From a virus (Duplodnaviria; Caudoviricetes), in IMG/VR virus record IMGVR_UViG_3300033480_000006, positions 1-43,691 of that record: a stretch of 43,691 nt of DNA, one strand, 5' to 3'. Below are positions 1 to 43,691 of this stretch, one piece after another. Made by a program: the position numbers and the translations under genes. How positions within the stretch are numbered: the stretch's first letter is position 1; each line of letters begins with the position of its first letter. Below the pieces are notes generated by a model. The model had not been told where the DNA came from. It searched no databases and saw nothing but the letters and a program-made list of their open reading frames with translations.

Positions 1-1
1 T

Positions 2-127
2 GATCTCGGCCATCGCCAAGGCTCTGCAAGGCGCGCCGGCTACGATGACGCATGACTTCCACCTGTCCAACGTCCGCGGTTCGGACTGACCCCTCACCAT
101 CTGGAGAAACACATGCAAATCCGAATC
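2..127. repeat. 126-bp direct repeat identical to 43566-43691 (circular assembly overlap)
   Basis: Bases 2-127 match 43566-43691; base 1 (t) differs from 43565 (c). The ORF 43420-43653 and the start of 113-670 run through the junction. Confidence 0.95.
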
Positions 128-670
128 GACATTGACCCGCTGTTCGACAGCGCGGCGGAGCTGCTGGCCACTTCCGTATTCCTGGCCAAGCTCGCCGAGG
201 TCCCCAAGATTTCCAGGTTCAACGACATCTTGCCGCCCCAGCCGGAGGTGGGCCAAAACACCGGCAGCGCTGCATCGGGTCTTTCCCTTTCTACCGAGGG
301 CAGCGCCGTGACTGGCGCGGGGGCGGAGGCAGCCAGCACTGCCGATGAAGCCCCCGCGGCCGGCACGTCGGGCAGACCGCGCGGCCGCCCGCGCAAGGTG
401 ATTGAGCCCGCGCCCGAGGCAGCCGCGCCGCAAACCACGCAGGCTCCCGCAGAACCCGAAGCCAAGACTGAGGCGCCCTCGCCCTCCGGTGTCATCACCC
501 CCGCCACCAACCTCAACCTGGACGACCACGTGCGCCCGGCCCTGGGCGCCTACACCGCCAAGAACGGCATTGAGAAAGGCGTCGCCCTGCTGGCCGAGTT
601 CAACGCCAAGCGCGTCAGCGAACTGCAGCCCGAGCAGTACGCGGACTTCGTGAAGAAGTGTGAGGTGTGA
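113..670 (+). CDS. Hypothetical replication-module protein with AT-hook and Ala/Pro-rich linker
   Basis: GGAGA SD before ATG; GRPRGRPRK motif; C-terminal helical domain (LLAEFNAKRVSELQPEQYADF) of the type commonly found upstream of DUF2800 genes. Confidence 0.8.
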   Translation: MQIRIDIDPLFDSAAELLATSVFLAKLAEVPKISRFNDILPPQPEVGQNTGSAASGLSLSTEGSAVTGAGAEAASTADEAPAAGTSGRPRGRPRKVIEPAPEAAAPQTTQAPAEPEAKTEAPSPSGVITPATNLNLDDHVRPALGAYTAKNGIEKGVALLAEFNAKRVSELQPEQYADFVKKCEV

Positions 671-671
671 C

Positions 672-824
672 ATGAAACCGAAATTCAACATGGCGCAGAT
701 TTTCCTGGGGGCCATTGGAGTGGACAGCGCACTTCTGCTGCGCCACCACATCGGCCGCAGCCGGAGCCATACGAAAAAAGGCCCGGGTCGAGTACACCAG
801 CAGGGAAAGCGCGCGAAAGCATGA
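672..824 (+). CDS. Small basic hypothetical protein (50 aa, MKPKFNMAQIF...)
   Basis: GAGGTG SD before ATG 672; stop overlaps the next start (ATGA at 821-824); not in the ORF track. Confidence 0.6.
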   Translation: MKPKFNMAQIFLGAIGVDSALLLRHHIGRSRSHTKKGPGRVHQQGKRAKA

Positions 825-1933
825 GCACCCACGCCAAACTCTCCCCCTCTGCCGCCGAGCGCTGGATGACGTGTCCGGGCAGCGTGGTGCTGTCCGAGGG
901 CATGCCAGAGAAGTCGAGCGAGTTCGCCGAGGAAGGCACCCGGGCGCATAGCCTGGCGGAGCATCTGCTGCAGGGCAACCCGACGCCGGCCGATGCCGAT
1001 CCGGGCATGCTCGAACACGTGATGGTCTACGTGGAGCACGTCGAGGGCATCAAGGGCCACGCCGTGTCGCGTCACTACGAGCAGCGTGTGCACGTCAACG
1101 AGGACATCTACGGCACCGCTGACGCCATCGTGTGGCACGGCGATACCGATACGCTGTACGTGCGGGACTACAAGCATGGCGCTGGCGTGGCGGTCGAGGT
1201 GCAGGGCAACCTGCAGCTCAAGATCTACGCCCTGGCCGCCCTGTTGACAATGAAGTACCCCGCACGCCATGTCGATGTCGGAATCGTCCAGCCCCGCTGC
1301 CCGCACTCAGATGGTCCGATCCGCACCGTGCGCTTCGATGTGACGGAACTGGTGGACTTCCATGCGGATCTGCTGGATGCCGCGGAATCCGTGCAGATAG
1401 CGACGGAATCATACCGTCTCGGCCACTACGTAGAACCAGATTTTGTGCCATCGGAGAAAGGCTGCCGCTGGTGCCTGGCCGCCCCCAAGTGCCCCGCGCT
1501 CAAGAGCAAGGCGCAGGAATCGGCCAAGCAGGTGTTCGCGCCCGGCCTGCCCTACGATCCCAAGGCCCTGGCCGAGACACTGGACTTCCTGCCCATCTTG
1601 GAGGGCTGGATCAAGAACACCAGGGAGTTCGCCTACGGAGAAGCCGAGAAAGGCCACGAGGTTCCGAACTGGAAGCTGGTGGAGAAGCGGGCGTCGCGGA
1701 AGTGGAAGCAGGAAGAGGATTATGTTGCTGGGGCGCTGTCGAACTTCTTCCCGACTACGGAGATGTACGAGAAGAAGCTGCTCTCCCCTGCCGCCATCGA
1801 GAAGCTGCTACCCAAAGAGAAACGTGACGTGCTGGACGAACTCACCGTTAAGGAGAGTTCGGGTCACACTCTTGTTCACGAGAGTGACAAGAGGCCGGCG
1901 ATCAAGGTGGACGCCAAATCGGCGTTCGCTTAA
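821..1933 (+). CDS. DUF2800 / Cas4-like PD-(D/E)XK nuclease
   Basis: HAKLSPS..RW..CPGS N-terminus, EGTRAH, GTADA...DYKHG, QLKIYA, CRWC-x5-C cysteine cluster. Confidence 0.9.
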   Translation: MSTHAKLSPSAAERWMTCPGSVVLSEGMPEKSSEFAEEGTRAHSLAEHLLQGNPTPADADPGMLEHVMVYVEHVEGIKGHAVSRHYEQRVHVNEDIYGTADAIVWHGDTDTLYVRDYKHGAGVAVEVQGNLQLKIYALAALLTMKYPARHVDVGIVQPRCPHSDGPIRTVRFDVTELVDFHADLLDAAESVQIATESYRLGHYVEPDFVPSEKGCRWCLAAPKCPALKSKAQESAKQVFAPGLPYDPKALAETLDFLPILEGWIKNTREFAYGEAEKGHEVPNWKLVEKRASRKWKQEEDYVAGALSNFFPTTEMYEKKLLSPAAIEKLLPKEKRDVLDELTVKESSGHTLVHESDKRPAIKVDAKSAFA

Positions 1934-1958
1934 TTCAACTGCAACCTAGGATCTTAAA

Positions 1959-2525
1959 ATGGCTGAAAAACTGATCACCCCCGAATTCCGTGGCGCCTTC
2001 GTCCAGATCTTCCGCGCGAAAGCGCAGAAGCAGGCCGATGGCACCATGGGCAAGGCGAAGTTCTCCGTCAAGGCGGCGTTCCCGCCCAACACCGATCTGT
2101 CCGCGATGAAGAAGGAAGCCGAGGCTGCGGCCATGGAGAAGTGGGCCGGCAAACCCCCCAAGACCCTGCGCTCCCCCTTCCGTCTGAACGAAGAGCTCGA
2201 CAACCCCACGCCCGGCATCGGTGACGACTGGATCATCATGACCTTCAGCGCCAACGAAGACCGCCGGCCCGGCCTGGTGGACGCCAACCTCAACGACATC
2301 ATCGACGAGACCGAGGCCTACTCCGGCGCCTGGTACCGCGCCCAGGTGCGCTGCTACGCCTACGACCAGGCCGGCAATAAGGGCGTGAGCTTCGGCCTGG
2401 AGAACCTGCAGAAGCTCAAGGACGACGAACCGCTGGGCACGGGCGCCCGCACCCCCGCCAGCAAAGCCTTCGAAGCGGTCGGCGGCGGGGCCCCGGCGAA
2501 ATCGGCCAGCAGCCTGTTCGACTGA
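1959..2525 (+). CDS. DUF2815-type single-stranded DNA-binding protein
   Basis: EAYSGAWYRA...GNKGVSFGLENLQKLKDDEPLG motif; lies between the nuclease and the polymerase. Confidence 0.88.
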   Translation: MAEKLITPEFRGAFVQIFRAKAQKQADGTMGKAKFSVKAAFPPNTDLSAMKKEAEAAAMEKWAGKPPKTLRSPFRLNEELDNPTPGIGDDWIIMTFSANEDRRPGLVDANLNDIIDETEAYSGAWYRAQVRCYAYDQAGNKGVSFGLENLQKLKDDEPLGTGARTPASKAFEAVGGGAPAKSASSLFD

Positions 2526-2540
2526 CAACGTGTGCAAGTG

Positions 2541-2565
2541 AAGCGACCCTCCGGGGTCGCTTTTT
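2541..2565 (+). terminator. Rho-independent terminator after the SSB gene
   Basis: AAGCGACCC-TCCG-GGGTCGCTT hairpin running into a T5 tract. Confidence 0.8.
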
Positions 2566-2582
2566 GATAGAAGGGTAGCGCG

Positions 2583-4673
2583 GTGACGGTCCTCCACATT
2601 GACTTCGAAACATTCAGCGCCTGTGAGTTGAAAGAGGCGGGGCTGGACAACTACGCGCGCCATCCCACTACTGGTGTGCACTGCATGGCGTTCGCGTTCG
2701 ATGACGAGCCGGTGGGCATGTGGAAGTTTGGTGAAAAGAATGACGCAGGTGGTCGCGGCGGGCTTTCCCTATTCGGGCATGTCCGCGAAGGTGGACTCGT
2801 CTACGCCCACAACGCCGCGTTCGAACTCGCCATCTGGAACAACGTGTGCGTGCCCAAGTATGGCTGGCCCGTGCTCAAGCCCGAGCAGGTGCGCTGCACA
2901 ATGGCGATGGCCTATGCCATGTCTCTACCCAGCAGCCTTGACAAGGCGAGCGCCGCCGTCGGCATCGAGCAGCGCAAGGACATGACCGGCGCGCGCGTGA
3001 TGATGCAGCTGGCAAAGCCGAAAGCGCTGGGGCATTGGTCTGATTGCGCCACGCATAACGCTCCGGCGTATCCGGCGGGTTCGTGCGATTGCGGGGCCAA
3101 CGCCTCCATCTTCTGGACTCCCGAAGACGCCCCCGAAAAATTCCAACAGCTCTACGCCTACTGCAAGCAGGACGTGGAAGTCGAACGCGCACTGCACAAG
3201 TGCATGATGGAGCTCTCCGACTATGAACAGAAAATCTGGCAGATCGACTACCGCATCAATCAACGCGGGATCCAGGTCGACCTTGAAGCCGTCAATGCAG
3301 CCATCAAGCTGGTCGAGTCTGAGAAGGCCAGGCTCAATGCGGAGATGCTCAAGACGACAGGCGGCGTCGTCGGCTCCTGCACGGAAGTCCAGCTGCTGGT
3401 CAAGTGGATACGCAGTCAAGGCGTCGAGATTCGAGGACTGGCAAAAGCTGACGTCCTCGATGCGCTTTCTGAAACCGGGGGCGATCCACTACCTGATCGA
3501 GTCCGAACTGCGCTTATTCTCCGGCGTGAGGCCGCTAAGTCCAGCACTGCGAAGCTGATTGCTATGCGTGATGCCGCATCCGCTGATGGCCGAGTGCGCG
3601 GCATCCTGCAATACCATGGCGCCAACACCGGGCGCTGGGCCGGGCGCCGCATCCAGGTGCAGAACTTCCCCCGTGGCAACCTCAAACCCAAAGAGGTCGA
3701 CGAATTCTTGGGTTCTCTGCTGGCGCTCCGTGGCGGCCGGTGGACACCGGAAGCATTCTCCCGCTGGACCGACATGATGTACGGCCCGCCGCTGGACGTG
3801 CTCGCCTCGTGCCTGCGTGGCATGCTGGTGGCGGCGCCGGGCCACGAACTGGTAGCGGCGGACTTCAACGCCATCGAGGCGCGTGTGCTGGCCTGGTTGG
3901 CGGGCGAAGAGAAGGTGCTCGACATCTTCCGCACCCACGGCAAGATCTACGAGCACGCCGCAGCCGGTATCTACGACAAGCCGATGGAGCACATCGACAA
4001 GTCCGAGCGTCAAATCGGCAAAGTGGCTGTACTGGCGCTGGGCTACGGCGGTGGCATCGGCGCCTTCCAGTCCATGGCCCGCGTGTACGGTGTCAAGGTG
4101 GAAGACCACGAAGCCGACAACATCAAGAAGGCGTGGCGCGAAGCGCACCCACGCATCGTAGGCTACTGGCACGACCTGGAAAGTGCGGCCATCAACGCCG
4201 TGCAGCTGGGCTGTGTGTGCAAGGCGGGCGTGGCCGGCCGCCAAGTGCAGTTCAAGAAGAACGGATCTTTCCTGTGGTGCAAGCTGCCAAGCGGCCGTGT
4301 GCTGTGCTATCCATACCCCGAGGTGCGTGATGTTGAAGTACCGTGGGGCGGCACCAAGCCCGCGCTGTTCTACTGGAGCGTCAACGGCACCACCAACAAG
4401 TGGGAAGAAACCAACACCTACGGTGGGTCGCTCGCTGAAAACGTGACGCAGGCAGTGGCTCGTGATCTACTGGCAGACGCCATCGTATGGCTCGAAGAGA
4501 AAGGGTATCCTGTCGTGATGCACATACATGATGAGGTGGTGGTCGAAGTGCCCAGCACCGCGCCCGCGCACACGACGGAGCTGATCGAGAAGTTGATCTC
4601 CCAAACGCCAGCCTGGGCCGCAGGGCTGCCGGTGTCGGCGGAGGGGTGGAGAGGAAAGAGGTACAGGAAATGA
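2583..4673 (+). CDS. Family A DNA polymerase with 3'-5' exonuclease domain
   Basis: Exo I HIDFET, Exo II AHNAAFE, Exo III YCKQD; motif A ADFNAIEAR, motif B RQIGKVAVLALGYG, motif C HIHDE. Confidence 0.97.
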   Translation: MTVLHIDFETFSACELKEAGLDNYARHPTTGVHCMAFAFDDEPVGMWKFGEKNDAGGRGGLSLFGHVREGGLVYAHNAAFELAIWNNVCVPKYGWPVLKPEQVRCTMAMAYAMSLPSSLDKASAAVGIEQRKDMTGARVMMQLAKPKALGHWSDCATHNAPAYPAGSCDCGANASIFWTPEDAPEKFQQLYAYCKQDVEVERALHKCMMELSDYEQKIWQIDYRINQRGIQVDLEAVNAAIKLVESEKARLNAEMLKTTGGVVGSCTEVQLLVKWIRSQGVEIRGLAKADVLDALSETGGDPLPDRVRTALILRREAAKSSTAKLIAMRDAASADGRVRGILQYHGANTGRWAGRRIQVQNFPRGNLKPKEVDEFLGSLLALRGGRWTPEAFSRWTDMMYGPPLDVLASCLRGMLVAAPGHELVAADFNAIEARVLAWLAGEEKVLDIFRTHGKIYEHAAAGIYDKPMEHIDKSERQIGKVAVLALGYGGGIGAFQSMARVYGVKVEDHEADNIKKAWREAHPRIVGYWHDLESAAINAVQLGCVCKAGVAGRQVQFKKNGSFLWCKLPSGRVLCYPYPEVRDVEVPWGGTKPALFYWSVNGTTNKWEETNTYGGSLAENVTQAVARDLLADAIVWLEEKGYPVVMHIHDEVVVEVPSTAPAHTTELIEKLISQTPAWAAGLPVSAEGWRGKRYRK

Positions 4674-4834
4674 GCAAAATAACTGACCGGATAAAAAAGC
4701 GCCAAGCGGAGGAAGCAGAGCGGCGAAGAAAAGAAGATGAGTCGAACAGGGTAATAATCGTGTCCGCGTTGGCGCTAGGCATAGCCTTAGCTTCGGCGCC
4801 TCGTCCACGCAAAAAGAAATGGTGGCAGCTATGA
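4670..4834 (+). CDS. Small single-pass membrane protein (54 aa)
   Basis: ATGA overlaps at both ends; hydrophobic VIIVSALALGIALASA flanked by charged segments. Confidence 0.6.
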   Translation: MSKITDRIKKRQAEEAERRRKEDESNRVIIVSALALGIALASAPRPRKKKWWQL

Positions 4835-5034
4835 GCGACATCGCCGACGACGCAGACGGCCCAGCCGAAGCCTTCAACAAGGCGGCGCTGTGCCAGAAGA
4901 AACCCGAGGGCCCGAAGTACACTGGCTTCTGCGCGAACTGCGGTGAAGCCCTGGCGCCGCCGTTGCGGTGGTGCGACAAGGCGTGCATGGACGATGAACA
5001 GGCTCGGGTGGCCAAGGACTTCCGTGGAAACTAA
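4831..5034 (+). CDS. TraR/DksA-like C4 zinc-finger protein
   Basis: N-terminal MSDIADDA (DxxDxA) and CANC-x10-CDKAC; ATGA-coupled start. Confidence 0.7.
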   Translation: MSDIADDADGPAEAFNKAALCQKKPEGPKYTGFCANCGEALAPPLRWCDKACMDDEQARVAKDFRGN

Positions 5035-5515
5035 AACTTGCAACCGATGTGGTGAGAACAAATCGGTGTTGAATTTCGGAAATAGGGCGGCGGCGCTAGA
5101 CGGAAAAGACTGGAGTTGTATAACCTGCAGTCGGGAATACTACTCTCGATATCGGGAAGCTAACCGTGAAAGGGAAAACGCCAGACAACTTCAATGGGCC
5201 GCGGCCAATTGGACTAAACGGGTTGTCACGCACGCTAGAAGCAGAGCTAAGCGACTAGGTATTCCATGCGACATATCCTTCGAGGATATTGACCAACCAG
5301 CGAAATGCCCGATTTTAGGAATCGAACTTGACTATCGACGAGGCGGGCGAAAGAATCGGGATAACGCGCCTTCACTGGACAGAGTGGACCCGAAGCGAGG
5401 TTACGTAAAGGGTAATGTCCAAGTAATAAGCCAACGTGCTAACCGGATTAAAAATGACGCAACTCCCGAGGAGCTAAGAAAAGTTGCGGACTACATGGAG
5501 ATTCTATGGAGCTAA
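5024..5515 (+). CDS. Free-standing HNH-family endonuclease with N-terminal Zn finger
   Basis: GTG start with AAGGA SD; CNRC...CITC; CPILG...PSLDRVDPKRGYVKGNVQVISQRANRIKN; visibly lower GC than its neighbours. Confidence 0.85.
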   Translation: METKTCNRCGENKSVLNFGNRAAALDGKDWSCITCSREYYSRYREANRERENARQLQWAAANWTKRVVTHARSRAKRLGIPCDISFEDIDQPAKCPILGIELDYRRGGRKNRDNAPSLDRVDPKRGYVKGNVQVISQRANRIKNDATPEELRKVADYMEILWS

Positions 5516-7656
5516 ACATTAGGGATCTCGCACGGCAATTGGGGTCGGCCGGGTTTTACGTTTTTCCGATAAAACAAAATAGTAAGCTACCCGCGATAAC
5601 TGATTGGCCAAACGCGGCGGTGACGGGAGCGGAGGTTGAGAAGTGGGACTGGGCGGGTAACGTTGGCATTGCCACGGGGAAATTCGGCAACGGGAAAGCC
5701 TTAGTGACAATCGACATAGACAACAAGCACGGTAAGTTCGGCGATTGCAGCCTGCTTGAGCTCGAACTGCAAGGCTTCGATTTCCCTCTGACCATGGAGC
5801 AGGAAACCCCGAGTGGAGGAAGGCACCTCATCTATGTTTGCGACACACCACTTAAGCAGGGCGTGGACGTGCTGGGCAAAGGCCTGGACATCCGCAGCCG
5901 CGGCGGTTACATCGTGGGCCCCGGGAGCGAGATCGACGGTCGTGCCTACACTCTTACTCGTCGCGTGCCACCTGCTCCTGCGCCTGCTTGGCTGGTCGCT
6001 CGTCTTGGCGCTGCGCCTGATCGTCCCGCTGCTGATGTTCAGCCTCTTGCTGGTGTGGACCCTGGGCGCGCACACGGACGCGCAGTTGAGTACCTCAAGA
6101 CGGCGCCGATCGCAACCGAAGGAGACGGAGGAGATCTGACCACGTACAAGGTCGCCGCCAAGCTCAAGGATCTGGGGCTGACGGAGGATCAGGCGTTTAA
6201 GCTGATGGTCGATCACTGGAACGACCGCTGCGATCCTCCGTGGGGTTGGACCGACATCGCAGACAAAATCGACCATGCCTACCGTTACGGCAAAGAACCG
6301 CCTGGCGTGGCCGCCCCCGAGGCCGTGTTCTCCACCGGCGCGCCGCCGGCCGACGAGGACACCGGCGAGCACCCTGCCGATGTGTTGAACAAGGAATTCG
6401 CCTTCATCAAGCGCGGCGCCTTTGTGCTGCAGGAAACGACGGACGAGAAGGGGCGCGAGGTGACGGAGCACTTGTCGCCCAACGACATGCACGCCTGGTT
6501 CGCCAACAAGACCATCCAGGTGGGGGAGAAGCGCATCCCGCTATCCAAGATCTGGATGACGCGCACCTCGCGCCGCGAGTACGACGCTGTTGTGTTTGCA
6601 CCACAGCAAGACCCGGGCCCCCGCTGGTACAACCTGTGGCGTGGATTCAGCGTGGCGCCGGCCGACAGCGCCGATCACCCAGCGGTATCCGCGTTCCTCG
6701 ATCACGCGCTCAACAACGTGTGTGGCGGCGACAAGGAGCATTGCCGCTGGCTGCTGGGCTACTTCGCCCACATGATACAGAAGCCCTGGGAGAAACCGCT
6801 TGTGGCCCTGGTGTTCAAAGGCAAGAAGGGCGTGGGCAAGAACGCACTGGTCGAACGTGTCGGCCAGTTGCTGGGCCAACACTTCATGGTGGCCGACGAT
6901 GAGCGCTACCTGCTGGGCAACTTCAACTCCCACCTGGAATCCAACCTGTTCTTCGTGCTGGACGAGGCGAGCTGGGCCGGCGACAAGCGCGCTGAGGGCA
7001 AGCTCAAGGGACTGGTGACTGGCGCCAGCCACACCATCGAGCGCAAAGGGTCCGAGCCCTACAAGGTCGACAACCTCACCCGCGTGGCCATCATCGGCAA
7101 TGAGAAGTGGCTGGTGCCCGCCAGCACGGACGAGCGCCGATTCGCGGTGTTCAATGTGGGGGATGGCCGCCGGCAGGATCGCAAGTTCTTCGAGGACATG
7201 CGCGTCGGCATGGAACGTGGGGGCTACGCCCATTTGCTGCGCTTCCTGCTGGACTTCGACATCAGCGACATCGACATCAACGGCGCGCCGAATACACAGG
7301 GCCTGACCGAGCAGAAGCACGCCAGCCTGGAGCCCGTGGCGGAATGGTGGCTGGACTGCATCGGCAGCAACCAACTGGTCGGCAGTGACTGGGAAGGCAG
7401 CCTGCCACCCCTGGTGCCCACCAACCGCATGCGCCAGGCATTCGAGCACTGGGCGCGCGGGCGCAACATCCGCAGCCGGCTGCCCGGCCGCAACGACTTC
7501 ATGAAGGCCCTGGTCGAGATGGCGCCGGCCATGCCCAAGGTAAAGGCCCGGCCCGAGGACCCCGAAGATGCCACATACAGCTGGCGAAGTCCGGGGCTGG
7601 AGACGCTGCGCGCGAACTGGGAAGCCTACATAGGTGGGCCGGTGGATTGGACATAG
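5506..7656 (+). CDS. Bifunctional primase-polymerase (Prim-Pol) fused to a D5/SF3-like helicase
   Basis: VFPI..NSKLP, NVGIATG, IDID, TPSGGRHL, DIRSRGGYIVGPGS; Walker A GKKGVGKN, Walker B FVLDE, ERRF. Confidence 0.93.
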   Translation: MELNIRDLARQLGSAGFYVFPIKQNSKLPAITDWPNAAVTGAEVEKWDWAGNVGIATGKFGNGKALVTIDIDNKHGKFGDCSLLELELQGFDFPLTMEQETPSGGRHLIYVCDTPLKQGVDVLGKGLDIRSRGGYIVGPGSEIDGRAYTLTRRVPPAPAPAWLVARLGAAPDRPAADVQPLAGVDPGRAHGRAVEYLKTAPIATEGDGGDLTTYKVAAKLKDLGLTEDQAFKLMVDHWNDRCDPPWGWTDIADKIDHAYRYGKEPPGVAAPEAVFSTGAPPADEDTGEHPADVLNKEFAFIKRGAFVLQETTDEKGREVTEHLSPNDMHAWFANKTIQVGEKRIPLSKIWMTRTSRREYDAVVFAPQQDPGPRWYNLWRGFSVAPADSADHPAVSAFLDHALNNVCGGDKEHCRWLLGYFAHMIQKPWEKPLVALVFKGKKGVGKNALVERVGQLLGQHFMVADDERYLLGNFNSHLESNLFFVLDEASWAGDKRAEGKLKGLVTGASHTIERKGSEPYKVDNLTRVAIIGNEKWLVPASTDERRFAVFNVGDGRRQDRKFFEDMRVGMERGGYAHLLRFLLDFDISDIDINGAPNTQGLTEQKHASLEPVAEWWLDCIGSNQLVGSDWEGSLPPLVPTNRMRQAFEHWARGRNIRSRLPGRNDFMKALVEMAPAMPKVKARPEDPEDATYSWRSPGLETLRANWEAYIGGPVDWT
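5834..6139 (+). CDS. Putative overprinted membrane protein in the +1 frame of the primase gene (start uncertain: ATG 5834 or GTG 5942)
   Basis: About 40-aa Leu/Val-rich stretch plus an RRRR tail; primase-frame codons are abnormally T-ending over this stretch. Confidence 0.5.
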   Translation: MFATHHLSRAWTCWAKAWTSAAAAVTSWAPGARSTVVPTLLLVACHLLLRLLGWSLVLALRLIVPLLMFSLLLVWTLGAHTDAQLSTSRRRRSQPKETEEI

Positions 7657-7673
7657 CTATCAACGGAGCAAAC

Positions 7674-7889
7674 ATGATCGAATTCATATATGAACTCCCG
7701 GGCGGCCTGCCCCTCTATGTCCAATGCGAGGTGACGGAAGAAAGCATCCGCATCGCCGAGTGCGTCGGCCCGAATGGATACCCCGTCGACCCCGAGAAAA
7801 TCTGGATCGACAACGACAACATCGACGTGGGGCTGCTTCCGCTTACGTTGGTGCTCAAGCAGGAAGCGGGGGAGCGAGGTTCCTCATGA
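7674..7889 (+). CDS. Hypothetical acidic protein (71 aa)
   Basis: GGAG SD before ATG 7674; ATGA overlap with the next gene. Confidence 0.7.
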   Translation: MIEFIYELPGGLPLYVQCEVTEESIRIAECVGPNGYPVDPEKIWIDNDNIDVGLLPLTLVLKQEAGERGSS

Positions 7890-8146
7890 AGCTACAACCA
7901 ATGGCCGAAGAATCGAAACGCATACGTGAGAACGGGCGCCACCGACCGTTGCGGTCCTTCAGAGAGTTGTGCGAAGAACTTGGGGTAGACCATACACGGC
8001 TTGTGCGTTTGTTGGGCAAGCATCCGGGGCCCAAGCCAAAAATAAATCACTCTGCCCGGGCGGCGGTTCATGCCAATTCCTGGTATGACCCCCTAGAGGT
8101 ACGCGCTTGGTGGGGAAGCCTGACGCTGGAGCAGAAACGTGGCTGA
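7886..8146 (+). CDS. xis: Excisionase / AlpA-like winged-helix protein
   Basis: SFRELCEELGVDHTRLVRL HTH-like segment, PKP, WYDPLEVRAWW; directly upstream of and overlapping the integrase. Confidence 0.65.
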   Translation: MKLQPMAEESKRIRENGRHRPLRSFRELCEELGVDHTRLVRLLGKHPGPKPKINHSARAAVHANSWYDPLEVRAWWGSLTLEQKRG

Positions 8147-9209
8147 CGTCGTGCACGACCACGTGGTCAAGGGTCTGCATCTGCGCCGGTTCCGCGACAG
8201 CCAGGCGTACTACCTGTACTTCCGCACGCACGCTGGCGTCGAGCGGCGGCCGAAATTGGGTGACGCTGGTGCCATCTCTCTGGCCCAGGCGCGCCAGCTC
8301 GCGCGCGACTTGCTGGTGCAGGTGGCCGCCGGTGGTGATCCCAGTCAGGCTCGCGCCGCGGCGCGCAGCGAGGCTACGGTCGCCGAGCTCTGGGCGGAAT
8401 ACTGGAAGCGCCACGGCAGCAGCAAGAAGTCCGCAGCCGAGGACAAACGCATGTGGGAAAACTATCTTGCCAAGCCGCTCGGTATCAAAAAGCTATCGGC
8501 GGTCCGCTACGCCGATGTGGCTGACCTGGTGGCAGGTATGGCCGCCGCGCCCGTCCAGGCCAACCGTGTGCTGGCGCTGGCCTCCAAGATGTTCAACTTC
8601 GCCATCGCCCCGCTGCAGTGGGCCAAGGACAACCCCTGCGCCGGCGTCAAGCGGTACAAGGAGCGGGCGCGCCGGCGCAAGGCGAGCCGGCAGGAGATCG
8701 CTGCCCTGGTGGGCGCGCTGCGCCGGGAACTGGCCGGGCCCCACCGGGCGTCGGCTGCGTTCCTGTGGCTGCTGCTGACCACCGGTGCACGCAAGAGCGA
8801 GATCGCCGCCGCGCGCTGGGACGAATTGGACGGAAACCGCCTGCTGCTGGCCGAGCACAAGACCGACGCCGGAGGCTACGACCGCATCATCTACCTGCCT
8901 CCCGTGGCGCTGGAGGTGCTGGAGCGGCTGTCCCGGGGCCCGGGTACCATCACCGGCGTACGCGCGCCCAAGAAGCTGTGGGATCGGCTGAGGAGCGAAG
9001 CCGGCTGCCTGGATCTCACCATGCACGATTTGCGCCGCACCTTCGCCAGCGTGGCGCTGTCCACCGGCCAGGTGACGCTCGAGCAGGTGATGCAGATGCT
9101 GGGCCACACGTCCGCGCAGACCACCAAGGTCTATGCTTGGCTCATGGAAGATGCCGCCACCGAAGCCGTGGGCGTGGTGGCGGATCGGTTGATGCTGGAG
9201 GTCGTATGA
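8139..9209 (+). CDS. int: Tyrosine integrase with N-terminal arm-binding domain
   Basis: GLHLR...YYLYFR...LG..ISLAQAR arm domain; catalytic R (TGARKSE), K (HKT), HDLRR, LGH, Y (TKVY). Confidence 0.95.
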   Translation: MADVVHDHVVKGLHLRRFRDSQAYYLYFRTHAGVERRPKLGDAGAISLAQARQLARDLLVQVAAGGDPSQARAAARSEATVAELWAEYWKRHGSSKKSAAEDKRMWENYLAKPLGIKKLSAVRYADVADLVAGMAAAPVQANRVLALASKMFNFAIAPLQWAKDNPCAGVKRYKERARRRKASRQEIAALVGALRRELAGPHRASAAFLWLLLTTGARKSEIAAARWDELDGNRLLLAEHKTDAGGYDRIIYLPPVALEVLERLSRGPGTITGVRAPKKLWDRLRSEAGCLDLTMHDLRRTFASVALSTGQVTLEQVMQMLGHTSAQTTKVYAWLMEDAATEAVGVVADRLMLEVV

Positions 9210-9400
9210 AACTGCGCAAACTACGCCGCAAGAAGGCTTGGCGCCCCCGCTATCGGGGGTTCGTGTTGCTGGCCGGCCCGGATGACTACTATGAGTGGGT
9301 GCTGCCGATGGCTGCTGCCAGCCGGGCACTGATCCAGGGGGAGGTCGGTTTTCTCCAGGGGTTTCGATTCTGCGAGCCAGAGCAGGTCAACCCTTCTTAG
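9206..9400 (+). CDS. Hypothetical protein (64 aa, basic N-terminus, GEVGFLQGFRF)
   Basis: GGAGG SD; ATGA overlap with the int stop. Confidence 0.6.
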   Translation: MKLRKLRRKKAWRPRYRGFVLLAGPDDYYEWVLPMAAASRALIQGEVGFLQGFRFCEPEQVNPS

Positions 9401-9548
9401 CTCGGTGCCCCAGCACCTCGCTGGTTTTCTTCATGCCTTCGGCCGCCAACTTGGCAGCGGTGGACTGCGACATGTGGTGCTTGGCCGCGATCTTAGGATC
9501 GTGCGCCGCGGCCTGGAACAGGCGGTATTGGGCTGGGGTCCAGGGCAT
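9387..9548 (-). CDS. Small phage protein (53 aa, MPWTPAQYRLFQAAAHDPKIAAK...)
   Basis: AAGGTG SD; resembles a common small phage family (Q.RL..AAAH.P..A.K); last late gene, convergent with the early operon. Confidence 0.7.
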   Translation of the reverse strand: MPWTPAQYRLFQAAAHDPKIAAKHHMSQSTAAKLAAEGMKKTSEVLGHRAKKG

Positions 9549-9559
9549 GATAGTTCACC

Positions 9560-10117
9560 TTAGTTGGTGAAATAGTGCCCGGAAACGTACACGGTGGCGC
9601 CGTTCCCGAGTACGGCGTTTTGCACTTGCGCCGCACTCGCTACGGTTTGGCTATACAGCCGTACCACGGGCAAGGGCGCGCCTACGGTGATCAAGGCGGA
9701 CATTGACACAACATTCATCGCCAATCCGCTGAACAACGTTACCGGAGCCGCCGCAGCCACCAAGCCATCAAAGGGCAACCCGGAAATTTCGGAAGTACTG
9801 CCTGTGCCGATCACATTGACGGCGAGCGCGCCGCTGAAAAACACTGCTTTCCCGATCTTCACGTAGCTCCCGCTTTGCAGGGTGTACGTTGCAGTGCCTC
9901 CGACACTTGGGGTCCACGTTCCTTCCTCATAGTCGTCAAGTGTGTTCGCGTCGGCGCTCGGGACCTGCGTGGCGGGGAATTTCGCCTGGCCACCAGTCAA
10001 ACTGACCAGCCCGGTAAAAGTCTTCGCTCCCGCGATCGTCTCGTCACCGGTCTTGTGCACCACCTCGGCATCGGTCAGGTCCTCGACGGTCATGTTGGCG
10101 GGTACTTTTTGAGTCAT
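9560..10117 (-). CDS. Short tail-fibre / receptor-binding-like protein
   Basis: GGAGGA SD before ATG 10117; VVHKTGDETIAGAKTF and DANTLDDYEEGTWTP...YVKIGKAV..GLPF motifs typical of fibre C-termini. Confidence 0.75.
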   Translation of the reverse strand: MTQKVPANMTVEDLTDAEVVHKTGDETIAGAKTFTGLVSLTGGQAKFPATQVPSADANTLDDYEEGTWTPSVGGTATYTLQSGSYVKIGKAVFFSGALAVNVIGTGSTSEISGLPFDGLVAAAAPVTLFSGLAMNVVSMSALITVGAPLPVVRLYSQTVASAAQVQNAVLGNGATVYVSGHYFTN

Positions 10118-10140
10118 GGTGGTGTCCTCCAAATGTCAAT

Positions 10141-10335
10141 TCAAAATTCAAAACGTGTCAGACCCAGAACCCAGGCCTGGAAGCGCATGACCCTGGTGTA
10201 TGGGTCTTTGTGCTCGGCCTCGATCTGCTCGCGGCCTATGCGCTGCTCTCCGGTGGCCAGCATGCCTACCGGGGCGGGTCTTGGTGCCGCGCATCCGGCC
10301 ATGGATGCGGCCAGCAGGATAGCGGCTGCGTTCAT
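10141..10335 (-). CDS. Small putative lipoprotein
   Basis: Hydrophobic N-terminus ending in lipobox-like MAGC. Confidence 0.55.
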   Translation of the reverse strand: MNAAAILLAASMAGCAAPRPAPVGMLATGEQRIGREQIEAEHKDPYTRVMRFQAWVLGLTRFEF

Positions 10336-10341
10336 GGCTGG

Positions 10342-10764
10342 CTAGACGCTAAAGCTGTATAAATTGATAGTCGACATCGCTTGCTCGATCGATTCGCCGA
10401 AGCGCTGCGTGCGCAGCCAAGTGTGTACATTCGTGTATTGGCGATGCGCTCCGTTGTGCCAGAAGCCGCGCGGAATCTCGCGGTTGAAGTTCGCCAGATC
10501 GAAGTCGTAGTAGCGCTCCAGCGCCTTGTACCGACCGGCTGCGTTGTTCCACAGGTCCACCGGGTAACCGTATCCGTCCCAGGCGTGGATCTCGTGGATC
10601 GATTGGCTGCCTATGAAGCCGCCGGGATGGCGGCCGATGTAGCTGGCCGTTCCGTCCGCTTTAGAAACATAGGGATGTCTCGTCTTTTCGAGCGCAGGCA
10701 CCACCACGCCAGCGGCAGCGGCAGCGGCGAGTAGTCCCAGAAATGAGCGACGTGAAAGGATCAA
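10342..10764 (-). CDS. Protein with twin-arginine (Tat)-type signal peptide
   Basis: AGGAG SD and TTG start; SRRSFLG followed by LLAAAAAAGVVVPA. Confidence 0.7.
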   Translation of the reverse strand: MILSRRSFLGLLAAAAAAGVVVPALEKTRHPYVSKADGTASYIGRHPGGFIGSQSIHEIHAWDGYGYPVDLWNNAAGRYKALERYYDFDLANFNREIPRGFWHNGAHRQYTNVHTWLRTQRFGESIEQAMSTINLYSFSV

Positions 10765-10789
10765 TTTAATCTCCTGTTGAAGGCTGCAT

Positions 10790-11089
10790 TCATTTCACTG
10801 GCGCCGTGCACGCTTCCAGGGCGGTGCGCAGCTGGCCCTCGTAGCCTTCGCGGCGCTCGATCTCTGCGCGCGAGGCGCGAACGTAGGCATCTAGGGCCGG
10901 CTTCTCGGTGAATTCCTCGGTCGGCATCACTGGGCGATCGGGCACCTTCTCCCGGCACTCCACGGGTACGGACACGTAGACAGGCGCCGTCTGAGGCGGA
11001 TTGCTGCCGCATGCCGTCAGCACGAACAGCAGGGCGACGGCCGCCGCGATGTAGATCCAGCGCATCCAGCGGGGTGGGAGGCCATTCAT
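10790..11089 (-). CDS. o-spanin (Rz1-like lipoprotein)
   Basis: Lipobox LTAC, Pro-rich body, C-terminal Cys; ATGA overlap with the i-spanin stop. Confidence 0.8.
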   Translation of the reverse strand: MNGLPPRWMRWIYIAAAVALLFVLTACGSNPPQTAPVYVSVPVECREKVPDRPVMPTEEFTEKPALDAYVRASRAEIERREGYEGQLRTALEACTAPVK

Positions 11090-11424
11090 TTGCGTTTCTC
11101 CCACCAGTCATCCACCACAGCCTGGGCGCTGGCGCAGGCATCGCCCGGCACGGCCGGCGGCGTGGCCAAGATCTTGTCGGCCTTGCGGTTGTGCTGCTCG
11201 GCCTGTTTCTTTGCCTCTGCAATCTTGGGAGCCGCCGCGGCCTTGCGCTCCTGGGCCTTGGTTTCCAGCTGCTCGGTGCCCTTGCTGCATTCCATGGCAA
11301 CACCAACGGCCTGCCGCTCTCCAACCTTGGCCGTGGTGGTATTGTCGCGCTGGCCCAGATAGGCCCAGCCCAGGGCGGCATTTGCGGCAAGGCTGATGGC
11401 CAGGATGACGTGGAAGGGGTTCAT
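11086..11424 (-). CDS. i-spanin (Rz-like)
   Basis: N-terminal TM (VILAISLAANAALGWAYL), coiled-coil, C-terminal Cys; lies after the endolysin. Confidence 0.78.
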   Translation of the reverse strand: MNPFHVILAISLAANAALGWAYLGQRDNTTTAKVGERQAVGVAMECSKGTEQLETKAQERKAAAAPKIAEAKKQAEQHNRKADKILATPPAVPGDACASAQAVVDDWWEKRK

Positions 11425-11591
11425 TCGAAATCTCCGGACCTGGCCTTGTTCATTTGGCGCTCGGCTTTGTGGGTACGCTTCTTCGTGTGCTTCCCCCCGT
11501 TTGGGCTCAGGATTCCGCCGCACCGGTTCCCTGGGCGAGCCGACCAGTATTCGTAGCCAGGGCCTTTGCGCCCCTTGGTGGTTCTGCTCAT
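11421..11591 (-). CDS. Small basic protein (56 aa, MSRTTKGRKGPGYEYWSARP...)
   Basis: GGAGG SD; ATGA overlaps at both ends; fills the endolysin-spanin gap exactly. Confidence 0.7.
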   Translation of the reverse strand: MSRTTKGRKGPGYEYWSARPGNRCGGILSPNGGKHTKKRTHKAERQMNKARSGDFE

Positions 11592-12043
11592 GCTTCCTCC
11601 ACGGTGTTGCTGACGTCAAGCCACACCACGTCTCCGCGGTCGATGGCTTCGCGTACCACGTGCTGCACTAACTTGACGGCGGGCCGGCTGGTGCCGCCAA
11701 CGATGCCGTGCGGGTCGATCTCCATGCCCAGCAGGGGGCAGCCTTCGGTGTCGGCCTCGGTGTTGCCGGCATGCATGCGGATGTAGTCGAACCCCGGCAC
11801 GTCATGAACCGTCAGGGTGTCGGGGCCGAACTTTGGGCTGTCCTCCATGGTCAGGCGGTACCGGCCGGCGGGGATGGCCGTGGCGCCCCGGATCTTCCAG
11901 TCAGCCACGGGTTGGCCCGGAATCTCCCGAACCTCGTCCTCAAGCGTGTAGCAGAGCCGGTGGTCGTCGCCCGCCAGCAGCTTGCCGAACGTCCGGGGGT
12001 AGCCGGCCGGAGTGATGCGCTCCAGGCGCAGGATAATATCCAC
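11588..12043 (-). CDS. Endolysin, DUF5675 / L,D-peptidase (YkuD-like) family
   Basis: CYTLED, TAIPAGRY, VPGFDYIRMHAGN..DTEGCPLLG His/Cys motif; lies between holin and spanins; GTG start at 12043. Confidence 0.8.
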   Translation of the reverse strand: MDIILRLERITPAGYPRTFGKLLAGDDHRLCYTLEDEVREIPGQPVADWKIRGATAIPAGRYRLTMEDSPKFGPDTLTVHDVPGFDYIRMHAGNTEADTEGCPLLGMEIDPHGIVGGTSRPAVKLVQHVVREAIDRGDVVWLDVSNTVEEA

Positions 12044-12044
12044 G

Positions 12045-12353
12045 TCAGATCCCGTCGTCCTGGCGGAACGCCTTGAGTTCAGCGCCGAAGGCCTGGCCAC
12101 TGGCAGTCAAGATCACGACGATGCTGGGGTCTTCCACGTGCGGGATCCAGCAGCCCAGCACCGGTCGGCCGTTGAGCAGCATCCATGCCTCATGGAACTT
12201 GTCCTTGAAATCTGGCTTGAGATTGCCCGCAATCTCGGCCGGGCAGGTGTGGTCGGTCAGCGTGATGCTGACCTCGGGGGTGCGCATCACCATGAAACCG
12301 GCGTGCGCGGTAGTGGCGACCAGCAGGGCCGCGGCGATCAGGAACTTCTTCAC
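12045..12353 (-). CDS. Secreted protein with Sec signal peptide (102 aa)
   Basis: GGAG SD, GTG start, KKFLIAAALLVATTAHA-G signal, two Cys (C..GCW). Confidence 0.75.
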   Translation of the reverse strand: MKKFLIAAALLVATTAHAGFMVMRTPEVSITLTDHTCPAEIAGNLKPDFKDKFHEAWMLLNGRPVLGCWIPHVEDPSIVVILTASGQAFGAELKAFRQDDGI

Positions 12354-12358
12354 GGTGC

Positions 12359-12583
12359 TCACTCCTTGGGAGTTTGGTCGATGAACCGGCCCAGGGTGCC
12401 GATGACCAGAATGGCGATGGCGATGCCTAGGACCGCAGAAATGGGCACCGCGTTTTGGAACTTTTCCGGGAGCAATGCCCACGTCGCCAGAAAAGATGCG
12501 TTCACGGCGTTGGCCTGAACGCTGAACCACTTCCACCCTGCGCGCCAGTCCGGCACGAGGGTGGGCTTTTTGATGTTCTTCAT
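12359..12583 (-). CDS. Holin (2 TM)
   Basis: LVPDWRAGWKWFSVQA...GRFIDQ pattern typical of small proteobacterial phage holins; lies before the endolysin. Confidence 0.8.
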   Translation of the reverse strand: MKNIKKPTLVPDWRAGWKWFSVQANAVNASFLATWALLPEKFQNAVPISAVLGIAIAILVIGTLGRFIDQTPKE

Positions 12584-12894
12584 CGCTCCAACTCCTTCGA
12601 ATGAAGATCGACTTTCTGGTTGATGCCGGCGCGCGCCAATATGAGTTCCATGTATATCTCGACTCGCTTGAGCGTGTCAATGGTAACCATGTTCCCTTCC
12701 ACCCTGGCGACGTCTTTTTCCAGCTGCGAGACACGGAGATCCGTTGTGCTGATGCGTTGCAGGAACTGGTTCTGAGCCTCGTACATCTTCCAGACGAAGA
12801 CACAGGCTGTCACGATCAGCAACCTGACCGCCCAGTCAACAGACTGATACAGCCAATGCTTGAACTGATCGCTGTTGTGGGAAGACGTTCTCAT
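12580..12894 (-). CDS. Membrane protein with one TM and a coiled coil (holin/antiholin-like accessory)
   Basis: AAGGAG SD; WAVRLLIVTACVFVW TM followed by a heptad pattern. Confidence 0.65.
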   Translation of the reverse strand: MRTSSHNSDQFKHWLYQSVDWAVRLLIVTACVFVWKMYEAQNQFLQRISTTDLRVSQLEKDVARVEGNMVTIDTLKRVEIYMELILARAGINQKVDLHSKELER

Positions 12895-12966
12895 CTTTGG
12901 TACTCCTTTACGTGAGAATAACAAGCAGGATGCCCGTGCTTCCGATTAATGCTTCTAGGACATGCA

Positions 12967-15702
12967 TTACGTCACCTTTGTTACTGTTACCCTGGCCTTC
13001 CAGTTGTATGTCGCAACGCCACCAGAGTTAACTGTTATGACAACCCCGTTTCCTCCATCAACTCCCAAGGCGTATACACCAGCAAATCCGGCGCTTGCAA
13101 TGGCGACATCAACGTCAACCGCTCCTTGGATAGTTGCAACACCCGCCGCGTCTCGGTAAAAGAGGCCGGTAACAACGTATCCGGCTCTCTCAGCTGACGT
13201 GGAAAGTTTGCCGGAGATTTCAGCCTTCACAAGATAGGCGGACTCATCGTCCAGGTTTTGCGTCCACAAAACAACATTGGCGGCGCTTGTGGAATTTACC
13301 TTGGTAACGATCGGACCCGACGAACTGATGTTTGCAAGACTTGTGTAGTCTCCGTTGGTTCCGCTGAGTGTCGCTTCGGTAGGCCATTCCGTGATGACGC
13401 CAGTTGCACGCACAGCGGTATCAGAAGCCCCTGTGAACTTAGCAGACCCGCGAACTTTAACAGTAGACCCAGCAACGGAGTTGAAGAGGCCATACGACAT
13501 CTTCGTGTTTGCGTCAGTCACATCAGGGTCGAACAATTCGACGCTTGCGCTTGCGCTGGCGATGCGTATGCCGGCCTCTCCAACCGCTGCAGTAGAACAT
13601 GGCTCCCTCAAAACCGGATGAATGCGAATTCCGGATGACGTTGTAGCAGTCACCAAGATGCCATCGGATGTCATGTCCTTGGCGTACACATCAATATCGC
13701 ACTCGGTGACATTTGCGCCTTGGATGTAAACCGCAGTACCGCCTGTTCTCAAATTGAGATCACAGCGAAGATCGGTAACCTTGCCGTTGATCGATAGGCC
13801 ATAACCGTAGCCATTTGCATTACCGGAAAGTGTTAGGTCTCCAAGACTGCCCGTACCAACCGTTGCTATCTCGAACAGAGAGTTTCCGATGTTTTGAGCG
13901 ATAACACCTGTTGCACTGATGCCAGACACGTCTAGGTTTGCGTCTGCGCTTTGCACCTTCACGGCTGATAGATTAACGTTTGTGACAATCGGATTGACGA
14001 TAGCCACGTTACCTGCTTGCATGTAGAAAGCGTGCTGTCCAGTGATGTCGTGGATATCTGCGGAAACGATCTGCGTTGCTTGATTCGATACAGCTACGCC
14101 CAATTGAGCTTCTTTCAGAATGCCTTGGGCCACCCCTGAAATATCCGGGCAAATGATCTGAACATCATCAGCAGCCCCATACGTCGAATCATTGCTGATA
14201 TACACACCATTCTGGAAATTCCCATTAGCAGGAATTGGCGCGCTATACAGATTCGTCCCCTCAATGATTGGGTAGGCAATCTTAATTGACGAACCGCCAA
14301 CGATTTCAACACCGGCAGAGGCACAGTTCTTTGTGTGCGGGAACGTCGCTCCAGAGTTGGTGCATCCGATGAAACCAATCGCCCTATCAGTGTGACCAGA
14401 GTTTCCAGTCCATGCTGCTGACCAAGAGCCCTCTCCATATAGCACTGCTCCACCACAATGCACCCAAACACTATCTTTTGAGGTGGCTTTAAAGATTCTC
14501 TTGTTCGCTGTGTACTGCCGAATTTCGACCTTCGAACTCATGAAGATGGTTTGGTTTGACCGAAGCACAAGCTCATCGGTGATCTTGTATTTACCGTCAG
14601 CAATCCAGCCCGAATCACAGGCGTCGAGAAACGCTTGCAGTGCAGTGGTGCAATCCACAAGTTGCGTCCCAGCTCTAATATCCGCAACCTGAGCAGAAGA
14701 CATGAACCACATGGAACTAGCTGGCCCATCAAAATCACGCTCCCAGACTCTGGCAGAAGCGTCTACGATGTAGGTTCCCCCATTATCTGCTTGAGCCCCT
14801 CCACGCCTTTTGAACGTGCCGGAAATACCAGCGTCCGTCAAACGCACGCCTGTAGCACTCCCCGTATATGCACGCAGTGCTATGTAGTTGGCCAGGGGCT
14901 TGGCCTGGGCCAGCACCTCGTCGGCGAAGGCGCCGTCCCAGGCCACCGCGTTCGCGTCCATCGAATTCACGGTGCGCGACATCGAGAAGTTCTGCACCAA
15001 GATGTTGTCACTGCCCGTGACGGGCGCCGTGGTGAAGGTGAGCGTGGTATTGGCCACGCTGAAATCCACACCAGGCCGCTGGGCCACGCCGCCGATGGAC
15101 ACGATCAGGCCGGCCGAGCTGCCCGGGGCGCCGCTCAAGGTGAACGCCACCGTCGCACCGTCGCCGCTGAAGGTCTGTGTCTGCGGAGAGAATGTAACCG
15201 CCACCGCGGACAAGTCGCCCACAGTGGGCTCGCCATTGGCGTCCCAGTACCACACCTTGTTGCGGCGGGTTTCAAGGCTGGGAACGAACTCGGACGGGCT
15301 GCCCGCTTCATTCTCAGGGTACTTGAACGACCGGTCGACCTGCTCCTGGTACTGCTGATCGATCATGGTCAGCTTGTCCAGCGCCGTCTCGTGCGATTCG
15401 GCGGGGAAGGCATCGTTGGCCACGTAATCGGTCAACTGCGTCAACGGAACGTTGCGCAAGATCGAGATGCGGTGATCGGACGTGGGCGCGATCAGCATCG
15501 TCAGCGTGCCGCCACTGGCTCCGCCGGCGCCGGCCACAGTGTAGTCAGTGGTGATCGCCAGGGTCGAAGAGACGCCGGTGCTGATGACCGTGCGGATGAC
15601 CTTGATGTGCGCGTTGTCCAGAAATCGGAAACCGATCGTGAACGCAGTCGTCACGCCATTGCCGGTGTAGTCGTTGCGCAGAGTGGTGGTGCTGACGGTC
15701 AT
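12967..15702 (-). CDS. Tailspike / tail fibre with T7 gp17-like N-terminal anchor and beta-helix (depolymerase-like) body
   Basis: YTGNGVTTAFTIGFRFL anchor, FSGDGATVAFTL second domain, DCTTALQAFLD..GKYKI beta-helix entry, Gly/Ser/Asn-rich rungs. Confidence 0.88.
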   Translation of the reverse strand: MTVSTTTLRNDYTGNGVTTAFTIGFRFLDNAHIKVIRTVISTGVSSTLAITTDYTVAGAGGASGGTLTMLIAPTSDHRISILRNVPLTQLTDYVANDAFPAESHETALDKLTMIDQQYQEQVDRSFKYPENEAGSPSEFVPSLETRRNKVWYWDANGEPTVGDLSAVAVTFSPQTQTFSGDGATVAFTLSGAPGSSAGLIVSIGGVAQRPGVDFSVANTTLTFTTAPVTGSDNILVQNFSMSRTVNSMDANAVAWDGAFADEVLAQAKPLANYIALRAYTGSATGVRLTDAGISGTFKRRGGAQADNGGTYIVDASARVWERDFDGPASSMWFMSSAQVADIRAGTQLVDCTTALQAFLDACDSGWIADGKYKITDELVLRSNQTIFMSSKVEIRQYTANKRIFKATSKDSVWVHCGGAVLYGEGSWSAAWTGNSGHTDRAIGFIGCTNSGATFPHTKNCASAGVEIVGGSSIKIAYPIIEGTNLYSAPIPANGNFQNGVYISNDSTYGAADDVQIICPDISGVAQGILKEAQLGVAVSNQATQIVSADIHDITGQHAFYMQAGNVAIVNPIVTNVNLSAVKVQSADANLDVSGISATGVIAQNIGNSLFEIATVGTGSLGDLTLSGNANGYGYGLSINGKVTDLRCDLNLRTGGTAVYIQGANVTECDIDVYAKDMTSDGILVTATTSSGIRIHPVLREPCSTAAVGEAGIRIASASASVELFDPDVTDANTKMSYGLFNSVAGSTVKVRGSAKFTGASDTAVRATGVITEWPTEATLSGTNGDYTSLANISSSGPIVTKVNSTSAANVVLWTQNLDDESAYLVKAEISGKLSTSAERAGYVVTGLFYRDAAGVATIQGAVDVDVAIASAGFAGVYALGVDGGNGVVITVNSGGVATYNWKARVTVTKVT

Positions 15703-15710
15703 GTGGGCCT

Positions 15711-15750
15711 CGCAATCATGTGATTATCGCAATTGTGGTTCCGATAGCAA
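15711..15750 (-). promoter_or_regulatory. Putative sigma70-like promoter for tailspike/lysis genes with overlapping dyad
   Basis: Minus strand TTGCTA-N16-GATAAT with TG extended -10; AATCA-CA-TGATT dyad overlapping the -10. Confidence 0.4.
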
Positions 15751-15754
15751 AGCG

Positions 15755-18700
15755 CTATTTCGGCTGTAGGAGCTCACGCAGCCGGGCACTGCGGGTCTGG
15801 ATCTCTTGCTTCAGCTGCTCGGGCGTGAACACCTGACTCTTGGCGAATTGCCGGCCCGCCTCCAGGGCGTCCTGCATGATCTGGCGCTGCACGAGATCCG
15901 GGGTGCTATCCCAGCGCGCGCTGTTCACCACCGGCTCGACAATCCGGTAGGCCAGTTCACCGGCATCCCGTGCGAATTGGGTCTTCTGCTCGGGGGTGAG
16001 TTCGACCATACCAACACGCCCCGCGCTGATACCCACGTCTACGGTCTTGGGGGGCTTGGCCGCGCCCACACCCAGGCGCGCGGCCTCGTTGCGCACTTTG
16101 TCCTCAGATTGCTTCGTGACCTTGACCGGCGCGATGAACAGCGGCCGCTCGACTTCCGGCACTTCCTGGCCCCATGCATCCAGCCGGGGCTGGTTCAGCT
16201 CGCGCGCGCCGGGGACCTTCATACGGATAGAGTCCAGCGTGCCGTAGACCTCGCGCTGGTACGGGTCCTTCAACGCAGCGATTTGGCCCAGCATGCCGGA
16301 TGCTGGCACCAGACTGCCGGCTGTGGTGTTGATCCACCTAGCCAGCGAATTCTCGTCGTCCAGGGCCTTCAGCACATTGGTGATGCCCGCCAGCATGGTC
16401 TGGTTGGTGATGGCGTTCTTGAAGGTGAGCATGCCCATCTTGCCCAGCTTGTACTGCTCCTCCGGCTCCATGTAGTCGCGCATCTGCACCGTGTCTGCGG
16501 CCATGCCCAGCATGGTGCCGACTGTAGGTGCCAGCCGCACCAGTGGAATGTAGGCACCGTCGCTGGTCTTGTACGAATACGGTTGCCAACCCGACTGCAT
16601 CTGCACCGCGCGTTTCTTGGGATCGGGGTCCCCATAGCCGGTGATCTTGCCCTGGCTGGCCAGCAGCACCGCGCCAGTCCAGAGCGCCGTGCCTACTGCC
16701 ATCTCAGTTACGGCCTTGTCGCGCGCCGCGCCGCCCTTGGCAACGTCCGCGCGCCAACCCTCCACCAGCGGAGCGAAGGGGCTATTGCGGAACGTTTCCT
16801 TCATGATGTTGGCCGGCGTCTGTTGGAACGGCACCACAAACCGACCGATCTTGGAAGCGTCCGCGAAGGCCGCGAATTTCTTGCCCAGTTCGCCCATGGG
16901 AGTGGCGAACACGGCACGCTCGCCGGCCTTGTTGGCTGCCTCGAACATGGCGTCAGTGGGGTTCTCGACCCGGGATTTCACCTCGCGGAAGAAATCCATC
17001 GTGCCCGGCTCGTGGCCCTGCTTGATCGCGTCCTTCGTGGCCAGCGAGTACATTTCGCCCTGCTCGGTGAGTGTACGGAACATGGCATCGAGCATGCTAT
17101 TGGTGCCGTACACCGCCTTGGTGAACTTTCCGACCACGCCAGTGTTCACCACGGGGCCCGGGGCCGCTTCCTGCCCGGCCTCCCAGGCAGCCAACGCCGG
17201 GCCTTTCCAGCCGTCGTTCTTGATCGCGCGCGCGCCGGCCTGCACCATGCTCATGGGCGCCACGATCATCGAGCCATACCAGCGCGCGGCCACCTCGGTG
17301 GCGGTCACTCGATCCGGGGAGCGCGTGATCGCCCCCACCAGTGCGGCGCCGGGCTCCACCAGGAAATTGCGCTGGGCCAGAAAAGCGGTGTTGCCGGCCA
17401 CGTTGTAGCCCACCGTCAGAAAACCCGACATCAGGCTGGCGCGGTAATACTCGATGAATTTTTGCCAGCTGGTGGCTTTACTGTACTCGTTGACCAGGCG
17501 GCCCAGCTGCTCTGGGGTCTGCGCGTCCCCCAGCATCTTCAGCAAGATATCCGGGTCCCGGCCGTACATCTCATAGAGTCGCGCGATGTCCGCGCCCTGG
17601 TCGCGCAGACTCTTGATCGCCTTCATCTGCTGCAGCGCCCGGCCGGCCTCGGCCGCGGCGCCAGTCAGCGACGCCTGGATCATCGACAGCTTGTGCACCG
17701 ACTGCAGCGCCTGGGCGCGCAGTTCCGGCGAGGCATCCGGGCCCGCCTTGCGCAAGGCCTCCAACCGCGCGCTGGTATCGAGCGTGGCCTGCATCAGTAG
17801 GTCGGAGCGAATCTTGATCTCCACATTGCTCACCGCATCGCCGCCCTCGCGGCCGGCCATGATGCGCTGGGCGTCCGGCCCCAGCATCTCGCCAAGCTGC
17901 GCGCGCGCATCCGCCGCCGTCTGCTCCCAGGTCTTCGTGCCGTTGCGCTGCGCATCGATCTCGCCGCGGTACACTTCGGACATGCGGGTCAGCAGCGCCT
18001 GGACATCCGCGGGGGCTTCAACGTAGCGCAGGTTCAACTGGTGCGACAATTTGGCCTGGGGCAGTTCAGCCATGGGCGAGTCCACCACCGTGCGCGCCTT
18101 GCCGCCGGGGAACGCTTCTTGTGCGGCCATGTCGGCGGCCTGTTTCTGGTAGGCGCGGGGAACGTCGTCCTCGCCCAGCAACTTCCTGAGCTCGGCCTCG
18201 GCAGCCAGGGCTTCGGCGCTCTTGGTCTTCGGCGCCAGATCGGCCTCGGTCAACCCCAGGTCTTGTGTCGGGCGCGCTTTGGCGCGCTGCTCGGGAGTAA
18301 ACGGAACGTCGGTGAGCTCAACCTTGTACGGCAGATCCGGGATTCCCAGCGCGCGGGCCGCAGCCAGCCGGTTGTTGCCGTCGGTGACGTAGGCCAGGCC
18401 GTCGGCCGTACTGACCGTGATGGTGATGGGGTCACGGACCCCGTTCTGTTCGATGTTCGCACGCAAAGCCGCCAGGTCTGTGGAACTGGGCGTCACCGTG
18501 CGGTCGACGTCTTTGGCCAGCCACGCCGTATCAGTGGCAATGCGGCCAGGTTTTGCCGGTTCCGCACCCGGGATGTCGAAGATGCTCAGGTCCATCGTCG
18601 CCGGGTCGATTTCCTGCACATGGACGCCCTGTTTTTTCATCTCGGCGCGCAGCGTGGCCTCGGCTTCGGTCCCGCGCACCAGATCCTGAATGATGGTGGG

Positions 18701-19555
18701 GTCGCCGGCCGCGTCGCCCAGCACTTCGGCCGGGATCTTGCCCGTCTTTTCGTACACCTTGGTCAACCGGTTGGCGATGGCGGGGGCCGAAGTCACTGCC
18801 TTGAACCCGGCCACAATCGTGGCCGCGTCAACGAACTCATGCGTCTCAGGCAGGCGACCTTCCAGGGCCGCGGGCACGATAGCCGCGGTACCGATCTCAG
18901 CCGCGATGGTTCCGCCTACCTTGGCCGCGGTGGATGACGTAACTTTGCCGATGAGCGGGCCGGCCACCTTGCCCACGCCGCCCAGGGCTGCGCCGACCAC
19001 CGCCTCTTTGCCAGCTTGCTTCTGCACTTCCGAAGTGCCCGCATTCTGCAAAGCGATACCGATGCGGCTCATCCAGTCGGCCTTGGACGTAATTTGCCCA
19101 TCGCGGATGGCTTTGGCGTAGGATTCCCGGATGACTGCGGGCAGGTACATGGCCCCCGCTCCCGCCCCTATCGCAGCCCCCGGTGGCCCTGCAGGGGAAC
19201 CAGCCGCAGCTCCCAACATGGCACCTGCGATACCTTCCGGTGCCTCGTGGAACATGGTGGCGATGTTGGCCGCCCAACGCTCGTGCCACGGGTTCTCGTG
19301 CGCGTCAATGACCACATTCGGTAGCGCGTTGCGATCGATCAGCCCGGCCAAAGAGCGTTGGTAACCCGCCTCCCAGGCCTGGCCAAGGCCCTTGGCCCGC
19401 TTCGGCTGATCCAGCGCTGGCGCAACGCCCAGGTACTGCGTCACTTCCTGCGTGCTGAACCCGGCCTCAGTCAGCGCTTTTGCCTTGTCCCCGACGAACG
19501 CACCGATCTCGGCATCATCGAAGCCCGCGGCTTTCAGATCATCTACAGCGGCCAT
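15755..19555 (-). CDS. Large internal virion / DNA-ejection protein containing a ParB/Srx-like domain
   Basis: 1266 aa, Ala-rich and helical, at the T7 gp16-equivalent position; IEQNGVRDPITI...VTDGNNRLAAARALG insert. Confidence 0.8.
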   Translation of the reverse strand: MAAVDDLKAAGFDDAEIGAFVGDKAKALTEAGFSTQEVTQYLGVAPALDQPKRAKGLGQAWEAGYQRSLAGLIDRNALPNVVIDAHENPWHERWAANIATMFHEAPEGIAGAMLGAAAGSPAGPPGAAIGAGAGAMYLPAVIRESYAKAIRDGQITSKADWMSRIGIALQNAGTSEVQKQAGKEAVVGAALGGVGKVAGPLIGKVTSSTAAKVGGTIAAEIGTAAIVPAALEGRLPETHEFVDAATIVAGFKAVTSAPAIANRLTKVYEKTGKIPAEVLGDAAGDPTIIQDLVRGTEAEATLRAEMKKQGVHVQEIDPATMDLSIFDIPGAEPAKPGRIATDTAWLAKDVDRTVTPSSTDLAALRANIEQNGVRDPITITVSTADGLAYVTDGNNRLAAARALGIPDLPYKVELTDVPFTPEQRAKARPTQDLGLTEADLAPKTKSAEALAAEAELRKLLGEDDVPRAYQKQAADMAAQEAFPGGKARTVVDSPMAELPQAKLSHQLNLRYVEAPADVQALLTRMSEVYRGEIDAQRNGTKTWEQTAADARAQLGEMLGPDAQRIMAGREGGDAVSNVEIKIRSDLLMQATLDTSARLEALRKAGPDASPELRAQALQSVHKLSMIQASLTGAAAEAGRALQQMKAIKSLRDQGADIARLYEMYGRDPDILLKMLGDAQTPEQLGRLVNEYSKATSWQKFIEYYRASLMSGFLTVGYNVAGNTAFLAQRNFLVEPGAALVGAITRSPDRVTATEVAARWYGSMIVAPMSMVQAGARAIKNDGWKGPALAAWEAGQEAAPGPVVNTGVVGKFTKAVYGTNSMLDAMFRTLTEQGEMYSLATKDAIKQGHEPGTMDFFREVKSRVENPTDAMFEAANKAGERAVFATPMGELGKKFAAFADASKIGRFVVPFQQTPANIMKETFRNSPFAPLVEGWRADVAKGGAARDKAVTEMAVGTALWTGAVLLASQGKITGYGDPDPKKRAVQMQSGWQPYSYKTSDGAYIPLVRLAPTVGTMLGMAADTVQMRDYMEPEEQYKLGKMGMLTFKNAITNQTMLAGITNVLKALDDENSLARWINTTAGSLVPASGMLGQIAALKDPYQREVYGTLDSIRMKVPGARELNQPRLDAWGQEVPEVERPLFIAPVKVTKQSEDKVRNEAARLGVGAAKPPKTVDVGISAGRVGMVELTPEQKTQFARDAGELAYRIVEPVVNSARWDSTPDLVQRQIMQDALEAGRQFAKSQVFTPEQLKQEIQTRSARLRELLQPK

Positions 19556-21099
19556 TATTTACCCGTCCGCTTGAGGTAGTCGGCCGGGCTTTCCCCAGGC
19601 ATGCGCGGCGCGGCCGCCGGCGCCACGCGCTGTTGCGCTGCACTCGCGCCCATCGTGCTGGTGGCGTCATCCAGGTAGCTCTGCATGCGCCCGCCGCCCA
19701 GGAAATAGTCCCGGGAACCGGGGGTCAGCAGGTCTCGGGGGTTCTTGCCCGCCTGGCGGTATTCCTCGATCTTGGCGTCCAGGTCTGAATTGAACCGCTG
19801 CAGCGCGGCCGGGATGATGTCAGCGGATGCCCTAGACATGCCGCGCACCACGGCATCGGACAGCATAGCCTTCTCCACCGTGGCGCGAAACCGTCCCACC
19901 TCTTTCTGGAAGGGGGACTTGTCCGGGCTGCGCAGGTTATCCACCTCGCGCCGGATCATCTGCATCTCGGCCGTGGAAATCTTGCCCTGGCGGTAGGACT
20001 CCATGGCCGCGTCCATGCTGTAGGTTTTCTTGGGATCATCCTCACCCCGATACACGTCGGTCAACAGTCGACGCACCTCCGTAGGGTGTTGCTTCGACGC
20101 AACACCTTCGGAGCGTTCCCGCTCGAATCGGTACATGTAGTCCACCAGATGCTGCTTCTGGTTCGATTCCAGTGTCGGATCCGACATGATCTCGCGCGCG
20201 GTCGGCCGCGGTTGGTCCGTGGAGGGAGTGATGATGCGCGTGAGCATGCCGTTCATGACGCCTTCCTGCGCGTCTTTCTTCTGGCGCTCTTCCTCCATCC
20301 GCTGCCGGTTGGCGTCGGTGTCGTAGGCGCTCTTGTACTCGCGTGCCTGCTTGACCAGCTGGAACTGCTGATCAGCCGGCAGCGCGTCAAATGCGGCATC
20401 ACCGGTGCGCAACGGGCGCTCGGCCGCGCCGGGCTCCAGATCCTTGGGGTTGATGCGCGCCAGCAATTCATAGGGGTCGCGCTGGATCTGGCCCAGCACC
20501 GCCATGCGGTTCAGATAATCTTTGCCCTCCTGCACCCGCGCGGCTTTCCACGCCTGATCTACCCCAGGCAGCGAGTTGGTGTAGTCCACCAGCAATTGCA
20601 TCGACTGCGCGCGCTGAGTTGGGTCCTGGAACACCGTCTGCCCCAGAGCCTCTTGCTGCTGCACGGCATTGTTCTTGGCGCCCTCGGCGGCAAGCCGGGC
20701 TTGGGTGGCGATGCTGCGCTCGGTGAAGTCGGCCTGCATGTTGGCGGCCAGGGTGTTGAACACCTCCTGCCCGCGGCGGGTCTTGACCGTCTGCGCCAGC
20801 TTCTCGAAGTGCCCTCGCATGTCGTCCAGCAATCGGGGCGCGAAGGTCTGGTCTCCAGGCTGCGCCTGGTTGGCGCGATCGCGCAACTGCGTAGTCCACT
20901 CAGCCCGGGACTTGGCCATCTGGACCTGGACGTTGTTGACGTCGGCCTGCACTTCCTGCTGGTGGATGGCCTGGGCCATATCCATAGCGCCGCCGGCCAC
21001 GTTCATCAGCGCGGCGCCCGTCTGCGCGCCAAAATCCTCGGCGTCGGCCCGCGCGCCCTGGGCAGTGATCTGAGAGGTGTAGGGTTGAATCTGAGGCAT
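19555..21099 (-). CDS. Internal virion / ejection protein (gp15-like position)
   Basis: MPQIQPY start overlapping the upstream stop (TGATG); helical, Gln/Ala-rich. Confidence 0.75.
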   Translation of the reverse strand: MPQIQPYTSQITAQGARADAEDFGAQTGAALMNVAGGAMDMAQAIHQQEVQADVNNVQVQMAKSRAEWTTQLRDRANQAQPGDQTFAPRLLDDMRGHFEKLAQTVKTRRGQEVFNTLAANMQADFTERSIATQARLAAEGAKNNAVQQQEALGQTVFQDPTQRAQSMQLLVDYTNSLPGVDQAWKAARVQEGKDYLNRMAVLGQIQRDPYELLARINPKDLEPGAAERPLRTGDAAFDALPADQQFQLVKQAREYKSAYDTDANRQRMEEERQKKDAQEGVMNGMLTRIITPSTDQPRPTAREIMSDPTLESNQKQHLVDYMYRFERERSEGVASKQHPTEVRRLLTDVYRGEDDPKKTYSMDAAMESYRQGKISTAEMQMIRREVDNLRSPDKSPFQKEVGRFRATVEKAMLSDAVVRGMSRASADIIPAALQRFNSDLDAKIEEYRQAGKNPRDLLTPGSRDYFLGGGRMQSYLDDATSTMGASAAQQRVAPAAAPRMPGESPADYLKRTGK

Positions 21100-21581
21100 C
21101 ACGAACTCCAACCCGATGTGTAGACATCCATGTCCGAACCCGTGACCGTGCCGGTGTTGACCGCACCGCTTCCGCCGCCAGAAGGCGCGCCGTACATCGG
21201 GATTCCAGAGCCGAAGGCACTCAATCCTGCACCGAAGGCGTTGAGCACGCTGGACGTGCGATAGTTCTCAGCCTTCGCGCGATCCAGGTTGGACCGGCTT
21301 TCGTAGTTGAAGCGCAAGCTCAGTGAATCCAGCGCGGCCTGGCCCGCCGCGTCACCCAACACGTCGAGAGTGGACCCCTGCCCACCGACCACGCCGGCCG
21401 CGCCGTATGCCGCGCGCGCCCGACCCATGGAGCGCGCCGCTTCACGAGACTGCCGAGTGAGCGCCAGGCCCTTGGCGTAGTCGGTCATCTGCGCGTTGTA
21501 ATCGGCAGCGTTGGCCGCAGCCTGGCCTTGAGACCAGGCGCTGTACGCCTTGACTGCTGCAACCGCCGCGAGGAATGCCAT
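21099..21581 (-). CDS. Internal virion protein (gp14-like)
   Basis: Hydrophobic N-terminus, GQAAANAADYNAQ, RAAYGAAGV..GS.LDV motif. Confidence 0.75.
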   Translation of the reverse strand: MAFLAAVAAVKAYSAWSQGQAAANAADYNAQMTDYAKGLALTRQSREAARSMGRARAAYGAAGVVGGQGSTLDVLGDAAGQAALDSLSLRFNYESRSNLDRAKAENYRTSSVLNAFGAGLSAFGSGIPMYGAPSGGGSGAVNTGTVTGSDMDVYTSGWSS

Positions 21582-22007
21582 CTATTTCACCTTCGCGTAA
21601 ATGTAGGAATCCCCACCGTGGGCGTTGTACGCGCGCAACGGATTGGGGGTTTCACGCTGGAACCCGAGCAATTCGAGCCACCGGCAGCCCTGGCCAAACT
21701 CGGCGTCAACCTCTGCATCCACCCGGCGGTACGGCAACCCGTCCACCAGCCGACGCCCAAAGCGCGTGAGCGCAGTCATGTGGCGCCCGGCGTCGCGTGC
21801 CAGCACCGCCCACACCAGGGCCCGGGTGGGGTACAACTCCACCCAGCCCACGCACATGGCCGGCCGGCCGCCGAACAGCACCGTGAACGAATCGAGTTCT
21901 TCCAGATCCGCCAGGTGCTCGGGGCTGAAGAACTGGCGCGCGCTGGCCTGGGCGTCTTGCACGTCCAGCGCCAGCATGTGCTCCGACTTGAAGGCGACGA
22001 CATCCAT
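21582..22007 (-). CDS. GNAT-fold, T7 gp13-like virion assembly protein
   Basis: RRVDAEVDAEF..GCRWLELLGFQRE motif; lies directly after the nozzle gene. Confidence 0.75.
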   Translation of the reverse strand: MDVVAFKSEHMLALDVQDAQASARQFFSPEHLADLEELDSFTVLFGGRPAMCVGWVELYPTRALVWAVLARDAGRHMTALTRFGRRLVDGLPYRRVDAEVDAEFGQGCRWLELLGFQRETPNPLRAYNAHGGDSYIYAKVK

Positions 22008-24178
22008 CACCCACCATCCTGTGTATCTACCTGCACCTGCAGCATGAGGATGTTGCTGGGCAGCGGATCGCTTTGCCGCCAGGACAACTGTCCTTCCATG
22101 TCCCAGGTTCCGTCCACCGACCACCGTTTGTCACCGGTGAACAAGGGCACCGCGGCGTCCATGGCCGCGCTACTATCGCGGAAGGATTGCGGGTAGTAGG
22201 CGCTCGTGCTGTTGCTGAAGTAATTCAGCCCCACCGACTGGAAGAATCGCATGACCGAGCTGACCAACCGCTTGAGCTTACCTTGGGCCGGGCCATCCGC
22301 GCCGCCGGCCTCGATGCGCAGGGTCTTACCGTCACTGTTGTAGCCCAGGCCCACCTGGGCCTTTGTGACCGACCTGTTCAAGGTGATCAGCCCCGCGCCG
22401 TCAACGACGCAGGTAGGGTGCACGGCGCCATTTGCCAGAACGCTGACGGTTTGCCCGATGAGCCACGTCAGCCCCGAAATCGTGGTAGTGGCCACGCCAC
22501 TGTACTCCGCGCTGGAATCGACAAACACTCCATCTTCAAGGCTATCTCCGTCTTCCCACAGCTTCGTCATCACCTCGACGTATCGAACGGCTGCGCCGTT
22601 GACGTAACGCTTTACAATGACCCAAACTTCATCCCTATCCACGGACGGGGCGGGGATCGAGGCAACACTCTCCACCAGAGGGGCAACGGAGTGCCCCGAG
22701 TCAGAGTACCCACCCATCTGGTGTCGGTGCCAGCCACAGATATCCTGGTCTTTGTCGTAAGAGACTCCAACCAGTGTACCATCGATACGGCAAATCCAGA
22801 TGATCGGCTGTGGCGCCAATTGCACAGCCATCTGCTTGAGGCCGCCCTTGGTAAGGTGCTCCCCGATCAGTGAGATATCCTGGGCCTGGAACGTGTTGAG
22901 TTCGAACCGGTACGCCATCTCGCGCAACTTGCGCTTGGTGCGCTGCACAAACAGCAATGACTTGCCAACCCGAATCGGCGCGGCACTGGACGACCCGTAC
23001 GAAGTGGTGTTGCGCGCATTGACGTTGGTGGGCGTGATCGCCGTCTGGGCCGAGCTGGGCGCCACCACCCACTCACCACCGGCCGTACCGCACAACAGTC
23101 CGAACTCATCCGACACCATCCACTGGATCAGGTTCACCGTGTTGCTGTTGAGCGTGAACGACCAGGCATTGCTGTCCACCACCGTCCCGTCGGTTTCCGA
23201 CGGCGCGAAATTCTCGTAGTCACTGGTGTTGCTCGCGTCAATACGCGCGGGGAAAGCCGTGCACCCAGCATACGCCAGGCGATCCTGGTGAAACGTCACC
23301 GTACCCGGGTAGCCATTGGCCGTGCCCCACACGCCAAGCCGCCACACCGTGACCGCCGTCAGCCCCACCGCGGTAACCCAGTTCACCGTAACCTGCGTTG
23401 CGCTGGTGTAGCCCGTGATTGTCCCCCAACCCCAACTGGTGCCTGACTTCAGCCGGATCGCCCGACCCACGTCGCTGGCCACGAATAGGTTTGCCGACGC
23501 AGTGACTGTGGCCGCGCCCGGGCCCGCCACGTTGGATTGTAGGGTCGTGGTCGTCGTGTTCAGGTTGAGGTAGGGCCCGTCCGTGAACGTGATCGAGGCC
23601 AATTTCCAGTTCGTGGCACCGAATCGTTGCAACTTGCGGGGCACGTACAGCGGATGCGCAATGTACAGCACATCAGCGGACTGCGTGAAAGACAACGCCC
23701 ATATATCGGTAACGGCATAAGGAGTCGGGATTTCATATATCGTCCCGGTCTGAGCGTACCAATACGTGGCGTTGGGCGGCGCGTTGCCGGTGGTGTTGGC
23801 GATGCAGTAGTAAGTGACACCAGCGCTCGTCACCAAGTCGCCGATGACGTAGGCCGTGGCACCGTTGTATGCGGCCACGCCACTGGTCTGCAGCTGACCG
23901 TCGTTGGTGTAGAAGCGGGCGTAGTGATCGCCCAGCTCTAGCACGTAGGCCTGGGTAATGCTGAACTCGAAGCGCACCAGGCGCGCCTCGCCGCTGCTCT
24001 TGGTAGCCGCGACATACCGCGTGCCCGGCCGGCGGGTCAGGCCCCCCTGGGCCGTCGGGATGTAGTTGCTGCAGAGCTCCAGGCCGTTCTTGTACTTGGC
24101 GATGTCCGAGCGGCCCCAGGTCAGTGGGGACCATTCCCCGCTGTTGAAGTTGTTCTGGACGTGTGTGGCGCGAGGCAT
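22007..24178 (-). CDS. Tail nozzle (tail tubular protein B)
   Basis: QNNFNSGEWSP..GRSD, GGLTRRPGT, FHQDRL, GWHRH motifs; 723 aa. Confidence 0.9.
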   Translation of the reverse strand: MPRATHVQNNFNSGEWSPLTWGRSDIAKYKNGLELCSNYIPTAQGGLTRRPGTRYVAATKSSGEARLVRFEFSITQAYVLELGDHYARFYTNDGQLQTSGVAAYNGATAYVIGDLVTSAGVTYYCIANTTGNAPPNATYWYAQTGTIYEIPTPYAVTDIWALSFTQSADVLYIAHPLYVPRKLQRFGATNWKLASITFTDGPYLNLNTTTTTLQSNVAGPGAATVTASANLFVASDVGRAIRLKSGTSWGWGTITGYTSATQVTVNWVTAVGLTAVTVWRLGVWGTANGYPGTVTFHQDRLAYAGCTAFPARIDASNTSDYENFAPSETDGTVVDSNAWSFTLNSNTVNLIQWMVSDEFGLLCGTAGGEWVVAPSSAQTAITPTNVNARNTTSYGSSSAAPIRVGKSLLFVQRTKRKLREMAYRFELNTFQAQDISLIGEHLTKGGLKQMAVQLAPQPIIWICRIDGTLVGVSYDKDQDICGWHRHQMGGYSDSGHSVAPLVESVASIPAPSVDRDEVWVIVKRYVNGAAVRYVEVMTKLWEDGDSLEDGVFVDSSAEYSGVATTTISGLTWLIGQTVSVLANGAVHPTCVVDGAGLITLNRSVTKAQVGLGYNSDGKTLRIEAGGADGPAQGKLKRLVSSVMRFFQSVGLNYFSNSTSAYYPQSFRDSSAAMDAAVPLFTGDKRWSVDGTWDMEGQLSWRQSDPLPSNILMLQVQVDTQDGG

Positions 24179-24742
24179 TTACAACCTCGCCGTGATCCAG
24201 TCGTCCTCCGGCGGCTCGTCCGGCCCGCTCTCGAAAGCGTCTGCCAGGCGCGCGGCCGAAACCTCGGCCTTGTAGTCATCCTTCAGCGTGGACTTCTTGA
24301 CGTTCGAGGTCGTCAGCCGGTCGACCAACTTGATGGCCAGCGCCGTGGCGAACACCTCGTAGAAGGCCGAATCCCATTGCGCCACGTCCTCAATATCCGC
24401 CACATAGGCCAGATACAGCACGTTCCCGCCATTGGTCAGTATCTTGCGGCCTTCGATCTTCCAGTCCAGCTGCGCGTCATTGGGCCTGCGTACGCGCAAA
24501 CAATCGGTGGGCAGCGTGAACTGATAGTCGTAGTCGTGATCCGGCGCCGTAGCATCCGGAGCCAACGTGACCCGCTTGCTGGCGAAATTCCACGGGTACC
24601 GGCGCATCTCGGTGCGCCGCGTGCTGTCGTAGGCGCGAGAGCACTCGCGCGCTTCCGGGGAGTTGTCGGCCAGGCTTACGATGGCCGCCGCTCCCACCCG
24701 CTGAAGCGCGCTGTTGCAGGCGTCAACAGCGCTTTGTGCCAT
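24179..24742 (-). CDS. Tail adaptor (tail tubular protein A)
   Basis: VDACNSALQRVG, YPWNFASKR, YQFTLPTDCLR, WITARL. Confidence 0.88.
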   Translation of the reverse strand: MAQSAVDACNSALQRVGAAAIVSLADNSPEARECSRAYDSTRRTEMRRYPWNFASKRVTLAPDATAPDHDYDYQFTLPTDCLRVRRPNDAQLDWKIEGRKILTNGGNVLYLAYVADIEDVAQWDSAFYEVFATALAIKLVDRLTTSNVKKSTLKDDYKAEVSAARLADAFESGPDEPPEDDWITARL

Positions 24743-24747
24743 GCTTC

Positions 24748-25317
24748 TTACTCCGCGTCGATGACGAGCGTGATACCGAAGGTGTTGACCACGGCCGTCG
24801 GGGTCCAAGCGGCCAGCGCTCGCAGCACCGCGGTGAGCGTCAGGGTGGACCAGTCGGCAGTGCTGAACAGATACCCGCCCGGGTGCGACTGGTGCAACAC
24901 CGGTGTGGCATCCGGCTGCACGTAGTGCGCGGACACGCCTTGCCATTGCGAAGTGCCCGCGGCCACCGTACCCAGGGGACCTGTCCACCCAGCGTTCGAG
25001 AACACGAAGGCGCCGGCGGCCTTGATGCGAGTCGCCGCGGCAATCGGGTTCGTCACGTTGTCCCCCACGGCGGCGGGCGCCAGCCCGGTCGGAAACAGCA
25101 GCACTTCGAAATCGGACGCCGTGGTGACAACGTTGCCGGATGCAGCCGTCAGGTCAATTTCAGCCGCCAGGAGTCGGCCCTGCCGAAAACCAGTCAGGTC
25201 AAAAGTGGCACGCACAACCGAGGCGGCCGTGGCGCTGTTGCTCACCTCGTCGCCGGCGGCATACGCCGTGGCATCGGCCGGCCGCGCGATCGTGCTGCGA
25301 AGACGCATGATGGTCAT
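24748..25317 (-). CDS. Hypothetical virion structural protein
   Basis: AGGAG SD; RPADATAYAAGD N-terminus; beta-rich; in the head-tail block. Confidence 0.75.
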   Translation of the reverse strand: MTIMRLRSTIARPADATAYAAGDEVSNSATAASVVRATFDLTGFRQGRLLAAEIDLTAASGNVVTTASDFEVLLFPTGLAPAAVGDNVTNPIAAATRIKAAGAFVFSNAGWTGPLGTVAAGTSQWQGVSAHYVQPDATPVLHQSHPGGYLFSTADWSTLTLTAVLRALAAWTPTAVVNTFGITLVIDAE

Positions 25318-25326
25318 GGCGTCTCC

Positions 25327-25524
25327 TTAGGCGATGGGGCTGGTTTCGTTGCTGCTTTCCAGGTACAGCAGCAGGGCGCGCACGCCCAGGATCACGTCGA
25401 TCTTGTTGGTATAGATGGTGTCGGCCACACGCAACTCGATGGCCTCGCCGGAGGTGGCCGCGCCCTCGGTCACCTGATGGGGAAAGTGCTCGCCTTTGAC
25501 GACGGAGTAGAAACGGTCTGCCAT
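25327..25524 (-). CDS. Small hypothetical structural protein (65 aa)
   Basis: AGGAG SD; fills the gap after the terminator. Confidence 0.7.
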   Translation of the reverse strand: MADRFYSVVKGEHFPHQVTEGAATSGEAIELRVADTIYTNKIDVILGVRALLLYLESSNETSPIA

Positions 25525-25539
25525 GGAATGCTCCTAGGT

Positions 25540-25563
25540 AAAACCGGGGCCGAAGCCCCGGTT
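25540..25563 (-). terminator. Rho-independent terminator after capsid/cement genes
   Basis: Minus strand AACCGGGGC-TTCG-GCCCCGGTT followed by TT. Confidence 0.8.
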
Positions 25564-25570
25564 GATCTCG

Positions 25571-26077
25571 TCAGATGCCGTAGCGGACCTTGAGGGTCAT
25601 GTCCGGCGTCGCGCCGGCGCCGTTGGCCGCGGTCAGCGTGATGGCCACGTCGTAGTCGCGCATCGGGTCGGCGGACAGGCCCAGGGCTTCCCACAGGGGC
25701 TTCTCGGCATCTTCCACACCGAACGTGGTCGACTCGTGGGTGACATCGGTGCCAGTCAGGATGGAGGTCATGACCACCGCGCTGCCGAACAGCGCCGCGC
25801 TCACCACCGCGCCGCCATTGGCCGCGGTCTGGTAGATGCCGATGTCGCCGGCGCCGGTGGTGTCGAAGGCATCGCACGCCAGGATGACCTGGCTGACGCG
25901 GGCGTTCGACGGCACCCGGGCGAGCCGGTAGATGGACCCGATGCTGGCCGAGGCGGTGGCTTGCGCCGTACCAACGGATTCGCACAGGGTCATGCGGGTC
26001 AGACGCGCATTGCTCAGAACCGGCGGCGTTGCGTCCGCGTTCGTGATCGCGGTGGATTTCAGGGTATCGACTGCCAT
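25571..26077 (-). CDS. Capsid cement/decoration protein (Bbp16-like position)
   Basis: Directly after the MCP with AGGAG SD; beta-rich (RVPSNARV, DIGIY). Confidence 0.7.
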   Translation of the reverse strand: MAVDTLKSTAITNADATPPVLSNARLTRMTLCESVGTAQATASASIGSIYRLARVPSNARVSQVILACDAFDTTGAGDIGIYQTAANGGAVVSAALFGSAVVMTSILTGTDVTHESTTFGVEDAEKPLWEALGLSADPMRDYDVAITLTAANGAGATPDMTLKVRYGI

Positions 26078-26089
26078 GTTGTGTGCTCC

Positions 26090-26983
26090 TTAAGCGCGGT
26101 AGGAATCGATGGAGTACACCTTGTTTTCCTCCAGGCGCGTGGCGCCGGCGGTCAGTCGGGTGTACAGCTGCCACGGCTTGCCCTGCAGATCGGCGCGCTG
26201 ATCGACATCGTTCTGGATGTCGCCCCAGATGCCCAGGTGCATGCCCGACTTGACCCACACCGGCAGCGTCACCTTGTTGGTGCCGGCCAGGGCGGTCTCG
26301 ATCAGTTCGCAGTGGATGAATTTGAAGCCCATGTACTCCATGATCTTGCCGTCGCGCAGCACGGCTTGACCGCCGTTGAAGTCACGGGACACGACCTGGA
26401 TGTCGCCCAGCAACGCGTCATGGTCGGACGCGGTGATGCCGATGAAGGCTTCTTCCATGTCAAAGTCGACGTGGTTGGCCATCATCAGACGCTTGGCCTC
26501 GCGCAACTTGGACACGTTCAGCTTGGAGTTGGCGCCACCGGTGGCGACGGCAACGCCATTGGCCGCCGTGAAGATGGTGCTGGTGGCACCGGTCTCGCCG
26601 GTCTTGGCGGTACCGGTGAAGGCCGAGCAGATCAGGGAGTCGAACTTGCGGCCGGCGGCCATGACGGCGTTCTGCACGTAGCTCGATTTCGGGTCGGTGA
26701 TGAGGCGCAGCTTGTCGAACGAGTCGATCATCTGGGGCAGATCAAAGTCGCTCGGGTACACCCAGCGGCGATCGGTCGGTGCGTCGACGCGACCCATCGG
26801 GGCGAAGCGCGACGTGACTTGCTGCATTTCGACCTTGCCGATCTGGTCGACGGGGGAGGCGGCCTTGCCGACGTAGGAGCCGACGGTGACGGCATCGCGC
26901 AGCTTGGAACCGCGTTGCTGCAGCAGGAGCTCGATATTCGTGCTGTACTGCTGCACATAGTGCGTGGTCAGATTGATGGACAT
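26090..26983 (-). CDS. Major capsid protein
   Basis: YVQQYSTNIELLLQQRGSKLR, DPKSSY..AAGRKFD, MGFKF, GATRLEE..V; GGAGG SD. Confidence 0.9.
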   Translation of the reverse strand: MSINLTTHYVQQYSTNIELLLQQRGSKLRDAVTVGSYVGKAASPVDQIGKVEMQQVTSRFAPMGRVDAPTDRRWVYPSDFDLPQMIDSFDKLRLITDPKSSYVQNAVMAAGRKFDSLICSAFTGTAKTGETGATSTIFTAANGVAVATGGANSKLNVSKLREAKRLMMANHVDFDMEEAFIGITASDHDALLGDIQVVSRDFNGGQAVLRDGKIMEYMGFKFIHCELIETALAGTNKVTLPVWVKSGMHLGIWGDIQNDVDQRADLQGKPWQLYTRLTAGATRLEENKVYSIDSYRA

Positions 26984-27095
26984 TTGTCCCTCCGAAAGAG
27001 TTGAAACCGGACTGTTTGCTGCGGTAAGGCCGCGGCATCCCTTTCGGCTTGTCCTCTTTCAGAGGGGCCAGATAGCACCAAATCTGGCGTGGGGC

Positions 27096-27302
27096 TTAAC
27101 TCAGAAGATCACTGGCTCGCGCCGGCGGCTTTCCTCGTTGGGGCTTGTCCACAAGTTGCTGAGGCTTCTCGGCCCCGGCAGGTGCGTTGACGAAAGTATA
27201 TAGGTGTTGCGCGATTTCCACAACATTTTCTTTCGTGCGGTCCGGGAGACCCAACTGGTAGGCCAATTCCAGGCACCGCATGCGGGCTTCGGTCTCGGTC
27301 AT
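27096..27302 (-). CDS. Hypothetical protein (68 aa; RMRCLELA...AQHLYTFV)
   Basis: ATGA overlap with the scaffold stop. Confidence 0.7.
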   Translation of the reverse strand: MTETEARMRCLELAYQLGLPDRTKENVVEIAQHLYTFVNAPAGAEKPQQLVDKPQRGKPPARASDLLS

Positions 27303-28228
27303 GCCTGCATCCCCGCCTTGAACTTGTGCAGGCGCTCCATCTCAGCGCGCTCCACCGCGCCACCGTTCAGGTACCGGGTGGACCATTCCTTGTCCGCCAT
27401 CTTTGCCTTGATAGCGACCGTGGCCTGCTCCGGCGACATGGCACCGCTGAAACCCGGGGCGCCGTTGCCCGGAACAAAGCCCGCCTCGCCGGTCTTGCTG
27501 CCGATCGTCTGTAGCAGTTTCATGGTGGCCTTGTGCCCGATGGCGTCACTGATGCCGTCGATCAACTTGGCATCCAGTCCCAGCGCGCGCATTGCCGCCT
27601 GGGCCTGGGTCAGGTTCTGGTTGTAGGCCGCGCCCCATTCGGTCTTGAGTTCGCTGTCCTGGGCCTGGAACTGCGTGGTGCGCTGCTGCTCGATCTGCTG
27701 CTGGGCCGTCACCGCGCGCTCGGCTTCGAACTGGGCCAGCTTCTCGCCCTGGCTCTTGCTCAGTCCCAGTTCGTGGTACTTGGCCAGCGTAGCTTCTACC
27801 ACTTCCTTGGGCAGGAACTCGGGCGCCTTGAACTCGTAGCCCTTGGCGTCGGCCGGCCGACCCAGGCGGTCGTACACCGCGCCCCACTCCTTGGGGTCCG
27901 CGTCAGCCTTGGGCAGCACAATGGCATTGCCGGCCTTGTCCGCACCCAGCAGCTTTTCGAGGTTGCGGTAGGACTGGACAGCCTTGACCGGATCGTCCCA
28001 GCCTTTGTTCTGCACGTACCCCAGCGTGTCGGGGTCGGCGCCATCCAGCCACTTGGGCGCGGCAGGCGGCGCGGCCGGTGGGGTAGTGACCTGCTGGCTG
28101 GTCGGGGCGGCGGGCGCCGGCGGCGTGGCGGCCAAGGCGGCTGCTGTGCTCGGGGCGGCGGGAGGCGCGGAGGGCGCGGCCGCTGGGGCTGCGCCTTGTC
28201 CGCCGGGTGCGGGGGCTGCGTCAGACAT
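27299..28228 (-). CDS. Capsid scaffolding protein
   Basis: Pro/Ala-rich N-terminus, SYRNLEKLLG, LGRP..A.GY, LKTEWG; lies between portal and MCP. Confidence 0.85.
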   Translation of the reverse strand: MSDAAPAPGGQGAAPAAAPSAPPAAPSTAAALAATPPAPAAPTSQQVTTPPAAPPAAPKWLDGADPDTLGYVQNKGWDDPVKAVQSYRNLEKLLGADKAGNAIVLPKADADPKEWGAVYDRLGRPADAKGYEFKAPEFLPKEVVEATLAKYHELGLSKSQGEKLAQFEAERAVTAQQQIEQQRTTQFQAQDSELKTEWGAAYNQNLTQAQAAMRALGLDAKLIDGISDAIGHKATMKLLQTIGSKTGEAGFVPGNGAPGFSGAMSPEQATVAIKAKMADKEWSTRYLNGGAVERAEMERLHKFKAGMQA

Positions 28229-28255
28229 GGGGGATCACTCCTGGGTTGGTGGGAA

Positions 28256-28630
28256 TCAAACGGGCGCCACGTTGCGCAGGTTGCTGCGCAGCTCGTAGCC
28301 CAGCAGCGGCCAGATTTTTTGCACGGCGTTCTGGCGCGCGATCTTGCGGCCGATCTCGGCGTCGAAGTTCTCTGGGCTGGCGCAGGCGCTCTCGCCGGTC
28401 ACGGTGAAGCCGTTGCGCAGCAACAGCACGCAGAAGGTAAGCAGTGATAGCGCTTGCGGAAGCGGCGCGTTTTCCTGATCTTCTCCATGCCAGAGTTCAA
28501 CAGCGCCAGGCGCCTCTACAGCGTTATCTGGGGTGAAGTAGAACTCATGCGTGATGTTCGCCTCGATATCGGCAGGCGTGATGCGCGGCGCGGTCAGGCC
28601 CTTGGCCTGGATTTCTTGCTCGATGTCCAT
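28256..28630 (-). CDS. Gp49 family protein (N4 gp49 / Sf6 gp66-like)
   Basis: APRITPADIE, LTFCVLLLRNGFTVTGESACASPENFDAEIGRKIARQNA..KIWPLLGYEL; AGGAG SD. Confidence 0.88.
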   Translation of the reverse strand: MDIEQEIQAKGLTAPRITPADIEANITHEFYFTPDNAVEAPGAVELWHGEDQENAPLPQALSLLTFCVLLLRNGFTVTGESACASPENFDAEIGRKIARQNAVQKIWPLLGYELRSNLRNVAPV

Positions 28631-28632
28631 AG

Positions 28633-28905
28633 TTACTCCTGGTTGGATTGGGATTGCGGCGCGCCGTACAGCTGCCACAATTGGCCTTCGGTCAGCTGCA
28701 GGTGCCGCTGAATCCGAAGCCATACCTCGCGCCTGCCTTCGGCCACGGCGTGCGCCCTGGCGTCGACATGGAACGTGGTTTCGTGCGCCCGGCAGAACCG
28801 GGCGAGATCCTTGAGCACTTCCTCGCCCATCGGGTTGAGGAAGGTTGCGACGTAGACGGTGCGCCGGCGCGCCAGAAACTGGCGGGCTTTTTCGAGGAGG
28901 TTCAT
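28633..28905 (-). CDS. Bbp19-like protein
   Basis: F..P.GEEVLKDL.RFC, EGRREVWLRI motif; directly after the portal. Confidence 0.75.
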   Translation of the reverse strand: MNLLEKARQFLARRRTVYVATFLNPMGEEVLKDLARFCRAHETTFHVDARAHAVAEGRREVWLRIQRHLQLTEGQLWQLYGAPQSQSNQE

Positions 28906-30626
28906 GCGGCTGCGGGTTGGCCGGGCAATTCGGTCGTGCCCTTCGGATTGGCGGCTTTGGTGACGGCGGCCAGGCCCGGCAACGCCTGCACCAGTTGGTC
29001 ACTGGCCACCTGTTGCTTGCGACCCTGCCGAATCGCCGCCACCTGATCAGGCGAACGGATGAAGCGGAACGGCGCGCCATTGATGTTGGCCACCTCCGGC
29101 ATGATGACGTCGGTGTCGAACCAATCCATGATGGACGGATCCTGCGTCTGCGCGGACAATTCCGCCGCCACTTGCATGCTGCGGATCGTACCCGCCGCCT
29201 CGTCCGAGCGCATCGCCCGGTTCAGCGGAGCGTCGTACTCCACCAGGTACTGCGCGCCGGCCTCGATGACCGCCATGGGCGGCGGCGGCAGCAGGCCTTG
29301 CCACATCAGCAGGTCGAACTCGCGCTCGATCTGCGGGCCCAGACTCTCGTGCTGGAACCGCCCCATGGTCGGCGACAGCAGCGCGCCCTTCTCGCGGGCC
29401 CGCTCCAGCACCTCGGTGGCCGTCATCTGCGGCGTCTCGACCAGGATCTGAAACAACGTTACCAGGAAGGCGTCGTTGATCGCCATCCTCTCGTCATCCA
29501 TCAGCTCCTTGCCAATCGCAATGTTTCCGGTCGGCAATGCATGCACCAGTGGCCGGCCATCGGCGTTCACGCCACCGGCGTTGAGCGCGCCGGGGCGCAT
29601 GCTGAACCCATCCAGAATCCCATCGTCGTGCGTCAGCAGCACCGGGTCCACCACGCGGTGACCCTGCTTGAGGATGGTCTTCTTCTCCTCGTTGAGCACC
29701 TTGATGCCCGGCAGCACGTTCATCGCCGGGCCGCGGCCGTACAGTTCGCCCGGCGCCGTCAGGTAGCGCGCCACGGCATACGGGAAACAGCGGAACCCGC
29801 CACGCTCCACCAGCGTCTTGGTGTCGCGGATGATGTAAAAGCTGGCGTATTTCATCCCCTTCGCGTCGATGCGGTGGGGGTCGTACTCCGAATTCGGTTT
29901 GACGATGTGAAGCATCGTCACCTCAGTGTCCGGCTTGGCCTTGGCTAGGGCCACCAGTTCAGCCGGCAGCGGATCGTCGCCCCACTTCTGCAGGATCTGC
30001 CGCCACGTCATGTGGTATCGACGCGACACCTTGTCGATCTGCCCCTGATGATTGGCCTCGAAGAAAGTCTCACCCAGCGGAATCTGGCGGTAGCGCAGGC
30101 CGCGCGCGCCGGGGTCCACCGGGTCCCTGAATGCGTCGATGTACAGGCAGGACGTGCCAAATGCTCCCAGACCTACGTAGCCATCGTGCTGGTTCGCCTG
30201 GAACCCAGACCTCGGGCTGTAGCGGTAATGAAACATGAGGTCGTTGACCTCATCGAACCACATCTGCACCTCGCGGCGCTTCATCAACTGGGGATTGGGG
30301 TGGCGCAGGCGGTGCCACTTGTTGTTGGCTGGCGTCAGCATCGACTCCATGGCTGCGGCGAACTTCCACAGCGCCATGTTCGCCGTGACGTCGAACTGTT
30401 CTTCGGTGCGCTTGGCGCCTTGCACCGGCGTCCCCAGAAAACTGTCACGGAAATATGGCAGAACGCGCCGGGCCACGTCTTCCCAATGCGACTCCCAGTT
30501 GACCCGGCTGCCTTCGCAACGCGAGAATTCCCGCAGCAACTCACTGACCAGTTTGGCCTGGGCGTCCCCTTCCGGAACCGGCTGGTCAAATGGCGCCGTG
30601 AGGTACTTGGGTTCTTTGTCCATCAT
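28902..30626 (-). CDS. Portal (head-to-tail connector, T7 gp8 / Bbp21-like)
   Basis: WESHWEDVA, FGTSCLY, ELYGRGPAM, MTATEVLERAREK..LSP. Confidence 0.93.
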   Translation of the reverse strand: MMDKEPKYLTAPFDQPVPEGDAQAKLVSELLREFSRCEGSRVNWESHWEDVARRVLPYFRDSFLGTPVQGAKRTEEQFDVTANMALWKFAAAMESMLTPANNKWHRLRHPNPQLMKRREVQMWFDEVNDLMFHYRYSPRSGFQANQHDGYVGLGAFGTSCLYIDAFRDPVDPGARGLRYRQIPLGETFFEANHQGQIDKVSRRYHMTWRQILQKWGDDPLPAELVALAKAKPDTEVTMLHIVKPNSEYDPHRIDAKGMKYASFYIIRDTKTLVERGGFRCFPYAVARYLTAPGELYGRGPAMNVLPGIKVLNEEKKTILKQGHRVVDPVLLTHDDGILDGFSMRPGALNAGGVNADGRPLVHALPTGNIAIGKELMDDERMAINDAFLVTLFQILVETPQMTATEVLERAREKGALLSPTMGRFQHESLGPQIEREFDLLMWQGLLPPPPMAVIEAGAQYLVEYDAPLNRAMRSDEAAGTIRSMQVAAELSAQTQDPSIMDWFDTDVIMPEVANINGAPFRFIRSPDQVAAIRQGRKQQVASDQLVQALPGLAAVTKAANPKGTTELPGQPAAA

Positions 30627-30853
30627 TGCCCCAGCAACACTTTGCTGGTCGTGCCCGTATCCGTCAGCCCGCGACTACCGGTCAGCAGGGTACTGGTACG
30701 GCCGCGCGCCAGGCGCCGAGTCTCATCTTGCGCCGCAGCATCCTGCTGGGCCGCGATCTGATCCTGAGTCGGCATGTTCGGCGCCGCCGGCTTCTTCGGA
30801 CTGATGCCCAGCAGGTCTCCCACACCTTGAAAAATACTGCTAATAAAAGACAT
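30623..30853 (-). CDS. Small virion-associated protein preceding the portal
   Basis: PKKPAAP, GRTSTLLTG..G, KVLLGQ C-terminus; ATGA overlap with the portal. Confidence 0.75.
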   Translation of the reverse strand: MSFISSIFQGVGDLLGISPKKPAAPNMPTQDQIAAQQDAAAQDETRRLARGRTSTLLTGSRGLTDTGTTSKVLLGQ

Positions 30854-30880
30854 GGCGGCACCGTTTTCGCGGAGTTGCGA

Positions 30881-32434
30881 CTACCCCAGTATAGCGTAAT
30901 CCAGGTCTTTCGCCACCCGCCCCCGGCCGTGGCTGCGCGACGTGGCCAAATCCTTGCGCGCCACCGGCTGGGAAAAAGTCATCGCCAGGGCGTCGCCCCA
31001 GTTCGGCGAGGCCAGCCCCCGGTTCTTCATCTCGTCCTTGCTCTCCAGCACGATGTTGCCGCGGGTGGCGTGGTACCGGAACTCCGGGCTGATCAGGTCC
31101 GTCTTGAGCTCGTCGTTGCCGGGAATGGCGCCGCCGGGCAGCCACTCCCGCATGCGGCCCCAGTCCTCCGCCCGCTTGTTGGCGTACACGTCGCCATCCA
31201 CCGCGCTGCCGCCGTTCTGCACCTCGATGACCCGGTAGCCCCACGACTTCAGCACGTCGACCACCCCACCGCCGGGCCCGTTGCCGTCCACGAAGATGGC
31301 GTCGACCTTGTAACGCTGCGCCGCGTTGGCCACCTTTTCCGCCAACTGCACATTGTCCAGCCCCCGATACTGCTCCCACGGAATGCTGCGGGCATCACGG
31401 CCGGTACGGAACGCCAGCACACTGGGATCGTTGCCGAACCGGCCCACATCCACCCCCATCACCGACGGCGCACCCAGGTCTGGCATCACCTCGCGTTGTT
31501 GCGCGGAAACAACAGTGTCGAACGAGATGAACTGGTTGGTGCCCGAGTTCGGGAACTGGCCATACACCTCCACCCGGGCTTCGTCGCTGTCGGCGCCGTG
31601 CTGATCGATGATCGCCTGGTAGGCATCCTGGGCCAGGCCCTCCACGGTGCGCGCGTCAATGTTGCGCCGGCGCCACTTGCTGCGGTCCCCGTTGAAGCAC
31701 TCGAAAAACGCGCCGCTGTTGCGCCGCGGGTTGGAGAACGCCAGCCAGTACCGGTCGATGATCTTCTCGGTGAACACTCCCTGCTGCACGGTCCAGATCG
31801 ACTTCGGGATGCCCGAGGCCTCGTCGAACAGCGCCATCTCGCCGTAGGCGTTGTGTGCGCCAGCGAACGCATCCGGGTTTTCCTCCGACCACAGCTGGCC
31901 GAAGATCCCCCAGTAGCTGGGGTCCACCTTCAAATCGCGCTTCACCGCGTCGGACAGCCACTCGGCGGGCTTGATCGACGTGGCCTGGATCTCGAACCAG
32001 TGCGCGTTGATCCCCATGGACACCCACTTCGCGATCTCGGGGAAGGTCTTGGTCTTGAGCTGGGGCTCGCCGTTGGCCGCCACCCACACGCTGCCGCCCA
32101 ATCGGGTCGAGACGAACCAGTGCGACAGCCATCCGAAATCGGCCGATTTGCCGATGCCGCGGCCGGATGCTATCGCCTCCCGGTACATGTCGACCAGGAT
32201 GTTGTTCGCTTCGAGCTGATTCTTGGCGTGGCGGATGTACTCCGCGATATCGGCCATTTGCTGGTCCTGCCAGTTCCGTGGGCCGGTGATGTGCTCCAGC
32301 GGCGTGCCCGGCTTGCCCCAGGGATAGGCGAAGCGAACGAAGGCCCGGGGATCGTTGGCGATCTCGGGCGACCATAGTTCGAGCATCAGCTGCTGCTCGC
32401 CCTGGGCGGTGTAGAGTGGTTGTTGTTTGGGCAT
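30881..32434 (-). CDS. terL: Terminase large subunit
   Basis: Walker A ASGRGIGKS, Walker B LFDEAS, SNPRR, nuclease GVDVGRFGND and SPNWGDALA. Confidence 0.95.
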   Translation of the reverse strand: MPKQQPLYTAQGEQQLMLELWSPEIANDPRAFVRFAYPWGKPGTPLEHITGPRNWQDQQMADIAEYIRHAKNQLEANNILVDMYREAIASGRGIGKSADFGWLSHWFVSTRLGGSVWVAANGEPQLKTKTFPEIAKWVSMGINAHWFEIQATSIKPAEWLSDAVKRDLKVDPSYWGIFGQLWSEENPDAFAGAHNAYGEMALFDEASGIPKSIWTVQQGVFTEKIIDRYWLAFSNPRRNSGAFFECFNGDRSKWRRRNIDARTVEGLAQDAYQAIIDQHGADSDEARVEVYGQFPNSGTNQFISFDTVVSAQQREVMPDLGAPSVMGVDVGRFGNDPSVLAFRTGRDARSIPWEQYRGLDNVQLAEKVANAAQRYKVDAIFVDGNGPGGGVVDVLKSWGYRVIEVQNGGSAVDGDVYANKRAEDWGRMREWLPGGAIPGNDELKTDLISPEFRYHATRGNIVLESKDEMKNRGLASPNWGDALAMTFSQPVARKDLATSRSHGRGRVAKDLDYAILG

Positions 32435-32529
32435 GCCTTGTTACGTTGTTACGTATTCGCTTCAGAAAAAATTTTAAAAAGCCGGCTGCAGGAAGGACCC
32501 CGCTTCACGGTTCGGCCGCGATTTCCCGA

Positions 32530-32552
32530 CCCCCCCCCCCCACCCACCCCCC
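32530..32552. repeat. C12-A-C3-A-C6 tract in the terS-terL intergenic region
   Basis: Read directly; an A/T tract lies nearby at 32466-32480. Confidence 0.85.
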
Positions 32553-32614
32553 TTCGACTTTTTGGGGCCCCCTCCCTGGCGCCGCAGCGCGCGGTTCTCC
32601 ACCGGCCTGCCTTT

Positions 32615-33133
32615 TCAGCTGAAGATGTCGGGCGCGTCGCCTGGCTGGGGCCGGTCCACTGATTGATTATCAGTGGCGCCTTGCACGATTCTGCTAGGCA
32701 AATCAATCACTTGGGGCTCGCTCACGCCTAGCTGGTCGCGCACTGGTCGCAGCAAGCGGGCCCGGGCTTCCTGCAGCGTGGTGCCGATGTCGAGTGTCTG
32801 GGTCACGTTCATGTCAATCCGATCACCGTAGCGCTTGGTATTGCGCTTGCTGGCGATCCACTTTCGCATATCGGCCTGATTGCGGGCTTTCTGGGCATCT
32901 GGCTCAGTGTCCACGATCTCCAATGCGTCATCGACCAGCACATCGGCAAGCAGTTCTTGAGCTCGTACATAGTCGAGGCTGGCTTCCCTATCACCTGAAA
33001 GCCACCTATTGAACGTCCTGAGGTGAATTCCCTCTGCTGCAACCGCCTTTTTTAGCGGTATCCCGTCCAATATGCTATCGATGATCCGATTAAGCACAGC
33101 CTTATGCTCGTTTTCGTATAAGACCTCGTTCAT
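32615..33133 (-). CDS. terS: Terminase small subunit (Sf6 gp1-like)
   Basis: HTH (LKKAVAAEGIHLRTFNRWL), Y.RAQE..AD..DDALEIVD, RKWIASKRN.KRYGD; upstream of terL. Confidence 0.85.
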   Translation of the reverse strand: MNEVLYENEHKAVLNRIIDSILDGIPLKKAVAAEGIHLRTFNRWLSGDREASLDYVRAQELLADVLVDDALEIVDTEPDAQKARNQADMRKWIASKRNTKRYGDRIDMNVTQTLDIGTTLQEARARLLRPVRDQLGVSEPQVIDLPSRIVQGATDNQSVDRPQPGDAPDIFS

Positions 33134-33234
33134 AGATTAAACCTATCACAGTTCCGAAGCGTTGCAAACAATCAATTTTAATCTTGTTGATTTTAGCGTA
33201 ACATAAACGCATCAACCCACCAGGAGAAAGAACC
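33134..33234. promoter_or_regulatory. AT-rich divergent control region between terS and the first early gene
   Basis: Divergent gene arrangement; TAACAT at 33199-33204; AATCAA/TTGATT dyad; no unambiguous -35/-10 pair. Confidence 0.55.
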
Positions 33235-33651
33235 ATGAACCAAACCGAATTTGTCCGCGGCGGCTACGTGAACGAAGCCCTCGCTATTGCCGTTATCCGC
33301 CAGTGCGGGGGCTGGGAAGCCTTCAAAGAGATGGCGCAAGACGTCGCCAGCCACGGCGCAGACGCAGGATACGGCCGCTGGACCTACTACGCCGACACGC
33401 GCCGCTTCTACGCCGTCAACCGCGATTCCATCCTGCTGCAGCTGCGCGCGCTGGCTGAAGACCTGAGCGAAGACCCCATGGCCGTAGTGCGCGGATTTCG
33501 TTGCCTGAAGGACGCCACGGAATCCGAAGTGGGCCTGACTCTGTACGGCAAGAAAAGCCAGCACGATACGCAAGTGGCCAATGCTCTGGCGTGGTTCGCC
33601 TTGGAAGAGACCTGCCGGGCCTACTGCGACGAGTTGGAGCGGATAGCCTAA
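33235..33651 (+). CDS. First early gene, conserved acidic phage protein
   Basis: AGGAG SD; HGADAGY..WTYYADT..F and NALAWFALEE motifs. Confidence 0.8.
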   Translation: MNQTEFVRGGYVNEALAIAVIRQCGGWEAFKEMAQDVASHGADAGYGRWTYYADTRRFYAVNRDSILLQLRALAEDLSEDPMAVVRGFRCLKDATESEVGLTLYGKKSQHDTQVANALAWFALEETCRAYCDELERIA

Positions 33652-33712
33652 CCCCCGACCACGCCAGCCATTGCGCCTAGCCCGCTGGGCGCAATACCGG
33701 GCGATGTTGCCT
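33648..33712 (+). repeat. Intergenic 65-bp hairpin repeat, copy 1
   Basis: 63/65 identical to 33980-34044; starts at a TAA stop and is followed by a TTTGGAGA SD. Confidence 0.95.
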
Positions 33713-33729
33713 GACTTTGGAGACTGCTG

Positions 33730-33918
33730 ATGTTCTTCGTTCAAGACCTGGTTGACTGGGCGCGGAGGCGCTCGGAAAAACACGACCCCACACAGACAGA
33801 GTACGGGCGTGGGTTCGCCGACGGGTACGAAAGGGCGAGAGCCCGGAACGCTCGGGCGCTGGACCTGGAAAAAGCTTGGTGGCTCGGATTCCGGGCCGGA
33901 CAGAACAAAAGAGAATGA
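33730..33918 (+). CDS. Hypothetical protein (62 aa)
   Basis: GGAGA SD supplied by the end of repeat copy 1. Confidence 0.7.
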   Translation: MFFVQDLVDWARRRSEKHDPTQTEYGRGFADGYERARARNARALDLEKAWWLGFRAGQNKRE

Positions 33919-33983
33919 CCCACCAACAACCCTGGCCCTTTCCAGTCCACAACGGAAAGCCCGTGCCAAAACCCAAAAGCTAA
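33915..33983 (+). CDS. 22-aa peptide MTHQQPWPFPVHNGKPVPKPKS
   Basis: ATGA-coupled start; TAA stop coincides with the start of repeat copy 2. Confidence 0.5.
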   Translation: MTHQQPWPFPVHNGKPVPKPKS

Positions 33984-34044
33984 CCCCCGACCACGCCAGC
34001 CATTGCGTCTAGCCCCCTGGGCGCAATACCGGGCGATGTTGCCT
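33980..34044 (+). repeat. Intergenic 65-bp hairpin repeat, copy 2
   Basis: 63/65 identical to 33648-33712. Confidence 0.95.
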
Positions 34045-34060
34045 TGATTTGGAGAAAGAC

Positions 34061-34216
34061 ATGTGGACCGTCAATTACAAGGGCTACTACATCCACGGCT
34101 ATTGTGACCGCGACCAATGCCGCGTTATGGATCCTGTTGGCGGCGTTGACGTGGGCACATTCAAATCTTTGCACGCGGCCAAGTGCGCGATAACTCGTAG
34201 GAGCAACGCGACATGA
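34061..34216 (+). CDS. Hypothetical protein (51 aa, MWTVNYKGYYIHGY...FKSLHAAKCAIT)
   Basis: GGAGA SD from repeat copy 2; ATGA overlap with the next ORF. Confidence 0.7.
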   Translation: MWTVNYKGYYIHGYCDRDQCRVMDPVGGVDVGTFKSLHAAKCAITRRSNAT

Positions 34217-34464
34217 CCCACCGAGACCCGCCCCCAGAGATCCGGCCCGCCCGATACGCCAAGGGCCAGATGGCCGCGCGCTGCCCCTCATCCGACGGGT
34301 ACAAAACCCGGGCCGGGCGCTTGGCGGAACATTTGCGGGGCCGATACTCCAATCGGGAGGGCGCCTACATCCTGAGCCCCAGCAAAGCCCGCCGGCTGCT
34401 GGAGCTGTTCGAAGCCGGACGCGATGCCAGCGCCATCACGGGAGAGCTCTACCCGCCAGCGTGA
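34213..34464 (+). CDS. Hypothetical protein (83 aa)
   Basis: AGGAG SD; ATGA coupling. Confidence 0.7.
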   Translation: MTHRDPPPEIRPARYAKGQMAARCPSSDGYKTRAGRLAEHLRGRYSNREGAYILSPSKARRLLELFEAGRDASAITGELYPPA

Positions 34465-34522
34465 GCGTGGGCCGCCCCCTAACCTTTCCGCCCACCCTTT
34501 CTCTATTTCCCCGAGCCCCATT

Positions 34523-34800
34523 CAGAACAAGAACAAAATTTGGATGACGTAAGTCGTTGATTTCATTACATATCTCTACTTATTCTATATTTATATTAAA
34601 TAAAGTAGATAGAGATATGCATATAAACAACCACCGTAACAATAAATGCTGCGCACCGCGCTCCCATGGCTGCTCCAGATTCTCCAGCAAACCCGCAAAC
34701 TGAAACAGAAACAGAAGAACACCCCCAAAAACACCATTTTCTCCTTTAAAATCAAGGACTTACGTTGTTCTATCTGTTTTCAGCGATCCAGATCATCCAG
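34523..34800. other. AT-rich non-coding region with nested inverted repeats (candidate replication origin or attP)
   Basis: ACGTAAGTCGTTGATTT (34547-34563) / AAATCAAGGACTTACGT (34749-34765), 16/17 inverted; CATATCTCTA / TAGAGATATG (34569-34578 / 34610-34619) around an almost pure A/T core. Confidence 0.55.
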
Positions 34801-34929
34801 AACTTTCCGCCCATTCTGGGGCCAAAAACCCATCCCGGAAGCCCTAAACGTAACAACTATGCCTCCCAGTCCCCTATTAGCCAAAATCAATTGGTGTCAC
34901 CTCAACAACCGAATTAAACTCTCCCCAAC

Positions 34930-35057
34930 ATGCTGATTCAGGAGCGGCGTAGCTGCCCCAGGAAACCGGTGAAACATGAGACCAGACCCCGAGTGGGCAA
35001 CCCTCGCAAGGAATGGCACGTCGGCCGCACCAGTAAACGCCGCTCCTGAATCCGCAT
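34930..35057 (+). ncRNA. Candidate structured ncRNA / leader RNA
   Basis: Perfect 16-bp inverted repeat 34935-34950 / 35037-35052 (21 bp with 1 mismatch) enclosing short hairpins, one with a GCAA tetraloop; TAAACT -10-like hexamer at 34915-34920. Confidence 0.6.
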
Positions 35058-35085
35058 TTGCCAACGATACGAAAGGACCCCCGCC

Positions 35086-35286
35086 ATGAACGTCTACCTC
35101 ACTCTCCTTCTGAAATACGCCATATCGGCGGTGATACTCGCTTGGTTGGTGGGGCTGGTCAAAGGTTGGCACAAAGACGGTTTCTCCGGCGCGTTTCAGT
35201 CCAGCCTCTACTACGCCATAACGGTCGTGCTCTCCCTGGCCGCTTTGGGCTGCGCTGTGCTGGGTCTAGCGTTCGTTTTCAGCTGA
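35086..35286 (+). CDS. Small 2-TM membrane protein
   Basis: AAGGA SD; two hydrophobic helices. Confidence 0.75.
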   Translation: MNVYLTLLLKYAISAVILAWLVGLVKGWHKDGFSGAFQSSLYYAITVVLSLAALGCAVLGLAFVFS

Positions 35287-35299
35287 AAGGACCCCCACC

Positions 35300-35563
35300 A
35301 TGAGCACTCTCACCCAAGCCCAACGCAACCAGATCCGCTACGCCTTGGAAGACGCCGGCATCCCCGAAGTTCTGGCGTTCATGGCGGCGCGAAACGCTAC
35401 CAACCTGGACACGAAGCACACTGGGCGCCTTTCCGTCCTGTTCCTCTGGAGCCAAAGCCCCGAAGGCCACGACTTCTGGCAAATGGCGGCGGCTACCGCC
35501 GAGCAAACCTTTTCAGCGGGGGGGGCGCCCATCGAATTCCCCAACCTGAACCGCGGGTACTGA
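35300..35563 (+). CDS. Hypothetical protein, paralog of 39253-39483
   Basis: RYALEDAGIPEVLAFMAARN and FLWSQSPEGHDFW motifs. Confidence 0.8.
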   Translation: MSTLTQAQRNQIRYALEDAGIPEVLAFMAARNATNLDTKHTGRLSVLFLWSQSPEGHDFWQMAAATAEQTFSAGGAPIEFPNLNRGY

Positions 35564-35564
35564 C

Positions 35565-35867
35565 ATGCCCGTCCCCAAAGGCTCAGGCAAGCACGGCCGC
35601 CCAGCGTTCGGCCAGGCCGCCCACATCATCGCCAAGTTCGGCGGCGAGCTCACCCTGGCCGGCCTGATCGGCTGCAGCCGCATCACGGTGTTCCGCTGGC
35701 AGTACGCCCCGCCAGCCGGCACCAACGGCCTGGTGCCCCACCACCAGCAAGCCAAGATCACCGCCATCGCCCGGGAGCAGGGCGTCCTGCTCACCGCCGA
35801 AGACTGGGCCCCGCGGCGTATCCGCTACCCTGCCGAAACCAAAATCCTTGAGGAGATTCTGAAATGA
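35565..35867 (+). CDS. Cro/YdaS-like HTH transcriptional regulator
   Basis: IIAKFGG..LAGLIGCSRITVFRW...G.VP pattern. Confidence 0.75.
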   Translation: MPVPKGSGKHGRPAFGQAAHIIAKFGGELTLAGLIGCSRITVFRWQYAPPAGTNGLVPHHQQAKITAIAREQGVLLTAEDWAPRRIRYPAETKILEEILK

Positions 35868-36199
35868 ACTGCAAACCCGGAGATTTGGCCCGCTACATTT
35901 TCGACCCGGAATTTCCTGAAAATGAGGGCGCCTTTGTGGAAGTGTTGGATCAAGCGAATCCGAATGATTTTTACGGCGACTTGTCTTCCGAGTTTTACTG
36001 GGAAGTACGCTGCCTGACCACGATGTTGGCGTGGAACGACAACTACAAAACCGCTGTAGCGCCAGCTTTTGCCGGGGAAGAACTGGCGGTCTCCGATCGC
36101 TTACTCCGCCCCATCCGCCCCGACGAATCCCCCGAGGAAAGCGCCGAAGCCATGCGCCGGCTGCACGACACCACGGTGAAGCAAGGAGAGCCGGCATGA
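35864..36199 (+). CDS. Conserved phage protein (MNCKPGDLA...D..LRPIR, SH3/KOW-like)
   Basis: GAGGAG SD, ATGA coupling, recognisable terminal motifs. Confidence 0.8.
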   Translation: MNCKPGDLARYIFDPEFPENEGAFVEVLDQANPNDFYGDLSSEFYWEVRCLTTMLAWNDNYKTAVAPAFAGEELAVSDRLLRPIRPDESPEESAEAMRRLHDTTVKQGEPA

Positions 36200-36474
36200 G
36201 CGCCGCGAAGCATACGCCAGGGCCGTGGAAGCGTGAGGCCAAGACTGGACGCAACCGTTTCAGAATCACTGACGCGCGGGGGCATCAAGTCGCTGATACC
36301 AACACCTACAACGAAGACGCGGAAGCGAATGCTGATGTGATCGCTGCAGCGCCTGAATTGCTGGAGGCTCTTCAAGAACTCGTTGATGGAATGACGGATG
36401 TCGAGGACAGCGAAAGCTGCGTTCTGTTCCGCGCTCGCGCCGCCATTGCCAAGGCTACCGGGAGCACATCATGA
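36196..36474 (+). CDS. Conserved phage protein (HTPGPW...ANA..IAAAPELLEAL family)
   Basis: AAGGAG SD, ATGA coupling, motifs. Confidence 0.85.
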   Translation: MSAAKHTPGPWKREAKTGRNRFRITDARGHQVADTNTYNEDAEANADVIAAAPELLEALQELVDGMTDVEDSESCVLFRARAAIAKATGSTS

Positions 36475-36836
36475 TCACACGCACCTGGCACAAAGGCCCG
36501 CCCCCGCATGTGGGGTGGTGGAATGCGAGCGCAGTGAAGGCGTTCGACTGCTGGCGTTGGTGGGATGGGAAGTGCTGGAGCGCGCCGGCATATCCGAAAT
36601 ACAGTGCCCGGACGGCCGCGGCGATGGCTCAGAAACCCGGGCGTTGGCAGTACAAGATCGAATGGTCCGACTACTACCCCGAGAACGCCCGCGTCCCGCG
36701 CAGCGATCCAGCCGAACGCCGCCCGGGATTGTGGGCCCTCGTGATGAAAATCCAAGAAGAGCATCCGAACTGGAGCCCCGAGTCTGTGGTGACTGAAGCC
36801 AAACTGCAGTGGCATCGGCAACAAAGGCAAGCATGA
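36471..36836 (+). CDS. Trp-rich hypothetical protein (WHKGPPPHVGWWNAS...WRWWDG)
   Basis: GGAG SD, ATGA coupling. Confidence 0.75.
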   Translation: MITRTWHKGPPPHVGWWNASAVKAFDCWRWWDGKCWSAPAYPKYSARTAAAMAQKPGRWQYKIEWSDYYPENARVPRSDPAERRPGLWALVMKIQEEHPNWSPESVVTEAKLQWHRQQRQA

Positions 36837-36913
36837 TCCTCGTCTTCCTTCTAGGCCTCGCCATCGGCTTCCTGCTGGGCGTGGCCACAATGTACTGGAG
36901 AGTAACACGATGA
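36833..36913 (+). CDS. 26-aa hydrophobic peptide
   Basis: MILVFLLGLAIGFLLGVATMYWRVTR; ATGA overlaps at both ends. Confidence 0.55.
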   Translation: MILVFLLGLAIGFLLGVATMYWRVTR

Positions 36914-37398
36914 AACACATTCTCGGAATCGATCCCGGCCTCGATGGCGCCCTGGCGATCGTCGACGTCGGCACACTGCAGCTGGTGGAAGTGCTGCGCA
37001 TGCCCGTCCGTGTGGTGCACAAGCAACGCAAGGTGGACGGCGTGGCGCTGGCCGACTGGCTCAGTATCATCTTGCGCCACGCCTACATCGAAGAAGTCCA
37101 CAGCCGCCCCCGCCAAGCTGGCGTATTCGACTTCGGCCTGAATACTGGCATCCTGCACGGCATGCTCTATGCCACCGGCGTCCCCTTCAGCCTGGTCAGC
37201 CCCCAGCAATGGAAGGGCCACTATGGCATTCGTCGCGTCGGCGACGAGACCAAAGCCGACAAGAAAACCGAAGCCCGGCAACTTGCCACCCAGCTCTTCC
37301 CCACGCACGCCAAAGAGTTCGCGCGGGTGAAGGACGATGGCGTGGCCGAAGCCGCCCTGATCGCGCGCTACGGCGCGGTGTTGCAAGGAGGAAAGTGA
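36910..37398 (+). CDS. RuvC-like Holliday junction resolvase
   Basis: ILGIDPG, AYIEEV, VSPQQWK, DDGVAEAALIA. Confidence 0.88.
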   Translation: MKHILGIDPGLDGALAIVDVGTLQLVEVLRMPVRVVHKQRKVDGVALADWLSIILRHAYIEEVHSRPRQAGVFDFGLNTGILHGMLYATGVPFSLVSPQQWKGHYGIRRVGDETKADKKTEARQLATQLFPTHAKEFARVKDDGVAEAALIARYGAVLQGGK

Positions 37399-37787
37399 TG
37401 AGCCTCTCCTGTGATTGCGGATACGACGACCCCGCCTGGTTCTACGAACCACAGGACGTGGCCCCGCTGAATACCAAGCGCTCGCGCAAATGCTGCTCGT
37501 GTGGAGAGCGGGTCGCTGTTGGTGATGATGCGATGGCATTCATTCGCTACCGCTATCCGGCACCTGACAGCGTGGCCGAACGCATCTACGGCGAAGGCGG
37601 CGAAGAGCCTCTGGTCCCCTGGTACCTGTGCGACCGTTGCGCCGGGCTCTATGAGTCTCTGGACGGTCTCGGGTTCTGCAACCTGCTGGGCCAGGATGTG
37701 CGCGAGTTGTGCAGGGAATACGCCGAGATGCAGCGCGACGCTGGCGTCTTTCGCGGCCAGATGATCATCAACAAGGAACCGTCATGA
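37398..37787 (+). CDS. Cys-rich Zn-finger protein
   Basis: SCDC, CCSCG, CDRC; AGGAGG SD. Confidence 0.75.
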   Translation: MSLSCDCGYDDPAWFYEPQDVAPLNTKRSRKCCSCGERVAVGDDAMAFIRYRYPAPDSVAERIYGEGGEEPLVPWYLCDRCAGLYESLDGLGFCNLLGQDVRELCREYAEMQRDAGVFRGQMIINKEPS

Positions 37788-37996
37788 ACTGCCACTACTG
37801 CGGCACCAGCAAAGACTTGCGCCCGTACGGTCCGGGTCATTCGATGGTGTGCTTTGACTGCGCCATGTCCACACCGGAAAGACGCGAAGAAACAAAGCGT
37901 AATTTCGCGGCCCAGTTGGATGCGATCGACGGCCCAGCCGTCATCGGCTCTGAGCAAGGTCCTTACCCGTTGAGGAATCACAGGAGCACTTCATGA
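37784..37996 (+). CDS. Zn-finger protein (CHYC...LRPYGP...CFDC)
   Basis: AAGGA SD; ATGA overlaps. Confidence 0.75.
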   Translation: MNCHYCGTSKDLRPYGPGHSMVCFDCAMSTPERREETKRNFAAQLDAIDGPAVIGSEQGPYPLRNHRSTS

Positions 37997-38151
37997 ACCA
38001 ATTCCCTCTCGAACGCTGGGCCAGCAAGTCCCCCGGCCGCTGGATCCTGGTGATGTGCCTCCTGTTCGCTCTGTTCATCCTCGCGTCGGCCATCGCGCCG
38101 CAGGAGGAGATGGGGGAAGAGCCGGTCATTGAATCTCAAACCACTGAATAG
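37993..38151 (+). CDS. Small single-TM protein (52 aa)
   Basis: AGGAG SD; WILVMCLLFALFILASAIA; acidic tail. Confidence 0.65.
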   Translation: MNQFPLERWASKSPGRWILVMCLLFALFILASAIAPQEEMGEEPVIESQTTE

Positions 38152-38162
38152 GAGAAAATGTC

Positions 38163-38435
38163 ATGACTGAATTGCCTCTCATCCGGGTCCAGGTAGAAAG
38201 CATGCGGATGGTCATGTTGCAAGCCTTGGACGCACGCCAGCAAGATCTGGTAGCCGTTTTCAATGCCGGCCTCGACCAAGCCATCACCGAGCTTCCGACG
38301 AAGCTGGCGCGTGAGATCAAGGCGATGTCGGAAGACATCATGCGTGAAGCGATGAACAAGGCGCTGGTTGAATACTGGGAGTCCGGAGCGGGCCGCAACG
38401 CCATCGACACGATGATCAAAAAGAAATTCGGGTGA
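38163..38435 (+). CDS. Hypothetical helical protein (90 aa)
   Basis: AGGAG SD; typical codon usage. Confidence 0.75.
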   Translation: MTELPLIRVQVESMRMVMLQALDARQQDLVAVFNAGLDQAITELPTKLAREIKAMSEDIMREAMNKALVEYWESGAGRNAIDTMIKKKFG

Positions 38436-38839
38436 CCGCCATGCCTGACCTCTTCTGCTGCATCGCTGCTGTCGGCCTGCACCTGGCCAGCGCCCACATC
38501 GATCCCGCGCCCTGGCTACAGGAGCGCGGCGTCAACAACGTCAACCCCGGCGTCGAGGTGGAGTTCACCAGCGGTGCCACGTTCGGCGCCTACAGGAACA
38601 CGCTGAATGGCACTAGCCTCTACGCTGGATACATGCATCACTTCCCGGCCATGCTGCGCGTGCATCCAGTCCTCCAGGCAGGCCTGGTCACGTACGAAGG
38701 CCGCCCCTATGCCGCAGCACTCGCCGGTGCGCAATTCCCCTTGACAAACACCTGGGACGCGCGCATCGTATACGTCCCCAAGATCGACATCACCGGCGCG
38801 CATGTGCTGCACTTGCTGGCAATCAGGAGATTCAAATGA
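38432..38839 (+). CDS. Small outer-membrane beta-barrel-like protein (PagP-like pattern)
   Basis: LHLASAH..NNVNPG..GAYRNT..SLYAGY..AGLVTY; alternating amphipathic strands; penultimate Phe. Confidence 0.6.
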   Translation: MTAMPDLFCCIAAVGLHLASAHIDPAPWLQERGVNNVNPGVEVEFTSGATFGAYRNTLNGTSLYAGYMHHFPAMLRVHPVLQAGLVTYEGRPYAAALAGAQFPLTNTWDARIVYVPKIDITGAHVLHLLAIRRFK

Positions 38840-39063
38840 ACGACCCCCTCGCTCTCGTCATCCTCTGGTGCGCTGGCATTGCCGTGCTGTACATCCTGCT
38901 GCTATGGCTGGTGTGCGAGTATGGTGACGGTGTCCTGCGCGCCCTTCTCTACAGCCCCGAAGAACTCGCTGAATACGAGGCATACGTGGCCATCGAGAAA
39001 GCGGACAAGGACGTCGCCAAGAAACTCCGCGCCGCGGGGAAGGAGATACGCCGTGAGCACTGA
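38836..39063 (+). CDS. Single-TM membrane protein (75 aa)
   Basis: AGGAG SD; hydrophobic N-terminus. Confidence 0.7.
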   Translation: MNDPLALVILWCAGIAVLYILLLWLVCEYGDGVLRALLYSPEELAEYEAYVAIEKADKDVAKKLRAAGKEIRREH

Positions 39064-39256
39064 ACAAGACAAGGCTGTAGCGCTGGCGGAGTTGGAGAAT
39101 TACAACGCTACGCGGACAGATGAACTGGCGGCATCGGTGCACTAGTGTGCTGAGTTGCAGGCGCGAGCGGATGGGTTAGAGGAACACTTGCGCGTCTGCA
39201 ACGAATACATCAAGCAGCTTGAGCGTGCCGCCATGAACAAGGATCAGAAATCATGA
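39053..39256 (+). pseudogene. Coiled-coil ORF interrupted by an in-frame TAG at 39143-39145
   Basis: AAGGAG SD and GTG start; the frame continues past the TAG to a TGA overlapping the next ATG. Confidence 0.6.
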
Positions 39257-39483
39257 CCATCACCCAAAAAGACCGCGACGCATACCGCTACGCCCTGGAA
39301 GACAGTGGAGTTCCGGAGGTGATCGCTTTCATGGCGGCAAGGAACTTGGATGGCGAGAATACATTCAGCAACCGATCAACTGCGTCTTTCATGATTGGCC
39401 TAGGTTTCATGTGGGACGATACCAAAGAGCGGGCTGATTTTTGGTATGCCATCTACCTAGAAACTATTGAGGTCTGCAAATGA
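39253..39483 (+). CDS. Hypothetical protein, paralog of 35300-35563
   Basis: RYALEDSGVPEVIAFMAARN and FMWDDTKERADFW. Confidence 0.8.
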   Translation: MTITQKDRDAYRYALEDSGVPEVIAFMAARNLDGENTFSNRSTASFMIGLGFMWDDTKERADFWYAIYLETIEVCK

Positions 39484-39842
39484 CCTCTAACACTGACAAC
39501 AAGGCGATGGAGTTGATGCCGTGCCCTTTTTGCGGAGGGAGCGCCGTATTCGACTACGACGACGCAGGCTGGAACTGGATTGTCTGCAAAGGCTGCGGTT
39601 CATGCACAGATTGCCGCGCATCGTGCGGCGAGGACTGTAAACCTTTACTCGCAGAACAGTGGAATCGCCGCGCCCACATCGAAGCCATGCAGCGAGACTG
39701 CCGGACGTGCGTGTATTTCAACATTGATGTTAATCGTTTTACAAAGGCGGTTGCATTTAAGTGCGGCGTTTCAGACTGCACCAACCACGACAAGTACCAG
39801 CCAATGCTGGAGTTCAAGCCACTGACTAGGAGTGAAGCATGA
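39480..39842 (+). CDS. Lar-family restriction alleviation-like Zn-finger protein
   Basis: LMPCPFCGG...IVCKGCG...WNRRA. Confidence 0.8.
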   Translation: MTSNTDNKAMELMPCPFCGGSAVFDYDDAGWNWIVCKGCGSCTDCRASCGEDCKPLLAEQWNRRAHIEAMQRDCRTCVYFNIDVNRFTKAVAFKCGVSDCTNHDKYQPMLEFKPLTRSEA

Positions 39843-40110
39843 GCGCCTTGATATTTGTTTTGGTAGTGCCTTGCTTGTTTCTATTCCTTGGTTATCTCGC
39901 CGCATGTTCCGGCGCTTATCGCTGGCTCTCATTATCTGAGTGGTTGGGTAAGGCGCGTTGCCGTCACGAATTTCATTTTTTTTTTTTTTTAGAAACATTT
40001 ATGGCGACGAAATTATCGAGCGTGGATGGAAGAGATCAATATGGCAGTGCCATAAATGCGGAAAACAAATCGACAGACCAGAACTTCATGACGAAAGGAA
40101 CCAGCCATGA
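39839..40110 (+). pseudogene. TM + Zn-ribbon gene frameshifted at a T15 tract (39976-39990)
   Basis: CRHEFH before the tract; RNIYGDEIIERGWKRSIWQCHKCGK in another frame after it, ending at a TGA that overlaps the next ATG (40107-40110). Confidence 0.65.
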
Positions 40111-40538
40111 CCAAGCCTGAGACTGTACTGCCCCCACTGCACGAAATGCCGGAGGTGGAAAGCCCTTGGCCGCATGTGAGGCACTCCGACACATACATCA
40201 AGGAATACGCGCAAGCATTCGCCCGCCAAGTCGTTGCTGATGTCCGCGCCAAGCTGGCCGAGAAGTCGTGGCCGGTGGGTGAGGTTGTTCTTGAGGGCAT
40301 GGGTGTGCCGGGATCGGATGCGAGGCAGGTTCGCTTCCACATGTACAAAGAAATCCCGCCTGTTGGTGCGAAGCTCTACACCCGCCCGCCCACCGACACC
40401 GCACTGCTGGAGGCGGCGATACGTGCAGAGCGCAAGATGTCAGCATATGTCGGCGTGTGTGCTGGAGACAAGGAACTGACTGATGCTGTTTTGCCTGCAC
40501 TGCGCGCCGCCATCAAGGCGCACAAGGGGGAAGCATGA
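40107..40538 (+). CDS. Mosaic phage accessory protein (143 aa)
   Basis: AAGGA SD; LPPL..P, YAQAFA, GAKLYTRP, RAAI modules. Confidence 0.75.
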   Translation: MTKPETVLPPLHEMPEVESPWPHVRHSDTYIKEYAQAFARQVVADVRAKLAEKSWPVGEVVLEGMGVPGSDARQVRFHMYKEIPPVGAKLYTRPPTDTALLEAAIRAERKMSAYVGVCAGDKELTDAVLPALRAAIKAHKGEA

Positions 40539-40642
40539 ACTACAAACACTACTGCAGTATCTGCAAAAAACTTACATTCTGGACGCGCCGTAATGGCGTC
40601 TGTACGCAATGTGGATTTGGCGAACTTAAGGTGGAAGCATGA
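40535..40642 (+). CDS. 35-aa Zn-ribbon microprotein (CSIC...CTQCG)
   Basis: ATGA overlaps at both ends. Confidence 0.6.
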   Translation: MNYKHYCSICKKLTFWTRRNGVCTQCGFGELKVEA

Positions 40643-40800
40643 AATCTCTTGTCATATCTGCAATCGGAGGATTCGGATTCGGTCTTGTAGCTTCAGTTTT
40701 TGAAAATTTCTGGCTTGGTTTCCTATTCGTCTTTCTGGCAAGCGTAGCGTTTGCGTTGGCGCGTGGATTGATGTTTAAGGAGCATGAGCATGAGCATTGA
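40639..40800 (+). CDS. Small 2-TM membrane protein (53 aa)
   Basis: ATGA-coupled; hydrophobic; ends in a (GAGCAT)3 repeat. Confidence 0.65.
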   Translation: MKSLVISAIGGFGFGLVASVFENFWLGFLFVFLASVAFALARGLMFKEHEHEH

Positions 40801-41491
40801 TACACAGTATCTGCGAGAAGCCATCCAAAAGGCTTTCGACACAAACAAACCACTTAGATTCAGCGATGAGTTCGTTGAAGAGCTGCTGGATGAAATCGAC
40901 CGTCTCCGCGCCATCGCAGACACCGACAAGGCCAGCGCAGATCACTGGCGTGCTGAGTGTGAGAGGATGCGGCAGGGCTGTGAGGCTGTGGCTGATGATA
41001 CTGAATACTACGGGCTAGAGCCGTGGGAACATCAACGCCATGTGCCGGTCGCAACGATGGTGTATCCGTCGCACTCGCCTGACAAGCCGTTTGTGGCGCT
41101 TGGTGATTGCGCTCACCTTTACAGAGACGCGGCCAAGGTGCAATCTCTCTACACATCCACACCCCTACAGGCAGACGCCTGCAAGGTGCCGCAGGGGTGG
41201 AAGCTGGTGCCGGCGGAGCCGACACCGGAGATGTTGAAAGCGGCAACTTCCAACTATAAGCACCCAGATCGGTGGGTTACGGAGCGGACAAACGTCTACA
41301 AAAGAATGCTCTCAGCAGCACCCACACAGGTGGAGAAAGCCGGGAACGGGTTACCTACCGAATGGGCTCGTGTCATTCACTACCCAGAGTGCTGGGATAC
41401 GGCCGCGTATCCCACGCTGCAAAGTGCTGTGCACGAAGTGCTAGCCTGGTCGGGGTGCGGTGAACACCGGTCTGCGCCGGATGTGGGTTGA
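40784..41491 (+). CDS. Mosaic Eaa/Ead-like accessory protein
   Basis: ELLDEIDRLR, VPQGWKLVPAEPTPEML, IHYPECWDTAAYPTL modules; AAGGAG SD. Confidence 0.75.
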   Translation: MSMSIDTQYLREAIQKAFDTNKPLRFSDEFVEELLDEIDRLRAIADTDKASADHWRAECERMRQGCEAVADDTEYYGLEPWEHQRHVPVATMVYPSHSPDKPFVALGDCAHLYRDAAKVQSLYTSTPLQADACKVPQGWKLVPAEPTPEMLKAATSNYKHPDRWVTERTNVYKRMLSAAPTQVEKAGNGLPTEWARVIHYPECWDTAAYPTLQSAVHEVLAWSGCGEHRSAPDVG

Positions 41492-41790
41492 CAACCATGC
41501 CCGGCATCCGACAACAACGCGCGACGGAGTTCCTTCAGTCCCTGCCTGATGGTGCCACCACACAGGCAGTAGCGAAGCACCTGGCGCTGGACCGGGGGAC
41601 CGTGTGGACCCTGCTCAGCAGAACCCCCTTGGTGTACATCGACAGGTGGGTGAAAAGCAAGGGAGAAGGCCGCGGGTCGAATATGTATACCGCCATCTGG
41701 TGCGCCGTCACGGTACCCGAGCACTGCCCAAGGCCAGATGGCAAAAGAGTGGCAAACCACAAGCCCAGACTACGCAAGGAGAACCCATGA
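41488..41790 (+). CDS. Winged-helix-like protein (PDGAT..VAKHL...YIDRW...CPRP)
   Basis: Motif pattern; start either TTG 41488 or ATG 41497. Confidence 0.7.
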   Translation: MTTMPGIRQQRATEFLQSLPDGATTQAVAKHLALDRGTVWTLLSRTPLVYIDRWVKSKGEGRGSNMYTAIWCAVTVPEHCPRPDGKRVANHKPRLRKENP

Positions 41791-41978
41791 GCGCACTCGA
41801 AAACCCGGCTAGCACGGATTTTGAATCGTGGCGCCATGAGAACTTGGCGCGTTTCGCCAGAGACGCGCGGGCTGAAATCAAGGCGCAGGCCGAACGCATC
41901 AAGCAACTGGAAGAAGAACGCCGGGCGGCCATCGATGCTTACCGGGATCTGCTGCGGCAACGGGGTCTCGCAGCGTGA
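41787..41978 (+). CDS. Small coiled-coil protein (63 aa, FESWRHENLARFA)
   Basis: AAGGAG SD; overlaps at both ends. Confidence 0.75.
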   Translation: MSALENPASTDFESWRHENLARFARDARAEIKAQAERIKQLEEERRAAIDAYRDLLRQRGLAA

Positions 41979-43363
41979 TTGAACTCGAAACCCCGTTCCC
42001 CTACCAAGTAGAAGGAGCACGCTATGTCGCGTCAAAGCAACACGCCCTACTCGCCGATTCGATGGGACTCGGGAAATCTTGCCAGGCTGTACTCGCTTGC
42101 GACATCATCGGAGCCCAGCGAATCCTCGTCATCTGCCCCGCGAACATCCGCGTCAACTGGTCGAGAGAGTTCACGCGCTTCAGCCCGATGGATCGCGATT
42201 GTGCGGTCATTGCTACAGGTACAGACCGGCCCGTCAATGTCGGCGTCACCATCGTCAGCTACGACCTCATCGCCGGCAACAACAAGCTGCGCAATGAACT
42301 CCGGGGCCGCAAGTGGGACGTGCTGGTCCTGGATGAGGCCCACTACCTGAAGGAAAGAAGTGCGAAGAGAACGCGAGCGATTTATGGCCACAACAGCAAG
42401 GTACCTGGGATTGCCGGCAGTGCAGCCCGAGTGTGGCGGCTCACTGGCACACCAGCCCCCAACAATGCCAGCGAACTCTACACGCACCTCAAATCCGCGG
42501 GCATCTACGCAGGCCAGTATTGGGACTTCGTGTTCGAGTTCTGCACTGGCTTCGACCCCGGATTCGGATTCAAGATCACCGGGCACAAGAACGTCGACCG
42601 ATTGAAAGCATTGCTGGCGCAGTTCATGCTGCGCCGAAAGAAGGAACAAGTCATGGCCCAGCTCCCGCCCCTCACCCACCAGCACGTCACCGTCGAGCGC
42701 AGCCAGGTCGAGCTCGATCCCTACTTCTACGAGAACTGGCGGCCGATCGGTGTCAAGGCCTTCCTGGCGGACATGGAGCACCGGGACAAGGTGCTCAAGG
42801 CGGCAGTGGCCGTGGCCAAAAGCAATCATGACTCGCACAGTGATGACGTGCTCGCGGTGTTGGAAGGCTTTGCCACATCCACCGCCACGCTGCGCCGCTA
42901 CATCGGCCTGGCCAAGTTGCCGCGCGTGCTGGAGATCATCAAGGAAGAGCTGGCCACGAAGCAGATCGACAAGATTGTGTTGTTTGCCATCCACAAAGAC
43001 GTCATCGAGAGCGCCCGCGTGGCGCTGCGCGAGTTCAAGCCCGTCACGCTCTACGGTGGCACGCCCGCCGACAAGCGCCAGGCCAACATCGACAAGTTCC
43101 AGAAGGACCCCAAGTGCCGGGTATTCATCGGCAACATCACGGCAGCAGGCGTGGGCATCACGCTCACCGCCGCGCACGAGGTGGCCTTCATCGAGACGGA
43201 TTGGGTGCCAGCCAACAACGCCCAGGCCACGATGCGCTGCCACCGCATCGGCCAAACCAAGCACGTGCGCGTGAGATTCTTCTCCTGCGCCGGCAGTGTG
43301 GATGAGGAAGTGATGCGCACGCTCATCCACAAAACCCGCGAGCTATCGAAAGTCTTCGATTGA
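41975..43363 (+). CDS. SNF2-family DEAH helicase
   Basis: PYQ, LADSMGLGKS, VLDEAHYLK, LTGTP, GVGITL, QATMRCHRIGQ. Confidence 0.95.
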   Translation: MIELETPFPYQVEGARYVASKQHALLADSMGLGKSCQAVLACDIIGAQRILVICPANIRVNWSREFTRFSPMDRDCAVIATGTDRPVNVGVTIVSYDLIAGNNKLRNELRGRKWDVLVLDEAHYLKERSAKRTRAIYGHNSKVPGIAGSAARVWRLTGTPAPNNASELYTHLKSAGIYAGQYWDFVFEFCTGFDPGFGFKITGHKNVDRLKALLAQFMLRRKKEQVMAQLPPLTHQHVTVERSQVELDPYFYENWRPIGVKAFLADMEHRDKVLKAAVAVAKSNHDSHSDDVLAVLEGFATSTATLRRYIGLAKLPRVLEIIKEELATKQIDKIVLFAIHKDVIESARVALREFKPVTLYGGTPADKRQANIDKFQKDPKCRVFIGNITAAGVGITLTAAHEVAFIETDWVPANNAQATMRCHRIGQTKHVRVRFFSCAGSVDEEVMRTLIHKTRELSKVFD

Positions 43364-43367
43364 TAGC

Positions 43368-43395
43368 TTGTATTTTCTGAAACCTTCGCTAACAT
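43368..43395 (+). promoter_or_regulatory. Putative sigma70 promoter for the nuclease-SSB-polymerase block
   Basis: TTGTAT-N16-TAACAT in an AT-rich gap. Confidence 0.5.
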
Positions 43396-43419
43396 CACAC
43401 ATCTTCTTTGGAGAAATAC

Positions 43420-43653
43420 ATGCGAACCAAAAAGCAACCGCCCGCAGCGCCCGTTGGCGCCGTCTTCGAAAACGTTCACATCGAGAACAACGCCGCTTCG
43501 GTTCCGAGTGACGCCGCCGCAGCCTTGGGCCGGGCCGCCGACGCCGCCGCGGAGAACGCCCGCGCGATCTCGGCCATCGCCAAGGCTCTGCAAGGCGCGC
43601 CGGCTACGATGACGCATGACTTCCACCTGTCCAACGTCCGCGGTTCGGACTGA
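43420..43653 (+). CDS. Ala-rich hypothetical protein (77 aa); 3' part duplicated at window start
   Basis: GGAGA SD before ATG 43420. Confidence 0.7.
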   Translation: MRTKKQPPAAPVGAVFENVHIENNAASVPSDAAAALGRAADAAAENARAISAIAKALQGAPATMTHDFHLSNVRGSD

Positions 43654-43691
43654 CCCCTCACCATCTGGAGAAACACATGCAAATCCGAATC
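43566..43691. repeat. 126-bp direct repeat identical to 2-127
   Basis: Direct comparison. Confidence 0.95.

Follow-up and report, generated by a model that had tools for sequence, protein, structure and literature searches.

Fully nested, well-supported genes of tailed phages are best known from lysis cassettes. By analogy, the closest designs to the overprinted gene described here would be gene E of phiX174 and the lysis genes (Sgls) embedded in rep of leviviral phages. phiX174 is an ssDNA phage and its E is a lysis gene with an N-terminal helix, while leviviral phages have ssRNA genomes and are not known to have a holin-endolysin system. The D/E passages of one paper describe how third-position T of the host gene becomes second-position T in E, giving a Leu-rich membrane helix (PMC8227390). 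For the Sgls, the rep passages of another report a +1 frame, an internal Shine-Dalgarno (SD) site and start, a predicted TM, a location in a poorly conserved stretch, and gain and loss among relatives (PMC7693330). Our +1 ORF shows the same conversion of third-position T (T3) to second-position T as E, but unlike E it places its predicted helix at the C-terminus, behind an apparently dispensable leader, and belongs to a tailed phage that encodes a separate holin; no match in sequence to E was found. It shares its design with the rep-embedded Sgls, genes for which lysis has been shown.

T7 gp4 is of the DnaG/DnaB type. In the annotation table for T3-like phages, a 51-aa ORF and gp4.2 overlap the primase-helicase gene (PMC4925675). 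The initial annotation of our locus drew a parallel to T7 genes 4.1 and 4.2, and the likeness, small ORFs overlapping a primase-helicase gene, stands; since the host gene here is a Prim-Pol/DUF5906 primase-helicase and not of the gp4 type, it is an analogy only, and the +1 ORF gave no PHROG match to either protein. phi29 p1 and p16.7 come from free-standing genes and have functional soluble domains. One article describes them as small proteins from the replication region with ties to FtsZ or to replication at the membrane (PMC11476376). Unlike theirs, the soluble part of the product considered here appears unconstrained. Lastly, T4 Imm and HK97 gp15 are small inner-membrane exclusion proteins with one or two helices, accessory and little conserved in sequence. 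Neither is known to be overprinted, unlike our ORF, and homology to superinfection-exclusion families was found neither in PHROGs (window and relatives) nor in Pfam (window ORF).

The host gene and its hydrophobic +1 frame

The DNA analysed here (the window) is a whole virus record of 43.7 kb; it carries an integrase, a lysis block and structural genes of podovirus type. The phage is a temperate podophage that has Ralstonia phages DU_RP_II, RpY1 and C22 among its relatives. The host gene product matches phrog_1156 DNA primase (E 1.5e-72), PF09250 (Prim-Pol) over aa 14-162 (E 2e-25) and PF19263 (DUF5906) over aa 437-545; among cultured phages its closest relatives are found in DU_RP_II, C22 and RpY1 (54-61% identity). 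The lysis genes include a holin (phrog_1356, E 2e-17) and two weak Rz-like spanin matches (E ~1e-3), and PHROGs named no endolysin in the window.

Some observations on the genome and its relatives stand apart from the overlap. In GenBank, this primase-helicase carries the label 'integrase' in DU_RP_II and RpY1 (L021:4007-6175, L023:4034-6184), as do several of its Vibrio phage matches. One homolog (L106/L060) lies on a 41,861-bp scaffold of an Ensifer adhaerens assembly, and its primase DNA is 97% identical to that of Ralstonia phage RpY1 over aa 200-700, which points either to a wide host range or to a stray phage contig. The tail fibre gene at 12967-15702 has a T3 of 0.25 versus about 0.1 and atypical codon usage, consistent with recent acquisition. 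Small, strongly hydrophobic ORFs without a PHROG match are present in a plus-strand region (35086-35286, 37993-38151 and 38836-39063).

Within the primase gene, 25 of 40 codons at 5941-6060 end in T, versus 2 of 40 at 6841-6960. Our recount agreed exactly with the initial annotation, whose +1 translation of 5834..6139, with its RRRR stretch and acidic end, was likewise reproduced. Its placement in the primase linker was right in that the linker is covered, but the T-rich stretch also takes in the C-terminal ~17 residues of Prim-Pol (aa 14-162). As only 1 of the 40 codons at 5941-6060 ends in A, the bias does not reflect general AT-richness. None of 5000 synonymous shuffles that kept the primase protein reached the observed T3 (best 40-codon count 15 versus an observed maximum of 26), and 19-residue +1 hydropathy peaked at 2.06 in the shuffled genes, below the 2.68 of the real one. 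This T3 window of 26 ranks top among all predicted genes of at least 60 aa in the window, the next reaching 21; the genome-wide codon preference is for C/G endings. Scored with the genome's own usage, codon log-odds over 5942-6070 are +0.09 in the +1 frame versus -0.29 in the primase frame.

The hydrophobic span of 48 aa (peak hydropathy 2.68) exceeds the 19 residues taken as the minimum for a helix, and is predicted to form one long or two short membrane helices. AlphaFold2 modelled a helix at ORF aa 40-93 (pLDDT 88-98 over aa 41-90), a single long helix that cannot settle the choice between one helix and a hairpin.

Homologs, start site and constraint

Is this +1 frame kept in related primases? 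From 199 loci, 171 covered primase aa 60-270; with the window added and sequences more than 97% identical removed, 127 homologs were compared. We called membrane type those with a +1 hydropathy peak of at least 1.7 at aa 135-205, a definition for which 30 of the 127 qualify; a 41%-GC locus with its peak in a short separate frame (L077) was left out, leaving 29, which group into 24 clusters when their linkers are compared at 80% nucleotide identity. The membrane feature is missing from roughly three quarters of the homologs. The hydrophobic +1 segment occurs in 30 of 127 homologs versus 0.7±0.8 in 300 synonymous shuffles, the family start with an ORF of at least 95 aa in 57 versus 4.4±2.0 (maximum 11 in 300 rounds), and segment, start and long ORF together in 26 versus 0.01, contrasts that overstate significance because the homologs are related and the cut-offs (1.7 and 95 aa) were set after data inspection, yet that are large. 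The deficit of +1 stops at aa 81-134 in the 29 membrane-type sequences (1 versus 44.3 expected) is a test independent of how the group was picked; in the flanks of this stretch, stops match expectation (41 versus 41.2 and 68 versus 70.3). Over aa 81-190, the +1 frame is stop-free in 26 of the 29, the other four alternative frames in 0, 9, 0 and 0. T at primase third positions amounts to 0.48 versus 0.09 in the membrane type, with neither A nor positions 1-2 raised.

Because of the stop deficit (1 versus 44) and the start at codon 78-80 in 27 of 29, we regard the +1 ORF as almost certainly a conserved overprinted gene family of about 120 aa. The initial annotation had pointed to homologous primases as the place where its proposal could be checked: T3 bias and an open hydrophobic frame are kept in 29 of the 127, and the idea of a real overprinted +1 gene with one or two predicted membrane helices has held up. 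The ~120-aa version is present in the cultured relatives DU_RP_II, RpY1 and C22, unannotated in their GenBank records.

An in-frame +1 ATG or GTG at primase codon 78-80 occurs in 80 of the 127 homologs versus 56±5 by shuffling. The two membrane-type exceptions are the window and L031, the latter having an ATG about 8-10 codons earlier. Among long-ORF family starts, 52 of 59 reach -4.5 or better in pairing to the 16S tail, in most cases with a spacing of 5-7 nt, a count that has no shuffle control and that concerns an SD-like motif overlapping conserved primase residues, in a K/G-rich loop that is purine-rich anyway. No internal promoter-like site was found inside the primase, and the sequencing runs listed for this sequence included no RNA dataset, which speaks neither for nor against translation.

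In the membrane type, the hydrophobic span measures 19-48 residues (83 in one) and is C-terminal or nearly so; in most relatives the ORF ends at primase codon 194-199, and one member (L054) has an early stop. The RRRR stretch and acidic end are not a family feature, since 19 of the 26 long relatives end at most 4 residues after the hydrophobic span. Synonymous change in the overlap is 0.32-0.38 (0.33-0.38 in the leader) versus 0.30-0.34 elsewhere (14 pairs), i.e. without a drop, and leader residues are mostly near expectation. At the level of sequence comparison, the leader is kept open and not otherwise constrained, and only hydrophobicity is conserved.

A further set of about 21 homologs, selected by visual inspection, uses this frame for a different, soluble Cys-rich protein of 102-129 aa (two longer) with CC, C and HPC motifs (L174:1730-2047, L092:1724-2041, L062:1742-2056 and about 18 more), all but one of them from the same start as the membrane type (codon 78-80). 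Its Cys and His residues are near-invariant beyond what the primase demands (e.g. H in 20 of 21 versus 3 expected), a comparison that is partly circular. Synonymous change in this overlap is 0.13-0.15 versus 0.23-0.30 (9 pairs), 18 control pairs showing no such decrease, and these substitution patterns make dual-coding constraint on the Cys-rich type clear. The protein has three predicted beta strands. Its model was of low confidence (pLDDT 53), and Foldseek returned nothing for it at E<=0.001 from viral or PDB libraries. Gene callers have already predicted the protein on short contigs without naming it; a profile search returned 5 such unnamed proteins, two of them identical to products of loci in our homolog set.

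A tree built on primase aa 9-275, a range that contains the overlap, places every one of the 29 membrane-type sequences in a single clade of 62 (support 0.965), and several lineages nested in it lack the ORF. The helicase tree groups the 29 differently, so that the primase-helicase genes are mosaic. An exact 23-mer found no closer relatives among viral contigs (0 matches); a protein search of viral contigs gave 5 loci at 36-61% identity, of which the two that were new and full-length (L202, L203; outside the 127) are without the ORF. An association with integrase was considered and dropped: the gene is present in 6 of 8 near-complete membrane-type records and 4 of 4 without the ORF, and, counting all records, most of them fragments, in 15 of 22 membrane-type, 0 of 9 Cys-rich (mostly fragments as well) and 7 of 19 no-ORF records, which does not separate carriers from non-carriers.

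Elsewhere in the gene, a second +1 stop deficit lies at 6796-6945 (primase aa 431-480), with 147 stops versus 257 expected in the 127 homologs and, for aa 421-480 of the membrane group, 35 versus 54. Several close pairs show near-zero synonymous change over aa 431-480, where there is possibly another overlapping element.

The overprinted products matched no PHROGs and the window ORF no Pfam family; the membrane-type profile matched 0 of 6023 candidates. The ESM Atlas also gave no match for the overprinted products, a blank that shows neither novelty nor absence. A literature search, mostly of non-subscription papers, returned no description of this primase overlap, and the main text of a data paper on a fourth Ralstonia relative contains neither 'primase' nor 'overlap' (PMC13452375). 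Judging from these comparisons, the overprinted gene family is real and apparently undescribed, with the window as a shortened membrane-type member.

The copy in the window

In frame and position, the window ORF matches the family ORF open over primase aa 81-190. Since the family start is absent and a TGA lies upstream (Table 1), the window cannot make the long form; its product would be a shorter one, with ATG 5834 as the most likely start.

Table 1. Positions of the overprinted ORF, its candidate signals and the surrounding genes in the window
Feature	Position	Strand	Remarks
HNH-like endonuclease, overlaps primase start	4943..5515	+	phrog_3322 endonuclease, E 1.2e-36
Primase-helicase (Prim-Pol + helicase), 716 aa	5506..7656	+	PF09250, PF19263, phrog_1156
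Position of family start (primase codons 78-80), absent here: TCG GCG ATT	5738..5746	+	
+1-frame TGA cutting off the family N-terminal leader	5789..5791	+	sole +1 stop at aa 81-134 among the 29
Alternative start GTG (108 aa)	5813..5815	+	pairing -5.2 at 13 nt
Shine-Dalgarno-like GGAGGAAGG, 10 nt before ATG 5834	5815..5823	+	duplex energy -7.3
Overprinted +1 ORF, 101 aa from ATG 5834	5834..6139	+	open frame; most likely start here
Hydrophobic segment, ORF aa 34-81 (48 aa), predicted membrane helix or helices	5933..6076	+	hydropathy windows >=1.6
Alternative start GTG (65 aa)	5942..5944	+	pairing -5.7 at 9 nt
Basic-then-acidic tail and TGA	6077..6139	+	not conserved in family

The SD-like site that the initial annotation had placed before ATG 5834 is indeed present, with its GGAGG core 14 nt away, and its pairing is the best of the candidate starts (median -5.3 for 23 other window genes). 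The start itself fared less simply: the frame is open there, but the family start is at codon 78-80 and ATG 5834 is at best its replacement. GTG 5942, named as an alternative, is in frame, as is GTG 5813, which had been overlooked. The SD-like site is made of the rare codons GGA GGA AGG (GGA 7%, AGG 4%), and ATG 5834 requires the rare primase codon TAT (17%); GGAGG at this place together with ATG at codon 110 is found in 3 of the 127 homologs, window included. Support for ATG 5834 is modest, because the window is exceptional in its family and the +1 frame stays open by chance in 8.6% of shuffles over aa 110-145 (1.2% over aa 97-145). The leader looks dispensable, since L128 also has an early +1 stop and, immediately ahead of its helix, a new ATG behind a new SD-like site, from which a 49-aa product would be made.

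A near-identical variant contig from another run shows at most one difference from the window among the 276 positions of 5789-6064, 9 among the 121 of 6065-6185 and 36 among the 695 downstream. The low-change tract suggests dual-coding constraint, or could be a recent recombination tract, mosaicism being common here. Between 6065 and 6135 the variant alters 5 of the 7 +1 codons hit; since it changes five tail-side residues and most relatives stop before the tail, RRRR and the acidic end look incidental. Upstream of 5713 the variant contig is unlike the window, which suggests a recombination breakpoint just before the family start site. In the same region (4943-5713), the HNH-like gene overlaps the primase start, and A/T endings are raised in the first primase codons.

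Could the family gene be real and the window's copy an untranslated relic? The window has no ATG or GTG at codon 78-80, carries the only upstream +1 stop among the 29 and has also lost the usual family stop, and the divergence of the variant contig upstream of 5713 places recombination beside the start region. Against a relic, its T3 fraction of 0.53 is among the strongest in the family (range 0.28-0.61) and runs counter to the C/G-ending preference of the genome, the SD and ATG at 5815-5836 are built from rare codons, the variant contig shows at most one change in 276 nt, and aa 97-145 are open in few shuffles. We consider decay distinctly unlikely, and from these sequence signals the window's copy is probably translated.

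Proposed action on the host envelope and alternatives

Our tentative reading is that 5834-6139 is likely translated from the replication mRNA into an accessory inner-membrane protein acting on the host envelope, with a block of superinfection or inhibition of a membrane protein as the most plausible activities. For the family, the proposed route is internal initiation within the Prim-Pol gene, where the K-G-x-K-x-G-D loop of the primase (codon 78-80) provides a purine-rich site; ribosomes starting there would make a low-constraint leader of ~75-90 aa followed by a C-terminal hydrophobic helix encoded over a variable domain boundary. In the window, where the family start is lost, re-initiation at ATG 5834 would take its place. 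One helix or a hairpin may hold the product in the inner membrane, and the helix itself would act on the host envelope, through superinfection exclusion or inhibition of a membrane protein. Here we infer translation, membrane insertion, the choice of start in the window and the host-directed function. The helix, and not a soluble surface, would carry the function, because the leader shows no synonymous drop and its residues are near expectation; host-envelope action appears likely because there is no conserved soluble surface, the gene is dispensable across lineages and a holin is encoded elsewhere.

The main rival is a toxic or lysis-modulating membrane protein similar to the Sgls (a cell-wall-synthesis inhibitor, antiholin or permeabiliser). 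The combination of SD, transmembrane segment, +1 frame and a poorly conserved part of a replication gene corresponds to that described in the Sgl passages of PMC7693330, T3-to-Leu conversion is as in the D/E account of PMC8227390, and the sequence specificity of the helix is low. However, the window has its own holin and spanin-like genes (phrog_1356 and the two Rz-like matches), so that the product does not stand as a sole lysis function; early lysis from within the replication block, where the ORF sits, would carry a cost, and the ORF is absent from several nested lineages. We judge this reading unlikely, if less so than decay of the window's copy.

The initial annotation had offered an exclusion factor or a toxin, both of them still candidates, and also a membrane tether of the replisome. 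A product of the phi29 p1 or p16.7 kind, holding replisome or phage DNA at the membrane, would profit from the co-transcription with the primase that the overlap forces, and would fit a C-terminal helix joined to an N-terminal soluble part; the p1-FtsZ association and the organisation of membrane-associated replication by p16.7, as given in the pertinent section of PMC11476376, provide a precedent. Yet the leader that should bind the partner is without amino-acid constraint, so that a conserved soluble domain is lacking; it is truncated in 2 of 29 (window and L128), and many close relatives that have the same primase lack the ORF. A tether is thus disfavoured and appears quite improbable. Since only hydrophobicity is conserved and the ORF is absent from nested lineages, an accessory host-membrane factor is favoured over it.

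A membrane-anchored Prim-Pol fusion, made by programmed +1 frameshifting close to where the Prim-Pol domain ends, would account for the helix beginning at the C-terminal boundary of that domain (aa ~146-162) and would rescue the window's copy without a start of its own. Such a frameshift needs neither ~80 open upstream codons nor a conserved start, yet both are kept, and among the patterns tested no common slippery motif was found at aa 135-170 of the 29 sequences; we regard it as very unlikely. Least credible is a nucleic-acid signal (origin, RNA structure or antisense gene) as the source of the T3 bias, with the hydrophobic ORF as a by-product: origins inside replication genes are known and a 39-aa antisense ORF lies at 5954-6073, but T is raised at position 3 only (0.48 versus 0.09) and not A or positions 1-2, only 10 of the 29 sequences keep the antisense frame free of stops over aa 160-190, only short two-copy repeats and no Rfam match were found, and the upstream stop avoidance would be left unexplained.

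Returning to the accessory envelope-directed protein, the membrane and Cys-rich types together allow a broader, if rather unlikely, picture, in which the internal Prim-Pol start would be a long-lived gene nursery of tailed phages that has yielded, through one +1 frame, two functional proteins unrelated to each other: a Cys/His-rich beta protein in one lineage and, in another, a tail-anchored, Sgl-like inhibitor of a host envelope target in a holin-bearing dsDNA phage. With two proteins from one start site, and gain and loss along the tree, de novo gene birth may be traceable here. The overprinted gene sits in a core replication gene and is conserved across at least 24 divergent sequence clusters. 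Since small phages have overprinted membrane proteins that turned out to inhibit targets in the envelope, the new family would offer a cheap and testable lead.

Follow-up and report, generated by a model that had tools for sequence, protein, structure and literature searches.

A single-copy 21-bp inverted repeat at the head of the early genes of a podophage, possibly a MITE-like insertion

What is a 128-nt stretch enclosed by a long inverted repeat doing immediately ahead of the early genes of a podophage? The window, that is, the whole stretch of DNA analysed here (IMG/VR record IMGVR_UViG_3300033480_000006; 43,691 nt), is the complete genome of a wetland podophage, in which a 126-nt direct repeat joins both ends. 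The phage encodes a terminase, T7-like head and tail genes, PolA, a primase-helicase, a DUF2800 exonuclease, a RuvC-like resolvase and a tyrosine integrase, and its closest named relatives are the Ralstonia phages DU_RP_II, C22 and RpY1 (TerL, 59%; Cro-like gene, 57%). The element follows an AT-rich control tract and precedes the rightward early genes, at a place where a sequence-only reading had seen a candidate novel structured RNA. The features of the locus are the following:

32615..33133, minus strand: terminase small subunit (TerS), used as synteny anchor
34547..34765, no strand: AT-rich tract flanked by a 17-bp inverted repeat, a family-type control or origin-like region
34891..34920, plus strand: candidate promoter TTGGTG-18-TAAACT, a weak 7/12 match with a predicted start near A34927
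34925..34929, plus strand: left CCAAC copy of a 5-bp direct repeat, abutting the left arm; may be a target-site duplication
34930..34950, plus strand: left arm, 21 nt; its AGGAG pairs with CTCCT of the right arm
34951..35036, no strand: interior, 86 nt
34990..35006, plus strand: GCAA-capped hairpin, the sole well-determined part of the plus-strand interior (p 0.95)
35037..35057, plus strand: right arm, 21 nt; the next TTG (35058-35060) could pair with the CAA preceding the left arm
35061..35065, plus strand: right CCAAC copy, separated from the right arm by 3 nt
35071..35077, plus strand: Shine-Dalgarno sequence GAAAGGA, within a 19-nt ribosome-binding repeat and outside the long stem
35086..35286, plus strand: 66-aa hydrophobic orphan ORF, the first gene after the element
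35300..35563, plus strand: 87-aa ORF of unassigned function, a paralogue of 39253-39483 (45% identity over 66 aa)
35565..35867, plus strand: Cro-like HTH gene, conserved in the family (P22_Cro, E 0.02, below the cut-off)

The inverted repeat is real, unusual and an orphan. Its two 21-nt arms, 86 nt apart, are 95% complementary and could form the long closing stem that had been proposed, in which 20 of the 21 positions are Watson-Crick pairs, the remaining one is a T-C mismatch and G-U pairs are absent; the stem can be extended by three pairs outward and, past a small internal loop, by four pairs inward. All the short motifs quoted in the earlier reading are likewise found in the sequence. With a score of 18, this is the only inverted repeat in the window that combines a spacer of 40-200 nt with a score of at least 13, and none of 100 block-shuffled genomes reached the same value (maximum, 16). 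Folding of the whole 128-nt element, which has a GC content of 61%, gives z-scores of -4.9 on the plus strand and -6.3 on the minus strand.

The structured multibranch core that the stem was thought to enclose is not supported. Taken alone, the 86-nt interior folds no better than shuffled sequences (z of +0.78 on the plus and -0.77 on the minus strand), and when the arms were kept and the core was shuffled, 414 of 500 plus-strand and 120 of 500 minus-strand shuffles were as stable as the native sequence or more so. Among the three inner hairpins drawn for the plus strand, the GCAA-capped CGAG/CTCG hairpin was recovered, whereas GGT/ACC (pairing probability 0.06) and TGGC/GCCG (0.04-0.08) were not; CTG/CAG pairs with a probability of 0.6-0.7 on this strand. 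The structure as originally drawn lies 6 kcal/mol above the MFE (-50.9 versus -57.0), and no pure Watson-Crick helix in the interior is longer than 5 bp. With a core structured at chance level and no homologue in the collections searched, the description as a novel structured RNA is not supported, and nothing yet demonstrates a new RNA family.

The fold is cleaner on the minus strand, for which a four-way junction overlooked by the first reading is predicted, with helices of 7 bp, 3 bp and 17 interrupted pairs and six G-U pairs; the MFE structure is identical to the centroid (-68.6 kcal/mol) and most pair probabilities exceed 0.9. We regard this junction as a lead only. A functional RNA encoded on the minus strand, antisense to the early leader, appears decidedly unlikely: the coincidence of MFE and centroid, the G-U pairs and the high pair probabilities would suit such a molecule, as would the presence of cI on the same strand in relatives, but the fold is not significant against shuffles (120/500 are as stable and 53/500 as well defined). 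Furthermore, no TTG..TAnnnT site is found on this strand upstream of the element, where only a bare TATCGT hexamer occurs 6 nt away, no terminator follows, and a model of the minus-strand fold matches nothing else.

Homologues were sought in several collections. The Rfam/Infernal search suggested with the original reading yielded no match at gathering score in the window and none over 34930-35057 at E values up to 10, and ARAGORN called no tRNA, in agreement with that reading. Blastn with the element returned no homologue from 50,697 phage records, 72,556 plasmids and 5,426 E. coli genomes, and blastn and nhmmer searches of 85 related-phage loci (735,525 bases) did not detect the element, the best exact match being 13 nt. 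A covariance model (R1) matched only the element itself among 87 sources and none of 50 whole records (50 of the 59 listed); as it was built on one sequence, with no outside positive control, its blanks are weak, and the homologue blanks in general are weak negatives for a diverged RNA. Several candidates were rejected, including all 71 matches from four exact-pattern scans of viral contigs, which have no flanking stem (4/4, 5/5, 34/34 and 28/28), locus L011, which shares 21 nt with the element, but inside a small minus-strand ORF, and is not matched by the covariance model, and the plasmid arm matches H43 and H47, which have no partner arm. Scans anchored on Cro recovered L013 and L048 from viral contigs and, from metagenomes, the record itself and L050, a locus that begins downstream of the element's position; genome contigs gave a single weak match of 28 residues. 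A scan anchored on the single protein TerL found none. Contigs of four other runs contain pieces within 34501-34912 and 35182-35862 and none in 34913-35181, where the uncovered part proves nothing (one run was covered by the analysis to 34%). No RNA run is among those listed as sharing this sequence, which has no bearing on expression.

The location of the element is compatible with a leader: the sole plausible site of a rightward promoter precedes it, and the first rightward early gene follows. As first noticed, TAAACT ends at 34920, 9 nt ahead of the stem, and the first Shine-Dalgarno sequence near the stem starts at 35071, the stem ending at 35057. TTGGTG-18-TAAACT is the single promoter-shaped site on the plus strand within 34565-35240; it was not called in a consensus promoter scan, and its TTG..TAnnnT shape recurs in 21 of 24 related loci. 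We infer that the element is transcribed from this weak candidate promoter. A leader processed out of the stem, as had been proposed, is plausible, given that the predicted 21-bp stem would satisfy the length requirement of RNase III, 12 bp being sufficient for the E. coli enzyme according to section 2.2.2 of PMC8708148. The other role proposed for the leader, control of elongation into the operon, finds no support: the terminator scan called none, in line with the lack of terminator resemblance remarked on earlier, and only three T follow the stem, where an intrinsic terminator would be a short GC-rich hairpin with a run of U behind it.

Short ORFs running across the element (39 aa from 34930 and 37 aa from 34976 on the plus strand; 39-49 aa on the minus strand) were set aside for want of support. 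The 37-codon ORF (34976-35089, plus strand) has its start within the element, and its stop codon shares bases with the ATG opening the 66-aa gene, which could couple the translation of the two or be due to chance. A role as CsrA sponge was dismissed, the number of unpaired AGGA motifs (two) being near chance by a rough estimate.

The best explanation, which we hold tentatively and at somewhat less than an even chance, is that a MITE-like insert sits at the beginning of the early transcript and acts there like a Correia element via RNase III. A single-copy 21-bp inverted repeat around 86 nt would have inserted as a MITE-like module at the transcription start; a stem of at least 21 pairs would then head the early RNA, leaving the Shine-Dalgarno sequence outside, and this stem would form once the right arm has been made. 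It would be a likely binding target or substrate of host RNase III, which would thereby alter early mRNA stability, whereas the interior would be passenger sequence and any released RNA of 90-100 nt a by-product. The insertion, the formation of the stem in vivo and the action of RNase III are each presumed here; membership in a MITE family is not established, and it is on this reading that the element would function like a Correia element (CREE).

Several observations are consistent with an insertion. In size and arms, the element (128 bp in total, with 21-bp arms) agrees with the definition of prokaryotic MITEs in the pertinent part of PMC10969869, namely, less than 500 bp, TIR of 4-30 bp, flanking direct repeats, no transposase and typically AT-rich. 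G-U pairs are missing from all 21 arm positions, as would be anticipated for terminal repeats at the DNA level. The flanking CCAAC repeat, which was noticed post hoc, has a chance probability at random position pairs of 1.1% with one end flush and of 6.0% with any offset up to 3. Furthermore, the distance from the -10 hexamer to the first ATG is 165 nt in the window as opposed to 24-86 nt in 21 of 24 related loci, in a comparison of hand-picked, mostly non-redundant loci (three had no site) that took the nearest TTG..TAnnnT site and was mostly measured to the start of the tblastn hit, which favours short values. By simple arithmetic, subtraction of the element and one CCAAC copy leaves 29 nt; removing the element would thus restore the short promoter-to-start distance usual in the family, which is suggestive of an insertion but not proof. 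Lack of conservation of the inverted repeat and identity as a MITE, both named in the sequence-only reading as observations that would speak against it, are partly borne out, in that none of the related loci examined has the stem and the element is flanked by a 5-bp direct repeat.

Other observations go against this reading. The CCAAC repeat is out of register by 3 nt and only modestly improbable by chance, the 61% GC content contrasts with that of the typically AT-rich MITEs, the promoter matches at only 7 of 12 positions, and the cleaner fold is that of the minus strand. Searches of the phage itself, the 50,697 phage records, the 72,556 plasmids and the 5,426 E. coli genomes revealed neither a second copy nor an empty site nor a cognate IS end, and the relatives compared include none close enough to align across the insertion site.

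Known systems place these points in context. Correia elements inserted between promoter and gene, for instance, before mtrCDE, are cut by RNase III at their repeats, according to the passages on them in PMC2649163 and PMC10969869. As portrayed in the same passages, Correia elements (CREE/nemis) and MITEs share with the element a size of ~130 bp, terminal inverted repeats of 20-26 bp, a location between promoter and gene, a predicted RNase III stem-loop substrate and a flanking direct repeat. The element differs from them, as far as these passages go, in being single-copy, GC-rich and phage-borne, with no cognate IS or empty site found, no sequence likeness shown and a direct repeat that is 3 nt off register and is not TA; unlike the Correia elements described there, it has no IHF consensus inside. 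The RNase III sites T7 R1.1 and that of the lambda N leader, as treated in part of PMC8708148, also consist of a long stem with an internal loop in early RNA, but these are compact hairpins, whereas here the arms are 86 nt apart and unconserved in the family. If the insertion reading is correct, the locus is a minor instance in which a MITE-like insertion has readjusted an early phage promoter whose repressor has been lost, and is of local interest; a conserved RNA in the interior, if true, would matter much more.

A neutral accident, in which one arm arose as a copy of the other through a local template switch or inverted duplication, with a stem that may form but is unselected, is rather unlikely. 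Watson-Crick arms with a single mismatch, an unstructured interior, the lack of a homologue in the collections searched and a slot that is variable in the family would all agree with such an origin. However, an 86-nt spacer is long for template-switch events, the left arm begins at most 3 nt from the predicted start site, and the direct repeat together with the excess promoter-to-start length points to added rather than overwritten DNA. We also considered integron attC sites, which have RYYYAAC ... GTTRRRY ends, an unpaired spacer and extrahelical bases, and rejected them upon inspection, as the right end of the element has no GTT and the spacer is fully paired.

A selected small RNA on the plus strand, carried as the first cargo of the early operon, cleaved at the stem and acting in trans, is unlikely. 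The element heads an accessory slot before two poorly known genes, and the one GNRA hairpin is well determined, but the plus-strand interior is less stable than its shuffles (414/500), and neither a homologue nor a match to an Rfam family was found. In one form of this reading, the RNA would be a decoy for a host defence protein, e.g. a retron RT; that an orphan early ncRNA mimics the stem and branch point of retron/DRT RNA and titrates a defence RT, as an RNA anti-retron, is extremely doubtful. The stem length resembles that of retron a1/a2, and TAG after the end of the left arm is a partial match to the TTA-G branch context; in retrons, the branching G adjoins the stem, often after TTA (bioRxiv 10.1101/2024.01.25.577267 section 6). 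Compared with that section, the plus strand has a G two bases after the left arm. The minus strand resembles a retron in its predicted pair of short hairpins and single long one, but C rather than G comes after the TTA that adjoins the arm. A terminal a1/a2-type inverted repeat closing a multi-hairpin interior is common to the element and the retron msr-msd as defined in the relevant part of PMC7736814, but the long stable msd stem of that definition is missing: a longest pure Watson-Crick helix of 5 bp leaves no msd stem. No Rfam msr model matched, and a search for a linked RT (PF00078) found none in the phage (0/1 genome; control, 3/14). Judged by the described features and the Rfam msr models, with no RT and no msd-type stem, the element is not a retron. 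Other candidates for comparison, namely conserved leader RNAs of lambdoid prophages and RT-linked RNAs, differ from the element in their conservation or their RT linkage. A literature search at the listing level found neither an RNA decoy against RT-based defence nor an RNA replacing cI in this podophage group.

An invertible DNA switch, in which the leader would change when a tyrosine recombinase inverts the 86-nt interior, is very unlikely, although the geometry is that of the flagellar switch in C. difficile, a tyrosine integrase is encoded by the phage and the interior folds differently in its two orientations. A length of 86 bp is short for inversion unless bending proteins assist. Moreover, no serine invertase was found in the phage, extra copies of the arm motif do not exceed chance and none with fewer than three mismatches lies near the integrase, there is no promoter or terminator inside, and the arms are GC-rich. 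The C. difficile switch, as outlined in part of PMC5386303, spans 154 bp and has 21-bp imperfect repeats in a 5' UTR; the element shares the arm length and leader position but differs in its 86 bp and its GC-rich arms.

The slot occupied by the element is the one in which relatives carry cI. Both TerS and Cro are present in 30 of 82 related loci, several of the 30 being near-duplicates, and cI is located between them in 27; it is absent from C22, where a remnant persists, L071 and L074, and DU_RP_II likewise has no cI in that stretch. In the window, no cI was detected by tblastn, profile or HTH_3 search. Repeats scoring at least 15 occur in 4 of the 30 loci, as operator repeats or flanking the AT-rich tract. 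The stem is absent from the four other cI-less relatives (L071, L074, C22 and DU_RP_II), indicating that it is not a required substitute for cI. These relatives count against an RNA immunity factor that replaces the missing repressor in the manner of P4 CI or P1 C4 RNA by pairing with its own transcript, a reading that we find barely credible, despite the retained integrase, the missing cI and the element in its slot. The longest complement of the element in the genome is 11 nt, matched or exceeded in 175 of 200 shuffles, local complements reach at most 7 nt, and there is no Rfam match to C4 or isrK. The P4 CI and P1 C4 RNAs have complementary targets in the same transcript. Like these and HK022 put, the element would represent an RNA at the head of an early operon in a phage without the usual protein regulator, but it has no complementary targets, no Rfam C4 match and no tandem put-like hairpins, and it is unconserved.

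The comparison of related loci reveals repeated loss of cI in the family (the window, L071, L074, L163 and L051), with the window retaining an intact-looking integrase and no repressor gene found, and variable cargo at the same slot. No family could be assigned to the 66-aa orphan ORF, for which the homologue search returned only itself, and the ESM Atlas provided no usable lead on either cargo gene (the 66-aa and 87-aa ORFs). In L050, a 95% relative, a pentapeptide-repeat gene precedes Cro in place of the 87-aa ORF; the different gene before Cro in this relative implies that cargo at that position turns over fast.

Additional sequence features were observed in the surrounding region. The AT-rich palindromic tract, which has similar counterparts in relatives, is possibly an origin or packaging region. 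The arms of its 17-bp flanking inverted repeat fit the IHF-site consensus; exact matches to this consensus at 34550-34562 (minus strand) and 34750-34762 (plus strand) are mutually inverted and flank the tract, and the window contains three such matches versus 0.34 expected. The motif GTAACA, which in relatives is operator-like and overlaps the -10 element of the Cro promoter, is found in the window at 33198, 34636, 34850 and 36902 on the plus strand and at 32439 and 32447 on the minus strand. Two 74-nt intergenic copies (33649-33722 and 33981-34054), 93% identical and each located directly after a stop codon, fold into the same long hairpin on the plus strand (z about -1.9), with one of the differences converting a C-G pair to U-G; this repeat was absent from the related loci searched. 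Ralstonia phage C22 (L051) carries on its minus strand (9140-9206), among small early genes, a hammerhead-like core that is unannotated in the record and scores 19.4 bits against Rfam Hammerhead_3 (E 0.11), which is under the gathering score. Finally, the 19-nt ribosome-binding repeat, 95% identical between 35071-35089 and 35285-35303, precedes consecutive cargo genes, and similar motifs are found before Cro in L050 and before 40107 in the window; these repeats may possibly serve as joints for cassette exchange.
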